From assembly GCA_050251055.1 (NCBI GenBank), contig JBFWNL010000004.1, positions 128,001 through 192,000 of the forward strand: 64,000 bases of DNA, written 5' to 3'. Shown here in pieces: positions 1 through 64,000 of the stretch (positions within the stretch are counted from its first letter, which is position 1; each line of letters begins with the position of its first letter). The translations under genes were made by a program, and so were the position numbers. The notes under the pieces were generated by a model that was not told the DNA's origin, did no database searches, and was given only the letters and a program-made list of their open reading frames with translations. This DNA is from Bacteriovoracia bacterium (lineage in GTDB: Bacteria > Bdellovibrionota > UBA1018 > JBFWNL01).

Positions 1-1
1 A

Positions 2-379
2 CGCGTTCTTTTCGAAGGTAGAGGTGTACCTCGTGAGCTTTCCGGAAGAACGAAACATCCAAAATACGCCGTCATGGAAGACCCAGTTCATTGAAATGTA
101 TCCCGTCGCTTCTTCTTTTTTACCGTTCCACAACGTGGCGACGAATGGGGCGTGAGAGTTAAAATCGGCGACCTTCGCAACCGCCTGGGCGTAACAGTCC
201 TCCCAGGTGTCTACTTCGTACTTCCACTTCCCGTCCCGAGCGGGAATCTCGGCGTAGATCGACATGTCGGTCGTGAAAATCACCGCCGTCAGCTGGAGGC
301 GACAAAGCTCCCCGGCCTGGGCAGCAGCAGCCGAGACAAAGGCAGATAAAACGATTAAAATCATATATTTAAATTTCAT
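2..379 (-). CDS. Secreted hypothetical protein, partial (runs off the left edge)
   Basis: Not in the ORF track. Manual translation from the ATG at 379 gives MKFKYMILIVLSAFVSAAAAQAGELCRLQL..., open to the window edge, with a Sec-type signal peptide (AQA cleavage). Confidence 0.7.
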   Translation of the reverse strand, partial: MKFKYMILIVLSAFVSAAAAQAGELCRLQLTAVIFTTDMSIYAEIPARDGKWKYEVDTWEDCYAQAVAKVADFNSHAPFVATLWNGKKEEATGYISMNWVFHDGVFWMFRSSGKLTRYTSTFEKNA

Positions 380-520
380 AAGGCGGAGGTTATATTAAAG
401 TAGATTAAATAAGTCAACATAAATATGATGCAATACGTTAAAGCTACGCACATTAGCATTGAACAATGCCCTTCCTATGTGAATGCGGTAGGGTATTCCC
501 AGTTTTATTTAAGGTAAGCC

Positions 521-1483
521 ATGCAAACGCCATCGGTCCCCAGACTTGAAAATCTCCTGGGCGCGGAACACCTCTCGCCCACCGACATCCGTTTTCTTTT
601 CGATACCGCCAAGGCCTTCGCCCCGATCGTCGCCAAAGATGAAACTCTTCCGCTCCTGAAGGGCCTGACGGTCGTGCATCTTTTCTTCGAAGCCTCGACG
701 CGCACGTTGGTTTCCTTCGACCTGGCCGCGCGCAAACTAGGTGCAACGACCGTGAATTTTTCCAGCGCCAGCTCGAGCGTAAAGAAGGGCGAAACCCTGC
801 TCGACACCGCGAAGAACATCCAAGCGATGCGCCCGCACTGCATCGTCGTCCGCCACGAATGCGCGGGCAGCCCGCACATCTTGGCCAAGCACCTGAAGCT
901 CCCCATCATCAACGCGGGTGACGGCTTCCACGAACACCCCACGCAAGGGCTGCTGGACGCTTTCACAATCGAGGAAAAAGTCGGCTCGGTCGCGGGAAAG
1001 ACCATCGTCATTATCGGCGACATCGCGCATAGCCGGGTCGCTCGCTCCAACATCCACGTCTTGAAAAAGCTCGGCGCGAAGGTCACCGTCTGCTCACCCC
1101 CCTCGCTCATGCCGCCCGCGCCCGAAGCCCTGGGCGTGCAAACCGCCTTTCGGCTGGAAGAGGCGCTTCCCGAGGCCGACGTCGTCATGGCGCTGCGGAT
1201 TCAGCTCGAACGTCAGAACAAAATGCAAATCCCGACCTTGGGCGAATACTCCCGCTTCTGGGGAATCAACGACGAGCGCGCGAAATTACTCAAGAAAAAT
1301 TGCATCATCCTGCATCCAGGGCCCATCAATCGCGGTGTGGAGCTGACTCCGGACGTGGCGGACGGCCCGCAATCGGTAATTCTGGATCAGGTCGCCAACG
1401 GGATCCTAATCCGCATGGCCGTGCTCGCCACCGTTTGCCGCCCGAAAGAACTGGGTGAATGGCGGAAAGGGGCGACCCCGTGA
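521..1483 (+). CDS. pyrB: Aspartate carbamoyltransferase catalytic subunit
   Basis: FFEASTRT, INAGDG-HEHPTQGLLD, GDIAHSRVARSN and HPGPINRGVEL motifs. Confidence 0.98.
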   Translation: MQTPSVPRLENLLGAEHLSPTDIRFLFDTAKAFAPIVAKDETLPLLKGLTVVHLFFEASTRTLVSFDLAARKLGATTVNFSSASSSVKKGETLLDTAKNIQAMRPHCIVVRHECAGSPHILAKHLKLPIINAGDGFHEHPTQGLLDAFTIEEKVGSVAGKTIVIIGDIAHSRVARSNIHVLKKLGAKVTVCSPPSLMPPAPEALGVQTAFRLEEALPEADVVMALRIQLERQNKMQIPTLGEYSRFWGINDERAKLLKKNCIILHPGPINRGVELTPDVADGPQSVILDQVANGILIRMAVLATVCRPKELGEWRKGATP

Positions 1484-2805
1484 ATACGACGTCGAGCGAA
1501 CCGACCTCAATTCTCATTCGCGAAGGCCGCATCGTCGATCCGTCTTCGCAAAAAGACGGCGCCGGCGACCTGCTCATCGAAAACGGCAAGGTCACCGCGG
1601 TGGATGGCCCAGGAAAAATTCCCGTGGCGCGGGCGCAACACGTCATTGAAGCCAAAGATCTTTGGGTCTTTCCGGGCCTGATCGACGTGCACGTGCACCT
1701 GCGCGAGCCCGGCCAAGAATACAAAGAAGATATCCGCAGCGGCACGTTCGCGGCCGTCGCGGGCGGTTTTACCAGCGTCGCGTGCATGGCCAACACCGTG
1801 CCCGTGAACGACTCTCCGCAGATCACGGCGTTCATCCGCGAACGCGCGCGCTCGGGCGCCGCCTGCCGCGTGTTTCCGATCGGGGCCCTCTCCAAAGGCT
1901 TGAAAGGCGAGGAGCTAGCGGAAATCGGCGGCATGGTCAGTGAAGGCGCGGTCGCCATTAGCGACGACGGCATGCCGGTCATGAATTCCTACCTCATGCG
2001 CAAGGCGATGGATTACGCCTGCGCTTTCGGCGTGCGCATCATTAGCCACGCGGAAGACTGCCACCTCGTCGGCCAAGGCGTCATGAATGAAGGCGCGCGC
2101 TCGACCACCCTGGGCCTGCGCGGAAACCCGGCAGCGGCGGAAGAAATTCTGGTCGCGCGCGAAATTTCTCTCTCGCGCCTCACGGGCTGCCCCGTTCACA
2201 TCGCCCATATCTCCACGCGCCTAGGCCTGGAGCACGTACGCCGGGCCAAGGAAGAGGGGCTGCTCGTCACCGCGGAAGTTTCTCCGCACCACCTCACGCT
2301 GACCGACGACGCCGTGGCCACCTACGACACTCACTACAAGATGGCCCCACCTCTGCGGACGGCCGAGGACGTCGAAGCCCTTCGCCAAGCTGTGGCTCAG
2401 GGCGTTATCGATGTCATCGCTACCGACCACGCTCCTCACGGAACGGTAGATAAGTTGACTGAATTCGATGTCGCCGCCAACGGCATCATCGGTTTGGAGA
2501 CCGCGGTATCCGTCACCCTGAAACTTGTGCTAGAAGGGAAGCTACCCCTCGGCCGATGGGTGGAATCCTTCACGCGCGCTCCCGCAAAGTTGATAGGCCA
2601 GGACCTAGGCACGCTGCGGGTAGGGGCGGAAGCGGACGTGACGATCATCGATCCCAAGGCCAAGTGGGTCCTGAGCGAGAACGAAATTTTTTCGAAGAGC
2701 AAAAACTCTCCCTTCCTGGGTTGGGAGTTCACGACGCGAGTCCACACGACGATCGTCGGAGGGAAAGTCCGGTATGAAGTCAAACGAGGGCGTCCTCGTC
2801 ATTGA
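1480..2805 (+). CDS. pyrC: Dihydroorotase (long type)
   Basis: DVHVHLREPG, KMAPPLR and IATDHAPH motifs. The GTG start at 1480 overlaps the pyrB stop (GTGA); the ORF-track start is 1459. Confidence 0.96.
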   Translation: MNTTSSEPTSILIREGRIVDPSSQKDGAGDLLIENGKVTAVDGPGKIPVARAQHVIEAKDLWVFPGLIDVHVHLREPGQEYKEDIRSGTFAAVAGGFTSVACMANTVPVNDSPQITAFIRERARSGAACRVFPIGALSKGLKGEELAEIGGMVSEGAVAISDDGMPVMNSYLMRKAMDYACAFGVRIISHAEDCHLVGQGVMNEGARSTTLGLRGNPAAAEEILVAREISLSRLTGCPVHIAHISTRLGLEHVRRAKEEGLLVTAEVSPHHLTLTDDAVATYDTHYKMAPPLRTAEDVEALRQAVAQGVIDVIATDHAPHGTVDKLTEFDVAANGIIGLETAVSVTLKLVLEGKLPLGRWVESFTRAPAKLIGQDLGTLRVGAEADVTIIDPKAKWVLSENEIFSKSKNSPFLGWEFTTRVHTTIVGGKVRYEVKRGRPRH

Positions 2806-3946
2806 GTTGCCAAATGGGGAAACCCGATCGTTCCCCGGAACGCTTTTCGGCGCGTCCGTGTTTGCTACCGCTCCGAACCGGACCGATCGCGGCTACGGCG
2901 AAGTGGTCTTCAACACGTCGATGACCGGCTACCAGGAAATCCTCACCGACCCTTCGTATTACGGACAGATGGTTTGCATGACCTATCCGCACATCGGCAA
3001 CACCGGTATCAACCGTGAAGACGCCGAAAGCGGCAAGCCCTGGTGCGCGGGCTTCATCGTGCACGAGATGTGCGACACGGCGTCGAACTGGCGCGCCGAA
3101 GGCGAACTGAACGATTACCTGATAAAGCACCAGATCCCCGGCCTGCAAGGCGTGGACACGCGCGCCCTGACTTTAGTCCTGCGTAAGCTCGGCGTCACTC
3201 GTGGCGTGATCCTGCCGAAGGCAGATGAATCGCGGGCGAAGACTTTATTGAAAGAGCTGCCCGCGTTCGAAGGCCGCGACATGATCCGCGAAGTGTCGAC
3301 GACGAAGCCTTACGCGTGGCCGACGCCCGAAGCAGGGGAAGCGGCTCCCGCAGGCGCCACCGCCGCGAAGTCCCCGGCGAAATACAAAGTCGTGGCCATG
3401 GACTTCGGCGTGAAGTGGAATTTGCTGCGCAGCTTGGAAGCTCGCGGTTGCCAGGTCCAGGTCGTACCCGCCACCACCGCCGCGGAATCGATTCTCGCCT
3501 ATAAACCCGACGGGGTTTTTCTCTCGAACGGCCCCGGCGATCCTTCGGCCGCGCCCTACGCGGTGAAGGCCATCCAGGGATTGATCGGCCAGGTACCCAT
3601 TTTCGGTGTCTGCATGGGTCACCAGCTGCTTTCGCTTGCCATTGGCGCGAAAACCTACAAATTGAAATTCGGCCATCGCGGCGGAAACCAACCCGTGCAA
3701 GATCACACTACCGGCAAGGTGGAAATCAGCTCGCATAACCACGGTTACGCGGTCGACGCGGCGACCGTGCCAGCCTCCGCCGAGATCACGCACCTCAACC
3801 TAAACGATAAGACCGTGGAAGGTTTGCGCCTGAAGAACGCGCCCGCCTTCTCCGTGCAGTACCATCCGGAAGCCTGCCCTGGCCCACACGATTCCGAAGG
3901 CTTGTTCGATCGATTTATCGACCTCATGGGAGAGTTCCGCCGGTGA
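2774..3946 (+). CDS. carA: Carbamoyl-phosphate synthase small subunit
   Basis: GEVVFNTSMTGYQEILTDPSY, LSNGPGDP, GVCMGHQ and VQYHPEACPGPHD motifs. Confidence 0.98.
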   Translation: MKSNEGVLVIELPNGETRSFPGTLFGASVFATAPNRTDRGYGEVVFNTSMTGYQEILTDPSYYGQMVCMTYPHIGNTGINREDAESGKPWCAGFIVHEMCDTASNWRAEGELNDYLIKHQIPGLQGVDTRALTLVLRKLGVTRGVILPKADESRAKTLLKELPAFEGRDMIREVSTTKPYAWPTPEAGEAAPAGATAAKSPAKYKVVAMDFGVKWNLLRSLEARGCQVQVVPATTAAESILAYKPDGVFLSNGPGDPSAAPYAVKAIQGLIGQVPIFGVCMGHQLLSLAIGAKTYKLKFGHRGGNQPVQDHTTGKVEISSHNHGYAVDAATVPASAEITHLNLNDKTVEGLRLKNAPAFSVQYHPEACPGPHDSEGLFDRFIDLMGEFRR

Positions 3947-4587
3947 GCCACCAAAAATATCTCGACCCCATTATCGAGGAGTTCTCGACCGGGAATTATT
4001 ACCGCGAAGTTTACCTCGCCAAGGAGGAGTACTTCGATAAGACGGGGATCATTTACGAGGATGACGGCGAGTTCGAGCAGCGCATGTGCATCTTCATGGA
4101 CTGGTACCTGTTCGACCGTGACCTGCCCGGCGTGGATCTGCCGCCCGTGAAGTATTACTTCCGTAAGCACAAAAACGACTTCGCCACCGAGGAGCTAGGA
4201 ATCTACAAAGACCTCTGCGGCACGATCCATTCGATCTTCCGCTTGAAGCGCTTTTCCTTTTTCGGCAAGGGTTTGGTCGTGACCGATCTCTTCTCCGGCA
4301 AGTCCTACAAGGTGAACGACCCCGAGATGAAGCGCGGGTTTTCCCGGGGGGATCTCTTCGAGGCGCGCCTGATCCCGTTCCAAGGCACGCTCAACTTCTC
4401 CAAGGGTTTCTGTTTTCACCCGACCGAGATGGAGTCGTTCATTCTATCCGAGATCAAGAAAGTGCGCTTCCAAGATAAGTCGCGCCAAACCAAGCTCATC
4501 ATGCAATTGGCCGCGATGAAGCTGAAGCATCAACGCTTTCAGCACATCGACGTTCGGCACATCTACACCTTTTCATCCCGGTTTTAG
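3943..4587 (+). CDS. Hypothetical protein translationally coupled to carA
   Basis: 214-aa ORF with a GTGA overlap on the carA stop and host-like codon usage. No family motif recognised. Confidence 0.85.
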   Translation: MSHQKYLDPIIEEFSTGNYYREVYLAKEEYFDKTGIIYEDDGEFEQRMCIFMDWYLFDRDLPGVDLPPVKYYFRKHKNDFATEELGIYKDLCGTIHSIFRLKRFSFFGKGLVVTDLFSGKSYKVNDPEMKRGFSRGDLFEARLIPFQGTLNFSKGFCFHPTEMESFILSEIKKVRFQDKSRQTKLIMQLAAMKLKHQRFQHIDVRHIYTFSSRF

Positions 4588-4608
4588 GCGGACGGCGAGG
4601 ACATTGGC

Positions 4609-5679
4609 ATGATCCCAAAAAAAATCCTCGCCGTTAAGTTTCGATCCATGGGGGATACCGTGCTGCTCACCGCCTCGCTCAGCGAGCTTCGGCGTGCCTA
4701 TCCCGACGCCGAGATCCACGTTGCCGTCACGTCCGACTGGGCCGATCTGATCAAGGGCCATCCGGCGGTCGACAAGATCTGGCCCTACGAGCGCCGCAAG
4801 GAAAAGACCGCGCGCGCCAAGACCGTCGCGAGCCTGGGTTTGAAGCTGCACCGCGAGCACTATGATTGGGTGGTGAACTTCCACGCCAGTCCCTCAAGCG
4901 CGCTACTTGCGTTCGCCACCGGCGCCAAGACCCGCTCCATCCACTTCCACGGCCACAAGGACGCCAACCGCTATTCAACGGTAACCGTGCCAGGCAAAGG
5001 TATCGTGAAGCCCAATATCGAGCGCGATCTCGACACCTTGCGCGCGCTCGGCATGGACGTACCCGAAGGCATCTTGCCCAAGATTTGGCTGACGGACGAA
5101 GAACTCCAGAAGGGGCGCGATTTCCTCGCCGAGCGCGGGATCACGGGCCCGTTAATGACTGTGTCGCTCGGCGCAAGCCGTCCCACCAAACGGTGGAACA
5201 CGCCCAACTTCGCCCGCGTCGCGCTGAAGTGGTGCAGCCTGAAGGGCGGATCCGCGCTCGTATTCGCGGGACCCCAGGAAGAGGAACTCACCCGAGAGTT
5301 TTTCAAGCAGATCGACACGAGCGTAATCAAGCAGATCCACCTGCTGGAGCCACGCGAGCTACGTGAGTTCGCCGCCATCGTCGCCCAAAGCTCGATCTTC
5401 GTCGGCAACGATTCGGGCCCTAAGCATGTCGCGGTCGCCCTGGGCGTGCCCACCGTGACCGTCATCGGCCCCGAGCACCCCTTTGAGTGGCACCCGTATT
5501 CACGGGCCGCGCATCCGTATCTCTACGTCGAGAACTTGCCTTGCCGGCGCGACGCGCTCCCCGGCCGCCCGCCCTGGTGCGCGCTCCAGCAATGCACGAT
5601 CGAAGGCCACCGCTGCATGAAGCTGATCTCGGTCGACGCCGTGTTTAATGAATGCCTGAAGGTGGCCCGCCTGGGATAG
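4609..5679 (+). CDS. Glycosyltransferase family 9 (ADP-heptose:LPS heptosyltransferase-like)
   Basis: KFRSMGDTVL, GASRPTKRW and FVGNDSGPKHVAVALGVPTV motifs. Confidence 0.93.
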   Translation: MIPKKILAVKFRSMGDTVLLTASLSELRRAYPDAEIHVAVTSDWADLIKGHPAVDKIWPYERRKEKTARAKTVASLGLKLHREHYDWVVNFHASPSSALLAFATGAKTRSIHFHGHKDANRYSTVTVPGKGIVKPNIERDLDTLRALGMDVPEGILPKIWLTDEELQKGRDFLAERGITGPLMTVSLGASRPTKRWNTPNFARVALKWCSLKGGSALVFAGPQEEELTREFFKQIDTSVIKQIHLLEPRELREFAAIVAQSSIFVGNDSGPKHVAVALGVPTVTVIGPEHPFEWHPYSRAAHPYLYVENLPCRRDALPGRPPWCALQQCTIEGHRCMKLISVDAVFNECLKVARLG

Positions 5680-5694
5680 GCGCGCGAAACGGCC

Positions 5695-6600
5695 ATGACG
5701 GTATCCGGATTTACCCTCGTTAGAAACGGCACCCAGTTCGATTACCCTTACCGGGAATCCATTCGCTCGCTCCTGCCCCTCGTCGATGAACTCGTAATCA
5801 ACGTCGGCCGAGGCAGCGATGACACCTTGGCGCAGGTCCGCGCGCTAGCGGCAACCGAACCAAAAATCGTGCTCTTTGAATCCGATTGGCAGCTCGAGAA
5901 CGAAGCCAAGAAACGCGGTGGGTTCATTCTCTCGGAGCAAACCAATCTCGCGCTGGAGCGTTGCACGGGGGACTGGTGCGTTTACCTGCAGGCCGACGAA
6001 GTGCTGCATGAGGCGGATTACCCCGCGATCCGCCAGGCGCTGGCGGAGGCCCAAAACCGACCCGATATCGAAGGTCTGCTTTTTAACTATCACCACTTTT
6101 ACGGGTCATACGACGTGGTTCAGCGCACTCGCAGCGCTTACCGCCGTGAAGTGCGCGTGATTCGCCGGGCGAGCGGGGCCCGCAGCGTAGGCGACGCGCA
6201 AAGCTTTCGAAAACCGGCGGGAGAAAAACTGCGCGTCGTCCGGGTGAACGCCGCAATTTACCACTACGGGTGGGTGCGCACCCCCGAAGCCATGCGCGAA
6301 AAAACTTTTTTCATGGATCAGCTGTATCACGGCACCGCCACCGAAGCCGCGCAGGCCGCAGGCGTGCCCCATACGGGGCAAAACTACCGTTACAAGCGAT
6401 TCTGGGGCCTCCACCGGTTCCGCGGCTCGCATCCCTCGGCAATGCACGAGCGAATCGCCAAAAAGGGCTGGCATTGGGATTTAAAAGCGTCTCCGCTGAT
6501 GTGGGAAGCGAAGGACTTGAAAAAAATCGCTTCAGATCTCGTGGAAAATCTGACAGGATGGCGCCCGTTCGAATACCGGAGTTATAAGATCACCAAGTAG
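5695..6600 (+). CDS. Glycosyltransferase family 2
   Basis: VSGFTLVRNG...DYPYRESIRS, GDWCVYLQADE and YHYGWVR motifs. Confidence 0.9.
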   Translation: MTVSGFTLVRNGTQFDYPYRESIRSLLPLVDELVINVGRGSDDTLAQVRALAATEPKIVLFESDWQLENEAKKRGGFILSEQTNLALERCTGDWCVYLQADEVLHEADYPAIRQALAEAQNRPDIEGLLFNYHHFYGSYDVVQRTRSAYRREVRVIRRASGARSVGDAQSFRKPAGEKLRVVRVNAAIYHYGWVRTPEAMREKTFFMDQLYHGTATEAAQAAGVPHTGQNYRYKRFWGLHRFRGSHPSAMHERIAKKGWHWDLKASPLMWEAKDLKKIASDLVENLTGWRPFEYRSYKITK

Positions 6601-6602
6601 AA

Positions 6603-7439
6603 GTGAAAATGACCGCTCCCGTCGCTTCCCTCATCATCTCGACCTACAACTTACCCAAGCACCTAGAGCTGGTGTGCGCGGCGGTACTGCGCCAGAGCTT
6701 CCGCGATTTCGAAGTCGTGATCTGTGACGACGGATCCGGGCGGGACACGCGCGAAGTGATCGATGTCTTCCGGGCCCGCAGCCAGATGCCGGTGTTCCAC
6801 GTCTGGCAGGAAAACAAGGGCTTCCGCAAATGCAAGATCTTGAACGAGGGGCTACGCAAGACTTCGGGCCAGACCTTGATATTCCTCGACGGTGACTGCG
6901 TGCCCCACCGGGACTTCGTGAAGGACCACGTGCAGAACCAGGAACCCGGCCGCTACCTCGCGGGTCGGCGCATGGAACTCGGTAAAAAACTCAGCGAATC
7001 GCTTACCCCCGCGGACATCCGCGAGGGATTCTTCGATCGCCCCCGGGGCCGGCTCGTCATGAGCGCGCTCTTTGGCGATACGACCCACTTGCAGCGTAGC
7101 CTACGCGTCAGCCTGCCCTGGTTAAGGAAAAAAATGCGGATGCAGCAGGTGGACGATTTAAAGGGCTGTAACTATTCCGTCAATCGCCTCGATCTCATCT
7201 CCATCAACGGGTTCGACGAAAAGTATGAAGGCTATGGACGCGAGGACACCGATATCGAGATCCGGCTGCAGAATTACGGATTGAAAATCAAATCGCTAAA
7301 AGGCCTGGCGCTGCAGTTTCACGTCTGGCATCCACGCCGAGAATTCACCGTGGTCAACGATCAGCGGCTGGAAGACGTCAAGCGCACCAAGCGCGTCCGC
7401 TGCGAAAATGGACTAATTCAGGATCGGCCGATTCCGTAA
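6603..7439 (+). CDS. Glycosyltransferase family 2 with a galactosyltransferase-like C-terminus
   Basis: ASLIISTYN, CDDGS, FLDGDC and NGFDEKYEGYGREDTD motifs. Confidence 0.92.
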   Translation: MKMTAPVASLIISTYNLPKHLELVCAAVLRQSFRDFEVVICDDGSGRDTREVIDVFRARSQMPVFHVWQENKGFRKCKILNEGLRKTSGQTLIFLDGDCVPHRDFVKDHVQNQEPGRYLAGRRMELGKKLSESLTPADIREGFFDRPRGRLVMSALFGDTTHLQRSLRVSLPWLRKKMRMQQVDDLKGCNYSVNRLDLISINGFDEKYEGYGREDTDIEIRLQNYGLKIKSLKGLALQFHVWHPRREFTVVNDQRLEDVKRTKRVRCENGLIQDRPIP

Positions 7440-8725
7440 TACTGGAAACCCAGCTTCTTGAGGGCGTCCGCCGCGTAGATATTGCGCCCGTCGAAAATCA
7501 CCGGCGTCTTCATGCTGGCGTGGATTTTCTTGAAATCAGGATTGCGAAACTCATTCCATTCCGTCACGAGCAGCATGCCGTCCGTGCCCGACACGGTTTC
7601 GTAGATCGATTCGCAGTAGGTGACGCCGGACTCCTTGAAGGTCTTTTGAACGTTGGGCATGGCCACGGGATCGAAGGCTTTCACCTTTGCCCCGGCAGCG
7701 AGCAAGCCCTGCATGATGATCAACGCCGGCGCCTCGCGGATATCGTCGGTATTCGGCTTGAACGCGAGCCCGACCACGCCGAAGGTGCGGCCGGAAATCT
7801 CACCGTTGAAATGCTTCTTCACCAGCTTAACCAGGTGCTCTTTCTGGCGGGCGTTAGCGGCTTCAGCAGCGTCGATAATGCCCATCGGGACCTTTTCCGC
7901 GCGCGCGGTCGCCAAGAGCGCCTGCACGTCTTTCGGGAAACAGGAGCCGCCGTAACCCACCCCGGCGTACAGAAAATGCTTACCGATGCGTACGTCGGTC
8001 GCCATGCCCTTGCGAATCAGTTCAATGTCGGCGCCCACCTGCTCGGATAAAATGGCGAGCTCGTTCATGAAGCTAATGCGCGTGGCGAGGAAGGAGTTAC
8101 AAGCGTACTTCGTGACTTCCGCCGAAACCGGGTCCATCCATAAGATGGGATTTCCCTGCCGCACGAAAGGGGCATAGAGCTCGGCCATCTTTTCGTAAAC
8201 TTCCTTTTTGCGCGTGCCAATCACGACCCGGTCGGGCTTCATGAAGTCCTCGATCGCACTGCCTTCCTTCAAAAACTCGGGGTTGCTCACCACTTCGGCC
8301 GGGAATTTCGAGAACTCGGCGATCCACTCGGAAACCTTCACGTGCGAGCCGATCGGCACCGTGGACTTATTCACGATCACCAAGGGACCCTTCATTGCCT
8401 TACCCACGTCCTGGGCGGCTTTCTTCAGATAACTCAGATCGGCTTCCCCGGTAGGACCCTGCGGGGTGCTCACGGCCATGAATACGATCTCCACGTCGAC
8501 GGGCAGGGCCGCGTCGAAAGAGGTCGTGAAGGTCAGCCGCTCTTCTTCCACGCCCCGCCGGACGATTTCTTCCAGTCCGGGTTCATAAATCGGGATCTCG
8601 CCCTTCTTTAAAGCATCGATTTTCTTCGCGTCATGATCCAGGCAGATCACCGTGTTTCCGGAATCCGCGAAGCAGGCCCCGGCCACCAGTCCTACGTAAC
8701 CCGTTCCAATCACCGCTATCTTCAT
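7418..8725 (-). CDS. ugd: UDP-glucose 6-dehydrogenase
   Basis: MKIAVIGTGYVGL, NKSTVP, SNPEFLKEG, GYGGSCFPKD and FKPNTDDIRE motifs. Start trimmed to the ATG at 8725. Confidence 0.96.
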   Translation of the reverse strand: MKIAVIGTGYVGLVAGACFADSGNTVICLDHDAKKIDALKKGEIPIYEPGLEEIVRRGVEEERLTFTTSFDAALPVDVEIVFMAVSTPQGPTGEADLSYLKKAAQDVGKAMKGPLVIVNKSTVPIGSHVKVSEWIAEFSKFPAEVVSNPEFLKEGSAIEDFMKPDRVVIGTRKKEVYEKMAELYAPFVRQGNPILWMDPVSAEVTKYACNSFLATRISFMNELAILSEQVGADIELIRKGMATDVRIGKHFLYAGVGYGGSCFPKDVQALLATARAEKVPMGIIDAAEAANARQKEHLVKLVKKHFNGEISGRTFGVVGLAFKPNTDDIREAPALIIMQGLLAAGAKVKAFDPVAMPNVQKTFKESGVTYCESIYETVSGTDGMLLVTEWNEFRNPDFKKIHASMKTPVIFDGRNIYAADALKKLGFQYYGIGRS

Positions 8726-8778
8726 AGGCCCCCTTCTTCCCAAAAACCGTGCATTTATGCTAGCGTCTTCTCTCAATA

Positions 8779-9570
8779 ATGCGCCACCCCATATCCGTGA
8801 CGATCATCACCTTGAACGAGGAGAAAGACCTCCCGCGCGCGCTGGCGAGCGCCGCCTGGGCCGACGAGATTGTCGTAATCGACAGCGGGAGCACGGATCG
8901 AACGGTGGAACTCGCCAAGGCGGCTGGTGCCCGCGTGATTCACAATCCTTGGCCCGGTTACGGCAAACAGAAGAATTTTGCCCAAGCCCAGGCCAAGCAC
9001 GATTGGGTGCTAAACATCGACGCCGACGAGGAAATCACCCCCGAGCTCAGGCGCGAGATCGAATCCGTTCTGGACGTGGGCAATCGGAACGACGTAGGAA
9101 CCGGGACCAAACCCAGCCCGCACTCCATCAACGGCTATCTCATCCCCCGTAAAACCTTCTATCTAGGCCGCTGGATCCGCCACGGCGGTTGGTATCCCAA
9201 CTACCTCGTCCGTCTCGTGAACCGCACTCAGGCTCAGTGGACGGAACCCGAGGTGCACGAAACCCTGATGGTCTATGGACCCACCGGCACTCTGCGCGAA
9301 CACCTAAATCACTACACTTTTCGGGGTATCGAGGATCAAGTCAGCACGAACGTGCGTTACGCCCGTTACGGGTCGATCGAACTCGCCAAGCGGGGCGTGC
9401 GCGGGGGACTCGCGCGCCTGCTCCTGAAGCCCTGGGGAAAGTTCCTGGAGACCTACCTTTGGAAAAAGGGCTGCCTGGACGGATTCCCCGGCCTGATTAT
9501 TTCCATCAATGCCGCCTATAGCGTCTTCCTAAAATATGCCTTTCTGTGGGAGAAGAGAAGGAACGCATGA
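8779..9570 (+). CDS. Glycosyltransferase family 2 (LPS core beta-glucosyltransferase, WaaE/KdtX-like)
   Basis: ISVTIITLNEE, DSGSTDRT, GYGKQKNFA, WVLNIDADE and WIRHGGWYP motifs. Confidence 0.92.
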   Translation: MRHPISVTIITLNEEKDLPRALASAAWADEIVVIDSGSTDRTVELAKAAGARVIHNPWPGYGKQKNFAQAQAKHDWVLNIDADEEITPELRREIESVLDVGNRNDVGTGTKPSPHSINGYLIPRKTFYLGRWIRHGGWYPNYLVRLVNRTQAQWTEPEVHETLMVYGPTGTLREHLNHYTFRGIEDQVSTNVRYARYGSIELAKRGVRGGLARLLLKPWGKFLETYLWKKGCLDGFPGLIISINAAYSVFLKYAFLWEKRRNA

Positions 9571-10271
9571 AGGTATTGATCATCGACAACAACATCGATC
9601 TCGACTGCTGGGGCGCCCATGATCTTTCCCATTATTCGCGTTTCGCTCCTCACGCCACGTTCTACGTGCGCCGCGGGCCGCACGCCGACCTGCCCACCGA
9701 TCCCACCGAGTTCTCGCGCATTATCGTTTCCGGATCCCGAACCTCCGCATTGAGCCAGGACGCATGGGTCTCGAAATTGGAGGACTTCCTCCGGCGTACG
9801 ATCGATGCCCAAGTACCGGTGCTCGGAGTATGCTACGGCCACCAGCTTTTGGCGCGCGTGTTGGGCGGCGTCACCGCCGTGCGCCGAGCAAGCGTGTCCG
9901 AGTTTGGCTGGATAGAAATCGAAGTCCTCAAAGATTCACCGCTGTTCCGGGGTCTGCCAAAAAAATTCTACACCTTCGCCGCGCACTACGACGAGGTCCC
10001 CCAGCCTCCCGCCGGTTTCCTCCATACGGCGCGGTCGCGGGACTGTGTCGTGCAGGCGTACCACCATCCGGAACGGCCGATTTACGGAATCCAGTTCCAC
10101 CCCGAACGTACGTTGGCCGGCAGCGAGCGGACCATTCGTGAGCAAATCAAAAAAGGTGAAGGCGCCCAGGTGTTCAATCCGAAGCTCGGCGCGAAACTCT
10201 ACGACCCCGAAGTCGGCAACGCCATTTTTCGAAATTTCTTGGGCGATGGCCCCGAAGGGCGCGCGGGTTGA
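9567..10271 (+). CDS. Class I glutamine amidotransferase-like protein
   Basis: GVCYGHQ nucleophile elbow and GIQFHPE. ATGA overlap with the upstream gene. Confidence 0.9.
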   Translation: MKVLIIDNNIDLDCWGAHDLSHYSRFAPHATFYVRRGPHADLPTDPTEFSRIIVSGSRTSALSQDAWVSKLEDFLRRTIDAQVPVLGVCYGHQLLARVLGGVTAVRRASVSEFGWIEIEVLKDSPLFRGLPKKFYTFAAHYDEVPQPPAGFLHTARSRDCVVQAYHHPERPIYGIQFHPERTLAGSERTIREQIKKGEGAQVFNPKLGAKLYDPEVGNAIFRNFLGDGPEGRAG

Positions 10272-11269
10272 AAAAGCTAGCACCCTCGTTGAAGCTCGCC
10301 TTTAAGTTCGCCCTCGTCTCGGCGTTGCTTTATTTCCTATCGCAGAAAGGGTTTCTCTCGCTTTCCGCCACGAAACGCGCCTTTTCCCGCTGGGAATACG
10401 TGGGCCCGGGTATGGGTTGCCTGGTCGTCACGGCGATCCTGGCCATCTACCGCTGGTACGTGCTGCTTTCCGCCCAAGGCATCCGTCTGGGCATCAGCCG
10501 GATCCTTCAGCTGACTTTCGTGGGAAGCTTTTTCAATATCGCCCTACCGGGCGCCGTAAGTGGCGACGTAATCAAGGCGATCTATGTGGCGAAGGAAATC
10601 CAGGGCCGTCGCGCGCATTCGCTCAGCTCGATCTTATTTGACCGCGTAGCCGGCGTATCGGCGCTAATTCTGGTCTCCGGCGTTGCCTTGCTGATGAGCT
10701 TGGCTTCCCCGGCGGGGGAACGCCTACTGCAAACCGTCGGGTTTTTCGTATTGGCCGCCACCGCCTTCGTCGTCGTGTTTTTCGGCTATCTTTTCATCGT
10801 GAAGGAAGATCGCGATCCGGTGCTGGCCTTGTGCCGGCGCTTGGAGCAACGAATACCCCGAGTCGGCTCCATCACGCGAATTTACGAGGGCATCCGCACT
10901 TACCACCACGAACGCGGCGCGATTGTGGTTTCGTTGGCGGTATCCGTCATTATCCATCTCTTGGTCATCGTTTCGTTCGTGTTTTTCTCCCTCGCGTTGG
11001 GGGAGGATCATTTGCAGCCTTTGTCGTTGTGCGTGATCGTCCCGTTGGGTTTGCTGGTCACGGCCATCCCCGTAATGCCCGCCGGCGTCGGAACCGGACA
11101 CGTCGCCTTCAGTTGGCTTTTCATGCAGATTGGATCCGAACGCGGAGCCGATACTTTCAGCTTGTTCGTGCTCTTTCAGCTGCTCCAGGGAATTTTCGGG
11201 GGATTGATTTACCTCCGCTTCAAGAGCCAGGCCACCGCGCTGGGCATCGATCTTGCTGCCAAGCGCTGA
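10268..11269 (+). CDS. Lysylphosphatidylglycerol synthase TM-domain / flippase-like membrane protein
   Basis: Multiple TM segments. RWYVLL...FFNIALPGAVSGDVIK, DRVAG and PVMPAGVG motifs. Confidence 0.88.
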   Translation: MKKLAPSLKLAFKFALVSALLYFLSQKGFLSLSATKRAFSRWEYVGPGMGCLVVTAILAIYRWYVLLSAQGIRLGISRILQLTFVGSFFNIALPGAVSGDVIKAIYVAKEIQGRRAHSLSSILFDRVAGVSALILVSGVALLMSLASPAGERLLQTVGFFVLAATAFVVVFFGYLFIVKEDRDPVLALCRRLEQRIPRVGSITRIYEGIRTYHHERGAIVVSLAVSVIIHLLVIVSFVFFSLALGEDHLQPLSLCVIVPLGLLVTAIPVMPAGVGTGHVAFSWLFMQIGSERGADTFSLFVLFQLLQGIFGGLIYLRFKSQATALGIDLAAKR

Positions 11270-12370
11270 GTGCGCGAAGCCTTTCGTCTTCATCCTTTTC
11301 AAACGGAAACTCTCGCGGCTTTGCAGGCCCCGGGACACGTCATCTGCGTAGCCCCAACGGGCTCCGGAAAGAGTTTAATCTACGAGCGTTTCTCCCAAAT
11401 GCGCCCGGCCAGGACTTTACTGATCTCGCCGCTCGTGGCGCTTGGTCGTCAGCAGCAAGCACGGCTAGAAGCACGGGGATTTCAGGTTTGGCTCGGGATG
11501 GGACCGGAAGGCCGCACGAACTCCAGCCGAAAGCAGTCCGAGTATTGGATCGTCAGCCCGGAGAAGTTGGAAGAATCACCGAGCACCGTTCATGCTTTGA
11601 AGGACTGGCGCCCCGACTGGATGGTGGTCGACGAATGCCACTGCCTTTGGGAATGGGGGCGCGAGTTCCGGCCGGCTTATCGAAAAGTTCCCGCGCTCAT
11701 CGCGCAGCTTGGCCTACGTCGTTCGCTTTGGCTCACGGCCACGCTCCCTTACGTCGCCCGTCGCGAGCTTCGCGCCGAGATCCCGACGCCGTTACGGGAA
11801 ATCGGCGAATTTGCTTTTCCGGAAAGCCTCATCATTCACGCCTGGCGGGTAAATCATGTGGACCGCGCGCAAGCGCTGCTGGACACGGTGGCGGCCCGCC
11901 CCGGACGCGGCATCGTATTCGTGCAAACACGAGAGGACACCCACCGACTAGCGCGGCTCTTAGGCTCCTTTCGCCCTCTGCCCTACCACGCCGGTCTGGG
12001 GTCGGAGGAAAAACGCGCGATTGAGCTTCGACTGAACCAAGGTGAATGCCGCGTACTCATCGCCACTTCCGCATTCGGACTAGGCATGGATATCCGGGAG
12101 CTGGACTGGGTCGTACTGTGGGAACCGCCCCGCAGCCTCTTGGCGCTGGCGCAAGCCCTGGGCCGAGTGGGACGAGCCGGCCGGCCCGGAGAAGCTTTCG
12201 TCTTTTGGGAACCCGCCGATGCCGCGCGGGGCGGACCCTCGGTCATGAATTGGCTACACGATCTTCGTTGCCGACGCGTCAGCATCGCGCCGTACTTCGC
12301 GGGTCCAGACGCTTCCCCCGCCGTTACGGCTTGCGGACGCTGCGATCGATGTCGATCGGCTCGATACTGA
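11270..12370 (+). CDS. recQ: Minimal RecQ-family DNA helicase
   Basis: APTGSGKS, VVDECHCLWEWGREFRPAY, TAT, YHAGL, ATSAFGLGMD, QALGRVGRAG and a C-terminal CRR...CGRCDRC Zn site. Confidence 0.85.
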   Translation: MREAFRLHPFQTETLAALQAPGHVICVAPTGSGKSLIYERFSQMRPARTLLISPLVALGRQQQARLEARGFQVWLGMGPEGRTNSSRKQSEYWIVSPEKLEESPSTVHALKDWRPDWMVVDECHCLWEWGREFRPAYRKVPALIAQLGLRRSLWLTATLPYVARRELRAEIPTPLREIGEFAFPESLIIHAWRVNHVDRAQALLDTVAARPGRGIVFVQTREDTHRLARLLGSFRPLPYHAGLGSEEKRAIELRLNQGECRVLIATSAFGLGMDIRELDWVVLWEPPRSLLALAQALGRVGRAGRPGEAFVFWEPADAARGGPSVMNWLHDLRCRRVSIAPYFAGPDASPAVTACGRCDRCRSARY

Positions 12371-14576
12371 CCAGATCTGGCTTGGCATCATTAGATCCGA
12401 AGTATGCGGTGATTGCGAAGATGTCCTTGCGCGTGGCCGCGAGCTTCCAGCGACCCCGGTCTCCTTTCCAGGAAAGGAAGTGGATGATGCCCCCTAGGTC
12501 TTTGCTTGGCGCCTTGCCGTAGCGGACCATGTAGGTGAAGACCGATTCGATCATGGCGTCGTCGTCGGGCTTGAGCTCCCCAAGCTGGGCGATCGTCGCC
12601 TTGAAAACGGGATAAGCCCGCATCACTTCCTTCGTGTCGAGGATCCCGTTTTGATCGGCGTCGAAGCGCAAAAAGAGCAGCTCCACGTAATGAGTCACGC
12701 CCGAGAGCCCCTTCACGTCATAGTCGCCGATGTCGTACTGAGAATACCCGTAACGGCGCCCACCCTTCTCCATGGCGATGAGGATGTTCTTACGGTCGGC
12801 ATCGGAGGAGGCTTTGTAAAAATCCGCCAAGTACGGGAAATGCGTCCAAGTATCGCCCAGGATCGCGCCATTTTCCTTGCGGAAGCAATCGACGTTCATC
12901 CAGTTGCCTTCCACGCTGCGGCCGACGCCAGCCACGCTGCAGATCGGCTCCACCTTCTCCTCGACCTGCTTGCCGAGCAGGCTGATCGACGTCAACACCG
13001 CCGCCAGATGGGTGGCCTCGGAAACCTGGATCAACCCATCGCCGTTCGCGGTGTGGGTAAACAGATCCGCCTCGCGATAACGTTTCTCGAACGTATTCGG
13101 CACGTCCTTATCGATGACCTTCAGGTCAATGCCGATCGGCGTGAAATCATCGTAAAACTGGCGGAAATTTGCCTTGGTGCCGCTCGTACCATCCTTCCGA
13201 TCCGAATAGACCCGGATGAGGTGGCTCGCCAGCATCTCATACCAATGGAACTGGCGAAGGTTTAGCAGCGTATGCGGCAGATTGAAGCGCATCTCCATCT
13301 GGTACTCTTCCGTGCCGACGGCATAGATCGGGACATACTCCTTCGCGATCCGGACTAGGCGGTCGACTTCAGCGCGCCGGTTTTCCTTCACTCCTTGCGC
13401 GTAGTCCTTAGCTGCCTTCTCGAACTCTTCGAGCGTAAAATCATCCCGATTTAAGCCGTACTTTTCGAATATCGTCTCGAGATGGGTGAGGCCGCGATTC
13501 CAGAACGAAACCAGCTCGACGAGATTATCCAGCGCCTTGTGATTTAGCTCGTCCGGCTTGGGGCTTTGCATGATCCGCTGTAGGAGCGGTTTCAGCGTAT
13601 ATTTCAGAGTCATCTTATGGATGGTCATCCACTCGTCCGGGAATGACTCGATGAGCTTAGAAAGATCGGCGATCGTCAGCGCTCCGCCGTGGTAACCCAG
13701 CGATTCATCAAGCGAGGCCTGGATCTTTTTCACCACGTCGATGAGAAACTCGCCGTATTCATTCGGTCCCGTGGCTAGCTTCTTATCGACGTTCAGGAGC
13801 GCCACCACCGGCCCGCCCAAGTCGGCGGCCTTGCGGATGAAGCGCGGCCACATGATCCCTTCGATCCCGCTGTCCTTGCCGCCAATCAGGGTGGTCTTGA
13901 TCGCGAGCACCGGCTTCATCAGCTCGTAAGTCAGTTTCCACTTGAAAACTTTTCCGAGCTCGTCGAGGAAAACGCCGAGCGCCCAATTCGGGAATATCGG
14001 ATTGTCGTTTGTCTTGATCGCGTTGGCGAGATTGATCCCCATCGACTGGATGCCCGTCGAGAGGGCGAGCATTGCCTGCGGAGTCGCGCCGGACTTGAGC
14101 TGGACCAGCGCGGGCAAGAGCTTCATGGTTTCGACCTTAGCGACTCGCAGGAATCCGACGAACACCCGCAGCTCGTCTTTTTTCAGAACCTCGTCGCTGC
14201 CGCCCAACAAGGAGGCTTTTAGCTTAAACGTAGCCGCCACGAGCTCGTTCGAGACCGGCACGTTGGTCACCAACACCTTGCGCACAAATGAAAGAATATC
14301 GCCCTGGGTATAGCCCTGCGCCGAGCCTTCGGAAACGAACTTGATGAACAGCTCGAGGGAGTCGATCGTGCAATCCCAGGTCTCGTCCCACTCTTCGCGG
14401 CTCACGTCGCCGCGCATGTAGCGCTCGAAGCGCGGGCCGAGCTCGTTGAGGCAGCCGGTTTTTTTGGCGCCGTAGGTGAGCACTTCATTGAGCGGATCTT
14501 TTTCGCCTAGGATCCCGCAGCCGGCGGCCACGGACAGAAAAACCAAGACGCCAGCTAAAGTCGGTTTAAAAGACAT
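12324..14576 (-). CDS. Large helical lipoprotein with EF-hand-like motifs
   Basis: Lipobox VAAG-C. DADQNGILDTKE and ANGDGLIQVSE resemble Ca-binding loops. Confidence 0.8.
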   Translation of the reverse strand: MSFKPTLAGVLVFLSVAAGCGILGEKDPLNEVLTYGAKKTGCLNELGPRFERYMRGDVSREEWDETWDCTIDSLELFIKFVSEGSAQGYTQGDILSFVRKVLVTNVPVSNELVAATFKLKASLLGGSDEVLKKDELRVFVGFLRVAKVETMKLLPALVQLKSGATPQAMLALSTGIQSMGINLANAIKTNDNPIFPNWALGVFLDELGKVFKWKLTYELMKPVLAIKTTLIGGKDSGIEGIMWPRFIRKAADLGGPVVALLNVDKKLATGPNEYGEFLIDVVKKIQASLDESLGYHGGALTIADLSKLIESFPDEWMTIHKMTLKYTLKPLLQRIMQSPKPDELNHKALDNLVELVSFWNRGLTHLETIFEKYGLNRDDFTLEEFEKAAKDYAQGVKENRRAEVDRLVRIAKEYVPIYAVGTEEYQMEMRFNLPHTLLNLRQFHWYEMLASHLIRVYSDRKDGTSGTKANFRQFYDDFTPIGIDLKVIDKDVPNTFEKRYREADLFTHTANGDGLIQVSEATHLAAVLTSISLLGKQVEEKVEPICSVAGVGRSVEGNWMNVDCFRKENGAILGDTWTHFPYLADFYKASSDADRKNILIAMEKGGRRYGYSQYDIGDYDVKGLSGVTHYVELLFLRFDADQNGILDTKEVMRAYPVFKATIAQLGELKPDDDAMIESVFTYMVRYGKAPSKDLGGIIHFLSWKGDRGRWKLAATRKDIFAITAYFGSNDAKPDLVSIEPIDIDRSVRKP

Positions 14577-15909
14577 AAGCTACCCCCAGCCGCAAGCGGT
14601 CGTTTCCCGAATACTGGCCAATAATACCCTGACCAGTCGTAGAAACGAAGAAATCTAAACCTATGCTAGCGCGCCAGGAGTTCTTTGCGTACTGCGCATC
14701 CAAGGAAAAAATATGACTACGGTTCTCGATGTCGTACGTGAAGTCAGAAGAGTAGCTGAAAGGGGAGTCGGTAGTGAGTTTAGCCCCCAGCATCAAAGCG
14801 TTTGTATAGGTGAACCGCGTCGGGATATCCAAATCGACGATTTCCTCGTCCGCCGCGGGCTTGACCTCGTTCACGTACATAAAAGCCGCCTGTAACGAGA
14901 AGTTGCGATCAAGCTTGCCGTCGACGCCGGTCGAGTAAATGATGGCCGGGCCCATCGGCTCGTTAATGAAGTTGGGGTTTCGATTGAGATCCACGGGGGC
15001 CTCTCCCGACAACGATCCCCACGCCGACCAATTAGCCGCTCGGTATCCCACCTCGCCGGTGAGGATGTGATGATGATAAACGCGTGGATGCAGGGTCGAG
15101 TTGAGGATCAAGGAATCCGTCTGGAGCTGGGCCTCCACGGAGATATCCGGCTGATTGCTGGGCAGGAATCCGTACGAAGTTTTGGCCCAAATGCCCTCTT
15201 TTTCCCCATAATCGAGCGAAATCGCGCCGCCGGGATTGAAGATCAGCTGGCCGAGCGGAGGCATCGCGATCGCGTACTTGATATCCGCCTGCTGGGTGAG
15301 CACGACGGCGCGTTTAGGCAGCGGGTACAGAAACGGACTCGGGGTATCCAGCCTTCCTTCGCCATCCTTGATCGGAAAACCTCGCTCCGGCACGTTTAGG
15401 GGAGACGCGAAAACGCGCACGCCCCAATTCGAAGCCCGATAGGTATAGAAAACGCCCGTCAATCCCACCGGCTGCGGGTGGGTTGGATCCCAAAGGAAGC
15501 GCGGCGCCCACAAACCCTGCTTCCAGACGTCGTCCGAAGATCCCCAAGACATGAACTTGCGACCCAAGGTGACCTGGTGACCGTGGTTCGGGTGGGTTTG
15601 CACATAAAAGTCGCGGGACTCGGCGGTAAAAAAACTCGGATCGGACAGGAAAGTGTAGCCGGTGACGTTGAGTTTCACCTCGAGCAGCTTGCCCGAGGTT
15701 TCGTAATCGATTCCCGCGTAAACGGTGGAATTCTCATTCGATCGATCTTTGGAGGAACGCAGGAAGTTGGAAGACTCCAGCCCGACGATGCCGATGGCGT
15801 GGGACTCGGAGGAAAAGCTTCCCCCTAACGCCACCAGCACGGTGGCGAGTCGGAGCGACCACGTCCCCTCCTTGGGATTCTTTTTTGGTACTGACGAAAT
15901 CACGGCCAT
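14566..15909 (-). CDS. Probable outer-membrane beta-barrel protein
   Basis: Signal peptide, alternating-residue beta strands and a C-terminal beta-signal RLRLGVAYVF. Overlaps the lipoprotein start. Exact start uncertain. Confidence 0.72.
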   Translation of the reverse strand: MAVISSVPKKNPKEGTWSLRLATVLVALGGSFSSESHAIGIVGLESSNFLRSSKDRSNENSTVYAGIDYETSGKLLEVKLNVTGYTFLSDPSFFTAESRDFYVQTHPNHGHQVTLGRKFMSWGSSDDVWKQGLWAPRFLWDPTHPQPVGLTGVFYTYRASNWGVRVFASPLNVPERGFPIKDGEGRLDTPSPFLYPLPKRAVVLTQQADIKYAIAMPPLGQLIFNPGGAISLDYGEKEGIWAKTSYGFLPSNQPDISVEAQLQTDSLILNSTLHPRVYHHHILTGEVGYRAANWSAWGSLSGEAPVDLNRNPNFINEPMGPAIIYSTGVDGKLDRNFSLQAAFMYVNEVKPAADEEIVDLDIPTRFTYTNALMLGAKLTTDSPFSYSSDFTYDIENRSHIFSLDAQYAKNSWRASIGLDFFVSTTGQGIIGQYSGNDRLRLGVAYVF

Positions 15910-16079
15910 CCTTAGCCTTCTCTCCCTTCCAGGATACCGGGTTTGTCTTGAACTTCCAAGTCGGGTAAGGATTTCCGGGCGAGTTTAAGTCGGTCACGTC
16001 AAGAATCCACCGAATCGCCAATGAATTGGCGCTCACAATCGGGTTTAAAAACCATGCGACTTCGGGGACACTTAAATCC

Positions 16080-17279
16080 ATGAAAAAACCCCTACCTTCG
16101 GTGGCGCTCTGGGCGTGGTCAATTTATTTTGCTCTCCCTTTGTCGGCTTCCGCGCTGGATCTGGGATTCCGTTACCAAAACGGCAAGTGCGTCAACGGCG
16201 AAGGGAAGATCGGCCTAAATCCGTTTTACTTTGGGCCGTGCTCGGACATGCGTGATCTGACCTTAAACCGCTTCGAAATGGCGGGAATCGACTTTAGCGG
16301 CTCTAAGTTTACAAATGCCGATCTTCAGCTGACGAACTTCCGAACCAGTCGCTTTGTCGACGTCGACTTCACGGGCGCCAAACTAATGGGCGCGAACTTC
16401 CTCGATAGCACTTTTGAGAAAGTGAATTTCATGGGTGCGAACCTGCGGCGCGCGAAGTTTAGCGGCGCGACTTTTTTGGAAAGTAGATTTGTGGGCGTCG
16501 ATTTTCGAGGTTTTGACCTTTCCTATTTTCAATGCGTTCAATGTACGTTCGATAAAGCCGATTTTTCCGAAGCGAATCTCACCGAAGCCGTCATCGACCA
16601 AGCTTCATTTTCGGAGGCGATTCTCGCTAACGCCAAGTTGATCGGCGCGATGGTAACCCACTCGACTTTTGCCAACGCCGTCTTGCGGGGTTCTAACTGG
16701 AACCAGGCCGACGTGAGCGGATCCAATTTCGCCAAGGCCAAATACAGCATGCGCACCCAGCTTCCTTTCAATGAGGTGGAAGCCAAAAAGCAAAAAATGA
16801 TACAGGTCAAAGCCACGGATTTCATGGGTGTTGCCACTAATCTTCCATATAAAGATATCGCTGGATGGTCCCCCTGCCACCGCTCATCCTACGATCGGAT
16901 ATCGGATCTAAGCAGCATATTGAAGTCCTGCAAAGCCACTCACGTCATGATGGGTTGTCGAAAAACCGGCGAGCCGGTGTTGGAAGTAGCCGCATTCGGT
17001 GCCTACGATCGGGTTTTTCGCGAAATAGGGCGGGAAGACGGCGGGACCTACGAAAACGGCGTGACTTTTTATTTTGGAAAAAACTCTAGCGTGGGATTTG
17101 CGCGCCCTGGCGTGATTTCACGCAGCGCCAATGGATGCGACGTGGAAAATACTTCATCCGCATATCGGTTTTGTATCCGCTTACAAAGTGACCAAATCGT
17201 CGCTGGGTACCGCTGTGGCGGCGCCGTGGCCCTCAACAACGACAAGTATGAACGCGTTTTTTTTAAAGCTAACTTTTAA
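16080..17279 (+). CDS. Secreted pentapeptide-repeat protein with a Cys-rich C-terminal domain (paralog 1)
   Basis: Signal peptide MKKPLPS...ASA, A(D/N)(F/L)xx pentapeptide repeats and a Cys-rich tail. Confidence 0.88.
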   Translation: MKKPLPSVALWAWSIYFALPLSASALDLGFRYQNGKCVNGEGKIGLNPFYFGPCSDMRDLTLNRFEMAGIDFSGSKFTNADLQLTNFRTSRFVDVDFTGAKLMGANFLDSTFEKVNFMGANLRRAKFSGATFLESRFVGVDFRGFDLSYFQCVQCTFDKADFSEANLTEAVIDQASFSEAILANAKLIGAMVTHSTFANAVLRGSNWNQADVSGSNFAKAKYSMRTQLPFNEVEAKKQKMIQVKATDFMGVATNLPYKDIAGWSPCHRSSYDRISDLSSILKSCKATHVMMGCRKTGEPVLEVAAFGAYDRVFREIGREDGGTYENGVTFYFGKNSSVGFARPGVISRSANGCDVENTSSAYRFCIRLQSDQIVAGYRCGGAVALNNDKYERVFFKANF

Positions 17280-17304
17280 GGAATACCCATATGAAGGAGA
17301 ACCT

Positions 17305-18498
17305 ATGATAATGATTCGCCACGCCTCCTGGATTACGGTACTCAGCCTATCCTTCGCGGGGACGGTGTTCTCCGGGGATCTCGGATTCCGGTACCAAGCC
17401 GGGAAATGCTTGAATGCCAAAGGCGAAGCCGGTCTGAACCCCAGTTTCCTTGGGCAATGCGCCGACCTTCGCGGGGTGGTCATCTCCCGGCTGAATCTCG
17501 ACGGGATCGACTTCAGTGGATCGAAGTTCACGAATACCGATCTCCAGCTCACGACGTTTCGCGGCGGGCGCCTGGTGGACGTCGACTTTGAAAGCGCCAA
17601 ACTTGCGGGTGCCGACTTCATCGACGCGCACCTGGAACGGGTCAGCTTTCAGCGCTCATCACTAAAAAACGCGAAGTTCAGTGGCGCGACGGTCTTGGAG
17701 TCGAGCTTCAAAGGCGTGGACTTAGGCTCCTTCGATCTCTCGCTTAGCAACTTCGCTCGCTGCAATTTCGATGAGGCCAACTTCAATGGAACGAAACTGA
17801 CCGAGGCGGTCTTGGAATCGAGCTCATTCAAAGGCGCAAACTTCAAAGACGCCCACCTTGCCAAGGCCGACCTACGCCGGGCCAACTTCGACGGCGCCAA
17901 TCTCCGAGGGTCTAACCTCGAGGGCGCCGAGGTGAAGGGAGCGACGTTCGCGGGCGCAAAATACAATCGCCGCACAAAATTGCCGTTCACCCAGGAAGAG
18001 GCGGCCAATCAGAAAATGACGTTCATCCGCGTGACCGAGTTTAGCGGGATTATGAACAACGTCCCGATCGAGGAATTAGACGACTGGGAGATTTGCCATG
18101 TCAGCAAGTTCGCCGAATCCCAGCCTTTGGAAAAAGTCCTCAAGGACTGCCAAGCGACCCATGTCATGCTGGCCTGCCGGGTTACCGGCGGAAACACGTT
18201 CATTGTTGCGGGGTACGGCGCCTACAACCAAGTCTTCAAGGAAATCGGAACCTCCCAAACTGGCACCTTGGATAACGACGTCCTGTTTTATTACAGCAAC
18301 ACCTACAGTATCGGGTTCGCCGCCAAGGGCGACACCCTCCAAAGAAACAGCTGCGACGTCGGAACCAACCAGCCGGAAAAAAGACTCTGCTTTCATACCC
18401 AAAATCAAAACTTAAGCGGCGGTTATCGCTGCGGAGCCACGGTCGGCCTGAATAGCAGCACGGCCTACGAACGGGTGTTCTTGAAAGCAAATCCCTAG
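17305..18498 (+). CDS. Secreted pentapeptide-repeat protein with a Cys-rich C-terminal domain (paralog 2)
   Basis: AGGAG Shine-Dalgarno before the ATG at 17305. Colinear with paralog 1 (DLGFRYQxGKC...YERVFxKAN). Confidence 0.88.
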   Translation: MIMIRHASWITVLSLSFAGTVFSGDLGFRYQAGKCLNAKGEAGLNPSFLGQCADLRGVVISRLNLDGIDFSGSKFTNTDLQLTTFRGGRLVDVDFESAKLAGADFIDAHLERVSFQRSSLKNAKFSGATVLESSFKGVDLGSFDLSLSNFARCNFDEANFNGTKLTEAVLESSSFKGANFKDAHLAKADLRRANFDGANLRGSNLEGAEVKGATFAGAKYNRRTKLPFTQEEAANQKMTFIRVTEFSGIMNNVPIEELDDWEICHVSKFAESQPLEKVLKDCQATHVMLACRVTGGNTFIVAGYGAYNQVFKEIGTSQTGTLDNDVLFYYSNTYSIGFAAKGDTLQRNSCDVGTNQPEKRLCFHTQNQNLSGGYRCGATVGLNSSTAYERVFLKANP

Positions 18499-18503
18499 CC
18501 GCC

Positions 18504-20084
18504 CTAGTCTTTTAGGTAGGGGGACTGGAAGTTACGGTACTGATCGGCGACCTGTTGGGCGTAATCTTTCACTTTGCCCGCCAGGCGCGTGAGCTTCCAA
18601 TGCGCCAGGCGCATCTCAAGCTCCGTCTGGCGTAGATCGCCTTCGGCGTAGGTGGCGTCGTCGCCCGCCTGAATCACCGACAACAACGGAACCTTGCCGA
18701 TCTTGAAGCGATCTTCGTCGAGCTGCACGCGTAGTAACTGGTTATCGAAAGCCTGCTGGAGCTTCCGGGTCGAATCCACCAAACGCCGGGTGTCGTCGCA
18801 CTGATTGATCCAGCGCACGCGCATGTCGCGTTTTGCCGAGGCGGCGATCGACTCGACACGCTCGCGGTTAACGATCGCGTTCCGTACTTCCGCTTCGGCG
18901 GCGTAGTTCATGATCGGAAAATTCAATCCCACCGAAGCGGTCCACGCCAGGTGCTGGGTGGTGAAGCCTTCGGAAAACGACGATCCCAAGGTATTGCTGA
19001 TCCCGTTGGGAGATACGGCGAGCAGGAGTTGCGCCTCCGGCGCCGCGAGGCTCTTCGCGCGATCCAGCGTCAGCTCGGCGGCCTTGGCTTGAAGATCGAG
19101 CTTGCGGGTGGCGGAGTCGAGCGCGAACTCATAGCCCTCTTTTTGGAGCAGCTGGCAGAGCTCGAGCTGCTTAGGGCCAAACTCGTCCACCACGAGCGGA
19201 ATTTCACTGGCGTCGAGATTCACCCAAGCCGACGGCAGCTTGAGGGATACCACGAGCGAGCGCCAAACTTGGGCGAGCCCCTGGTTGGCCCGTTCGGCCA
19301 TGACCTCGGTCGCGAGTACCGCGCTTTTGACCTGCAGCACGTCGGGCCGCTCCGCCGTTCCCCGCCGTGCTTTGCTCTCGGTGATCGAGGCCAAGCGTTG
19401 ACGACGCTTCAAGCTGTCTTGCGCAGTCTTGATACGCGATTGCAACATCCAGGCGTTGTAATAGATGTCCACGATGCCGAGCACCCACTCCTCAAGCGAC
19501 TCGTCGAAGGCGGCTTGGCTGGCCTCGCGACCGAATTCGCCGGCCTCGAGCCCCCGTCGCGTGCCCGATCCAAATCCGTCTTTCCATAAATTCTGGACCA
19601 GCGTGAAAGAGGGTTTCGTTTCGTAGCCCGCGGCCGTGAAGGCCGTGCCCGGGCCACCCAGGCCGGGAAACGTCATATCGGAGTAACCCGTCGCCAAATC
19701 GAAGGACAACATCGTGCCCGTGCGAAAGTAAGTGGAAGCGCCCAGCTTGAGCTGCGTGCCCGAAGAGCGGTTCGGCATGAAGCTACTCAGCGCTTCGTTT
19801 TCATTAATCTGTCGGCCCAAGCTGAGCGACAAGCGCGTATCGAGCGGGATTTTCGCGGAAAGCAGCGGGACCTCGACGCCGGCGCCTTGCGCGATCACGG
19901 CCTTGAAGCTGTCGGAGGACGACATCGCGCGCGCGAGCACGAAATCAAGCGTCACTTTCTTTCCCGGCAGCGAATCCAACAAGCCTTGTGCGTCAGGCGG
20001 AAGCGGCGCCGCCAGCGCCGACCCGAGGCCAAGGCCAAACCACGCTAATCCCATCCTTGTGACTACGCGAAGTGGTGTGCTCAT
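18504..20084 (-). CDS. TolC-family outer-membrane efflux protein
   Basis: Signal peptide and two coiled-coil/beta repeats (YYNAW...RRGTAERPDVLQ; DRFKIGKVPLLSVIQA). Confidence 0.82.
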   Translation of the reverse strand: MSTPLRVVTRMGLAWFGLGLGSALAAPLPPDAQGLLDSLPGKKVTLDFVLARAMSSSDSFKAVIAQGAGVEVPLLSAKIPLDTRLSLSLGRQINENEALSSFMPNRSSGTQLKLGASTYFRTGTMLSFDLATGYSDMTFPGLGGPGTAFTAAGYETKPSFTLVQNLWKDGFGSGTRRGLEAGEFGREASQAAFDESLEEWVLGIVDIYYNAWMLQSRIKTAQDSLKRRQRLASITESKARRGTAERPDVLQVKSAVLATEVMAERANQGLAQVWRSLVVSLKLPSAWVNLDASEIPLVVDEFGPKQLELCQLLQKEGYEFALDSATRKLDLQAKAAELTLDRAKSLAAPEAQLLLAVSPNGISNTLGSSFSEGFTTQHLAWTASVGLNFPIMNYAAEAEVRNAIVNRERVESIAASAKRDMRVRWINQCDDTRRLVDSTRKLQQAFDNQLLRVQLDEDRFKIGKVPLLSVIQAGDDATYAEGDLRQTELEMRLAHWKLTRLAGKVKDYAQQVADQYRNFQSPYLKD

Positions 20085-20197
20085 AATTTTGCACCCTTAG
20101 CGTAACGAACTCATCGAACGGCGTCGAGCGAATCTGTCTGGTAACCAGAAAGTTCGCGCCAAAGTTTTGACGGCCGTAGAATGTGCTCGGATCTCTT

Positions 20198-22744
20198 CTA
20201 TTCTACGGCGCCGACCCGCACGGATCCGGCCGGGCGAGGGTTTCCGTAATAGTCGCGAAAAACACCCGGCAAGGGAGCGGCCAGGTCTTGGCCGGAAAAC
20301 AGGGGCCGCCACTGCGAATCGAAATCTTGCGTCAGGTTAAACGTGCGGTGCCGTTCGTCCGCCGTCTGCGCGTACGCGTCCCACTGTGCGATCGTGCGAT
20401 ACGCCCCGGGATTACCCCAGGCGGGCGCCACGTAATGGATCCCGTAGTTCACGACCGCCGGAATGCTCCATAAGTTGGATTGAAACCGAATGCCCGCGAG
20501 CTCGCTTCCGACTTCGGCGAAAACCAACGCGCTCTTGTAGTCACCCGTCACCATCGCGGGTTTGGCGCAGAGATTGTTGGCGATAATGAGGTTGTCCGCC
20601 CCTTGCGGATTCGACTTCAGGTAAACGCAATTCGAATACTGCGCGCTGGGGTCCACGATCGTGTTGTGCACCATCTTGAATCCGTTTAGGGTCGGATCCG
20701 GAAACGTGACGTCGTATCCAATGATATAGGCCTTGCCCCGATGGATGATGTTATTACGCAAAACGATGTTGTCGCCGGGGTGGATCTTGACCTCGGCGTT
20801 CATCAGCAGGTTGCCTTCGAAAACCACGTTATGGGCGCTGCGCGGTCCCCCGTCGTCCACATAACCGATCCAGGCTCCATCGTGACCATCGCCGCGCAAG
20901 ATGTTTTTGGCGACGTAGGAATAGTTGCTCGTGGCGATGGAAATGGCGTTGTTTCCGGGATTTCCGAGGTCGTTGCCGATGACGTACACGTAGTCGGCAT
21001 AATAGCGAACGCCATGTTGATTCAGCGAGTCCTGCAGGGTGTTTCCAAAGATGGAGTAATGGGATCCATTTCCCCAGAAGAGGTATCCCCCCAACACTCC
21101 CAGCGTGTTTCCTTGTACAAGGATGCCGCGGGCCGTGGATAGCGGCGCTTCAATAAAATAATCGCCGCCGCCGGATTGCCCCGAGTTGTTGCGGATGGTG
21201 ACACCGTTAGCATTCGTCACGCGGATCGATTGATTTATGGTGCCGCTTGGATAAAAATTCATCTCCTCCAACATCAAACTCGTTCCGTCCGCGGTGACCT
21301 GACCGGTGATGCGCGGACGGGCGCCCGTTCCGTAGGCGGAAGCCCGCGCGTTCGTGGATCCATTCATAGTGAAGCCGCCGAACGTATCGCCCCGACGAAA
21401 GAATACTTCCGTGTTTGAGGGCACGGAGCTGATCGTGGCCCGGGGATCGCTGGGGCTGGCGCCCGAATTGGCGTTGCTTCCGTTATTGGCGACGTAAATT
21501 CGGGCGCGGGTGTTGGCGGACACGTTCACGGTCGCCGTGCGTTGCACCCAACCACCGGCTTCGTTAGTGATGCGAACCGAAACCGTGTAGGTGCCGGGGG
21601 CCTCGTAAACATGCGCGCCGCCGTAGGAGGAGATGCGATTAAAAGCGCCCGTCGGGTCGCCAAAGTCCCAGTCATACTGGGCAGTGGTGATATTCCCGGC
21701 GTTCAAGTTGCAGTTATGGATGGCGTTCACGTGCACCGTGAAGGGAGCCATACCCGAAAGCCCCCCGACCGCGGCGGCAATGGCGCAACCGGTGGGCGAG
21801 GGGCCTCCCCCGCCGGGCGGAGACTGCACCGTCCCGGCGATCGCGAAATGGAACGGATTTTCGTCCGCATCATTATTGGCAATGCTGATCTGGCCACTGT
21901 AACCGCCGGGCGCGCCCGTATTCATCTGAACGGTGAAGGTGTCATTAGATCCCGGCGCCAAGCTCGCCGTTAAGCCTTCGATCATAGAAAAACCGGCCGG
22001 CACGCTCACGCTTCCCAATGTCAACGGCGCATTGCCGTCATTCCGTACGCGAATTACCACGCTGGGCGCGGGCGCGCCCAGGTTGACGACGCCGAAATCG
22101 ATCGGAGTGACCTGACCGTTGGGAATACTCACGCCGCTACCCGCAATGGCGACCGTGATTTCGGGAGCGGAGGGTGGCCCTCCGGGCGCAATGAACTGGG
22201 CGGCCGGCGCGCTGATCACCCCTAGGGTTTGGTGACTTGGGCTACGAACAATCGCCTGCATGATTCCGCTTCCGGGTGTGACTCCGTTCAAAGCCGTGGC
22301 CGGATAGACAAAAGGCGGAGCGGAGTCGGTATGCACGGCTTGGATCGCCTGGGCCGCGTCCGACCAGGTTTGGAAAATCACGTAGGCCCCCGCCGGCGCG
22401 GGAGGGGTATTCATGCCAAAACTCAGGGCCACGCCCGATTGCAGAACGTATTGCGCGGGAGGATTGATGAACTGACCCAACGCGCAGCTCTCTCCCCAAT
22501 GCAGGATCACCGCCATGAGATCGTCGACGTCTACCCAGCCGTCTCCGTTCACGTCGGCTGGGTGTCCCTTGGCGCCCATGTTCAATAACACCAAGGTAAG
22601 ATCACTCACATCCACGACGCCGCTTTGGTCGATGTCGACCGGTCCGAGCTGGCAAGTGGCGCGGCCCTCATGGGCCGAAGACGCAAGTGGATTGCCCGCC
22701 GTCAGCACGAATAAACCTAAACCGAATATTTTCCGTATTTGCAT
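20198..22744 (-). CDS. Secreted multidomain protein: dockerin-like + Ig/ASH-like + PKD + right-handed beta-helix
   Basis: AGGGAGG SD before the ATG at 22744. Signal peptide; paired Ca loops DIDQSGVVDVSDL and DVNGDGWVDVDDL; NDGNAPLTL...NNDADENPF; WDFGD...HVYEAPGTY; Asn-rich beta-helix repeats. Confidence 0.85.
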   Translation of the reverse strand: MQIRKIFGLGLFVLTAGNPLASSAHEGRATCQLGPVDIDQSGVVDVSDLTLVLLNMGAKGHPADVNGDGWVDVDDLMAVILHWGESCALGQFINPPAQYVLQSGVALSFGMNTPPAPAGAYVIFQTWSDAAQAIQAVHTDSAPPFVYPATALNGVTPGSGIMQAIVRSPSHQTLGVISAPAAQFIAPGGPPSAPEITVAIAGSGVSIPNGQVTPIDFGVVNLGAPAPSVVIRVRNDGNAPLTLGSVSVPAGFSMIEGLTASLAPGSNDTFTVQMNTGAPGGYSGQISIANNDADENPFHFAIAGTVQSPPGGGGPSPTGCAIAAAVGGLSGMAPFTVHVNAIHNCNLNAGNITTAQYDWDFGDPTGAFNRISSYGGAHVYEAPGTYTVSVRITNEAGGWVQRTATVNVSANTRARIYVANNGSNANSGASPSDPRATISSVPSNTEVFFRRGDTFGGFTMNGSTNARASAYGTGARPRITGQVTADGTSLMLEEMNFYPSGTINQSIRVTNANGVTIRNNSGQSGGGDYFIEAPLSTARGILVQGNTLGVLGGYLFWGNGSHYSIFGNTLQDSLNQHGVRYYADYVYVIGNDLGNPGNNAISIATSNYSYVAKNILRGDGHDGAWIGYVDDGGPRSAHNVVFEGNLLMNAEVKIHPGDNIVLRNNIIHRGKAYIIGYDVTFPDPTLNGFKMVHNTIVDPSAQYSNCVYLKSNPQGADNLIIANNLCAKPAMVTGDYKSALVFAEVGSELAGIRFQSNLWSIPAVVNYGIHYVAPAWGNPGAYRTIAQWDAYAQTADERHRTFNLTQDFDSQWRPLFSGQDLAAPLPGVFRDYYGNPRPAGSVRVGAVE

Positions 22745-22939
22745 CCAAGCCTCCCTCGCGGTGACTTGGTAGCTAAGACTCGCCCTAAAAACCGAAACCC
22801 CAAAGCGTACGATTGCAACTCGCGCGCCGTCGAGCCCGAGAGAATAAATCCGTAATTTTAGGGGGGTCACTTTCGACACGCGACTCAATTCCTGCCTAAG
22901 AATTATTCGATGTCGGAAGATTAGGCAAAACCACGACCG

Positions 22940-24601
22940 CTATTTGAACAGAACCCGAATCATCAGAAGACCGCCAATAATTAGGTAAGCGGCGGAAATC
23001 ACCGGCATGCCGATGAGCTGGAAGGGCGTCGCAAACTGGAGCGCGACACTGCTGGCAATGAAGAGGCCCGCCACCACGATGCTGAGGCTGGTACGCTTCC
23101 CATTGGCTTCCATCTGCTCGCGGATTTCGTCGAGCTGCGGGGACTTGATCTCCAATGCGAAGTCGTTGCGGTTGAACTTCTTGAACATCCACCGAATCTG
23201 CCTCGGCAGCACCTGCAAGAGCGCGCCTACATCCTTGGCGATCCACATCGCCTCTTTCGACAACCGCTGGGTAGAAAACTGATTCTTCACCAGATCTTTG
23301 ATCAAATCATGGCCTTCGGCGATGAAATCAAAATGCGGATCGAGCGACCGGCCCATTCCTTCCATGGTCAAGATGCCCTTGAACACGATCATCCAGTCGG
23401 AAGGGACCTTGATATTGTACTTAGCGGCCACCTTCGTTGCCTCGATCAGCACGCGTCCGGAATTCACCTCGGAGATATTGAGCCCTAAGTAAGGCGCGAT
23501 CGTCGCGCGCACGTCGCGCTCGAAGGCATCGAAGTCGGTGGAGGGATCGGCCGCGCCCAGCTCGGCGTAGGTGATGCACAAGTTTTCGTAATCTTCGGTC
23601 AGGATCGCCATCACCATATTGGCCAGCTTGTCCCTGGACTTTTGCGAAAGCCGACCCACGATGCCGAAGTCGATGATGCCGATCTGATTATTCGGCATCG
23701 CGAACAGGTTACCGCCGTGCAGATCGCCGTGAAAAAGGCCGTCGATCATGATCGATTTGAAGAACGCGCGCGAGCCCGTGCGGACCAGGAACTTTTTATC
23801 GACCCCTTGGCGGTCCAGTTCCTTGAGGTTGTTGACGGGTATGCCCTCGATCTTCTGGAGCGTGAGCACGCGCTCGGTGCTGAGATCGCGGTAAACCCTG
23901 GGAATCACGATCTCCGGAAACGTCTTCATGTTCTCGGTGATCTTTAGGATGTTATTGGCTTCAATTTGGAAATCGGTTTCATTCGAAAGCGTGCGGAAAA
24001 ATTCGTCGACGATGGTGACGGGGCTTATCAGCCTGGTTTCCGGGATATAACGCTCGAGCAGCTTCGCCATGAATGCTAGGAGCGAGATGTCGGTGTCGAT
24101 GATCTGCTGCAGCTCTGGTCGCTGCACCTTGATGACGACCTTGGTGCCGTCCTTTAGCTCGGCCTCGTGAACCTGCGCGATACTCGCCGAAGCTAAGGGC
24201 TCCGCCTGGATAAATCGGAACTCGGTTTCGGTTCGGGCGCCGAGCTCGCGCTCCAGCACGCTCTTAATGACGGCGTAGGGAAGGGGATTCACGTCGTCTT
24301 GGAGTTTGGTGAACTCTTCAATAAATGGTTCGGGAATGAGGTCGGGCCGGGTAGAAAGCACCTGGCCCAGCTTCACGAACGTCGGGCCTAACTGCTCGAA
24401 GGCTTTGCGCAAACGCATCGGCGTATTTTGCTGAAGGTCCTCGTCTTGGGGTACGAAGCGCGTCGGGAGGTAACGTCCCAGGTCCATGCGCTGAACGATG
24501 TCCGAGAAACCGTGGCGCGCGAAGACGGCCACGATGTGGCGAAAACGTTGGACGTTCTTAACCGCCTGTCCCAGCTGGCGGCCCGTGCGAATCCACTTCA
24601 T
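22940..24601 (-). CDS. ubiB: UbiB/AarF (ABC1) family atypical kinase
   Basis: LGPTFVKLGQVLSTRPD, ASASIAQVH, VIKVQRP, FHGDLHGGN and IDFGIVG motifs, plus C-terminal TM helices. Confidence 0.9.
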   Translation of the reverse strand: MKWIRTGRQLGQAVKNVQRFRHIVAVFARHGFSDIVQRMDLGRYLPTRFVPQDEDLQQNTPMRLRKAFEQLGPTFVKLGQVLSTRPDLIPEPFIEEFTKLQDDVNPLPYAVIKSVLERELGARTETEFRFIQAEPLASASIAQVHEAELKDGTKVVIKVQRPELQQIIDTDISLLAFMAKLLERYIPETRLISPVTIVDEFFRTLSNETDFQIEANNILKITENMKTFPEIVIPRVYRDLSTERVLTLQKIEGIPVNNLKELDRQGVDKKFLVRTGSRAFFKSIMIDGLFHGDLHGGNLFAMPNNQIGIIDFGIVGRLSQKSRDKLANMVMAILTEDYENLCITYAELGAADPSTDFDAFERDVRATIAPYLGLNISEVNSGRVLIEATKVAAKYNIKVPSDWMIVFKGILTMEGMGRSLDPHFDFIAEGHDLIKDLVKNQFSTQRLSKEAMWIAKDVGALLQVLPRQIRWMFKKFNRNDFALEIKSPQLDEIREQMEANGKRTSLSIVVAGLFIASSVALQFATPFQLIGMPVISAAYLIIGGLLMIRVLFK

Positions 24602-24633
24602 TAGTTTAATGATCGATGCGGGGGCTTAAAGCG

Positions 24634-27006
24634 TCAACGCGGCTTTTTTTGCCGGGCAGGAGTCGCCGATGGCGCTTCTTCTAGTTTTTCCAGGAGTTCG
24701 AACTCGATCCGGCGCATCTCCAACGACGCGTTCACGACCTGCACCCGCAAGCGATCGCCCACGCGGAACATGCGCTTCTTCCGGCGGCCATAGAGGAAAA
24801 GATGCTCCTCGTTAAAGAGGTAGTCGTCATCCGTCAAAGTTTCGATGGGGATAAACCCTTCCACGTAAGGCGCCGCGAGCTGGACGAAGATCCCCTTTTT
24901 ATGGGTCCCGTTGATCATGCCTTCGAACTCGTTACCCAGCTCCTTCATCATCAAGCGCACCTGCTTGAGCTTACGCGATTCCATCTCGGTCTCGCCGGAA
25001 AGACGTTCGCGATAGCTGCAATGCTCGGCAAGTTTTGCCACTGACTCGTTGGTCTCCCGGGTTTTTCCGTGGGCAAGAATTTCCTTAACGATCCGGTGCG
25101 CGATGAGATCGGGATAGCGGCGAATGGGGCTCGTGAAGTGGGTATAGCCTTCGGAAGCCAGCCCGAAGTGAATCGCCAGATCCGCGCTATAAACCGCCTG
25201 CTTGAGCGAGCGGAGCAGCATCGTGCTGAGCAACGTCTTGGCGGGATGGTCCGCGAAGGACTGTAAAAGCCGGGAAACCGCCAGCGAATCGATGTTTTCG
25301 AGCTCCGGCAGTTCCACCCCCAATCCGTTGGCCAAGCGAACGAAGGCTTCGAGCTTCACGGGATTGGGCTCCTCATGAACGCGGAAGATAAACTGCTGAT
25401 GACGACTCAACGTCCAATCGGCGATGGCTTCGTTAGCGGAGATCATGAACTCTTCGATGAGGCGGTGTGCGTCTACGCGCGCGACCACATCGATGGAGGT
25501 GGGTTCGCCATTGGGAGCGCAGACGACTTCGGATTCCGGGAACTCGAAATCGATCGACCCTCGTTTCTGCCGCATGCGTCGCAAAACTTTATAAAGGTCG
25601 AAATAGTTTTTGTATTCCCAGCCCGTCGATTCACCGAGCTTTTCGTACTCGGCCTGGATCTCGGTGTAAGTGGCCCGCCGGCGCGAACGGATCAGGCCAT
25701 TGTAGACCTCAGTGCGCGTCCGCTTGCCCTGGACGTTGATCGTGGACTTGATCACCATTCCGTAACGAAGCTCGTTGGGTCGCAAGCTACAAAGACCTTC
25801 GGAAAGTTCGTGGGGAAGCATGTGAAATGCGCGCTCTGGAAAATAAACACTGGTGGCGCGCATCAACGCCTCCTCGTCGATCTTTCCCCCTTTGCGCACA
25901 TAATGAGCGACATCGGCGATCGCCACCCAAAGAATGAAACTCTCTCCCGCCCGTTCGACGTGCACTGCATCGTCGAAATCCCGGGCCCGCTCGCCGTCGA
26001 TCGTGATGAAGGGCACGTGCGTGAAATCCTCGCGGCCAGGATCTCCCACGCGCGGTGGCTCCGCAACCAAGCGCTGGGCTTCTTGGTGAGCGGCTTCGGA
26101 ATGATGTTCGATCCAGCCAAACTCACCGGCGATCATTTGGATATCCGCGGAGGCAGGCAACGTCGGTCCGTACACTTCCACGAGGGAGGCGGACGCCTTG
26201 CCGTTTTCAGAAGTTTTCAGCTTCGCGCGCACCCAATCGCCGTGCTTGGGTTTACTTAAGCCTTCGGCCTGCTCCACGACTGGAATCAGCTCGCTTAAGT
26301 TTTTATTTTGATAAAGGATGCCCAAGCTTTGCCCGGACCAGCTGATCTGGGCGCGGCCGACGATTTCCTTGATTCGCCGGTCGATGACCTTGAGCTGGCG
26401 AATGTTCCCACGCGCGTCCGACTGCACCTCGACCCGGTCGCCGTGAAAGAGATTTTCGGTCTGGTCGGGCGGGATGAAGAGGTCTTCGTGCTTGATGGTA
26501 TCGAAGACGACGAAGCCGAAGCCCTTATTGGATTTCTGGAAAGATCCCCGCCCATGAACGGGCTTTCCGTCCCCGGAGGGCCGAGGGCCGCGCGAATCGC
26601 GCGGGCCGGAACCCCGAGACTCCGATCGGCCTCCCGGCCGCGGGCGATACTTGTTCAGGAACTCTTCGCGAAATTGAGCGCGATCACGATGCCCCCCCAC
26701 GGGGCGCGTTCCCCGATCGCCCGCCGGCTCGGGAGCGTTCGCGGATTCGGGCTTGCGGGAAGGACGCCAGGGGCCCCGAGCGTCACGTGACTCGGAAGGC
26801 GCGTCGGAATCCTTCCGGGAAGAGTCCCGGGCCTGCCCGCGAGGCTGGCCGGGAGAATATCCCGGCGAGTAAAAGGATGACCGCCGCCGTTCCGAATTGT
26901 CGCGAGTTTTTGCGGCTTTAAGGCGGCTCGATTCCCTTTGGGATCGACCCCTGGCCTTCTTTTCGCCTGCCTTACTACCGCGAGATTTCTTCCCCTTACC
27001 GCTCAC
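24634..27006 (-). CDS. rnr: Ribonuclease R with a long basic N-terminal extension
   Basis: TIDGERARDFDDA, HFGLA...YTHFTSPIRRYPDLIAHR, a cold-shock-like GFGFV segment and a C-terminal S1 domain. Confidence 0.93.
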   Translation of the reverse strand: MSGKGKKSRGSKAGEKKARGRSQRESSRLKAAKTRDNSERRRSSFYSPGYSPGQPRGQARDSSRKDSDAPSESRDARGPWRPSRKPESANAPEPAGDRGTRPVGGHRDRAQFREEFLNKYRPRPGGRSESRGSGPRDSRGPRPSGDGKPVHGRGSFQKSNKGFGFVVFDTIKHEDLFIPPDQTENLFHGDRVEVQSDARGNIRQLKVIDRRIKEIVGRAQISWSGQSLGILYQNKNLSELIPVVEQAEGLSKPKHGDWVRAKLKTSENGKASASLVEVYGPTLPASADIQMIAGEFGWIEHHSEAAHQEAQRLVAEPPRVGDPGREDFTHVPFITIDGERARDFDDAVHVERAGESFILWVAIADVAHYVRKGGKIDEEALMRATSVYFPERAFHMLPHELSEGLCSLRPNELRYGMVIKSTINVQGKRTRTEVYNGLIRSRRRATYTEIQAEYEKLGESTGWEYKNYFDLYKVLRRMRQKRGSIDFEFPESEVVCAPNGEPTSIDVVARVDAHRLIEEFMISANEAIADWTLSRHQQFIFRVHEEPNPVKLEAFVRLANGLGVELPELENIDSLAVSRLLQSFADHPAKTLLSTMLLRSLKQAVYSADLAIHFGLASEGYTHFTSPIRRYPDLIAHRIVKEILAHGKTRETNESVAKLAEHCSYRERLSGETEMESRKLKQVRLMMKELGNEFEGMINGTHKKGIFVQLAAPYVEGFIPIETLTDDDYLFNEEHLFLYGRRKKRMFRVGDRLRVQVVNASLEMRRIEFELLEKLEEAPSATPARQKKPR

Positions 27007-27100
27007 GCCCCGAGCTTATCCCAGGGATAACCCCTCGAAAATAAAAATATTTTTATTTCGAAAAAATCTATGTTACAGATTTTCCCTCGATTCAAAACCT

Positions 27101-27185
27101 GCTCAAGTGGTGGAATTGGTAGACACGCACGATTCAGGGTCGTGTGCCGAAAGGCGTGAAGGTTCGAGTCCTTTCTTGAGCACCA
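27101..27185 (+). tRNA. tRNA-Leu (anticodon CAG)
   Basis: GCTCAAG/CTTGAGC acceptor stem, anticodon arm CACGA-TTCAGGG-TCGTG, long variable arm, GGTTCGAGTCC T-arm and encoded CCA. Confidence 0.97.
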
Positions 27186-27289
27186 CTTTCTTTCATTTTT
27201 AAAAGAAGACCTAGCGCCAGGGGGACGCCCATCCATGGGCTTGACCCTGGCGCTAGGTCTTCTTTTAAAAATGAAAGAAAGTGGTGCTC
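27178..27289. repeat. Perfect 45-bp inverted repeat with a 22-nt spacer, overlapping the tRNA-Leu 3' end
   Basis: 27178-27222 (GAGCACCACTTTCTTTCATTTTTAAAAGAAGACCTAGCGCCAGGG) is the exact reverse complement of 27245-27289. Confidence 0.95.
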
Positions 27290-27582
27290 GAATATAAACG
27301 CTGAAACATGCCTGCGGCATGTTTCGCACATTAGAAAGGACGAGAAAGGCGGAAGGTGCCGGGCACCCGCTTGCGGGTGGCGCCTGAGCCCGGCCTGCAG
27401 GCCGAGCGCGAAAGCGCGAGGACCGGAAGGCGAGTCCTTGATGTTCTAAAGACACAAAATCATCCTATTTCGCGGCCAACCCAAATAACCCCCGGTGACA
27501 CAATCCCAAAAAACCGTCCCCCGAACCACTCGAGTGCGTCCAGACTTCACGTTAAACCCCACTCCATAAGGAGAATGGAACT

Positions 27583-28167
27583 ATGAAAAAACTTGGATTG
27601 TTGTTGGCATTGGTCGTGGGCGCGCAAACCGCGCAAGCGGCGAACTTAGAAGTGGTCCCGCAGAAGGTGCAACCGAAACGGGAAGTGATTGCAATCGCTA
27701 AGCGCACCGCGGATGGACAAACCCGCATGGGTTTGATCATTTCGGGAAAAACCGCGCAGGCCCTTGGCGAAGCCGCCGGGGTGACGGTTCGCGCCGGGAA
27801 AGAGATGATCATCGCCACGGGCGATGACGTTTTCCACTTTGTTTCGCGCTTTTTACAGGCGAACCTGGAAGCCGGCAAGACCGTGATCATTGCGTCGAAA
27901 GAGCTGACCCGCGAGGCGGGCGTCTTTTTATACGATGGCTTGCGCTTTGGAGTATCGACCCTAAGCAACCACGCCCTGGCCACCGCCGAGATGCTATCGC
28001 AATCGGCACGGGATATTTTGCACGACCTCTGGGATGTGATTCGCATGGGATGCGTGTTTATCGAAGAAGGTACCGTACACGTCGTGAGAACAGTCTCGAA
28101 AATCTTCCAACATGTGGCCGATGACTTCTGCCACCTGCTAGAAATTTTCCGCATCACCCGTTGCTAA
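27583..28167 (+). CDS. Secreted hypothetical protein
   Basis: AGGAG upstream and signal peptide MKKLGLLLALVVGAQTAQA. Confidence 0.8.
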   Translation: MKKLGLLLALVVGAQTAQAANLEVVPQKVQPKREVIAIAKRTADGQTRMGLIISGKTAQALGEAAGVTVRAGKEMIIATGDDVFHFVSRFLQANLEAGKTVIIASKELTREAGVFLYDGLRFGVSTLSNHALATAEMLSQSARDILHDLWDVIRMGCVFIEEGTVHVVRTVSKIFQHVADDFCHLLEIFRITRC

Positions 28168-28209
28168 AGTAGATGATATCGGGCGAGCCCACGGGCTCGC
28201 CCGAGTTTA

Positions 28210-29277
28210 TTAAGCGGCATCTAATCCCCATACCCAAAGCGGGAGGGGAAGGTAGAGATCGAATCCAGGAATATTGCGCTCCGGACCGAAAAAGAACTTC
28301 GGAAGATCCGTGTCTTTCAGATAAGTCGTACGATCGCCGATTTGAATTTCCCAGGTCGCGTCGCCATTGGATGCCGGCCAGCGCGTGGACTCGACCTTCA
28401 CCGTCGGATGATAAGACATCACCAAGCGCTGCGGATCCAATACCTTCGCTAGGCAAAGATACTGCGAAGCCGCGTCGTCGAAAAGAATCCCGTGACGGCG
28501 GAAGAGCTCGCGCGATCCCAGAATCGTCGCCTCCGGATGAACTTTCGCCACCCCCGCCAGCAACTCGCGCAATGCGGAAGGCTCGCCGCCCCACTCGTGG
28601 ATGATTCCCTGCAAGTCAATTCCACGCCCCAATCCCACGTAGGCCGTAGGGTGGTCCTTCGGGCCGTTCCAAAACCACAGCACATTTTTATGGGCGGTGT
28701 ACCACCGCTGATCACCGGGCTCGATCACGAGCCCTTCCCGGCGCGCCACCTGCTGGTGAAAGATCGCCGGATTCCAGCCCTGCTCGATCGCGCCCGCCGC
28801 CGCTCCGATTCCCGCGATCGGTAGCTGTATCTGCGAACCGCAGAGATCGAACCCCAATCGATGATAGAGATCGAATTCCGAGCCCCAGAGCAAACTCGCC
28901 GCCGCGCCGTGCTCCGTCGCCCATTCATTACAAATGGAAACCAGCTTCGAGGCGTAACCCAGTCCGCGCGCATTTGGGTGCGTCGCGACGCCACCTATAA
29001 TACAAACCGGAAGGACACCCGTGGCGATCCGCAGGTGCGCCACGCGCGCGCAGGCCGAAGCCACTAGTCCTTCGTTCGTAAACACTCCGATACGTAGGGC
29101 TCCCGATTCCTCATCCACCGACCAGACCGGAAAGTCCGCCAAGAAATCTTGACCGGGCGCGAGAGAAAAGCAGGTGCGTAACAACTCCGCGAATTGTAAT
29201 GAAGCTTCGGGGCCGCGGATAAAATCGATGCGGCCGACGGGCGTAGTGGTCGAGAGCGGAGTTCCCGAGGAATCCAT
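28210..29277 (-). CDS. GNAT acetyltransferase (Eis-like)
   Basis: IGGVATHPNARGLGYAS (motif A) and LYHRLGF. Start trimmed to the ATG at 29277. Confidence 0.85.
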   Translation of the reverse strand: MDSSGTPLSTTTPVGRIDFIRGPEASLQFAELLRTCFSLAPGQDFLADFPVWSVDEESGALRIGVFTNEGLVASACARVAHLRIATGVLPVCIIGGVATHPNARGLGYASKLVSICNEWATEHGAAASLLWGSEFDLYHRLGFDLCGSQIQLPIAGIGAAAGAIEQGWNPAIFHQQVARREGLVIEPGDQRWYTAHKNVLWFWNGPKDHPTAYVGLGRGIDLQGIIHEWGGEPSALRELLAGVAKVHPEATILGSRELFRRHGILFDDAASQYLCLAKVLDPQRLVMSYHPTVKVESTRWPASNGDATWEIQIGDRTTYLKDTDLPKFFFGPERNIPGFDLYLPLPLWVWGLDAA

Positions 29278-29306
29278 CCTATATAGGATACCGAGCCCCC
29301 GGCCGT

Positions 29307-29333
29307 TTAAGAATCGGCAATTTTTTCCGATAG
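29307..29333 (+). promoter_or_regulatory. Putative sigma28 (FliA) promoter, probably giving a leaderless mRNA
   Basis: TTAA-N15-TCCGATAG against the consensus TAAA-N15-GCCGATAA. The ATG lies 6 nt downstream and there is no SD. Confidence 0.55.
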
Positions 29334-29339
29334 GCAATT

Positions 29340-29636
29340 ATGAGCAAAAAAAGCAAGAAATTCGACCTGACCGCCTTAGTGCATAACGAACAGCTGACCG
29401 AGGGTCAAAAACTTGTCTTCGTGAGCGACCCCAGCAAGTGGTGCAAGGTCGCTAAACAGCCCAATCACGAATTTAAAGTGACGGACAGCCAAGGTGTGGT
29501 GAAAACCGTGCACCAGTTCGCCATGGAATGCCTGGGCCAGGAACCGCCGGATCACGCCGCGAAATGGCTGCGGACGGAAAGCGGCAAGACTTTGTATGAT
29601 CTCTGGCACGCCGACGATTACGCCGAAGCTGCGTAA
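29340..29636 (+). CDS. Small protein, possible stand-alone RAMA-like domain
   Basis: 98-aa ORF. The pattern LxxLV...LxxGxxLxF...G...W...GKTLxDL resembles RAMA/DUF4357 by eye. Confidence 0.7.
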   Translation: MSKKSKKFDLTALVHNEQLTEGQKLVFVSDPSKWCKVAKQPNHEFKVTDSQGVVKTVHQFAMECLGQEPPDHAAKWLRTESGKTLYDLWHADDYAEAA

Positions 29637-29712
29637 TCGCTAGCGTTTTGCCGACAACCTAGCCTCAGCCCCACCTCGGGGCACACGTGTAAAAAAAAAT
29701 TTTACTTTTTTC

Positions 29713-29739
29713 TCAAGTCCTCTGGGACACGGCCGATCC
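29713..29739 (+). promoter_or_regulatory. Putative sigma28 promoter of flagellin 1
   Basis: TCAA-N15-GCCGATCC about 110 nt upstream of the flagellin ATG. Confidence 0.7.
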
Positions 29740-29846
29740 GTGTAGTGAGCACAGGAATGGTCCTGATTTCAAGACGAAATCAAAAGGACGCCTGAGCCCC
29801 ATAATGGCCGAGGATTGGCCGGAATGGACCTTCAAGGAGGAAGGTT

Positions 29847-30683
29847 ATGGGACTGAGAATAAATACGAACGTGCCCGCGCTTTTAGCTCAGCGCAATTTG
29901 AGCCAAACGCGCCACTCTCTCGATAAATCCCTCGAAAGGTTAAGCTCTGGATCGCGCATCAACCATGCCGGCGACGACGCCGCGGGTTTGGCGATTTCGG
30001 AAAGCCTTCGGGCGCAGATCCGAGGCATCTCCCAAGCCGAGCGCAACGCGCAGGACGGGGTGAGCTTGGTCCAGATCGCCGAAGGCGCGATGGCCGAGGT
30101 CGGTAACATCCTCATCCGGCTGCGGGAACTAGGCGTGCAAGCCGCTTCCGATACCGTCGGACCGCAAGAGCGAAAATTCATGGACGTCGAATTCCAACAG
30201 ATGCTGGAGGAAATCGACCGCATCGCCAACAGCACCAAATTCAACGGAGTCCCGCTGCTGAACGGCGCCGGCTCCACCTTCGAAATTCAGATCGGCACTG
30301 GGAACAACCCCCTGATCGACCGGGTCAGCCTGTTCGATCCGTACAAATCCGACATCAACGTCGTGGCTTTGGGTATTAACTTAGCCACGGTGAACGATAA
30401 GCAGAGCGCCCAAAACAGCTTGGCCGCCATCGACAACGCGCTGAATTCCGTAACTTCGATTCGCGCCGAGTTCGGGGCCATGCAGAACCGCCTGCAGTCC
30501 GTCGTGAACAATATTGGCACCTCGAAGGAAAACCTGTCCGCCGCGAACTCCCGTGTCCGCGACGCCGACATCGCCGTCGAGACCACCGAGTTAACGAAGA
30601 ACAACATTTTGATGCAGTCTGGAATTTCCGTCCTGGGACAAGCGAACTCGTCCATCCAGGCGGCATTGAAGTTGTTGAGCTAG
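29847..30683 (+). CDS. fliC: Flagellin (short, 278 aa)
   Basis: MGLRINTN, ERLSSGSRINHAGDDAAGLAISE, RAEFGAMQNRL and SRVRDAD motifs. Confidence 0.97.
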   Translation: MGLRINTNVPALLAQRNLSQTRHSLDKSLERLSSGSRINHAGDDAAGLAISESLRAQIRGISQAERNAQDGVSLVQIAEGAMAEVGNILIRLRELGVQAASDTVGPQERKFMDVEFQQMLEEIDRIANSTKFNGVPLLNGAGSTFEIQIGTGNNPLIDRVSLFDPYKSDINVVALGINLATVNDKQSAQNSLAAIDNALNSVTSIRAEFGAMQNRLQSVVNNIGTSKENLSAANSRVRDADIAVETTELTKNNILMQSGISVLGQANSSIQAALKLLS

Positions 30684-30780
30684 GAGTGAAGGAGATTAGA
30701 TGAAAGTTTAAACCCCAAACGTAGGCTGTTGCCTGCTTGTTTCCTGGAACGAAGGTTAAGACCCGTTCCGTCGCCGATGC

Positions 30781-31096
30781 GCGGAGTCGCGGAAGCGCCG
30801 GAGCGGGTCCCGAACCCCCGGGAATGGTTTGGGTCGTGCGGAAAAATGTAAACCACGCTCCGGAGCCCCGCGCTTGCGCGACCGGAATGTGACCGCGCGA
30901 AAAAAGGTTTTGCTTGGAAGCATGGGCGGTGCCTTGGCCGGCGCCCCGGTGCGGAGAAGCGAATAAACGGATCCCCGCGGGATGGTCCCGCGGGAATCCC
31001 CGTGCGAAATGCACGAACTGAGCAAGGATGCTGACCCACCGGAGGGAACCGGCGGGATTATCACGGAGGATATTGTATGACCAAGGGAGGCTAGTC
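30781..31096 (+). promoter_or_regulatory. GGA-hairpin-rich leader/intergenic RNA (putative multiple CsrA/RsmA sites)
   Basis: 19 GGA on the + strand versus 5 on the - strand in ~315 nt (hand count). Several sit in hairpin loops. Confidence 0.6.
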
Positions 31097-31933
31097 ATGG
31101 GTTTACGAATAGCAACGAACGTCACGGCGCTGAACGCGCAGAGACAAATGGCGAACACTCGCCGCATGTTGGACAACACGCTCGAAAAACTAGCGAGCGG
31201 CTCGCGCATTAACCACAGCGGCGACGACGCCGCGGGATTGGCGATTTCCGAAAACCTGCGTGCCCATATCCGTGGGATACGACAGGCGAAGCGCAACGGC
31301 ATGGACGGCATCTCGCTGATCCAGGTATCGGAAGGCGGCCTGAACGAGATTTCGAACATGCTCGTGAGACTTCGCGAACTGGCCATCCAAGGCGCTTCGG
31401 ACACGATCGGGGATACCGAGCGTCAGTTCGCCGACCGGGAATTCCAGTCGCTCAAGCAGGAAATCGACCGCATCTCCAACGCGACTTCGTTCAACGGCAC
31501 GCCGCTCTTGAACGGGAAAGCGGGGATCTTCGAGATCCAGGTGGGCATCCACAACAACCCTATCCTCGACCGCATTGTCTACAACGGGGAGAGGGCGGAC
31601 GCCTCACTGGACGCGCTCAAGATGGGCGGCGAATCCATCGCCACCAAGCAGGGCGCGCAGCTGACGCTTGCCGTGATCGACGACGCGCTCATCCGAGTGA
31701 ACAGCATCCGCGCCGATTTGGGCGCCATGCAGAACCGGTTGCAGTCGACGATCAACAACCTGGCGATCTACGACGAGAACCTCTCCACGGCGAACTCGCG
31801 CATCCGCGACACCGACGTGGCCGAGGAAGTCTCCGAGCTGACGAAGAACAACATCTTGATGCAAGCCGGGATCTCGGTGCTCGGACAGGCGAATAACACG
31901 AACTCGAGCGCGATGAAGTTGTTGCAGGCTTAA
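31097..31933 (+). CDS. fliC: Flagellin (short, 278 aa)
   Basis: GGAGG SD before the ATG at 31097 and flagellin N- and C-terminal motifs. Confidence 0.97.
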   Translation: MGLRIATNVTALNAQRQMANTRRMLDNTLEKLASGSRINHSGDDAAGLAISENLRAHIRGIRQAKRNGMDGISLIQVSEGGLNEISNMLVRLRELAIQGASDTIGDTERQFADREFQSLKQEIDRISNATSFNGTPLLNGKAGIFEIQVGIHNNPILDRIVYNGERADASLDALKMGGESIATKQGAQLTLAVIDDALIRVNSIRADLGAMQNRLQSTINNLAIYDENLSTANSRIRDTDVAEEVSELTKNNILMQAGISVLGQANNTNSSAMKLLQA

Positions 31934-31955
31934 GTCAGATATCAGTTTGAAGAGT

Positions 31956-31979
31956 GGGCCCCGGGTAACTCCGGGGCCC
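31956..31979 (+). terminator. GC-rich stem-loop after flagellin 2 (terminator or stabiliser)
   Basis: GGGCCCCGG-GTAACT-CCGGGGCCC. No clear U-tract follows. Confidence 0.5.
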
Positions 31980-32258
31980 CTGTGAATAGGAAAGTGCGGT
32001 AGTGAGTTCTCCGGGTTCCTCCCTTACTTTCGCCAAGCTCGGTGGTCGAGCGAGGCGGGTGCGGGAAACTAGCGGTTCCGGCTAGCGCCGTAGACACGAG
32101 AAGTGTCCGCGGTGGAATGGGGCAAATTCAGCCTGGATCACGGTGCTGGTACCACCGCGATCGTGGAGTAGGGGCTCGAGCTGGTAACGGGAGTTTTATG
32201 GGAAACGCGCGATTAAACGCGCCCGGAAAAGTTATTTGAAGGTTTTCGGGGCAAGCTG

Positions 32259-32424
32259 CCCGGGCGAAGGATCGCCCGGGGATTTCGGCAAGCCCTGGGA
32301 AAAGGCGGGATCTCACCGATTTCCCATGGGTGAGGTTTCGTAACAACTTGGCGGCAAGGAAGCCGGCCGACGCTAGGGATAGCGCCGGTTGACTATGGAG
32401 GGTTGCACTTGAAAGGAGGCAACC
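32259..32424 (+). promoter_or_regulatory. Flagellin 3 leader with GGA-loop hairpins (putative CsrA sites)
   Basis: CCCGGGCG-AAGGAT-CGCCCGGG, CGGC-AAGGAA-GCCG and CGCTA-GGGA-TAGCG, with the SD enclosed in GGTTGC...GCAACC. Confidence 0.65.
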
Positions 32425-33258
32425 ATGGGATTACGCATAAATACGAACATCACTGCGATGAACGCGCAGAGACAGATCGCAGCGACGCGCTTGGGCTTGG
32501 ACAAGACGCTGGAAAAGCTCGCGAGCGGCAGCCGCATTAACCATGCGGGTGACGACGCGGCCGGCCTGGCGATTTCCGAAAACCTACGCGCGCAGATCCG
32601 CGGGATGCGGCAAGCAAAACGCAACGCTCAAGATGGGATATCGCTCATTCAGGTGTCGGAAGGCGGCCTGAACGAAGTCGGCAACATCCTGATCCGTTTG
32701 CGCGAGCTGTCTATCCAGGCGGCTTCGGATACGATCGGCGACACGGAACGGCAGTTCACGGATCGTGAATTCCAGTCCTTGAAGCAGGAAATCGACCGCA
32801 TCACCAACGCCACGAACTACAACGGTACGCCGTTACTCAACGGCAAGGCCGGGATATTCGAGTTCCAGGTCGGGATCTACAACAACCCGATCTTGGACCG
32901 GATCGTATACAATGGCGAACGGGCCGATGCGACGCTCGATGCCCTGAAGATGGGCGGCGAATCCGTCGCGACCAAGCAAGGCGCGCAGCTGAGCTTGAGC
33001 GTGATCGACGACGCCCTCGTCCGGGTCAACAGCATTCGCGCCGATTTGGGCGCCATGCAGAACCGCATGCAGTCGACGATCAACAACCTGGCTATCTACG
33101 ACGAAAACCTCTCGGCCGCGAACTCGCGTATCCGTGATGCGGACGTCGCCGAAGAGACCAGCGAGCTGACCAAGCAAAATATCCTGATGCAATCAGGTAT
33201 TTCGGTCTTGGGTCAAGCCAACAGCACGAATCAGACCGCGTTGAAACTGTTGTCGTAA
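32425..33258 (+). CDS. fliC: Flagellin (short, 277 aa)
   Basis: AGGAGG SD and flagellin motifs. Close paralog of 31097..31933. Confidence 0.97.
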   Translation: MGLRINTNITAMNAQRQIAATRLGLDKTLEKLASGSRINHAGDDAAGLAISENLRAQIRGMRQAKRNAQDGISLIQVSEGGLNEVGNILIRLRELSIQAASDTIGDTERQFTDREFQSLKQEIDRITNATNYNGTPLLNGKAGIFEFQVGIYNNPILDRIVYNGERADATLDALKMGGESVATKQGAQLSLSVIDDALVRVNSIRADLGAMQNRMQSTINNLAIYDENLSAANSRIRDADVAEETSELTKQNILMQSGISVLGQANSTNQTALKLLS

Positions 33259-33311
33259 ACGTAAAGGCAGAAGCTATGGATGCAAGAGCGAGGAGCAGTC
33301 ATCACCGGAAA

Positions 33312-33442
33312 GGCTGAACAGCTGTCATGAATTACAGGGTAAGCGTGGCTATAGATCCGCCCGGGCGTCCCGTAAAAGGGTACAGGGATGTCCGGGCCGA
33401 TAGCCGGCGAGGCCAGGTAAGGGAAATGACGGCTGTTCAGTC
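33312..33442 (+). ncRNA. Unassigned rod-shaped structured RNA downstream of flagellin 3
   Basis: Nested stems whose non-Watson-Crick pairs are all G-U on the + strand (see findings). Confidence 0.5.
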
Positions 33443-33471
33443 CGACGGTAGCGCGGTACAATGTTCGGCAA

Positions 33472-34377
33472 GTGAAGAACTCGAAATGCGTCCTAATCGT
33501 GGGGGGTAGCGGATTCGTCGGCACCCATCTCGCCTTGCGGCTGCGCGAAGAGCATAAGGTATTTTCGACTTATAAGCGGCACCCGTTCACGATCCCGGGC
33601 GTGACCGCCATTCCCCTCGACGCCTTGGATCGCGACCGCACCAAGCGGATCATTTATACCGTTCGGCCCGATGTAATTATCTACGCGGCCGGGAGCAACG
33701 ACGCCGAATGGGTGGAGCGCCACGCGCGTGAAGCCGACCACATCCACGCCGGGGGCTCGGTCAACGTCTCCACCATCGCCGACATCTTCCAACCCAAGTT
33801 CATCCTGCTTTCGAATTCGTACGTTTTCGACGGGCAGCGCGGCAACTATCACGAAGATGACATCGTGCTGCCCACGAATAGCCTGGGCAAGTGCAAGCTC
33901 AACAGTGAAAACTACGTGAAGGGAAAGTCGCTGAACTACGTGCTCTTGCGCTCCAGCCCCGTCTTTGGCCGGGGAAATGGGCTTCGCCATTCCTTCCTCG
34001 ACCGGCTACGCATCACCTTGGGCAAGGGTGACCGCATCGAGCTGAGCAAGCAGGAGCTGCAGTCCTTCGCGCCGGTAAGCGGCCTGGTGGAACTCGTGGC
34101 GCGTTTGGTAAACAGCAACGTGCGCAACAAGGTCATCCATTACGGTGGCCTCAGCAAAATGAGTTACTACGATTTTGCGGTGGAGTTCGCCAAGCGTTTT
34201 AAATTCGACCCGTCCAAGATCGCGCCCACGGTGCTGGCGCCGGGCATGGAAAACTACTTTTTCGATTATTCGCTGAACTCGACCTACGCGGCCACGAACT
34301 TAAAGATCAAGCCCCTTCTCGTGCAGGAGAGCTTTGATCTGTTCGAGCAAGAGCTGGTTGCCGGCTTTGGACTTTGA
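33472..34377 (+). CDS. RmlD-like extended SDR (NDP-sugar reductase family)
   Basis: LIVGGSGFVG, RPDVIIYAAG and SYVFDGQRGNYHEDD motifs. Confidence 0.85.
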   Translation: MKNSKCVLIVGGSGFVGTHLALRLREEHKVFSTYKRHPFTIPGVTAIPLDALDRDRTKRIIYTVRPDVIIYAAGSNDAEWVERHAREADHIHAGGSVNVSTIADIFQPKFILLSNSYVFDGQRGNYHEDDIVLPTNSLGKCKLNSENYVKGKSLNYVLLRSSPVFGRGNGLRHSFLDRLRITLGKGDRIELSKQELQSFAPVSGLVELVARLVNSNVRNKVIHYGGLSKMSYYDFAVEFAKRFKFDPSKIAPTVLAPGMENYFFDYSLNSTYAATNLKIKPLLVQESFDLFEQELVAGFGL

Positions 34378-34905
34378 GGTGTCGCGCGTGGAGCGCACGA
34401 ACTCGGCGAAGTAAAAGCGGGCCAGCTGCGCCGGCTCCACCTTCTCGCCCTGAAAACTCCAAAACACGTTCCGGAACGGGCCCACCTGGGCGATCAAATC
34501 GACGGGAACGTTGCCGTCCGCGGTATCGGCTCCCGCCCCGGGAATCGCTCCTCGCTGATGGCGGGCGAACGACAGGCGAATCAACCCGTGCGACGGGTTC
34601 GTGATCACGAACTTCACCGTATTGCGGAACAGCATGAAGTCGGCCGAAGTATTCGCCATGCTGTAAATTTTGATCTCTTGGAAACGCGCGCCAGCCTCTG
34701 AGTAACCGTTGAAGATCTTGGTGTACTCGGTGAACTGTTCACGTAGCTGGGTCAGGAAGTCGATCGTGCTTTCTTCAACGAGCTGATGGGGGTCATCGCT
34801 CTGGGCGAGCTGCAGGAGCTTGTCGGCTTCGGGGTGAATTTCGCCCCGTGCCAATTCATGGATCCAACCCTGTTGCGATGGCAGAATATCTTTATAACTA
34901 CCCAT
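34300..34905 (-). CDS. Hypothetical protein
   Basis: ~200-aa ORF with host-like codon usage. Upstream sigma70-like TTGACC-N16-CATACT (34965-34938). The 3' end overlaps the convergent SDR gene. Confidence 0.75.
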   Translation of the reverse strand: MGSYKDILPSQQGWIHELARGEIHPEADKLLQLAQSDDPHQLVEESTIDFLTQLREQFTEYTKIFNGYSEAGARFQEIKIYSMANTSADFMLFRNTVKFVITNPSHGLIRLSFARHQRGAIPGAGADTADGNVPVDLIAQVGPFRNVFWSFQGEKVEPAQLARFYFAEFVRSTRDTSKSKAGNQLLLEQIKALLHEKGLDL

Positions 34906-35004
34906 ATCAATCCCCCGGCCCGCAGGCTCCAAGAAACAGTATGGCTAAATGGTCGGGAAGGTCAAGCCGCCGCTCCTGGGGTGCGCCAAAAAAATGGCGC
35001 CCCC

Positions 35005-35727
35005 CTACTTTTTGGGTTTTTCCGCGCGGGGAGCCTCCGAGGCCGAGGGGACGGGAGCCTCGTCGTTTTCGGAGTCGCCTTCCAGAGTCACCGTCCCGTT
35101 GTTTTTCTGAACCGCGGACCTCAGATCTTCGGTGGATCTCACCTCGCCGAACGCCTTGAGGTAATCCGAGATCTGAAACTTCATCACCAATCCCGGCTTT
35201 GCCGCCAGGTCCTCGGTTACGGTTTTTTCCGGTATCACCAACGGCTTCTCCGGCAGGAAAGCCAACAACTCCAGGGAGGACAGTTGATACGCGTTCGAAG
35301 TCGTATTCAGCACCTGGCCTTCGACGCTGATCGAGTATGAAACCGTCTGGCATTGCGGACTCACGATCAAGTCCACCCGGTGATACTCACCGGTGGGTAT
35401 CGACTGCTGATGAAGGCTGTTCCCTTTCAGCCCATCATAAACGGTATGCTGGGCTTCCTTGAAAGCCACGAAAGCAAATCCTTCCGGCGCATCCCCCAGC
35501 ACGGCTTGCACCACGTCTTTGGTCGTCGGCACTAACGCGGGATCGCGACTCAACACGGCCCCGACGAAGCAAAACCCGGTAGCGGTTTTGGCGGAAAGGC
35601 CCAGCTCGGGATTGGCGACCAAGCGCAACTCAATCGGAATGGGATCGGGACGCAAAGTATCTCCTACCTTGGTCGGTGCGCAAGCCGTGCCCACGATCGC
35701 TAGCAGAAGCAAAACCCATCTTCTCAT
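35005..35727 (-). CDS. Hypothetical lipoprotein
   Basis: Start at 35727 (MRRWVLLLLAIVGTA-C lipobox), with an ATGA overlap on the upstream gene's stop. Confidence 0.8.
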   Translation of the reverse strand: MRRWVLLLLAIVGTACAPTKVGDTLRPDPIPIELRLVANPELGLSAKTATGFCFVGAVLSRDPALVPTTKDVVQAVLGDAPEGFAFVAFKEAQHTVYDGLKGNSLHQQSIPTGEYHRVDLIVSPQCQTVSYSISVEGQVLNTTSNAYQLSSLELLAFLPEKPLVIPEKTVTEDLAAKPGLVMKFQISDYLKAFGEVRSTEDLRSAVQKNNGTVTLEGDSENDEAPVPSASEAPRAEKPKK

Positions 35728-36602
35728 AGCAATGTACCCCCGTTGGATCCCGAATCCGTGTCGTTCCCGGGGTCTTTCCGCTCCGCGAGCGGCACCCCGA
35801 AAACGCCGATCTGATAAGTAGCGTCTTTTTCTTGGGCCGAGGAAGCTTGGCCCAGCTCGGCGACCTCTTCGATTGCACGATTTAAGATCGCCTTCACTTT
35901 GTCGAAATCTTTCTTTGCGATGTTTAACGTGTAGGCAGAGAGCGTACGCTCCTGCTTGGTCATGGTATCGAGCGACTCGACCGCCAGGCCCATCATCTGC
36001 GAATAGAACTGGGACATGGAAAGGCGGTAAACCCCACCTTCGCAATCCAATCGTTTTGGCGGCGCGACGGTGCAGGTCTCTTCGTCAACCTGGATGAAAC
36101 CGTGCTGGGTCAGGAAACCAATGGCCTTCTTGACCTCGACCAGGGGCACGGCTTTACGCAGATGTTTTTGGATCCAAACCGCATCCAGCCGAAAATCCGG
36201 CCATTCGGCCATCTCGCGAATCGCGACGTAGTACCATTTGGTGAGATACTGATGGACTTCAATCTCCTTGGGGTTGAGCTTGCGGTACGAATGGTAGCGC
36301 CGAAGTCGCTGATAGGCGCGGCCGCGATCCCCCTGGGTTGGCGCCGTGCCGACTTCCTCCAAGAGGCGGAGGTAACGTTGTTGCTCAATCGTCAGCTGGA
36401 GTTGACCGATCGTTTTGTCGAGCGTCGCTTTCGTCAACCGCCGCTTATTGGCCAGAAGCAGGGAAAGAAACGGGGCCGAAATCCCCGTCCGCAGGCAAAA
36501 CTCTTTGAGCGTGAATGCCTTCTGCTCGCGCGTAAGGTAACGAATCCAGTCGATAAAGAAGGCTTGGTAGTCATGGTAATGAAATACGTTGGGGGGACCC
36601 AT
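35724..36602 (-). CDS. TIGR02147/DUF4423-like protein with an N-terminal XRE-type HTH
   Basis: FHYHDYQAFF...FTLKEFC...SAPFLSLLLANKRRLT, WYYVAIRE, ERTLSAYTL and YQIGVFGVPL. Alternative GTG start at 36653. Confidence 0.82.
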   Translation of the reverse strand: MGPPNVFHYHDYQAFFIDWIRYLTREQKAFTLKEFCLRTGISAPFLSLLLANKRRLTKATLDKTIGQLQLTIEQQRYLRLLEEVGTAPTQGDRGRAYQRLRRYHSYRKLNPKEIEVHQYLTKWYYVAIREMAEWPDFRLDAVWIQKHLRKAVPLVEVKKAIGFLTQHGFIQVDEETCTVAPPKRLDCEGGVYRLSMSQFYSQMMGLAVESLDTMTKQERTLSAYTLNIAKKDFDKVKAILNRAIEEVAELGQASSAQEKDATYQIGVFGVPLAERKDPGNDTDSGSNGGTLL

Positions 36603-36660
36603 TTTCCCCCCCGAAGACACGTCGCTGGCTTTAATCCCCTTACCCTGAATCACTCCTTAT

Positions 36661-36960
36661 AACTGTACTAAAAAGATCAGATTTTGTAAAACTTGGATTA
36701 GAAAATTGATTATTCATACATGATTAAAAAAAACATTTAAAATCATATTCTTAAAAATATATAAATTAAATCAGTTAATATAACAATATAGATAAAAATA
36801 TAATTATTACTAATATCAATAATTTAAAAATTAATATTTTCATTTGAAAATTTTGTATATAAATTTAATAAATTTATTAATTAAAAAAATATATTAGTTT
36901 TAATTAGTTATAAAAAATTTTTTTATATAAATTTTCAAATATAAAAAAAATCCTTGAAAA
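36661..36960. other. Extremely AT-rich intergenic tract
   Basis: 16 G/C in 36721-36950 (230 nt, ~7% GC by hand count) in a ~60% GC background. Confidence 0.95.
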
Positions 36961-37037
36961 AAGACTCGTCGCGTCATAACCTGAACCCGTACCAAATTTG
37001 ATTAATTTGATCTGTTTTATGAGTAGGGGTTTTTGGG

Positions 37038-38393
37038 ATGGCATTGAGAAACAAATTTAGCTCCCGGGTACTGCCCGTACCCGCGCAGCCCACGAACTTG
37101 CGATCGAGGCCGGCGGCCCCCGCCCTCGATCGCAAGCTCGTCCTGCGCGATCAGCGTGGCTTCAGTATTGTCAGCGCCACGATCTCGAGCGCCATCCTAA
37201 TCGTAGGTCTGCTAGCGGCAGCCCAGGGCTTCGAGCACAGCATGAAGGCCGGACGCAACGTCAGCGGGTTGCACACCTACAACAGCCTGATGAGCACGAC
37301 CCAACTCCTCCTCAATGGGCAGAAGTCCTGCGTCGGGGCTTTTCAAAACGATGACGGAAGCCTGGTGCAATACCAACCTCCGCTGATGGGAAGCCCGGCG
37401 GTTGCCGATCCAAGCTACTCGGTGACGGTGAATCGCCTTATGCTGGGAACAAGCCCACTTCTTTCCGTGGACTCGAGTTCACCGAACCAGGAAGTGAAAA
37501 TCACGGACCTTCGGCTGCAATCCCGCGGGCTCGCTCCCGACGAGGTGACCCTCCTCGTTGGCGGCGCCACCAAAATCTACCATCGCCACGTAGTGGATTT
37601 GAATATTACGGGCGAAAAGACGGGTTTAATCTTAGGCGCGCGACAACTCACGAAGTCTTTCACTATCGCGATCTTAACGAATCCCACGGAATCGGGCCAA
37701 GTCGTGCAATGCTTGCCTCCGAGCGAAGGTGGGTTAGGATCCCCCACTTTGGAAATCGCCGTCGCTAAACGCGTCGGGATTGCGCTCTACAACCGTGACT
37801 GCGTCGAACCGGTCGCGAACATCGATCCTTGCGAATATAACGGAGGCGCATGCACGGCCGGAATGTCCGCGCCGCCACCCGCGCCGTACGCGATCCCGCA
37901 CCCCCTTTGGGATCAGTACCAAAAACCCCCCAGCGACCCGGCTTACTCAAACGTATGGGGAAAATTCTTTTACGATGGCGATCCGGATCTAACGAAGCTG
38001 CCGAACGGAATCACGAACATCGGCCCCCAGGGCCGTTGCAAAGTGCTCGCGGTCAATACGCCCGCCGGCGTGAACCCGGCGACAATCTTCAAATCCGTAA
38101 ATAAGGCGCATCCGAATTTTCCTTCCCAGCCCAACCAGCTTGCCGGGCTCGCGTGCAATGCCGCCGAAGGCTGGCGCCTGGTCAACTGTTCAAGCTCGAA
38201 TTACGGATCCGGCAGCGACCCCGATGAGCTAATCGGGCAAACCGACGGCCACGACAGCTGCTTCACCGGCAACTACCGGGAGCCTCATCTGCTGGCCGCC
38301 GGGGCCGCCGGTCACTTTCGGTCATTAAAGGTCGCGCTATCGGTTACCTGTATGCGCTTCAAACAGAGTCCAGGGTTAATTCAGTCCATATAA
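37038..38393 (+). CDS. Prepilin/pseudopilin-like protein with a Cys-rich C-terminal domain
   Basis: Class III-like signal RDQRG|FSIVSATISSAILIVGLLAAA and a Cys-rich C-terminal half. Start uncertain. Confidence 0.65.
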   Translation: MALRNKFSSRVLPVPAQPTNLRSRPAAPALDRKLVLRDQRGFSIVSATISSAILIVGLLAAAQGFEHSMKAGRNVSGLHTYNSLMSTTQLLLNGQKSCVGAFQNDDGSLVQYQPPLMGSPAVADPSYSVTVNRLMLGTSPLLSVDSSSPNQEVKITDLRLQSRGLAPDEVTLLVGGATKIYHRHVVDLNITGEKTGLILGARQLTKSFTIAILTNPTESGQVVQCLPPSEGGLGSPTLEIAVAKRVGIALYNRDCVEPVANIDPCEYNGGACTAGMSAPPPAPYAIPHPLWDQYQKPPSDPAYSNVWGKFFYDGDPDLTKLPNGITNIGPQGRCKVLAVNTPAGVNPATIFKSVNKAHPNFPSQPNQLAGLACNAAEGWRLVNCSSSNYGSGSDPDELIGQTDGHDSCFTGNYREPHLLAAGAAGHFRSLKVALSVTCMRFKQSPGLIQSI

Positions 38394-38409
38394 ACGAATA
38401 GGGGATTGC

Positions 38410-40896
38410 ATGGGGAAATACGCACGATTTGTGAGCATCTGGGTACTCGGAATCACGTTGGGAAGCGCGCCCGCGTTCGGGGGAATGTCCGTCGGCGTGA
38501 ATCTTAGTCAAACCGAATACGGATCGTCTTGGGATTTCATCAACGTCCTCCGCCAAGCGAACACCTTCGTGTCCCAAAACGCTTCGGGCAATGGTGCTTG
38601 GAATACGGGGGTGGCTCACTTGATTTCACGCAATGCGGAGGGCTATCCGCTCGTGGCGCCCGCTACCGTCTCGGGCCAAGCCGAGGGACAGGTACTCGCC
38701 ACGATCATCTACGGAGACTTGGCCGGAAAGTACCCCGGCGGAACGTACGTCGTGAAGTACGACGGCGCGGGTACCCTCCAGTTCGGGGGCGACGCGACGA
38801 TCACCGTCCAGCAGACGGGACGGTTGGAGCTCTCCGTGACGCCGGGAAACACCGGTATCATCATGCGCATTGTCGCCAGCACGAGCGGCAATCCCGTGCG
38901 CAATATCCGAATCTTCCATAAAAGCTTCGAAGGCGCGAATGGAGAGCCAAACGGAATTTTTCATCCTGCCTTGCTCCAAAAACTCGCCCCATTTTCGACG
39001 ATCCGCATGATGGATTGGCAACGCACCAACAACTCACCGCTGGTGGCGTGGGGCGATCGCCGGCTACCCGAGTACTACACGCAAACCGATGAAAAAGGGG
39101 TAGCCCTCGAGCATCAAATCGACCTGGCGAACGCGCTCGGGAAAAACATCTGGTTGAACATCCCGCACAAAGCCGACGACGGTTACGTGCAGAGCATGGC
39201 TACGGTGGTGAAGAACCGGCTCAATCCGGCGCTAAAAGCGTATATCGAATACTCCAACGAAGTTTGGAACGGAGGTTTCCAGCAGCATCAATATGCCGAA
39301 CAGCAAGGGGATTCGATTTACGGGAACCCGACGGCGTATAACTTCTGGAAGTACTACGCGCTTCGATCCGTGCAGGTGCTTCAGATATTCAAGAACGTAT
39401 TCGGCGGACAGAGCCAGCGCATCGTGCGGGTCATTGGATCACAACACGACTGGGGCGGCGGCGGAATGAGCCAGCAAATCCTGGCTCACGCTTATTCGGT
39501 CGCCCAAAACCCGGCGGACTTTGCCGATGCCTTGGCCACCGCGCCTTACTTCGGCTCTAGCTACGGATTGAGCTGCAATCCGGCTAATCTCAATGTGGAC
39601 ACCCTGATGGCCGGACTCCAGAACGACATCGCGACCTTGCAAAAACCGCGATCGCTCGCGAACAAGGGCTTCGCCGACCAGTACGGACTGGACTTCATCG
39701 CGTACGAGGCGGGCCAGCATTTGGTACGCGTGGCGAACTGCGGTACGGCCAACGCCGCGATCGACGCTTTCTTCATCGCCGCCAACCGCTCTCCGCTTCT
39801 GAAGAACGTCTATCTTTATGATTTGCAAAACCTGGAAGGGATCTACGACCTCGTCATGGAGTACAGCTTCATCGGCAAGTATGGCTCCTGGGGATCCTGG
39901 GGGATTCTCGAGAACATGACCCAGACCCGCGCCCAGGCCCCGAAATATGACGCGATCCTGACTTACCTGGAAGGATCCAGCCCTCCCTCAGATACGGTTC
40001 CGCCGACTATCACCGTGTCGCCGACCTCCGTCACGATCGCCGTTGGCGCAAGCTACACTCTCGCCAACGCCATGAACGGGGTGAGTGCCATCGACAACGT
40101 CGACGGAAATATCACCGCGCAGGTTTCGGTGTCGGGCGCGGCCTTTCCCCTGAATACCGCGTCGCCAGGCACGCTGACCCTGACTTACGCCGTTTCGGAC
40201 GCAGCGGGAAATGCCGCGGCCCCTAAGAGCCGTACCGTCACGATTCAAGCGGCTACTCCTCCGCCTCCTCCGCCGCCCGGGGGAAATGGCTTAAAGGGTG
40301 AATACTTCGAGGGCGCGAACAACTTCGCCCTGCGGGATCGGGTCCTCGTTCGGACCGATGCCGCCGTGAACTTCAACTGGGATTACGGCGCACCGGCCAC
40401 GTCCGTGAGCGAGGATACCTTCTCGGTGCGTTGGACGGGTTACGTCAAGCCGAAGTATTCCGAAGCTTATACGTTCTGCGTGGAATCCGACGATGGCGCG
40501 CTTTTGCGAGTCGACGGCGCGCTTCTCGTCAACGCCCTGACCGATCACGCGGCAACGGAAATCTGCGGTCCCCCGATTTCCTTGCAAGCGAATCAGCTCT
40601 ATACCATCAAGCTGAAGTATTACGAAAACCTGGGTCAAGCTTCGGTGAAACTCCGCTGGAAGAGCGCGAGCCAGACCAAGGAAATCGTACCTAGCTCCCG
40701 GCTCTTCCTTCCTGATTTCACCTGCCAGGGAGATCTGGACGGAAACGGGATGGTGGATTCCATGGACTTGGCGATCTTGATGAGCGCCTGGGGTGTCGCG
40801 AGTTCGGGCGCGATGGCCGATTTCGACCAAAGCGGCATGATCGATTCCTGGGACCTAGCTATCCTGCTCATGGCTTGGGGCGCATGCTCGAACTAG
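38410..40896 (+). CDS. Secreted multidomain protein: glycoside-hydrolase-like barrel + Ig-like + PA14 + dockerin-like
   Basis: Signal peptide; IRMMDWQRTN, YIEYSNEVWN and AYEAGQH (two candidate catalytic Glu); AIDNVDGNIT...YAVSDAAGN; GLKGEYF...FSVRWTG...SDDG; duplicated DLDGNGMVDSMDLAILMSAWG. Confidence 0.85.
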   Translation: MGKYARFVSIWVLGITLGSAPAFGGMSVGVNLSQTEYGSSWDFINVLRQANTFVSQNASGNGAWNTGVAHLISRNAEGYPLVAPATVSGQAEGQVLATIIYGDLAGKYPGGTYVVKYDGAGTLQFGGDATITVQQTGRLELSVTPGNTGIIMRIVASTSGNPVRNIRIFHKSFEGANGEPNGIFHPALLQKLAPFSTIRMMDWQRTNNSPLVAWGDRRLPEYYTQTDEKGVALEHQIDLANALGKNIWLNIPHKADDGYVQSMATVVKNRLNPALKAYIEYSNEVWNGGFQQHQYAEQQGDSIYGNPTAYNFWKYYALRSVQVLQIFKNVFGGQSQRIVRVIGSQHDWGGGGMSQQILAHAYSVAQNPADFADALATAPYFGSSYGLSCNPANLNVDTLMAGLQNDIATLQKPRSLANKGFADQYGLDFIAYEAGQHLVRVANCGTANAAIDAFFIAANRSPLLKNVYLYDLQNLEGIYDLVMEYSFIGKYGSWGSWGILENMTQTRAQAPKYDAILTYLEGSSPPSDTVPPTITVSPTSVTIAVGASYTLANAMNGVSAIDNVDGNITAQVSVSGAAFPLNTASPGTLTLTYAVSDAAGNAAAPKSRTVTIQAATPPPPPPPGGNGLKGEYFEGANNFALRDRVLVRTDAAVNFNWDYGAPATSVSEDTFSVRWTGYVKPKYSEAYTFCVESDDGALLRVDGALLVNALTDHAATEICGPPISLQANQLYTIKLKYYENLGQASVKLRWKSASQTKEIVPSSRLFLPDFTCQGDLDGNGMVDSMDLAILMSAWGVASSGAMADFDQSGMIDSWDLAILLMAWGACSN

Positions 40897-40945
40897 ATGC
40901 CCTGTGGTTTGCCAAAGCCAATCGCCTGTAGGAGAATAAACCGCT

Positions 40946-42043
40946 ATGCCGCCGTCGCACCTACCTCTGCTCTTGTACTTACTGATCTGGGGGGCCGGGT
41001 GCTCGGCGGTGTTCCAACGGCCAGTCGAGGAAGTGTTCGATTTAATTGTAAATGCAGGTAATTCGAACGTAGTGGCGGTGAGATTTCGACCAGAGACGGG
41101 AACCTTTTCCACCGGCGCGAGCGCCTCGGCCGGAGGCAATCTGTTCTATGCGATCGAATCGAGTTCACGAAACAACCTGATCTTAGTGGCAGGCAACTTG
41201 GCAGATCAGTTAGCTGCGATCTACTATAATTCGGTTTCCGGAGGGCTCGAAACCACCCAAACTCTAACCACCCTCAATTCACCCCGATCGATTGCTATTC
41301 ACCCCGACGGAGGATTCGCCTACGCAGGGTATGTATCTGTTGCTGGCATGTCCATCTACTCAATTGCCACCCAGAGCAATCCACCCGTAGTAGCTAACGT
41401 GGCTCACTTCGCGCACGGTGGAATTACATACTACGATCTAAAATTTACCCCCGACGGCCGATACCTATTAGGATCCTTTCCTAATACGAAACAAATCTAC
41501 GTCTATGAGGCCAATTCCACGACCGGATACGTAACCTATGTCGGGCAGGGGCCGGTTTTGCCGGTCGCGGAGTTTTTGGCGGTCGCACCTAATGGGCGGA
41601 CTATTTATTCCGTAGGATACTACGTCGATGACAGTGTCTCGGCCCTTCGTTTGGACCCCTCCACCGGCGCCCTATCTCTCATCGCCACTTACAATACCGG
41701 CCAAGGAACCATCGGCGGACGGGTGAAGGTGAGCGCTGACGGAAACTGGCTATTCGTTGGAAACCAAGGCCCCACGATCACTCTCTTTCGCATCGATTCA
41801 GACGGCGCCCTCACGATGCAAGGAACCCACAGCGTCGGGGAAGACTGCAGTGTCCTAAATGTTTTGCTGGATCCCCGAGGGAACTGGGTTTTCGCGGTCT
41901 GCGGCGCCACCAACGAAGGGACGCTCCGGGCATTGCGATTCGATTCATCTAAGGGCAGCTTAAGCCTCGTGAGTAAAAGCGATTATATTTTCACCCAACG
42001 AGGGGCGGCTCTGTTGCGCCAGCTCAACCCCAAGCTTCAGTGA
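40946..42043 (+). CDS. Lactonase-family (6-phosphogluconolactonase-like) beta-propeller, probable lipoprotein
   Basis: Repeats HPDGGFAY, TPDGRYLL, APNGRTIY, SADGNWLF and DPRGNWVF. N-terminal WGAG-C. Confidence 0.8.
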   Translation: MPPSHLPLLLYLLIWGAGCSAVFQRPVEEVFDLIVNAGNSNVVAVRFRPETGTFSTGASASAGGNLFYAIESSSRNNLILVAGNLADQLAAIYYNSVSGGLETTQTLTTLNSPRSIAIHPDGGFAYAGYVSVAGMSIYSIATQSNPPVVANVAHFAHGGITYYDLKFTPDGRYLLGSFPNTKQIYVYEANSTTGYVTYVGQGPVLPVAEFLAVAPNGRTIYSVGYYVDDSVSALRLDPSTGALSLIATYNTGQGTIGGRVKVSADGNWLFVGNQGPTITLFRIDSDGALTMQGTHSVGEDCSVLNVLLDPRGNWVFAVCGATNEGTLRALRFDSSKGSLSLVSKSDYIFTQRGAALLRQLNPKLQ

Positions 42044-42822
42044 GCGGGCGAAATCCCCCGCCAAAGACTCCAAGCAGCGCATTCTTGGGCCGGATCCGAA
42101 AATTTCTTCGCGCGGATGTCAATCCATTGACGCAGATCCTTCTGCAACTTTTGGTGGCCGGGATTTAAGATCGGCGCCGAATCCTTGCCCAAATGGAAGG
42201 ACTGGTAGCGAGCGAGATGATCAAACCGCTGCTGCTTGAAATCAACGCGCAGGTTTTCACCCACCTCCATCGCCTCCACCTCGACGCCGCCCTGTTTTGC
42301 CATCGCGGAAATCATCTTCTGGGCGCCGCTTTTCGTGGGCATCGCCATCATTACTACCGTGCGAAGTTTCGCCGTAGGCGCATACTCCGCTAGAAACTCG
42401 CGCAGGTGAATGGTGACCGCGATCGCGCTATTTCCCGTCATCGCCGCATCGAGCAGCACGACTTCCTTGCCGGCCAGGGAGGCCGCCGGAGGCAACATTC
42501 GGCGAAAATGGGCAAAAAGCAGGGCTTTTTCCGGAGCATCCAAAATCTGTTCTCGAAAGCCACTCAGGGGAAGTTCGTGAACGTACCCGGGATGCCGCGC
42601 CTCGAGCATCGCCGCCACGGCGGCGGGACTGCGGCCCAGGGAAACCACCACCGAACTCGCGGGAGGCGCTTTCTCCACAATCGCGCGGCTCGCCGCCTCT
42701 ATATCCATCCACGTGTAATACCCCAGCTCGCCGTGAGCGAGCGCAGGGGGGGCCCCGGCACAGATAAGCACGCAGGTCGTCCCGAGACTGAGTGCGGATC
42801 TAAGGCTAAAACAAAGCTTCAC
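42037..42822 (-). CDS. Secreted hypothetical protein with a PRTase-like motif
   Basis: Signal peptide ending ALA. VVSLGRSP and EVVLLDAAMTGNS resemble type I phosphoribosyltransferase loops. Confidence 0.65.
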   Translation of the reverse strand: MKLCFSLRSALSLGTTCVLICAGAPPALAHGELGYYTWMDIEAASRAIVEKAPPASSVVVSLGRSPAAVAAMLEARHPGYVHELPLSGFREQILDAPEKALLFAHFRRMLPPAASLAGKEVVLLDAAMTGNSAIAVTIHLREFLAEYAPTAKLRTVVMMAMPTKSGAQKMISAMAKQGGVEVEAMEVGENLRVDFKQQRFDHLARYQSFHLGKDSAPILNPGHQKLQKDLRQWIDIRAKKFSDPAQECAAWSLWRGISPAH

Positions 42823-42865
42823 GCTCTCTTTTCGGATTATTGCGATGTGTCGCTTAGAGGAAAAA

Positions 42866-43030
42866 ACCCCCGGAATCGTGCGCTGTCAATTGGAGCCCTA
42901 GGTTTCAACGTGGCAGCCGTATGGCGGCTTTAGGCTTCCGAGTCAGGCTCGGCATGCTCACCACCGCGCAGGAACAGCCCCTAGGTAATTGACTGTAGGG
43001 TCCAATGTTATATTACGCAGACCCCGGGGT
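42866..43030 (-). ncRNA. ssrS: Probable 6S RNA
   Basis: ~165-nt rod: CCCCGGGGTCTGCGT pairs with GCGCACGATTCCGGGG (G-U pairs on the - strand), ATTGGACCCT pairs with AGGGCTCCAAT, then a central bubble and an apical CCGAG/CTCGG hairpin. TATACT -10 box 6 nt upstream and a 3' U-tract. Confidence 0.72.
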
Positions 43031-43164
43031 AAGACCAGTATACCCAAAACCAAAATCGAAAACCAACTACGCGAAATTCGCGCCAAGCTAAAATTTATCC
43101 CCGGCGGACTTCCCTGGAATTACCTGACTTTACACTACTGCTGAAAGGTGACAGACTTAGCTAA

Positions 43165-44475
43165 ATGGCAGCCAATAAATTGCTGGTGGCCGACGATAGC
43201 TTGACTATTCAAAAAGTTATCCGGCTCGCCCTATCCAGTGAAGGATATGAAATCGAAGCGGTTTCCAACGGGAAGGAAGCCTTGGAGCAGATCCCGCTGT
43301 TTCGCCCCGACGTGGTGCTGATCGACTCTTCGCTGCCCGACAAGAACGCCTTCGAGATCCGCCGTGAGTTCAAAGACAATCCCGATTTTTCCCATATCCG
43401 CTTCATTGTGATGGCGAGCGCGTACGAGCAATTGGATGAAGCGCAGGTCAATGCGTTGCAGTTCCACGGACGCCTCATCAAGCCATTCGATCCCGGTCAC
43501 CTCCGGAAAATTCTTAGCGATGTATTAAAGAACGCGCCCGCCCCGACGGGGCCAACGGGAAAACCCGCCTCCGTCGAGAAGGAAGTGACGCAGATTCTGA
43601 ACGCGGGCGCCGTCCCGCCTTCCGCACCCAAACCGCCTCCGCACCCGCCACGCATGCCTCCCGGCCGACCCGGCGCGGGCGCGGCATCCGCAGCTCCTCC
43701 TTCTAAACCTAAGTCAAACGACATCTGGGATCAGGACGCGTTCCATGAAGTACCCCAGGATGGCGGCGGCGGCGGCGGCGGCGGCGAAGAAGAAGACATT
43801 CGGCAGCTCACCGAGAGCACGATCAAGCTCGCCGGCATGGATAATTTTCAATGGTCGGTGAACGAGCCAGGCAGCCGTCCCTCGGCGTCTCCGTTTGCGG
43901 AAGCGGCTCCTCCGGCGGCGCCGCCCGCCGCCCCCGCCGCCGCGGCGAACTCGCCGGACGTCGTGGGCGACAAAACCTACACCGACATGCAGGTGGACGA
44001 GCCCTTCCTAAAGCCGTCGAAAAATATCCTGGATACCGAGGAAGTGACCTTCGATTTGGATCAGTCTTCCCTGGAAGAAAAAGGGATTGCCCACGACGGC
44101 AAAGCCGAGAAGAGCGGCGGGATCGTGGAAGTGGACTTTTCCGATAGCCCCGCGGCCCCGGCCGGCGCCTCCGACAAGAACCAAGTTTTCTTCGGATATG
44201 AGCCGGGTCCCACGGATTCCGATTTCACTCCGCCCGCCCAGCCGCCTCGGCACCCGCCGAACTTTTCTTCCGGCGCGGCCCAGATACAGGTGGAAGAAGA
44301 GCAAACCGACACCCTTCGGCTGCATCGCCCCACCCACCAACAGCTGGAAGACGCGGTGGCCAAGCAGCTGCAAGCCACGCTGGAAAAAACCATCGAACGG
44401 CTGCTTCCGGAGATCGCCGAAAAAGTCATTCGGCAAGAGATCCATCGGCTGCTGTCCGAACCGCCCCCGAACTAA
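43165..44475 (+). CDS. romR: RomR-like polarity response regulator (receiver + Pro/acidic linker + helical C-terminus)
   Basis: LLVADDSLTIQKVIRL receiver with KPF, a long Pro-rich disordered linker and C-terminal LPEIAEKVIRQEIHRLL. Confidence 0.72.
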   Translation: MAANKLLVADDSLTIQKVIRLALSSEGYEIEAVSNGKEALEQIPLFRPDVVLIDSSLPDKNAFEIRREFKDNPDFSHIRFIVMASAYEQLDEAQVNALQFHGRLIKPFDPGHLRKILSDVLKNAPAPTGPTGKPASVEKEVTQILNAGAVPPSAPKPPPHPPRMPPGRPGAGAASAAPPSKPKSNDIWDQDAFHEVPQDGGGGGGGGEEEDIRQLTESTIKLAGMDNFQWSVNEPGSRPSASPFAEAAPPAAPPAAPAAAANSPDVVGDKTYTDMQVDEPFLKPSKNILDTEEVTFDLDQSSLEEKGIAHDGKAEKSGGIVEVDFSDSPAAPAGASDKNQVFFGYEPGPTDSDFTPPAQPPRHPPNFSSGAAQIQVEEEQTDTLRLHRPTHQQLEDAVAKQLQATLEKTIERLLPEIAEKVIRQEIHRLLSEPPPN

Positions 44476-44486
44476 CCCAAGAGATT

Positions 44487-45230
44487 TTATTTTTTGCGAA
44501 GCTTTCGTACGTCTTCCGCGTAAAGCGGCTGCTCCGATCCGTCCGCGCGCCTTACCTTGAGCTCGCCGAACGCGCCCAAACCCACCACCGTCCCCTGATT
44601 GCCGTCCTCCGCGCCCCATTCCACCGTCGTGCCGGGAGCAAACACGGATGCGGTCGCGTACTCGGCGGCGATGACAGGCGCACTAGCGGAGAGGTCATCG
44701 ACGGCGCGCAGGATTTCACGGTGGCACGCCTCGCGCACGGCTTCGAGCGCAGGCGGCGCGGACAACTCGCGCGCGAGACTGGTGGTCGGCTGATCCAACC
44801 CTTCCGGCGCGTGCGCGCAATTCAAGCCCAAACCGATTACCAGAAAATTCCCGCCTCGGTTTCCCACGCCCTCACACAAAATTCCGCCGATTTTCTTTTC
44901 GTTTACCCACAAATCATTCGGCCACTTAATTCGCAATGGCAACTCGGGCGCCAACGCCAGTAAAGCGCGCTTCACGCCGACGGCCACCGCGAGCGGTATC
45001 CAGGTCAATGTGACTTCGCGGGCGGGGCGGGCGACGATCGAGAGAAACAAATTTCCGCGTTCGGAGTCCCACGACCGCCCTTGGCGGCCGCGTCCCGCCG
45101 TCTGCCGAAGCGCTGAAATCCAAGTCCCGTGAGGAGCGCCATCGGCGCCCAGCCGTTTGGCGACCTCATTGGTCGAATCGCACTCGTCGACAACTTGATT
45201 TGCGACCGGATTAGCGGGGGTATCGGCCAT
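44487..45230 (-). CDS. birA: Biotin-protein ligase (no N-terminal HTH)
   Basis: DSTN, QTAGRGRQGRSW, IKWPND and KKIGGILCE motifs. Alternative TTG start at 45242. Confidence 0.93.
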   Translation of the reverse strand: MADTPANPVANQVVDECDSTNEVAKRLGADGAPHGTWISALRQTAGRGRQGRSWDSERGNLFLSIVARPAREVTLTWIPLAVAVGVKRALLALAPELPLRIKWPNDLWVNEKKIGGILCEGVGNRGGNFLVIGLGLNCAHAPEGLDQPTTSLARELSAPPALEAVREACHREILRAVDDLSASAPVIAAEYATASVFAPGTTVEWGAEDGNQGTVVGLGAFGELKVRRADGSEQPLYAEDVRKLRKK

Positions 45231-45238
45231 CGGATTCG

Positions 45239-46123
45239 TCAATCGATCAACATCGAGAGATCAACGCTGGTCACGGAGTGGGTGATACCACCCGCGGAGA
45301 TAATGTCTACGCCCTCGAGCGCGTACGCGCGGATGTTCGCTTCATTGATCCCGCCGGAGACTTCGATGGGGACTGACACTTGTTCGCGAGCGAGATAAGC
45401 GAGCGCGGCCTTGACCTGCGCAGGCGTGAAGTTATCGAGCATGATCACTTCCGCTCCCGCCTCCACGGCCTCCTTCAATTCCTCGTGATTGCGCACCTCC
45501 ACCTCTACGCGCAATCCATGGGGAGCCTGCCGCGCGCGCAAAACCGCCTTCTTGATCCCGCCGGCGGCGGCGATGTGATTTTCCTTCACCAGCACGCCAC
45601 TCGAGAGCGCCAGACGATGGATGCCGCCGCCGCCCGAGAGCACGCCATACGCGCAGAGATCGCGGTACCCGGGCAGGGTTTTGCGGGTCATGACCACGCG
45701 GGGAGGGCGCTTCAATTTCTGGGAGGCGACTTCTTTCACCAAACGCTGGGTCGCGGTGGCAATGCCACCCACATAGGAAGCGAGATTCAGAAACGGACGC
45801 TCGAAGGTGAGCACTTCGACAGCGGGGCCTTTCCATTCCGCGATCAACGCGCCCTTCTTATACGCCGTTCCGCTCGCCAAGGACTTCTTAACCGTGATGG
45901 CTCGCCCTCGCGCGGCGGAAAGCTGCATGACCGCTTCGCAAAGCAGGCTCGCCGCCCACACGCCATCGGATTTCGCGACCACCCGGGCCTGCACGGTTTT
46001 CTCCGGGTCTTTTAGGGTCGTGAGACTGGTCCAATCCCAAGCGGCGCCGTCTTCCTCTAGGCCTGCCTGCAGATGCTTCTTCCAAACCTCGATCCGTTCG
46101 TGATAGCCATTTTGCGTCCACAT
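45239..46123 (-). CDS. nadC: Nicotinate-nucleotide pyrophosphorylase (quinolinate PRTase)
   Basis: TRKTLPG, HRLAL...KENHI, EVEV, IMLDNF and EVSGGI motifs. Start at 46123 or 46144. Confidence 0.95.
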   Translation of the reverse strand: MWTQNGYHERIEVWKKHLQAGLEEDGAAWDWTSLTTLKDPEKTVQARVVAKSDGVWAASLLCEAVMQLSAARGRAITVKKSLASGTAYKKGALIAEWKGPAVEVLTFERPFLNLASYVGGIATATQRLVKEVASQKLKRPPRVVMTRKTLPGYRDLCAYGVLSGGGGIHRLALSSGVLVKENHIAAAGGIKKAVLRARQAPHGLRVEVEVRNHEELKEAVEAGAEVIMLDNFTPAQVKAALAYLAREQVSVPIEVSGGINEANIRAYALEGVDIISAGGITHSVTSVDLSMLID

Positions 46124-46142
46124 ATAGTGAGGTGAATAATCC

Positions 46143-46847
46143 ATGCGCACGCGTAAACCCAGCCAAATCCGCCCCACCACGATCGAAACCTCGGTCAATC
46201 TCTACGCCGAAGGCTCGGCCCTCATTAAAATGGGCAATACCCACGTGCTTTGCACCGCTTCCGCCGAACCCAAGGTGCCGGACTGGCTCGAGGGCAAAGG
46301 CAAAGGTTGGGTCACCGCCGAATACTCCATGCTCCCTCGCGCGACCCACACCCGCACCAAACGCGACCGCGAAAAGGTCTCGGGCCGCACCCAGGAAATC
46401 CAGCGCCTGATCGCCCGGGCGCTTCGCGCGATGATCAGCCTAAAAGACATCAACGGCTACACCATCACCGTCGACTGCGACGTCCTCCAAGCCGATGGTG
46501 GGACCCGCACCGCTTCCATCAACGGAGGCTGCGTCGCACTCACGCTCGCCATTCAAAATCTCGTGAAAGCAGGAAAGCTACCCGCGATGCCTAAGCTCGG
46601 CAGCGTAGCCGCCATTAGCGTGGGCTTGAAAGACGGAGAAGTATTGGCCGATCTCGATTACGAGGAAGATTCCAGCTGCGACGTCGACATGAATTTCGTC
46701 GTCACCGGCGAAGGGCAGTTCGTGGAAGTGCAAGGCACCGCCGAAGGCGCCGCTTTTTCCAAGGCGCAAATGGACCAAATGACCGCGTCCGCCCTCGAGG
46801 CTTGCCGCCAGTTGCGCGAGGCCCAAAACCGCGCGCTCGCGCCTTAA
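46143..46847 (+). CDS. rph: Ribonuclease PH
   Basis: GWVTAEYSMLPRAT, GRTQEIQRLI, DVLQADGGTRTASI and EVQGTAEG motifs. Confidence 0.97.
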   Translation: MRTRKPSQIRPTTIETSVNLYAEGSALIKMGNTHVLCTASAEPKVPDWLEGKGKGWVTAEYSMLPRATHTRTKRDREKVSGRTQEIQRLIARALRAMISLKDINGYTITVDCDVLQADGGTRTASINGGCVALTLAIQNLVKAGKLPAMPKLGSVAAISVGLKDGEVLADLDYEEDSSCDVDMNFVVTGEGQFVEVQGTAEGAAFSKAQMDQMTASALEACRQLREAQNRALAP

Positions 46848-46859
46848 TTTTCGATCAGG

Positions 46860-46906
46860 AAAAAAAATTAGGGAGCCCGTAAAGCCTGGTTGGCCTCAGG
46901 GCTCCC
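46860..46906 (-). terminator. Intrinsic terminator for the small minus-strand gene (possibly bidirectional)
   Basis: GGGAGCCC...GGGCTCCC stem followed by a U8 tract on the - strand. Confidence 0.7.
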
Positions 46907-46940
46907 TTGAGGAGGTGGTGGGTACAGCACTTGTGGAACA

Positions 46941-47216
46941 CTACGCAGCCTTGCGCTTGGTAAGACTCTCTTTGTAGTGCTGGTAGTGTTCGAACTTTTT
47001 GTCGTAATCCGACACGGGCTTGCCGAGCCGGGTGATGAGACCAAACTTAAAATGATCGTAGTGTTCGGAGCAGAAGCTGAACTTCGCTTCCTTGGCTTTG
47101 CAGCCTTGCGCGGTACAGAGACCGTTGCCGCCGCTCGGCGCGCCTTGATCGCCGCCTTTGCCTGCCGCCGCTGGGGCGCCCTTTTGTCCTGCCGGTTTTC
47201 CTGGTGTCGCGCTCAT
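46941..47216 (-). CDS. Small basic protein with a C-x4-C-x9-C-x2-H motif
   Basis: GGAGG SD before the ATG at 47216. Contains CTAQGCKAKEAKFSFCSEHY. Confidence 0.8.
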   Translation of the reverse strand: MSATPGKPAGQKGAPAAAGKGGDQGAPSGGNGLCTAQGCKAKEAKFSFCSEHYDHFKFGLITRLGKPVSDYDKKFEHYQHYKESLTKRKAA

Positions 47217-47240
47217 GCTTTCCTCCAAGCTACACTAGAC

Positions 47241-47267
47241 CTATCGGCGGGAGCCGGATTAACTTTA
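47241..47267 (-). promoter_or_regulatory. Sigma28 (FliA) promoter
   Basis: TAAA-N15-GCCGATAG on the - strand, one mismatch to consensus. Confidence 0.8.
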
Positions 47268-47474
47268 GTGTTTTAGTCAGATATATACCGGCTGATATCT
47301 CATTAAAATCATTAACAAGTCCCACCTGCCCACTTCCGGCTAACCGTCTAAACGGGCGCTTCGCTTCAGGAATTCTCGAAAGCTCCTATACAGTTGTTAA
47401 GGAAAAATCACCGTCAGCGGATTGTCTCTCCCTTCATTGCTGTTATTATTTTTCGACTAACAGGGGGGATCTCA

Positions 47475-48788
47475 ATGAAGAGACCATCATATACAGGGAT
47501 GTGGGTAGCCATCCTTTTGTCCGCTTCCGTGCCATTTGGTTTGGGCGCCCAAACCGAAACTCGTTTCATCCAGGTTAAAGCGAAAGATAAGTTCGAGCGC
47601 TCTGCCGTGGCGAACACCGGCATGACCATCGAATTCGTCCGCTCCGACAGCGTGTGGGGTTTCGCCGCTCCGGAAGCGTTGAAGGAACTCCAGCGCCGCG
47701 GGCATCAGATCCTCGGTAACTTCTCCGCCGAGGTGGGCCGTTCCGGTCACGAAGGCACCCTCGACTTTCCGAATGCCGACGCCCGCTATCACAACTACGC
47801 CGAGCTTGCCGCCGAGATGAAACGCATTCACATGTCGGCAACCGATATCACCCGATTCCAAAGCATCGGCCAGACACCCGAAGGTCGCGAGATGTTCGCC
47901 ATGAACATCAACACCAATCCGGAAGATCTCGCGTCCGGGAAGAGCTCCAAGCCCGGGATCGTCTACATGGGCGCGCACCACGCGCGCGAGCACCTGAGCG
48001 TGGAAATCCCGCTCATGTTCCTGGACTACCTGATCAAGAACCGGGAAGATTCGGCGATCAAGACTTTGCTCGACAACCGCGACATCTGGATCATTCCGAT
48101 GATCAATCCGGACGGTGCCGAGTACGACATCGCCACCGGCACTTACAAGGTCTGGCGTAAGAATCGCACCAAAAATGGAAATGGCACCTACGGCGTCGAC
48201 CTCAACCGCAACTACGGCTACGGTTGGGGCACGGGTGGATCAAGCCGCAATCCTAACGACGAGACGTATATGGGCACCGCCCCATTCTCCGAGAAGGAAA
48301 CGCAAAACGTGAAGGCGTTCGTCGACGCGCGCCCGAACCTGAAGGTGCTGCTTTCGTTCCATACGTTCAGCGAGCTCATTCTCTACCCTTGGGGCGGAAC
48401 GCACGATCCGATTTCCAACAAGGAAGATCTTGCGGCTTTCCAAAGCATGGCCAAGACCATGGCCGCCTGGAATGGTTACACGCCTGAGCAATCCAGCGAC
48501 CTGTACATCGCCAGCGGCGACACGACGGATTGGGCGTACGCCACGCACGGGATCTTCGCGTTCACCTTCGAGCTCTCGCCCAAGAGCGCTTTCGGTAGCG
48601 CGGGCTTTTACCCGGGCGCGAAGGTCATCGACAAGGTCTTCAACGACAATATCAAACCCTGTATGTACCTGTTGGATATCACCGACAATCCACACAAGAC
48701 ACTGGATCATCGGCCATCGGGATTCCTGAAGTATTTGATCGAACCCGGAATCTCGTATGCGGACTATTTCCAGACTTCCCTCTTTTAG
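47475..48788 (+). CDS. Secreted M14 zinc carboxypeptidase (carboxypeptidase T-like)
   Basis: HHAREH, NPDG, WRKNR, GVDLNRNY, SFHTFSELILYPW and FTFEL motifs, plus a signal peptide. Confidence 0.93.
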   Translation: MKRPSYTGMWVAILLSASVPFGLGAQTETRFIQVKAKDKFERSAVANTGMTIEFVRSDSVWGFAAPEALKELQRRGHQILGNFSAEVGRSGHEGTLDFPNADARYHNYAELAAEMKRIHMSATDITRFQSIGQTPEGREMFAMNINTNPEDLASGKSSKPGIVYMGAHHAREHLSVEIPLMFLDYLIKNREDSAIKTLLDNRDIWIIPMINPDGAEYDIATGTYKVWRKNRTKNGNGTYGVDLNRNYGYGWGTGGSSRNPNDETYMGTAPFSEKETQNVKAFVDARPNLKVLLSFHTFSELILYPWGGTHDPISNKEDLAAFQSMAKTMAAWNGYTPEQSSDLYIASGDTTDWAYATHGIFAFTFELSPKSAFGSAGFYPGAKVIDKVFNDNIKPCMYLLDITDNPHKTLDHRPSGFLKYLIEPGISYADYFQTSLF

Positions 48789-48814
48789 AGGGTTCTAGTG
48801 TCCGTTTTACGCGC

Positions 48815-48846
48815 GCGGCCCGCCGGCCTGAAAATCGGCGGGCCGT
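48815..48846. terminator. Stem-loop between convergent genes
   Basis: GCGGCCCGCCGG...TCGGCGGGCCGT. Confidence 0.55.
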
Positions 48847-48852
48847 TCGTGT

Positions 48853-50583
48853 TTATAGATCCAAGATCAGGGGCACGACCGTGGGCTTTCGGCCCAGGTT
48901 GGCGTTGAAAAAACGGCGCAACTCGATGCGCACGGTTTCTTCCAGTGAATCTTTCACCTCGTCGCGGTCTCGATAGTGGCCGGCAACGACTTTTTTCACG
49001 AGCTTCGTGGCCTCTTCGACTAGCCAACCTTCTTCTTCGGGCTTTACCAGCCCGCGCGAGATGATCTCGGGGCCCGCGACGATACGGCCATGCTCGGGGT
49101 CACGAGTCATGAGCGCGAACACCACGCCGGTCTCGGCGAGCTTGCGGCGTTCCTTCAGGATATCGCGGGTCATTTCCTGGTAGATCTCGCTTTCGATCAG
49201 CGTCCGCGTCTCCGTTAGCTCGCCTTCTTTTTTGAATTCTTCGCGCGTGAGCTTCAATACGTCGCCGTTAGACGCCACGACGACATTCTTCGAGCCGATG
49301 CCCACTTCCTCGGCCAGTCGCGCGTGGTGCACCAGGTGACGATATTCGCCATGAAGCGGCAGGAAAAACCGGGGCCGCACGGCTTCCAGCATCTGCTTGA
49401 GCTCGGGCCGCGTGGCGTGACCGGAAACGTGGACTTCTTCAATGGATTCATAGATCACGTCCGCGCCTTGCTTGAAGAGATTGTTGATCACGCGCCCGAT
49501 GGCTTTTTCGTTGCCCGGAATAAAGCTCGAGCTCATCACGACGAGATCGCCCTTTTCCAGCTGCATGTACTTATGTTCGCCGACGGACGCGCGCGTGAGC
49601 GCGGAACGGGCCTCGCCCTGGCTGCCGGTGGAAAGGCAGATGATCTCGCTGCGCTTGTAGTCGTCGAACTGATCGGGACCGATCAGGACGGAAGCGGCAT
49701 CCTTGAGGTAGCCCGCCTCTTGGGCGAGCTCAAGGTTCTGCTCCATGCTCCGGCCGGAGGCCAGCACCTTGCGGCCCATCTTCTTGGCGATCTGCAGCAC
49801 CTGGCCCACGCGCCCGATATTGGAAGCAAACATCGAAATAACGATCATGCCTTCGGCGGCGGCGACGAGCTGCTCGATTTTTTCGAGCACGGTCTTTTCG
49901 CTCGGCAGGTGCGTCTCGCGCTCGACGTTTGTGGAGTCGGACATCAATAACAGCACGCCCTCGTCGCCGGCTTGGCGAAACGCCGACAGATCGAGCGGCT
50001 TACCGTAGAACGGGGACGCATCGATGCGGAAATCCCCGGTATGGATAATTTTCCCAAGCGGAGTTTGGATGATCAGCGCCGAAGCTTCGATAATACTGTG
50101 ATTCACGGGCACGGATTTTACGTGGAACCCACCCACGGTGAAGGAGTCGCCCAAACGGAAAACTTTCAACTCCGTGCGGTCGAGCACGCCGTGTTCACCC
50201 AGGCGTTCGGCCACCATCTTAGAGGTGAAAGGAGAGGCGTAGACGGGCGCCCGCACCCCCGCCTTGATCGCGAACGGGACGGCCCCGATGTGGTCTTCGT
50301 GTCCGTGCGTGAGCACGATACCGCGGATCTTATCCTTGCGATCGATGAGGTACTGAAATTGGGGCACGATGTATTCGACCCCGAAGTGGTCGAGATCGGA
50401 AAAGAGCAAGCCACAGTCAACAATCAGAATATCCTGCGCGGTCTCGATCACCATGCAGTTCATCCCGATCTCGCCCAGGCCACCCAAGACGGTGAGGCGG
50501 ACCGTATTGTCGTCGACGGACGGTAGACGTGTGCCGTGGGGATCAGAGTTGTCGGAATCCGGGTGCGATGTGCGTGATTTCAC
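48853..50583 (-). CDS. rnj: Ribonuclease J
   Basis: LGGLGEIGMN, THGHEDHIGA, HTGDFRID, DSTN, GSQGE and HVSGHA motifs. Confidence 0.96.
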   Translation of the reverse strand: MKSRTSHPDSDNSDPHGTRLPSVDDNTVRLTVLGGLGEIGMNCMVIETAQDILIVDCGLLFSDLDHFGVEYIVPQFQYLIDRKDKIRGIVLTHGHEDHIGAVPFAIKAGVRAPVYASPFTSKMVAERLGEHGVLDRTELKVFRLGDSFTVGGFHVKSVPVNHSIIEASALIIQTPLGKIIHTGDFRIDASPFYGKPLDLSAFRQAGDEGVLLLMSDSTNVERETHLPSEKTVLEKIEQLVAAAEGMIVISMFASNIGRVGQVLQIAKKMGRKVLASGRSMEQNLELAQEAGYLKDAASVLIGPDQFDDYKRSEIICLSTGSQGEARSALTRASVGEHKYMQLEKGDLVVMSSSFIPGNEKAIGRVINNLFKQGADVIYESIEEVHVSGHATRPELKQMLEAVRPRFFLPLHGEYRHLVHHARLAEEVGIGSKNVVVASNGDVLKLTREEFKKEGELTETRTLIESEIYQEMTRDILKERRKLAETGVVFALMTRDPEHGRIVAGPEIISRGLVKPEEEGWLVEEATKLVKKVVAGHYRDRDEVKDSLEETVRIELRRFFNANLGRKPTVVPLILDL

Positions 50584-50605
50584 TTAGGCCGGTTGTAACA
50601 CAACC

Positions 50606-51883
50606 TTACAGGGGTTGTCTGCGATGCTTTGTGGAGGCGGGCATGCGCCGGTAGGTGTCCCAGTAGGCGCGAATCGGGCCCCCGCGGTCCCGGGCCCAGT
50701 CGGCGGGAAGCCTGAGCGAGTAGCCCTTGGGAATGCGAAGTTCATCTTTATAAACGGCGTCCGTCAGGGCCGGGTTGTATTCCTTGAAGAGGCGTCGCGG
50801 GATGCCTAAAAACTTGATCAAAACGGACGCGGAAACATAGTCTCGCACTTCCACTTCGACGTAATCGATAGGTTTCATGCGTTGAACGCCCAGAAAGTAG
50901 CGGTCGGCGTTGGCTTCGATCTCGGCCGCGGCCAAAAATTCCATGAAGTAGTTTTGACTGGCAAAACCGAACATACGAGAGCGGTAGTTCTTCAAGACAT
51001 CTTTAATGTGGCTCGAATCGACTTTTCGAACTCCGCGCATGATGCCCATGCGGCCGTGGTTATAAGCCACGATCGCCAGTGGCCAATTCCCTAGGGCATC
51101 GTAGTTGGCACGAAGGAGCTTGGCGGCGGCGGCGGCCGAAAGAATGGGGTCATTGCGCTCGTCAACCGCGTCGTTGATCGTCAGATAAAGACGGCCGGTG
51201 GATTTAATGAACTGCCAGATGCCGCTCGCGCCAACCTTGGACTTTGCGTTCACGTTAAAGCTGCTCTCGACGAACGGGATACGGGTCAAGATCGGCGGTA
51301 CCCCCGCCTTCCGGAACTCTTCCTCCATCCGGGACAGGTACAAACCCGAAAGTTCGATGGATTCCTTGAACCGTTGGCGAAGCCCCGTCTGCATGCGGAT
51401 CCGCTTGCGACGAGCGGCCTCGAGGAAACGGTTAGGATCGTCAATCTCGTCGAAAAGACGAAATACCCGGCGTTCTTCCTCCGTCATCTTCTCCAGCACG
51501 CCCTCGCGTTCGTGCAGGGTCGTCAACACCCGACGCCATTTCTCACGCATCTTACCGGTGAAGTCCCGGCTACGGCCACGCGGTTGATTTGTAAAATCGA
51601 TCATCTCGTAAACGATGTTGACATGCTTGGCGTCATGGACCAACGCTTGGGTGGAGTTATAATGGGTGTATACCTTGGTCCAAAAATCGATATGCTTTCG
51701 GAACCAAGGGTCGCCAAAGTATTCGGCGACATTGAAGTCAGCCGACGACTGAGCGGTCGGCGGTGGATTGAGCGGCGGCGTATTCGCTCCGGCCGGAAGC
51801 AATCCAACGGAGAGGGAAAACACGGCGAGCAGCCACGCTCGTTTGTTGAAGGAAATTTTTCGCGAGAACATGCTTAAGCCCAT
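50606..51883 (-). CDS. Lytic transglycosylase (SLT/MltD-like)
   Basis: PFVESSFN...SKVGASGIWQF...TG and AYNHG motifs, plus a signal peptide. Start at 51883 or 51871. Confidence 0.9.
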   Translation of the reverse strand: MGLSMFSRKISFNKRAWLLAVFSLSVGLLPAGANTPPLNPPPTAQSSADFNVAEYFGDPWFRKHIDFWTKVYTHYNSTQALVHDAKHVNIVYEMIDFTNQPRGRSRDFTGKMREKWRRVLTTLHEREGVLEKMTEEERRVFRLFDEIDDPNRFLEAARRKRIRMQTGLRQRFKESIELSGLYLSRMEEEFRKAGVPPILTRIPFVESSFNVNAKSKVGASGIWQFIKSTGRLYLTINDAVDERNDPILSAAAAAKLLRANYDALGNWPLAIVAYNHGRMGIMRGVRKVDSSHIKDVLKNYRSRMFGFASQNYFMEFLAAAEIEANADRYFLGVQRMKPIDYVEVEVRDYVSASVLIKFLGIPRRLFKEYNPALTDAVYKDELRIPKGYSLRLPADWARDRGGPIRAYWDTYRRMPASTKHRRQPL

Positions 51884-53351
51884 TCAGCATATCATAATAT
51901 TTGCCGTCTTCGCGATGGGTTGCGCGAAATCCCCATCGTCCGCCGACCCGAGCGCGATCCGCATGCTCGTCGCGAGCCTGCCCAACACCCTCAATCCCCG
52001 CACCGCCCTGGATCAAGCGAGTCAAAAAATTCTCGCCGCCGTCTATCCTTCGGTGATTGAACCCAGCGCTCCCCACACGGTTTCCCCCGACGGTAAGCGA
52101 TGGCGTTTTAAAGCGGGGCTCGTCGCGCCCGCGGAAAATCTTGCCGAGTGCCTGAAGGAATACCAAACCGGAGAGCCCCCCTCGGCTTTTCGCGACGTCT
52201 TCAAAGACGTGGCCGCGATCGAAGCCCAGGGCGGCGAGCTTGCCATCACCCTGAAACGTCCGAACCCTGATTTCGCGGACGAAGCGACGGGCGTGCGTTT
52301 TTTCCGGCAACCCGGACGGCTCGCTTGCCAAGACCCCGTGGAAGGCCAGCCGATTACCTCCCCCGGACCTTACCGGATCGGGGACGGCAGGTACGCGAGC
52401 GCGATCCCGGAGCGCCGACTAGATCTCGTTCCGAATCCCTTAACCGCGGACGGCTTGAGCCCGCTTTCGATCTATTTCGTAAAAGACGAAAACACGCGCG
52501 CGCTGCGCATCTTGCGCGGGGAAATCGACGCAGCCTGGACCGCGATCAGCCTCGCGAAGGAACGATGGATCGAGCGTGAGCTTACGCGCGACTTCACCCA
52601 CCAAGAAGTTCACGGCTCTAGCGTTTCGTACCTCGCCTTCAACCTAAACGATCCTATTTTGCGCGACGTCCGCGTTCGGCGCGCCATCGCGGCCGCGATC
52701 GATAAACGCGCCATCATCGAGCAGAAGCTTTACGGATTCTGCGATCCCGCTAGCTCCTTTCTCCCGCCGGATCACCCGGACTTATTGAAAGCTTCGTTTC
52801 CTTATGATCCCGCGCGGGCGCGCGCCTGGCTGGACGAGGCCGGATACCCCGCGCGCGACGGAAAGCCGCGGTTCACGTTGAAATATAAAACCACGCCCGT
52901 GCGCGAGGGGATCGAGTTTTCCCAGATGGTGCGCCACTACCTGGAAAAAGTGGGAATCGCACTGGAGATTCAGGTTCTCGAGCCGGCGGTCTTCCTGGCG
53001 CATACGCGGCACGGAAATTTCCAGCTTTACTCGTCGCGGTGGTTAGAAACGCGCACCCCGGCGCCACTCCTGAACGCGCTTCGCTCGGGTGATCGGCGTA
53101 ACCGCGTGGGTTATCGCAACGCTACGCTCGATCGCATCATCGACCAGACCCGCGAAGAGCCCGACCCTAAGCGTCGAGGCCGGCAACTGCGAGAAATCCA
53201 AGCCCACCTGCAGCGAGATCTGCCGTACTTTCCACTTTGGTATTGGAAGAACTCCATCGTTCTGAGAAAAGACCTGGAGCGGTCCGAACACTTCGCCCGC
53301 GATTTTCAAGGGCGCCTGGAAGAATTCGGAAAGCTGAAACGCCGAAAGTAA
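51870..53351 (+). CDS. ABC transporter substrate-binding lipoprotein, family 5 (peptide/nickel)
   Basis: Lipobox FAMG-C; YLAFNLNDP...VRVRRAIAAAID and YDPARARAWLDEAG motifs. Confidence 0.88.
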   Translation: MLKPIQHIIIFAVFAMGCAKSPSSADPSAIRMLVASLPNTLNPRTALDQASQKILAAVYPSVIEPSAPHTVSPDGKRWRFKAGLVAPAENLAECLKEYQTGEPPSAFRDVFKDVAAIEAQGGELAITLKRPNPDFADEATGVRFFRQPGRLACQDPVEGQPITSPGPYRIGDGRYASAIPERRLDLVPNPLTADGLSPLSIYFVKDENTRALRILRGEIDAAWTAISLAKERWIERELTRDFTHQEVHGSSVSYLAFNLNDPILRDVRVRRAIAAAIDKRAIIEQKLYGFCDPASSFLPPDHPDLLKASFPYDPARARAWLDEAGYPARDGKPRFTLKYKTTPVREGIEFSQMVRHYLEKVGIALEIQVLEPAVFLAHTRHGNFQLYSSRWLETRTPAPLLNALRSGDRRNRVGYRNATLDRIIDQTREEPDPKRRGRQLREIQAHLQRDLPYFPLWYWKNSIVLRKDLERSEHFARDFQGRLEEFGKLKRRK

Positions 53352-53353
53352 CT

Positions 53354-54133
53354 ATGCATCGCTTTATCTCCAAACGCCTCCCCACCGAAAACAGCAACGT
53401 CGATCTCGATCCCGATGAAGCCAAACACGCCACCCGCGTCTTGCGTTTAACGGAAGGCGCCACCGTCGAAGTACTGGACGGGCAAGGAAAGGCCGTAAGG
53501 GCCCGCCTAATTCGCAACGGGCCGAGGTGGTGTTTTGAGTTCGTGGCGGCGGTAGCCGCGCCGACAGGTCCCGCGATGACGCCCCTGATCCTAGAGGTGG
53601 CGCTGCTAAAAGGGGAGGCGATGGAATGGGTCGTGGAGAAGGCCGTCGAACTCGGAGTGGCGGAGCTCGTGCCCGTGGATTCGCAAAACTGCACGCTTAA
53701 GATCGAAGGCAAAGGCCCCGAGCATTTTCAGAAACGCTGGCAGAAGATCGCCGATCAAGCTTTAAAGCAATGCGGGCGACCGCAGCGGATGCAGGTACAT
53801 CTACCGGTTCGCCTAGAAGACCTGCTCAAGCGGCCCGCCCGCCGCTACCTCTGCGTGGAACCCATCCACCATACGAACGAACCGCCGCCGTTGCTGCAGC
53901 GGGCCCTAGAAGTAGGATCGGTGGACGCAAGCAACGACTCTTCGAGCATTCACGTCCTCGTGGGGCCCGAAGGAGGTTGGAGCTTTCGCGAACTCTCGCA
54001 AATGCGCGCCGACGCGCAAATCCGGTCGGTGAGCCTAGGCGCGCTTACGTTGCGCGCTGAAACCGCCTGCCTTTTCGCGATATCCGTCGCACAGAGCGTG
54101 CAGCAATCGTTACTTGACAAAAAAATCAAATAA
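53354..54133 (+). CDS. rsmE: 16S rRNA m3U1498 methyltransferase
   Basis: HATRVLR, VEKAVELGV, KQCGR, VGPEGG and LRAETA motifs. Confidence 0.94.
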   Translation: MHRFISKRLPTENSNVDLDPDEAKHATRVLRLTEGATVEVLDGQGKAVRARLIRNGPRWCFEFVAAVAAPTGPAMTPLILEVALLKGEAMEWVVEKAVELGVAELVPVDSQNCTLKIEGKGPEHFQKRWQKIADQALKQCGRPQRMQVHLPVRLEDLLKRPARRYLCVEPIHHTNEPPPLLQRALEVGSVDASNDSSSIHVLVGPEGGWSFRELSQMRADAQIRSVSLGALTLRAETACLFAISVAQSVQQSLLDKKIK

Positions 54134-54152
54134 CGGGAACTTATGCTCAGGA

Positions 54153-54851
54153 ATGGCGGAGTCTAACCACACAAAAAAATTGGATTTCAAACCCATAACG
54201 AATGGGTTGGGTTTTCATCCCTTTTCGGAAGGTCTCCCGTATTCCACTCCGCAAAAAACTGCGGCCCCGAAGATCACCACCCCGGTGCCCCCGATGGGAA
54301 CGGGCGCCGTGGCCGCTGGACCCGCGCGTCCCGCGCCCCTGCCGTCGCTACCGCCCCTAATCGAACCGCGCCGCGAGCCGGAAAAACGCACGGATGTTCC
54401 CACTTCAAGGACCGAAGCGCCTCTGATTGAAGCCCCGGCTTTGGGTTTCGGGTATCTCGCCAAGCGCGTCGCCGGTTTTTTGATCGACACGGGTTTAAAC
54501 GTTTCTATTTGCCTGGGCACGCTCGCACTCGTGCTGCTTAAGATGAATTTAGATTTCACTTCCTTCTTCGCCTCCGACGCGCTTGCGCTCGCGATGCTCT
54601 TCGCGCTCGCTTTCAGCTGGGCGCTGGTTTCGGCGCAGGAAATCGCTTTCAACACCAGCATCGGCAAGCGCATCGCCGGTTTGGGGCTCGAAGGTACGAC
54701 GGGGCGTATTTTCCTCCGTTCCTTGCTTTTCGCGCTGACGACGGCGGTGTTCGCCATTGGACCGCTTTGGGCGGTGCTCGACCGCAAGCGCCGCACGCTT
54801 TACGATCTTCTCACCGGCACCCAACCCGTGGAAATCGTCCGTCTCAACTGA
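54153..54851 (+). CDS. RDD-family membrane protein with a Pro-rich N-terminus
   Basis: [18 protein letters not shown] and [11 protein letters not shown] motifs. Confidence 0.85.
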
Positions 54852-54861
54852 TCTTAACCGG

Positions 54862-55359
54862 ATGAAACGAGCCCCCGTCATGCGCGCTCTCCAAAAAAAA
54901 ATCCTCCCCGTAACCCGTTTGGCCCGCATCACCGCCGCGGCCAAGAAGCGCGGAAAACGCGTCGTCTTCACCAACGGATGTTTCGACATTCTTCATAAAG
55001 GCCACGTGCGCTACCTCGAACGGGCCCGCGCGCAAGGAGATCTCTTGGTCGTGGCGCTCAATGCGGACCAATCCGTACGCAAGCTCAAGGGCGCGGGCCG
55101 ACCGATCAACCCGCTACGCGACCGTCAAGAAGTCATGGCGGCTCTCGAGGCCGTCGATTACGTTACGTCTTTCGCGGAAGCCACTCCGCTGCGGGCGATC
55201 CTCACGTTGAAGCCAATGGTCCTCGTCAAAGGGGGGGACTGGAAAGCCAACGACATCGTCGGCGGGAGGGAAGTCTTAGGTTGGGGCGGCCAAGTGAAGT
55301 CGCTGAATTTCGTGAAGGGCCGCAGCACCACGCGCATAATAAAAAAAATAGCCGGCTAA
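54862..55359 (+). CDS. rfaE2: D-glycero-beta-D-manno-heptose 1-phosphate adenylyltransferase
   Basis: [34 protein letters not shown] and STT motifs. Confidence 0.93.
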
Positions 55360-55443
55360 ACACCCGCGCTAGGCAACGCCCGCCCGGCAAATTTTTCCGA
55401 CTTTCCCCCGAACGGTTTGATTCCTAAAATGATTCTTAGAGCC

Positions 55444-55869
55444 ATGGGAATCCGAAACTCGTCATTGCGACAAATCGAGATCGAGGAAGAGCGGCATCAG
55501 GCCTACCTGAAATCGCGCCGCGAGCAGCAGGCCCGCACGGTCGAGGCGATGGAGTCCGAGAACCAAGAAGTCCTCACGAAACTTTCCGAGCATCACAAGG
55601 TGCAACAAGCTGAGGCGGAAAAAGCTTACAAAATCGAAATTTCGCGCGAAGGCGAGAAGCATCAAAAAGAGATGGAAACCCTGCGCTCAGCCTTCGAGGT
55701 GGAATTCAAAAAGGAAGAGGCCGATCAGGCCAAGCAGTACGACAAGATGCGGGACCGCGAGCGCGCGCGTGTCGACGCCTACCGCAAGAACCAGGAAGAA
55801 GTCATCAGCAAGCTACACGAGGACTACCAAAAAGCCGCGGATCAGATGCGGGAAAATCACAAAGGCTAG
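55444..55869 (+). CDS. Charged coiled-coil hypothetical protein
   Basis: E/K/R/Q-rich helical ORF with host codon usage. Confidence 0.7.
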   Translation: MGIRNSSLRQIEIEEERHQAYLKSRREQQARTVEAMESENQEVLTKLSEHHKVQQAEAEKAYKIEISREGEKHQKEMETLRSAFEVEFKKEEADQAKQYDKMRDRERARVDAYRKNQEEVISKLHEDYQKAADQMRENHKG

Positions 55870-55878
55870 TCGTATCCG

Positions 55879-56373
55879 CTATCGCGAAGAACCGCGGAAC
55901 ATCCGGTCAAACACCGACACGGAAACCAGCGCGAAGCCGTAAGTCATGCAAAAGAAGAAAGTCGAACCGGGTTTCGGTGCCGCCTCGAACACGGGGCGCC
56001 ACGCTGGGGTGTAAAGATTCGCCCAGAAAATCCAGCTGAACGCGCCCCAGGTGAAACCCATGCCGGCGAGCGGCCAGAACGCGTTAGTCTTGGTGAAGTG
56101 GGCGTAAACGACGCCCCAGAACGCAGCCAATGCTTCAAAGAGCACCACGCCCAAAGCCACCGCGCCCACACCGGGTTCGGTCGAGATCGCGGAGGCGCCC
56201 GCGAAGGGAAGGGCCATGAACTTCAGCGCGTACATGGGATCGGTACCGCAGGACTTCGCCGCGATGACCGAAACCCCCAGGGCGACCGCGCCCGCGAACA
56301 ACCCCGCCAATGCGCCCGCGACCCAACGCACGGGATCCTTCTTCAACCACATTTCCACGAGGTTCTGTTCCAT
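55879..56373 (-). CDS. Four-TM membrane protein
   Basis: AAGGAG SD and four hydrophobic segments. Confidence 0.78.
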   Translation of the reverse strand: MEQNLVEMWLKKDPVRWVAGALAGLFAGAVALGVSVIAAKSCGTDPMYALKFMALPFAGASAISTEPGVGAVALGVVLFEALAAFWGVVYAHFTKTNAFWPLAGMGFTWGAFSWIFWANLYTPAWRPVFEAAPKPGSTFFFCMTYGFALVSVSVFDRMFRGSSR

Positions 56374-56410
56374 TCACGGCTCCTTTTTGGTAGCCTTAAC
56401 GATAATCGAA

Positions 56411-57367
56411 ATGGGAAAACCTGTCTACAATCCACTACAAAGCCGCGCGTTGACCGAGCTCAACGCCAAGGACCTGTCTGCTTTAGATCGAGAACGGACG
56501 GTCTTCATTTTCGGCGTAGGTGGAATCGAAGACTTCGGTCCACACCTCCCCTTGGGGTTAGCCATGGAGAAAGCCCAAGCCTTAGCCGGGCTCGTGGCGG
56601 AAAAGATCGAATCCGACCTAAAAGGTTGGACAGCGATTCGCATGCCCCCGGCCCCCCTGGGGATCGACCGCGTTTCCCACGGACTGCACCTCTCGGTACG
56701 CCCCTTCGTGCTGAGGGATTACTTGGTGGACTCCTGCCGGAGGCTTGGCAAGGCGGGTTTTCGCCACTTTGTTTGCGTGACCGGCACAGTGACCCCGCGG
56801 CAGCTTACCGCAATCGAAGAAGCGGGCAAGATCGTGCACCGGCGCTTTTGGCTGACCCATCGTGGACGGGCACCCCGATTGCTATCGCTGCAGTCCTCCC
56901 TCGACAAACCGAAGAACTGGGAGTCTCCGCTTTGGCCCGATCCCATGGAACACGGGGGAGCAATCGACACGTCGATCGCTTTGTGGCTTCGCCCCGAGCG
57001 GGTTTCGGAAGCCCACGCCCATCTTCCGGCCGTGGAGCGCGACCCGTCGTTCTGGCAGCGTTTCCTTCAACGCTGGCAACGAAGGTCGCGGAGAGGCGAC
57101 GAAGTGGGCCGCTACTGGGGAGACCCCGCCGCGGCGACCGCGGAAAAGGGGGAGCAAGTATTACGCGCCCAAGTGAACGCGATCTGGCCAAAGCTTCGCC
57201 CGGTGTTGGAAGGCGCGTCTCCGCGTTCGGAGTTTCGCTCCTGGTATTCGATTTTGCCCCCCAACTGGAGCGCCTTCCTGCTCTGGAGCCTCTTTATCAT
57301 TATGCTTTTCGGAACGACGGGCTTAGCCCTGTATGTAGCCGAATACATAATGAATTTTGACATTTGA
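56411..57367 (+). CDS. Creatininase-family protein with a degenerate active site and a C-terminal TM anchor
   Basis: GGIEDFGPHLPLG, HGGAIDTS...RPERV and GDPAAATAEKGE motifs, then a hydrophobic tail. Confidence 0.8.
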   Translation: MGKPVYNPLQSRALTELNAKDLSALDRERTVFIFGVGGIEDFGPHLPLGLAMEKAQALAGLVAEKIESDLKGWTAIRMPPAPLGIDRVSHGLHLSVRPFVLRDYLVDSCRRLGKAGFRHFVCVTGTVTPRQLTAIEEAGKIVHRRFWLTHRGRAPRLLSLQSSLDKPKNWESPLWPDPMEHGGAIDTSIALWLRPERVSEAHAHLPAVERDPSFWQRFLQRWQRRSRRGDEVGRYWGDPAAATAEKGEQVLRAQVNAIWPKLRPVLEGASPRSEFRSWYSILPPNWSAFLLWSLFIIMLFGTTGLALYVAEYIMNFDI

Positions 57368-57419
57368 CCCAACCTCCCATATACCAGGCCCTACTTCTTT
57401 CCCGGTTTGTCCGTAGGTT

Positions 57420-57497
57420 CGGGGTGTAGCGCAGCCTGGTTAGCGCGCTTCGTTCGGGACGAAGAGGTCGGCAGTTCGAATCTGCTCACCCCGACCA
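57420..57497 (+). tRNA. tRNA-Pro (anticodon CGG)
   Basis: CGGGGTG/CACCCCG acceptor stem, CTTCG-TTCGGGA-CGAAG anticodon arm, GTTCGAATC T-arm and CCA. Confidence 0.97.
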
Positions 57498-57614
57498 TTC
57501 TTTTAATTTTTAAAAATGTCGGCTTTAACGGAGGATGCTCAACGCCCCCATGCCCGCAGACGCCCCCTTGAAGGCGACATTTCGGGGGGCGCGTGCTAGT
57601 CGTCAAAAGTAACT

Positions 57615-58307
57615 ATGACGAAACACACTCTCTCCTTCGTTGCTTGGGTTGGATTATTCGCCGCAAACGCAAGCGCATCCAGCATCCAAGTCCAGGGTTC
57701 CGCCCAGCAACAACATTTCGCCGACCAATGGGACATCACGTTCCGGGTCCTCGTGCGCAAACCCTCTAAGGAAGAAGCCACCCGCGCGTACAACCAGACC
57801 AAGAGCCAACTCGAAAAGCTCGTACCGTGCGGATCGGGTTGTGAAAAATTGCAATCGAACTTCTCGTCCCAACTCTGGCGCGAGTGGGTGAAGAGCAATT
57901 ACGTAAATCAAGGCTGGGAGATCCAGCACTTTTACACGTACCGCTACTTCGATCAGGAGAAAGGCACGCAGGACGCCCAGACGCTCTCGACCATCACTTA
58001 TTTGCAGATCGACGGCGTAAACGCGGGATTGAAGCGGGAAACCTTACTCAAGGCCCGGGACTCCGTACTCGAAGCCGCTTTTAACGACGCCTTGGACAAG
58101 GCGAAGGTACTCGCCAAAGCGGCGGGCAAGCGCCTGGCGAAAGACATGGAGATCACCGAAGGCCAAGCGCAGATGGCGCCCATGTACGCCAACGACTTCG
58201 CGATGAATCTCAAAGGCGCCGCGGAAAGCTCGCGCGCGGCGTTCAGCCTCGATTCCACGCGTATTCCCGTCTCGCAGTCGGTCACCCTCAAGGCCAACGC
58301 GGACTAA
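57615..58307 (+). CDS. Secreted SIMPL-domain-like protein
   Basis: Signal peptide; IQVQGSA, AFNDALDKAKVLAKAAGKRL and a terminal VSQSVTL strand. Confidence 0.75.
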   Translation: MTKHTLSFVAWVGLFAANASASSIQVQGSAQQQHFADQWDITFRVLVRKPSKEEATRAYNQTKSQLEKLVPCGSGCEKLQSNFSSQLWREWVKSNYVNQGWEIQHFYTYRYFDQEKGTQDAQTLSTITYLQIDGVNAGLKRETLLKARDSVLEAAFNDALDKAKVLAKAAGKRLAKDMEITEGQAQMAPMYANDFAMNLKGAAESSRAAFSLDSTRIPVSQSVTLKANAD

Positions 58308-58318
58308 TCGGCCTTCAC

Positions 58319-59221
58319 TTATCCCGCTCTTCGCTTGGCTTCTTTAAGCATCTCCAGAACCAGGCTCACTCGGCGCGGTAGTTTCTCTCCCGTTCGGCGC
58401 GCAACATGAACGGGGCTCGTCACTGGAGATTTTCCCGGAGAAAACTCTTTCATCGATTTTTCTTCCAGCTCTCCCGCCACGCAATGCGTGGGTAAAATCG
58501 CGACTCCGGCGCCTTCTTGCGTGGCGTGAATCGCCCCCGCTAACGTACCGATATAAACCGTGGGCGCGGCCACGCGATTCCGAAACTTTTTAAGATATCC
58601 ATGGGCCGCCAACCACTGCGATGCCACGGCCTCCCAGCCAGGATACCCCACGAGGCGTAATTTTTCGGGCTCGTGGGACCGGAACGGTTCGAAGAACTTC
58701 GCGGCCGCGGCGACCGCGGAATAACGTTCATCGGAAAATTTTTCGAACCGCAGATCGGGATGTAGACGCTCCCCCACGATAAAACCGAAATCGATGCGGC
58801 CTTCGAGCAAAGCTTGCACGATCTGCTCGTTCGGCTGAATGGTAATCTCGAAGCGCACGTCGGGGAACCGCTGAATTTGACCCATGATGCGCCGGTAGTG
58901 CGGGGTCCACTGGCAACTCTCCGGCATGGCGTAGCGAACCAGACCCATGGGAGTTTCGCGCTGGTTTCTCAGGCGCTCGGAAAATTCGTCCGCGCTCTCC
59001 AAGGCTCCCTCCGCGAACGTGTACAGCTCCTTGCCGATCGCGGTGAGGAATACGTCGTGCCCCACTCGTTCGAATAGCCGCCCACCCAAACTCGACTCGA
59101 GCTTGGCGATCTGCTGGCTCACCGTCGGTTGCGTGATCCCCAAAGACCGCGCGGCGGCGGAAAACGTTTTATCCCTCACGACTTGGCAAAAAATACGCAG
59201 TCCGTAGAAGTCGATATCCAT
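58319..59221 (-). CDS. LysR-family transcriptional regulator
   Basis: FSAAARSLGITQPTVSQQIAKLE...LFER HTH and a length of 300 aa. Confidence 0.94.
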   Translation of the reverse strand: MDIDFYGLRIFCQVVRDKTFSAAARSLGITQPTVSQQIAKLESSLGGRLFERVGHDVFLTAIGKELYTFAEGALESADEFSERLRNQRETPMGLVRYAMPESCQWTPHYRRIMGQIQRFPDVRFEITIQPNEQIVQALLEGRIDFGFIVGERLHPDLRFEKFSDERYSAVAAAAKFFEPFRSHEPEKLRLVGYPGWEAVASQWLAAHGYLKKFRNRVAAPTVYIGTLAGAIHATQEGAGVAILPTHCVAGELEEKSMKEFSPGKSPVTSPVHVARRTGEKLPRRVSLVLEMLKEAKRRAG

Positions 59222-59291
59222 AACAAATCCTTATACTCACCATAAAAAACATGTGTTTTACAATGAGCGTTGTACACGCTACAAGCGCCTC

Positions 59292-60077
59292 ATGAAATTC
59301 AAATCGATGTGGGTAGTGACTTTAGGATTCATCGTAACGACCGCCGCCCAGGCCGAGCCGGCGACTTTTTTTCGCGTCTGGCAGGGCTTCAAGAAACCGG
59401 AGCTCACCCAACCCCAGTTTCGCGAAGCCGTGGGACCTTTTATGCAGTCCACGCTCGACACCTACCTCGGCAAAGGGTTGAATAACTACTTCGTGGCCAT
59501 GCCGCCGCTGAACAAGCCCGCCTTTGTTCCCGACGAGTTCGCCCTGGTGGGAATGACCACCGAAGCGGCTTATCGCGAAGTCCGCGCCACGCCGGCCGGG
59601 CAAGCCTACGGTGAAAAACACTGGGAGCTCTTCGATAAGAACACGTCCAAGAGTGCCCCCTTCCTGGTTTTTGACGCCAAGACCATGCCTACGCTTGCCC
59701 ATAACACTGCTTACGACATCATTGGCGACGCGATCGATTGGACCGCCGGACACACCACTTTCTTTTTAGGTTTGCGCAAGCCCGACGTAAAGCCGGAAGC
59801 GTTCCTGCGTGAACTTGCGTCCCACGTCGCTTTCGTGGCGCGCACGCTAAAGCCGCTCGGGTTAAAAGGCTACATCATCATCGCGCACGAAAATTATGAG
59901 ATCGCGTACCTCCACTGGGAAAGTAAAGAAAAGGCGGACACCGCGTTCGCCACCCAGCCTGGCCGGGACGTCGCCGCCGACGCGGGTAAGATCTTGGAAA
60001 GCCTCATGTTCCAGGCCGCCGAAAAGTACGAGGGCGTCGCGAAAGATCAGAGCTTTTACTCGACCGTGGGCCGGTGA
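59292..60077 (+). CDS. Secreted protein with tandem EthD-like (dimeric alpha/beta barrel) repeats
   Basis: Signal peptide ending AQA. Two repeats, FKKPELTQPQF and LRKPDVKPEAF...LHWESKEKADTAFATQPGRDVAAD. Confidence 0.7.
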   Translation: MKFKSMWVVTLGFIVTTAAQAEPATFFRVWQGFKKPELTQPQFREAVGPFMQSTLDTYLGKGLNNYFVAMPPLNKPAFVPDEFALVGMTTEAAYREVRATPAGQAYGEKHWELFDKNTSKSAPFLVFDAKTMPTLAHNTAYDIIGDAIDWTAGHTTFFLGLRKPDVKPEAFLRELASHVAFVARTLKPLGLKGYIIIAHENYEIAYLHWESKEKADTAFATQPGRDVAADAGKILESLMFQAAEKYEGVAKDQSFYSTVGR

Positions 60078-60133
60078 GAGGCCTCCGATAAACCCTTGTC
60101 CAGGAGGGGTAAAAGCTGCTAATCCTTCCCTCC

Positions 60134-60619
60134 ATGGAAAATAAAACCGTTTACGATTTCACGGCGAAGGACGGGCGTGGCCAGGAACGCTCCCTCAAGG
60201 AGTTCGCGGGCAAGGCTTTGCTCATCGTCAATACCGCCAGCGAATGCGGCTTCACTCCGCAGTACAAGGGGCTTGAGGCCTTGCGCAAAAAATACCACGA
60301 AAAAGGGCTCGAGGTACTGGGCTTTCCTTGCAATCAGTTTGGCGGCCAAGAGCCGGGCGACGATCAGCAGATTTCGCAGTTCTGCGAGTTGAATTACGGC
60401 GTCAGCTTCCCGATTTTCTCCAAGGTCAACGTGAACGGCAGCGACGCCCATCCGCTCTTTGAGTTCCTCAAGGAATCCCTGCCGGGCATCTTGGGCTCCA
60501 AGATGATCAAGTGGAACTTCACCAAGTTTCTGGTTTCACGCGACGGAAAGCCGCTGAAACGTTACGCGCCGAACGACACGCCGGAAAGCATCGAAAAAGA
60601 AATTTCGGCCGCGCTATAG
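60134..60619 (+). CDS. Glutathione peroxidase family protein (Cys type)
   Basis: VNTASECGFTPQY, GFPCNQFGGQEPG and IKWNFTKFL motifs. Confidence 0.95.
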   Translation: MENKTVYDFTAKDGRGQERSLKEFAGKALLIVNTASECGFTPQYKGLEALRKKYHEKGLEVLGFPCNQFGGQEPGDDQQISQFCELNYGVSFPIFSKVNVNGSDAHPLFEFLKESLPGILGSKMIKWNFTKFLVSRDGKPLKRYAPNDTPESIEKEISAAL

Positions 60620-61273
60620 CTCGGGTTCGGGCGCGGGTTCGCGTTTCAACCGGGCTTCTTCTAACAGCTGGGCGACGTTGGCGATCACGGACAGCGCGGG
60701 TGCGCGGGTAATCGTGCCGTCTTTTTCACGAACCGCTCCGTAAGCGGTCACGACCACGGCGGCCTGACCCCGCTGGTTCGGCAGGTAACTTTGAGTCATC
60801 ATCACGCCATCGGGAATGTACGTTTTTTTCGTCGGCTTAAAGACGATCGCCGTACCCAGCCAGGTCGACCGGATCGCATCGACGTAAGCGTAGATATCGA
60901 AAATATCCGAAACCGGATTTAACGAGGTCAGGGGAACCATGGGATACGCGACGCCCGTGGCTTCGCCGTTCGGCAAATTCATGGTCGGCTCGTAACGGGA
61001 GACCTCCGGTTCATCGAAGATCCCGATGTCGAAATAAAAGCCCAGCTCGGCGGGCTTGCCGCCCTTCTCGTTTTTGTGCGCGAACGAATGCCCGTAGTCA
61101 TATAAGGACAACGTAGCGCTGTCATCCAACACAAAGGCAGGGTTAAATTTCGCCACGACCTGTAGAGCGTCGAGCGCCTCGTTCGGGGTAACCACGACGT
61201 CGTCGAGAATTTTTACGTTGGGCTTACACCCGGCGAACACGAGCGCGGCAATCGCGAACAAACGAAACGACAT
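60614..61273 (-). CDS. Hypothetical lipoprotein
   Basis: GGAGG SD and lipobox VFAG-C. Confidence 0.8.
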   Translation of the reverse strand: MSFRLFAIAALVFAGCKPNVKILDDVVVTPNEALDALQVVAKFNPAFVLDDSATLSLYDYGHSFAHKNEKGGKPAELGFYFDIGIFDEPEVSRYEPTMNLPNGEATGVAYPMVPLTSLNPVSDIFDIYAYVDAIRSTWLGTAIVFKPTKKTYIPDGVMMTQSYLPNQRGQAAVVVTAYGAVREKDGTITRAPALSVIANVAQLLEEARLKREPAPEPEL

Positions 61274-61407
61274 GGCTTTCCCTCCCTGGACATCCCGAAG
61301 CCAACTCCACTAATATACCATCCTCGAAGGTAGAAAAGCACAGGCGCGCGGGCGATTCACGCCGTCAAGCCTTTGACGACACGACGGGGACCTCAACGGA
61401 GACAACG

Positions 61408-62631
61408 ATGGATAACGTAACCCACACTTTGATCGGCATCACCGCGGCAGAGACCTTCCTGGCGGCCCGAGCGCGTCGCGGGCCCCGCCCGTCCCTGCGC
61501 GCGCCCATTTACCTGGCTTCCATCATCGGCAATAACTTACCCGATATCGATTTCGTGATTCCCTGGATGCTTGGCGGAGGAAAGCTGAATTACCTTCTAC
61601 ACCACCGAGGCCACACGCACACCTTCCTAGTGGCCATCGCGATGATGGCGATCACGACGTGGATTCTGGTTCGGTTCTTCAAGACGGCGCGCGCGGACTG
61701 GAAGTGGGTGGCGGGAGCCGCGCTCCTGGGTGGTTGCCTGCACATCTTGGCCGACGCCATGAATAACTACGGAGTTCACCCCTTTTTTCCGTTTTATAAC
61801 GGCTGGATTTACGGCGACGCGGTTTTCATCGTCGAACCGCTGCTGATCTTCACGATGGCGCCGCTCGCCTTTTTCCGGGCCCGTACCCACGTCGCGCGCG
61901 CCGTGTGGATTTTGATCGTGGTGCTCGTCTTGGGCTTGGCCTGGTTTGGCCCGTTCACTCCGGCGGTAGTCGCCGGGTTTGCGACGATATTCCTCGCTTT
62001 GCAAATCTTCGCGCAGCATCGCACCGATGCGCTAAAAGTCGCGCTCATCACCGTAACCGCCACGCTCGCGAACTTCTTCTTCGCTTCCACGGTCGCCAAA
62101 CGCAACGTGACGGCTACGCTTTTAAGCCAGGTCTCCGCGGCGGAAATTCTACAACTTTCCGCGACGCCGCTGCCTGCCAATCCACTCTGCTGGTCAATGC
62201 TCGTGGCCTCGCGTGAGGGTGCCGACTACGTCACGCGACTCGGCACGCTGAGCCTCGCGCCCACGCTGATGCCCGTCAGCCGCTGCATCAACTGGCGATT
62301 CACGGGGGCGCGCACCGCACCGTCCGTGACCCCCGCGCTTCATGCCGACGGCCAGCAATGGTTGGCCGAATACAGCCGGCCGGTCGATGAATTTAGGCGA
62401 CTATACGAAGAAAACTGCTATTTCGCCGCGGGCAACCGTTACTTCCGCGTGCCTTTTTGGATACCGGATCGCGCGGGTTACCGCGTCGGGGATCTGCGCT
62501 ACGATCGTGAGGCGGGCGAGGGGTTCACCGAGTTTTCCATTCCCGCCCAACCGGAAAGCTGCCCGCGCGCCGTTCCGCCTTGGAATCCCCCTCTGCAAGA
62601 GCTCGTCACTTCGGCGCGCTCAACCGATTGA
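61408..62631 (+). CDS. Membrane-bound metal-dependent hydrolase (YdjM-like)
   Basis: MDNVTHTL, PDID, HHRGHTH and HILADAMNNYG motifs, plus TM helices. Confidence 0.88.
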   Translation: MDNVTHTLIGITAAETFLAARARRGPRPSLRAPIYLASIIGNNLPDIDFVIPWMLGGGKLNYLLHHRGHTHTFLVAIAMMAITTWILVRFFKTARADWKWVAGAALLGGCLHILADAMNNYGVHPFFPFYNGWIYGDAVFIVEPLLIFTMAPLAFFRARTHVARAVWILIVVLVLGLAWFGPFTPAVVAGFATIFLALQIFAQHRTDALKVALITVTATLANFFFASTVAKRNVTATLLSQVSAAEILQLSATPLPANPLCWSMLVASREGADYVTRLGTLSLAPTLMPVSRCINWRFTGARTAPSVTPALHADGQQWLAEYSRPVDEFRRLYEENCYFAAGNRYFRVPFWIPDRAGYRVGDLRYDREAGEGFTEFSIPAQPESCPRAVPPWNPPLQELVTSARSTD

Positions 62632-62632
62632 A

Positions 62633-63784
62633 CTAAGATTCACTTAACCATTCGCCAAGTTGGTCAATTCGGTTAAAAAACAGCTCAGCTCCCGAACGAG
62701 TCACGTGGTCCCGATCCACGTGCGGGCACCAAAACGCGGCGCCCGAGATCGCCTTCGCCGCCTTCGCTCCCCGCATATCGGTCGCGCTATCCCCCACCAG
62801 CAAAACGCTGTTTGGCGCGGCCGCCTGCCAATCAAATTTCAGGCTACCCGGATGGGGCTTAGAGTGATCTGGCGTCGAATGACTGAAGGTCTGGAAGATA
62901 TCCTCCAACCGGTGGTGCTTGAGGATTTTCGCCGCCGATTCGCGGTCGCGCGCCGTCCAAAGATGCAAACGAAGCCCACGCGCCGAGAGGCGTGCTAGCA
63001 TCGATTCGACGCCATCAAATAAATCGTATTCCATCTGTTGCGCGAGTTCGCTCCACAGACGAATCGCTTCCAACTGCTTCGCGGCTTCGGAAACTCCGTA
63101 AACGGAGAACAGCTTTGGAAATTCCGGAAAGAATTTTTCGCGCGCTTCCTGCACGGTGACTTCCCGGCCCAACACCTGGCTAAATACGCCGGCATTCACC
63201 TCGTGCAGCTTTCCGATGGAGTGAATCAGCGTGCCATCGAAATCAAAAATAACGTCGGTGATACATGCCTGCTCAATTTCAATCACCCGATCTAACGGCA
63301 GGTGATGGAATTTCGCCTGACCTGCCGGCGTGTTCAAGCAAAGCTCGGGATTTAGAATCTGCTCACGCGCGGGCTTGAAAGAAAGCTTGGGATAGGCGGC
63401 AACAAACGCATCAAAGGCGCGATCAATGACGAATTCCGCATGCTCGAATCCGGTGGGATACGGGGAACCTTTCTTCGGCGCCGGCAATTCTACCAGTGGA
63501 ATTTCGTAGCTCGCATCGATGTCGGCACCCGTTACCGGAAAGCCGGTAGCTAAGCGATAAGTCGAAATCGGTCGACCATTCACCTCCGACTCCGTGAGCA
63601 AGGTCCCGAATGATCCCAAAAAATTTTTATAGTCGGAATACTCACGCAAGGTCGCGACCCGAAAACAAAGATGATCCGCGCGCCATTCGTCGACCGGCAG
63701 CCCCATGCCGTGCATGGCTTCGCGCAGACGCGCAAAAAAAACTTCTCCCTCGGCCAGGAAAGATTCGGGCGAAACTGGGTGCAT
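62633..63784 (-). CDS. YecM-like VOC domain fused to a HAD-superfamily hydrolase
   Basis: DHLCFRV...ESEVNGRPI...ELPAPK...GFEHAE...KFHHLPL, followed by DFDGTL, KPHP and VGDSATD. Confidence 0.85.
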   Translation of the reverse strand: MHPVSPESFLAEGEVFFARLREAMHGMGLPVDEWRADHLCFRVATLREYSDYKNFLGSFGTLLTESEVNGRPISTYRLATGFPVTGADIDASYEIPLVELPAPKKGSPYPTGFEHAEFVIDRAFDAFVAAYPKLSFKPAREQILNPELCLNTPAGQAKFHHLPLDRVIEIEQACITDVIFDFDGTLIHSIGKLHEVNAGVFSQVLGREVTVQEAREKFFPEFPKLFSVYGVSEAAKQLEAIRLWSELAQQMEYDLFDGVESMLARLSARGLRLHLWTARDRESAAKILKHHRLEDIFQTFSHSTPDHSKPHPGSLKFDWQAAAPNSVLLVGDSATDMRGAKAAKAISGAAFWCPHVDRDHVTRSGAELFFNRIDQLGEWLSES

Positions 63785-63886
63785 ACCCCCACCTTATTGC
63801 CACAGAAGTCACGATGAAGGAACCACGGCGCCGACCCTCGGTCCGTTCTCACCAGGCCACCTAAAAGTTAGCTAGGGATACTGAGC

Positions 63887-63938
63887 GGTTGAGCCCACGG
63901 ATGGGAGTCCCCCTGCCCGGGCGGTGTCTTTTAAAAGA
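63887..63938 (-). repeat. Second copy of the tRNA-trailer element found at 27197-27246
   Basis: TTTTAAAAGA-N11-CAGGGGGACTCCCATCCGTGGGCTCAACC. The core is 25/29 identical to 27218-27246 with the same spacing. Confidence 0.8.
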
Positions 63939-64000
63939 TAAAAAAGGAAAATGAATGAATGGCGGACCGACCGGAACAACGGACGAACCGCTCCAAGTTC

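Follow-up and report, generated by a model that had tools for sequence, protein, structure and literature searches.

Flagellin genes and leaders

The window, a stretch of 64,000 nucleotides from a Bacteriovoracia bacterium (Bdellovibrionota), carries three flagellin genes on the forward strand, each with GGA-containing sites in its leader (Table 1). In 34 of 86 regions upstream of fla1-type genes in relatives, the sigma-28-like promoter of flagellin 1 has a counterpart of the form TAAAG-N11/12-NCCGAT, whose median distance to the ATG is 120 nt. The first site of the flagellin 1 leader lies in the hairpin TGGCC-GAGGAT-TGGCCG (29805-29821), and the second is the SD, in the loop of ACCTTC-AAGGAGG-AAGGT (29827-29846). 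This two-hairpin form is visible in nearly all listed fla1-type leaders of relatives. An earlier sequence-only reading of this DNA gave about two CsrA sites as usual for flagellin mRNAs of the CsrA-FliW-flagellin circuit, which is the case for flagellin 1, whereas flagellins 2 and 3 have four each. The flagellin 3 leader comprises HP1 (GGC-AAGGAA-GCC), HP2 (CGCT-AGGGAT-AGCG) and an HP3, with its SD in the loop of GGTTGC...GCAACC.

Table 1. Features of the flagellin region of the window
Feature	Coordinates	Strand	Details
Sigma-28-like promoter of flagellin 1	29713..29739	+	TCAAGTCC-N11-GCCGATCC; regex scan; 115 nt before ATG
Flagellin 1 leader, class I	29805..29846	+	Two GGA sites, without mini-ORF
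Flagellin 1	29847..30683	+	278 aa; Pfam Flagellin_N 2.6e-45, Flagellin_C 2.8e-24
Conserved element after flagellin 1 stop	30699..30748	+	AAAGTTT..., terminator-like hairpin 30721-30736, then TTGTTTCCTGGA; terminator scan, blastn, alignment by eye
Long hairpin	30760..30809	+	11-bp stem; contains GCCGATGC and GGAs 30783, 30791, 30800; folding
Filler	30810..31016	+	Non-conserved, GC-rich, strongly structured; 9 of 19 GGAs; 14-bp palindrome 30969-30999
HP1	31021..31032	+	AGCA-AGGA-TGCT; GGA 31026 in 4-nt loop, unpaired probability 0.98
HP2	31035..31056	+	CCCACCGG-AGGGAA-CCGGCGGG; GGA 31045 in loop, unpaired probability 0.87-0.89
HP3	31059..31072	+	TATC-ACGGAG-GATA; GGAGGA (31065-31070) = mini-ORF SD, 6 nt before mini-ORF ATG
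Mini-ORF	31077..31094	+	ATG ACC AAG GGA GGC TAG (MTKGG*); contains flagellin 2 SD; stop 2 nt before flagellin ATG
Flagellin 2 SD	31085-31090	+	GGGAGG; fourth GGA site, inside mini-ORF
Flagellin 2	31097..31933	+	278 aa; Pfam Flagellin_N 5.2e-39, Flagellin_C 2e-25
Flagellin 3 leader	32330..32424	+	Four-site module; model R1 match E 2.6e-11
Flagellin 3	32425..33258	+	277 aa; Pfam Flagellin_N 8.5e-42, Flagellin_C 2e-25

The spacer between flagellins 1 and 2

The approximately 330 nt upstream of the four-site module of flagellin 2 consist of a conserved post-flagellin-1 element (a terminator-like hairpin, then a long hairpin) and a lineage-specific, GC-rich, structured filler. The element following the flagellin 1 stop was matched by blastn in the same position at 26 related loci (75-85% identity, with one short match at 96%). 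The long hairpin is a divergent copy of a hairpin in relatives with the apex CCAWGAYGG, a motif detected in 45 of 72 unique segments from relatives 3' of the TTTCCTGG anchor; folding of this hairpin was more stable on the + strand in 47 of 71 comparisons, which is not decisive. The weak sigma28-like motif proposed for this region, GCCGATGC, is present at 30773-30780, although it lies in the apical part of the long hairpin and its spacing to the -35-like TTAAGACC is an atypical 9 nt, compared with 11-12 nt in relatives' fla1-type promoters.

The filler had no blastn counterpart in 152 related loci, except for one 20-nt match, and a search with the spacer DNA in the genomes of 40 relatives returned only two short, weak matches. 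Against Rfam, the spacer had no match either at the gathering threshold or with the E limit raised to 10, and four related loci gave one chance match and nothing else. Two ORFs of 119 and 102 aa that cross the spacer on the minus strand were rejected as genes because they had no Pfam match and no conservation. A CCCATA motif upstream of four-site modules was too rare to use (19/86 and 16/189).

GGA content of the spacer

A recount of positions 30781-31097 bore out the 19 GGA triplets reported on the + strand, against 5 TCC (i.e., GGA on the - strand). This is 1.8 times the dinucleotide expectation (10.5 ± 2.3 in dinucleotide-preserving shuffles, with none of 2,000 reaching 19). Across all 317-nt segments on both strands of the 3.77-Mb genome, the mean was 5.6 GGA (sd 2.4, maximum 20); the cluster ranks third genome-wide, and both denser clusters are inside ORF-covered sequence. 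None of 812 intergenic-like strand-segments reached 19 (maximum 16). Another GGA-rich intergenic-like segment (C2:397326-397794, 16 GGA) was partly coding in appearance and without hairpin organization, and was dropped.

In a set of 77 unique spacers between flagellin genes, the final 100 nt contained 5.56 GGA versus 0.56 TCC per 100 nt, with A at position -2 in 273 of 421 GGAs, compared with 2.76 GGA versus 1.49 TCC per 100 nt in the distal parts of the same spacers, where A at -2 was not enriched. Shuffles of the distal parts yielded 505 GGA versus 273 TCC, and hence composition explains most of the strand asymmetry there. The distal excess in the window is not nil (14 GGA versus 8.3 ± 2.1 in dinucleotide shuffles, p about 0.01); GGAs in distal hairpin loops numbered 5 versus 3.0 ± 1.6 expected (p = 0.17), and 246 versus 174 ± 11.5 expected in relatives' distal parts. 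Only 6 of the 19 GGAs have the A(N)GGA context, five of which lie in the last 80 nt, while the sixth, at 30969, has all its bases paired. Folding of the whole spacer left two of the 12 GGAs that precede 31017 unpaired, and folding from 30790 left four, none of them in A(N)GGA context. The spacer as a whole is strongly structured (folding z = -3.42), and the extra GGAs of the filler look mostly like by-products of G-rich stems and appear incidental.

A conserved four-site module before flagellin 2

All four hairpins named by the sequence-only reading are present at the positions it gives. Within 31017-31096, HP1, HP2, HP3 and the flagellin SD each carry an A(N)GGA, 19-21 nt apart, and this register is shared by relatives: among the 85 of 150 rows of alignment A1 with GGA in all four aligned columns, the site-to-site spacing medians are 19, 20 and 20 nt. 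Alignment A1 was made with MAFFT without structure fitting, using 150 of 180 sequences, and base pairs were counted for a structure that we specified. Overall, 73.6% of cells were paired versus 56.3% in shuffles, and the covariation score was 0.365 versus 0.146 in shuffles (none of 500 reaching it) and 0.045-0.089 with slid partners; because the sequences are related, these shuffle counts, and likewise the Fisher p for the mini-ORF, overstate the support. RNAalifold returned an empty consensus on A1.

Covariation was clear for HP1 and HP2, but HP3 was weak. HP1 (helices 1-2 of A1) was 84-86% paired with changes on both sides, and HP2 (helices 3-5) was 82-84% paired and rich in compensatory changes, as in columns 106/124, which contain AU 27, CG 25, GC 21 and UA 9 times. 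HP3 was just 54% paired in the fixed alignment columns. When leaders of relatives were considered individually, a stem of at least 4 bp surrounded the HP3 GGA in 84 of 123 (68%) versus 49% with shuffled flanks.

A short reading frame enclosing the flagellin SD

The sequence-only reading did not include the mini-ORF, whose own SD sits in HP3. An equivalent occurs in 160 of 196 related leaders, with 3-5 codons and a stop 1-5 nt before the flagellin ATG (a count for which the ATG assignment was adjusted in ATGAATGGA leaders), compared with 4 and 52 leaders when the same test was applied in the +1 and +2 frames. An SD-like pentamer is located 2-12 nt upstream of the mini-ORF ATG in 153 of the 160. 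The ORFs are 9, 12 or 15 nt long, changing in steps of three, whereas the gap from stop to flagellin ATG varies by single bases. Start and stop appear to be gained or lost together: 159 leaders have both, 23 have neither, and 7 plus 7 have one only. Most leaders with neither have TTGAA.GGAGGCAA in common, and this group may go back to only a few events. The flagellin 3 leader of the window, in which the mini-ORF start is replaced by TTG and no in-frame stop follows, is among the 36 of 196 that lack the ORF.

Spread across Bdellovibrionota

The four-site module recurs before second- and third-position flagellin genes across Bdellovibrionota. R1, a covariance model of the leader motif built in this analysis, matched only the fla2 and fla3 leaders in its own genome at E < 0.01, and had matches in 43 of 151 phylum genomes sampled, including 22/22 of the same order and 20/128 elsewhere. 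The distant matches that we inspected (4/4) lie directly before a flagellin ATG, and the mini-ORFs in these four genomes (MQGG*, MHGG*, MTGG* and MQGG*) are retained although the flanking sequence has changed. The leader offers Rfam-style annotation a new candidate cis-regulatory motif.

A putative CsrA-FliW operator

Both csrA (PF02599, 90.9 bits) and fliW (PF02623, 125.5 bits) are present in the genome, adjacent to each other on contig C14 and downstream of flgK and flgL. The 74-aa CsrA aligned best, among solved relatives, with 5dmb_D (residues 2-70, C-terminal extension included), which identifies it as the FliW-binding kind with a C-terminal extension; 5dmb is a CsrA-FliW complex. Since csrA and fliW are adjacent and four hairpin or SD GGAs form a conserved, covarying, start-proximal module, the proposal that the flagellin 2 leader is a CsrA target appears to be the best reading, and the conserved leader most likely acts as a docking platform for this translation repressor. 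In line with this, CsrA of Bdellovibrio bacteriovorus is described as repressing a B. subtilis hag reporter (PMC13443453).

From these features we infer CsrA binding, mini-ORF translation and coupling, and suggest that 31017-31096 is probably the flagellin 2 translational operator in a CsrA-FliW-flagellin circuit, with coupling via the mini-ORF. CsrA dimers would bridge neighboring sites, blocking ribosome entry at both SDs. When flagellin is exported by the filament, free FliW would remove CsrA from the RNA. Ribosomes could then initiate at the mini-ORF, pass over the SD of flagellin, stop 2 nt short of its ATG and start again there, a form of translational coupling as in E. coli iraD/idlP.

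We put forward only tentatively the broader possibility that second and third flagellins of Bdellovibrionota are gated by an undescribed device, in which four CsrA sites in 20-nt register are combined with a translated M-x-G-G-stop mini-ORF of 3-5 codons whose coding sequence includes the flagellin SD. FliW would free the first SD, and the mini-ORF ribosome would strip CsrA from the second, allowing re-initiation on flagellin and a switch-like release. If so, leaders with four high-affinity sites each, borne by two or three tandem and very abundant mRNAs, could be the cell's principal CsrA sink in a phylum that lacks CsrB-type sRNAs, with the distal GGAs of the window adding low-affinity capacity. 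Control of flagellin by CsrA and FliW is seen as the ancestral version of the Csr system. To our knowledge, it has been studied in few lineages, and always with two-site leaders. The design proposed here is directly testable in cultivable Bdellovibrio or Bacteriovorax.

Alternative readings

The sequence-only reading had proposed that the entire leader of ~315 nt, or a processed product of it, may act as a CsrB-like sponge, within the range of 18-22 sites typical of such sRNAs, so that flagellin 2 transcription would titrate the global CsrA pool through ~19 sites. No other non-coding stretch of the genome is as dense in GGA as the spacer, which is also strongly structured and has some distal excess over dinucleotide shuffles. 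Moreover, titration of CsrA by a flagellin mRNA has been demonstrated in C. jejuni (PMC4894983), and attack-phase small RNAs adjoin the major flagellin gene Bd0604 in B. bacteriovorus HD100 (Bd0604, 562,130-562,954; APsRNA3, 561,854-561,981, with a FliA promoter; APsRNA4, 562,984-563,081; PMC3627812). The idea nevertheless fails because the middle of the spacer is unconserved in 152 related loci, the distal GGAs are not presented as loop A(N)GGA, the form seen at the conserved sites of the lineage (the single one of 12 in this context being fully paired, and loop placement not significantly above expectation), and no Rfam sponge family matched. The spacer also falls short of the 7-22 or so exposed A(N)GGA motifs expected of a sponge, and a terminator scan found no + strand intrinsic terminator ahead of flagellin 2 that would set an sRNA apart from it. 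When the genome was scanned under strict criteria for clustered A(N)GGA in hairpin loops, the densest clusters had four sites per 150 nt (7 loci) and none was CsrB-like; the scan has limited sensitivity since it misses the fla2 leader itself, in which HP3 and the SD hairpin fail the scan criteria. According to a review (PMC7652899), the occurrence of fliW-type systems is anti-correlated with that of BarA-UvrY control over Csr sRNAs. Taken together, we consider a sponge of this kind quite improbable. The related suggestion that the leader is both target and titrator of CsrA is published for C. jejuni flaA (PMC4894983) and may apply here too, though hardly via a 19-site array; our literature search found no flagellin mRNA both repressed by and titrating CsrA for Bdellovibrionota.

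Two further readings concern the module itself. Using the same four sites, CsrA might simply cover the SD of flagellin, much as it does in B. subtilis hag, while the mini-ORF is untranslated and its ATG and stop reflect RNA structure or inherited baggage. An RNA-structure reason for the ATG is possible, as it pairs with the flagellin ATG in the window (AUGAC...GUCAU, a 5-bp stem), and in 106 of 159 mini-ORF leaders a stem of at least 4 bp closes a hairpin loop that contains the SD GGA, a count with no shuffle baseline. The second codon is constrained by A(N)GGA, so no selection at the peptide level is seen, and class I leaders and the minority of class II leaders lacking the ORF manage without one. 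A purely structural role is, on the other hand, at odds with the properly spaced SD-like pentamer before nearly every mini-ORF ATG, the ORF length changing in threes next to a gap that changes by single bases, the joint loss of start and stop, and the persistence of the ORF in distant families despite altered surroundings, and we regard it as unlikely. It is far less probable still that CsrA is uninvolved, and that purine-rich composition with two strong SDs, or ribosome standby sites, simply boosts an abundant protein. The sense strand is indeed G- and A-rich (115 G versus 85 C; 71 A versus 46 T), composition accounts for most of the distal asymmetry and GGAGG doubles as an SD; however, HP1 and HP2, which are not SDs, retain a loop GGA closed by covarying stems, the module is enriched in A at -2, the ~20-nt site spacing is conserved, and csrA and fliW lie in a flagellar operon.

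Comparison with known systems

Judged by its sequence, the combination of four sites and a uORF is a candidate new design of CsrA-FliW flagellin operator, and not a CsrB-like 19-site sponge. CsrB, CsrC, RsmY and RsmZ are likewise structured RNAs, a few hundred nucleotides long and with numerous GGA triplets, whereas the spacer lacks an Rfam match and distal conservation, has no evident transcript boundary of its own, and has just 5 well-formed sites, all beside the start codon.

The system shares with B. subtilis hag and C. jejuni flaA a FliW-type CsrA with fliW in a flagellar operon, as well as an upstream hairpin-loop GGA and a GGA over the flagellin SD; the flagellin 1 leader of the window, with one of each, has exactly this two-site form. 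PMC13443453 and PMC4894983 describe hag and flaA leaders with two stem-loop sites and no uORF, whereas flagellins 2 and 3 of the window have four sites at ~20-nt spacing, and most leaders of the flagellin 2/3 type carry a mini-ORF containing the flagellin SD. The flaA transcript is also a dual-function mRNA (Dugar et al. 2016, PMC4894983), and resembles the flagellin mRNAs here, abundant messages whose predicted high-affinity CsrA hairpins may act as a sink. Titration by its 45-nt, two-site leader was shown genetically. Any sink capacity here would come from the modules of flagellins 2 and 3, with four sites each, rather than from 19 triplets.

As regards E. coli iraD/idlP, CsrA represses iraD via a short, translationally coupled uORF in a four-site leader (Park et al. 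2017, as covered in review PMC7652899). The flagellin 2 leader similarly has four putative sites and a short ORF with its own SD (GGAGGA, 6 nt upstream) ending beside the main start, as well as a candidate CsrA site, ACGGAGGA of the HP3 loop, at the place where uORF translation would begin; coupling here would be analogous. According to the same review, idlP has 27 codons and slightly overlaps iraD, whose initiation region is not blocked by CsrA, whereas the mini-ORF is 3-5 codons in length, leaves 1-5 nt between its stop and the ATG, and encloses the flagellin SD, itself a GGA site. Unlike iraD/idlP, the system of the window is FliW-type and not sRNA-controlled. This phylum-wide leader would link hag-type occlusion and iraD-type coupling, previously known from separate systems.

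GGA enrichment and site quality upstream of fla2

The interval 30781-31097, which takes in most of the 413-nt spacer between the first two of three tandem flagellin genes (fla1, fla2 and fla3), carries 19 GGA triplets on the plus strand and 5 on the minus strand, as the sequence-only reading had counted, and the four hairpins that it named were found in place. Dinucleotide-preserving shuffles of the interval gave 10.5 ± 2.3 GGA, with 19 reached in 0/2,000. Among genome-wide 317-nt windows (mean 5.6, SD 2.4, maximum 20), the cluster ranks third, both denser clusters falling in ORF-covered sequence. The enrichment is real, since the density exceeds that of other intergenic regions (19 versus a maximum of 16 over 812 intergenic-like strand-segments). 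The spacer also folds more stably than its shuffles (-184.2 versus -160.4 ± 7.0 kcal/mol, z = -3.42).

All 19 triplets were classed by their flanking bases and by how likely they are to be paired in two folds, one of the whole spacer and one from a putative start at 30790. Six have the A(N)GGA context, five of them within the last 80 nt (31026, 31045, 31065, 31068, and 31086; unpaired probability 0.45-0.98) and the sixth (30969) buried inside a 14-bp palindrome at 30969-30999. Among the 12 GGAs upstream of 31017, the whole-spacer fold leaves two unpaired (30916 and 30953) and the fold from 30790 leaves four (the same two, 30791, and 30821); none of these four has A at -1 or -2. CGGA accounts for 10 of the 19 triplets, as expected of G+C-rich stems. 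The distal part of the spacer holds 14 GGA versus 8.3 ± 2.1 in shuffles (P about 0.01), five of them in hairpin loops (3.0 ± 1.6 in shuffles, P = 0.17). The palindrome is near-perfect (GGATCCCCGCGGGA / TCCCGCGGGAATCC, 3-nt loop) and scores as terminator-like on the minus strand; the complete word occurs once in the genome, and its 10-mer core 14 times.

Features of the flagellin locus and other annotated elements in the window
Feature	Coordinates	Strand	Basis or description
tRNA gene	27101-27182	+	
Sigma-28-like site of fla1	29713-29739	+	TAAAG-N11/12-NCCGAT form
fla1	29847-30683	+	Pfam Flagellin_N + Flagellin_C
HP1	31021-31032	+	GGA-bearing hairpin
HP2	31035-31056	+	GGA-bearing hairpin
HP3	31059-31072	+	GGA-bearing hairpin
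Mini-ORF MTKGG*	31077-31094	+	Sequence (ATG ACC AAG GGA GGC TAG)
fla2	31097-31933	+	Pfam Flagellin_N + Flagellin_C
fla3	32425-33258	+	Pfam Flagellin_N + Flagellin_C
6S RNA	42863-43033	-	Rfam RF00013, 67.4 bits

A protein-anchored scan yielded 75 metagenome and 77 genome loci, whose flagellins share 61-89% identity with fla2; the tandem order fla1-fla2(-fla3) is found in most of these loci. Across the last 100 nt of 77 unique inter-flagellin spacers (94-943 nt), GGA occurs 5.56 times and TCC 0.56 times per 100 nt, and 273 of the 421 GGAs have A at -2. The distal parts of these spacers have 2.76 GGA versus 1.49 TCC per 100 nt, with no enrichment of A at -2, and composition explains most of this asymmetry (561 GGA and 304 TCC observed; 505 ± 15 and 273 in shuffles). 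Hairpin-loop GGAs are somewhat over-represented there (246 versus 174 ± 11.5 in shuffles), although part of this excess may be copies of HP1 lying beyond the 100-nt cut.

A CsrA connection of the fla2 leader is the best reading of these data. The functional unit, however, appears from sequence comparison to be a conserved 80-nt, four-site module (31017-31096) with a mini-ORF, and not the 19-site array put forward in the sequence-only reading, of which the triplet count and hairpins stand. The associated proposal of a 19-site CsrA sponge is disfavored, as most of the distal GGAs are paired and, as a group, they show neither the site signature of the lineage nor conservation. It survives only in a modest form that is already published, namely titration of CsrA by an abundant flagellin mRNA whose sites are good.

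Two leader classes and a conserved four-site module

Class I (fla1-type) leaders have one hairpin, GGCC-AWGGAU-GGCC, and a Shine-Dalgarno (SD) sequence in the loop of ACCUUC-AWGGAGG-AAGGU, which corresponds to the classical leader with two sites; 34/86 have a sigma-28-like TAAAG-N11/12-NCCGAT upstream, at a median distance of 120 nt. Class II (fla2/fla3-type) leaders carry HP1 (nnGCA-NGGA-UGCnn), HP2 (a 6-8-bp, variable stem closing loops such as UAUGGAUA) and HP3 (loop CANGGAGGA), then ATG-AAN-GGA-GGC-TAA/TAG and the flagellin ATG. The HP1 form, GCA-NGGA-UGC, is similar to the CsrA SELEX consensus. Sigma-28-like sites are rare in class II spacers (14/194, mostly within the upstream gene) and some of these spacers are shorter than 100 nt; hence, fla2-type genes may often be transcribed by read-through from fla1.

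Covariation was assessed on positions -98 to +3 of 150 out of 180 non-redundant class II leaders, selected only by tblastn class and an identity of at least 70%, without use of the motif. RNAalifold gave no consensus on this gappy 150-leader alignment, and pairs were therefore counted for a structure that we specified ourselves. In that structure, 73.6% of cells were paired (56.3 ± 0.7% shuffled) and the covariation score of 0.365 (0.146 shuffled) was reached in 0/500 shuffles, while slid partners gave 28-40% pairing and scores of 0.045-0.089. Two-sided changes are numerous in HP1 (84-86% paired) and HP2 (82-84% paired), with one HP2 pair found as AU 27, CG 25, GC 21, UA 9, UG 8, and GU 6. HP3 is weak in fixed alignment columns (54% paired); per sequence, a stem of at least 4 bp surrounds the GGA in 84/123 leaders versus 49% with shuffled flanks. 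Where GGA occupies all four aligned columns (85/150 rows), median spacings are 19, 20, and 20 nt, the window's four sites being 31026, 31045, 31065, and 31086. A single CsrA dimer bridges two sites best when they are ~18 nt apart.

The mini-ORF before fla2 follows the GGAGGA of HP3 by 6 nt, contains the fla2 SD (GGGAGG) as its codons 3-5, and stops 2 nt before the fla2 ATG. Such an ORF, begun by ATG, 3-5 codons long and running across the SD to a stop 1-5 nt short of the flagellin ATG, is present in 160 of the 196 unique leaders of class II, and 153 of the 160 have an SD-like pentamer 2-12 nt upstream; the same search in frames +1 and +2 gave 4 and 52. Lengths of 9, 12, and 15 nt occur in 18, 125, and 17 cases, and the gap to the ATG varies in single-base steps (1, 2, 3, 4, and 5 nt in 89, 33, 11, 24, and 3 cases). 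Both the start and the stop are found in 159 leaders, neither in 23 and one alone in 7 + 7, for which the P value is inflated by relatedness, because many leaders with neither share TTGAA.GGAGGCAA, fla3 of the window included. The peptides (MNGG 60, MNGV 20, MTGG 13, MDG 13, others) show no visible selection in class II leaders beyond the A(N)GGA and GGAGG constraints; if the mini-ORF matters, it would be the act of translation that counts, not the peptide. CsrA binding, mini-ORF translation and coupling are all steps of a mechanism that we infer. The fla3 leader (32330-32424) keeps HP1-HP3, with TTG for the mini-ORF ATG, CAA for its stop, and a 6-bp hairpin, GGTTGC...GCAACC, whose loop holds the SD; several relatives share the TTGAA.GGAGGCAA variant.

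A covariance model of the module with HP1 and HP2 as structure (R1) had the leaders of fla2 and fla3 as its only matches within the genome itself at E <0.01, and gave 130 matches in 82 sources, checked match ends coinciding with the flagellin ATG. In an even phylum sample, R1 was found in 43/151 genomes (22/22 in the same order, 20/128 elsewhere); same-order genomes may overlap the sequences from which R1 was built, which makes their matches partly circular, unlike the distant ones. Matches outside the order included 7/9 genomes of one other family. All four distant matches examined lie immediately ahead of a flagellin ATG; their mini-ORFs are MQGG*, MHGG*, MTGG*, and MQGG*. The genome's sixth flagellin (contig C7, start near 73412, minus strand), a more distant paralogue (about 60% identical), has an SD-embedding mini-ORF, MTTTRGG* (read by eye), that ends 1 nt ahead of the ATG; the leader of this gene was unmatched by R1.

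The remainder of the spacer

Within ~65 nt downstream of the fla1 stop codon, a ~50-nt element (30699-30748) is 75-85% conserved in 26 loci, with one short match at 96%. It reads AAAGTTTRACC, a terminator-like hairpin (30721-30736), then TTGTTTCCTGGA, and its conservation exceeds what an ordinary terminator requires. The element also follows the first flagellin gene at related loci L014, L020-L024, L091-L096, L113, and others. After it, 45/72 unique segments from relatives have a long covarying hairpin with apex CCAWGAYGG, which had no Rfam match and shows no clear strand preference (plus strand more stable in 47/71); its stems are 10-20 bp and differ by locus (e.g., L114:2147+, L119:2097+, and L125:2082+). 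The window has a divergent copy at 30760-30809 (11-bp stem) that includes three of the 19 GGAs. GCCGATGC, previously proposed as a sigma-28-like -10 box, is present but lies in the apical part of this hairpin. For 30810-31016, related loci offered no counterpart except one 20-nt match.

The csrA-fliW setting and comparison with known systems

The genome encodes six flagellins plus flgL, and csrA followed directly by fliW, both downstream of flgK and flgL. This order, flgK-flgL-csrA-fliW on contig C14, places csrA ahead of fliW; in B. subtilis, fliW is ahead of csrA. The CsrA has 74 aa, and its closest solved structure is chain 5dmb_D (residues 2-70 aligned). Two more tandem flagellin genes (contig C4, ~21.2-23.0 kb, minus strand) have sigma-28-like sites, TAAAGTAA-N11-ACCGATCT and TCAAGTAT-N11-GTCGATAG, about 210 and 280 nt upstream, which suggests that flagellin leaders are generally long in this genome; these two showed no GGA module.

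In the literature outside subscription journals, we found no paper on flagellin leaders with four sites or a uORF in Bdellovibrionota. According to a review (PMC7652899), CsrA has four sites in the iraD leader and represses it wholly via a short coupled uORF, and fliW is anti-correlated with BarA-UvrY. PMC13443453 describes repression of B. subtilis hag by B. bacteriovorus CsrA and states that little is known of Csr in this predator. For B. bacteriovorus HD100, PMC3627812 places a FliA-type start 164 nt ahead of flagellin gene Bd0606 and reports two attack-phase small RNAs flanking the major flagellin gene Bd0604: APsRNA3, with a FliA promoter, 276-149 nt before it, and the 98-nt APsRNA4, 30-127 nt after it. 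APsRNA4, by its position, might correspond to the conserved element that follows the fla1 stop. Long leaders and flagellin-flanking small RNAs thus exist in the phylum, and a leader-derived RNA may accordingly occur here.
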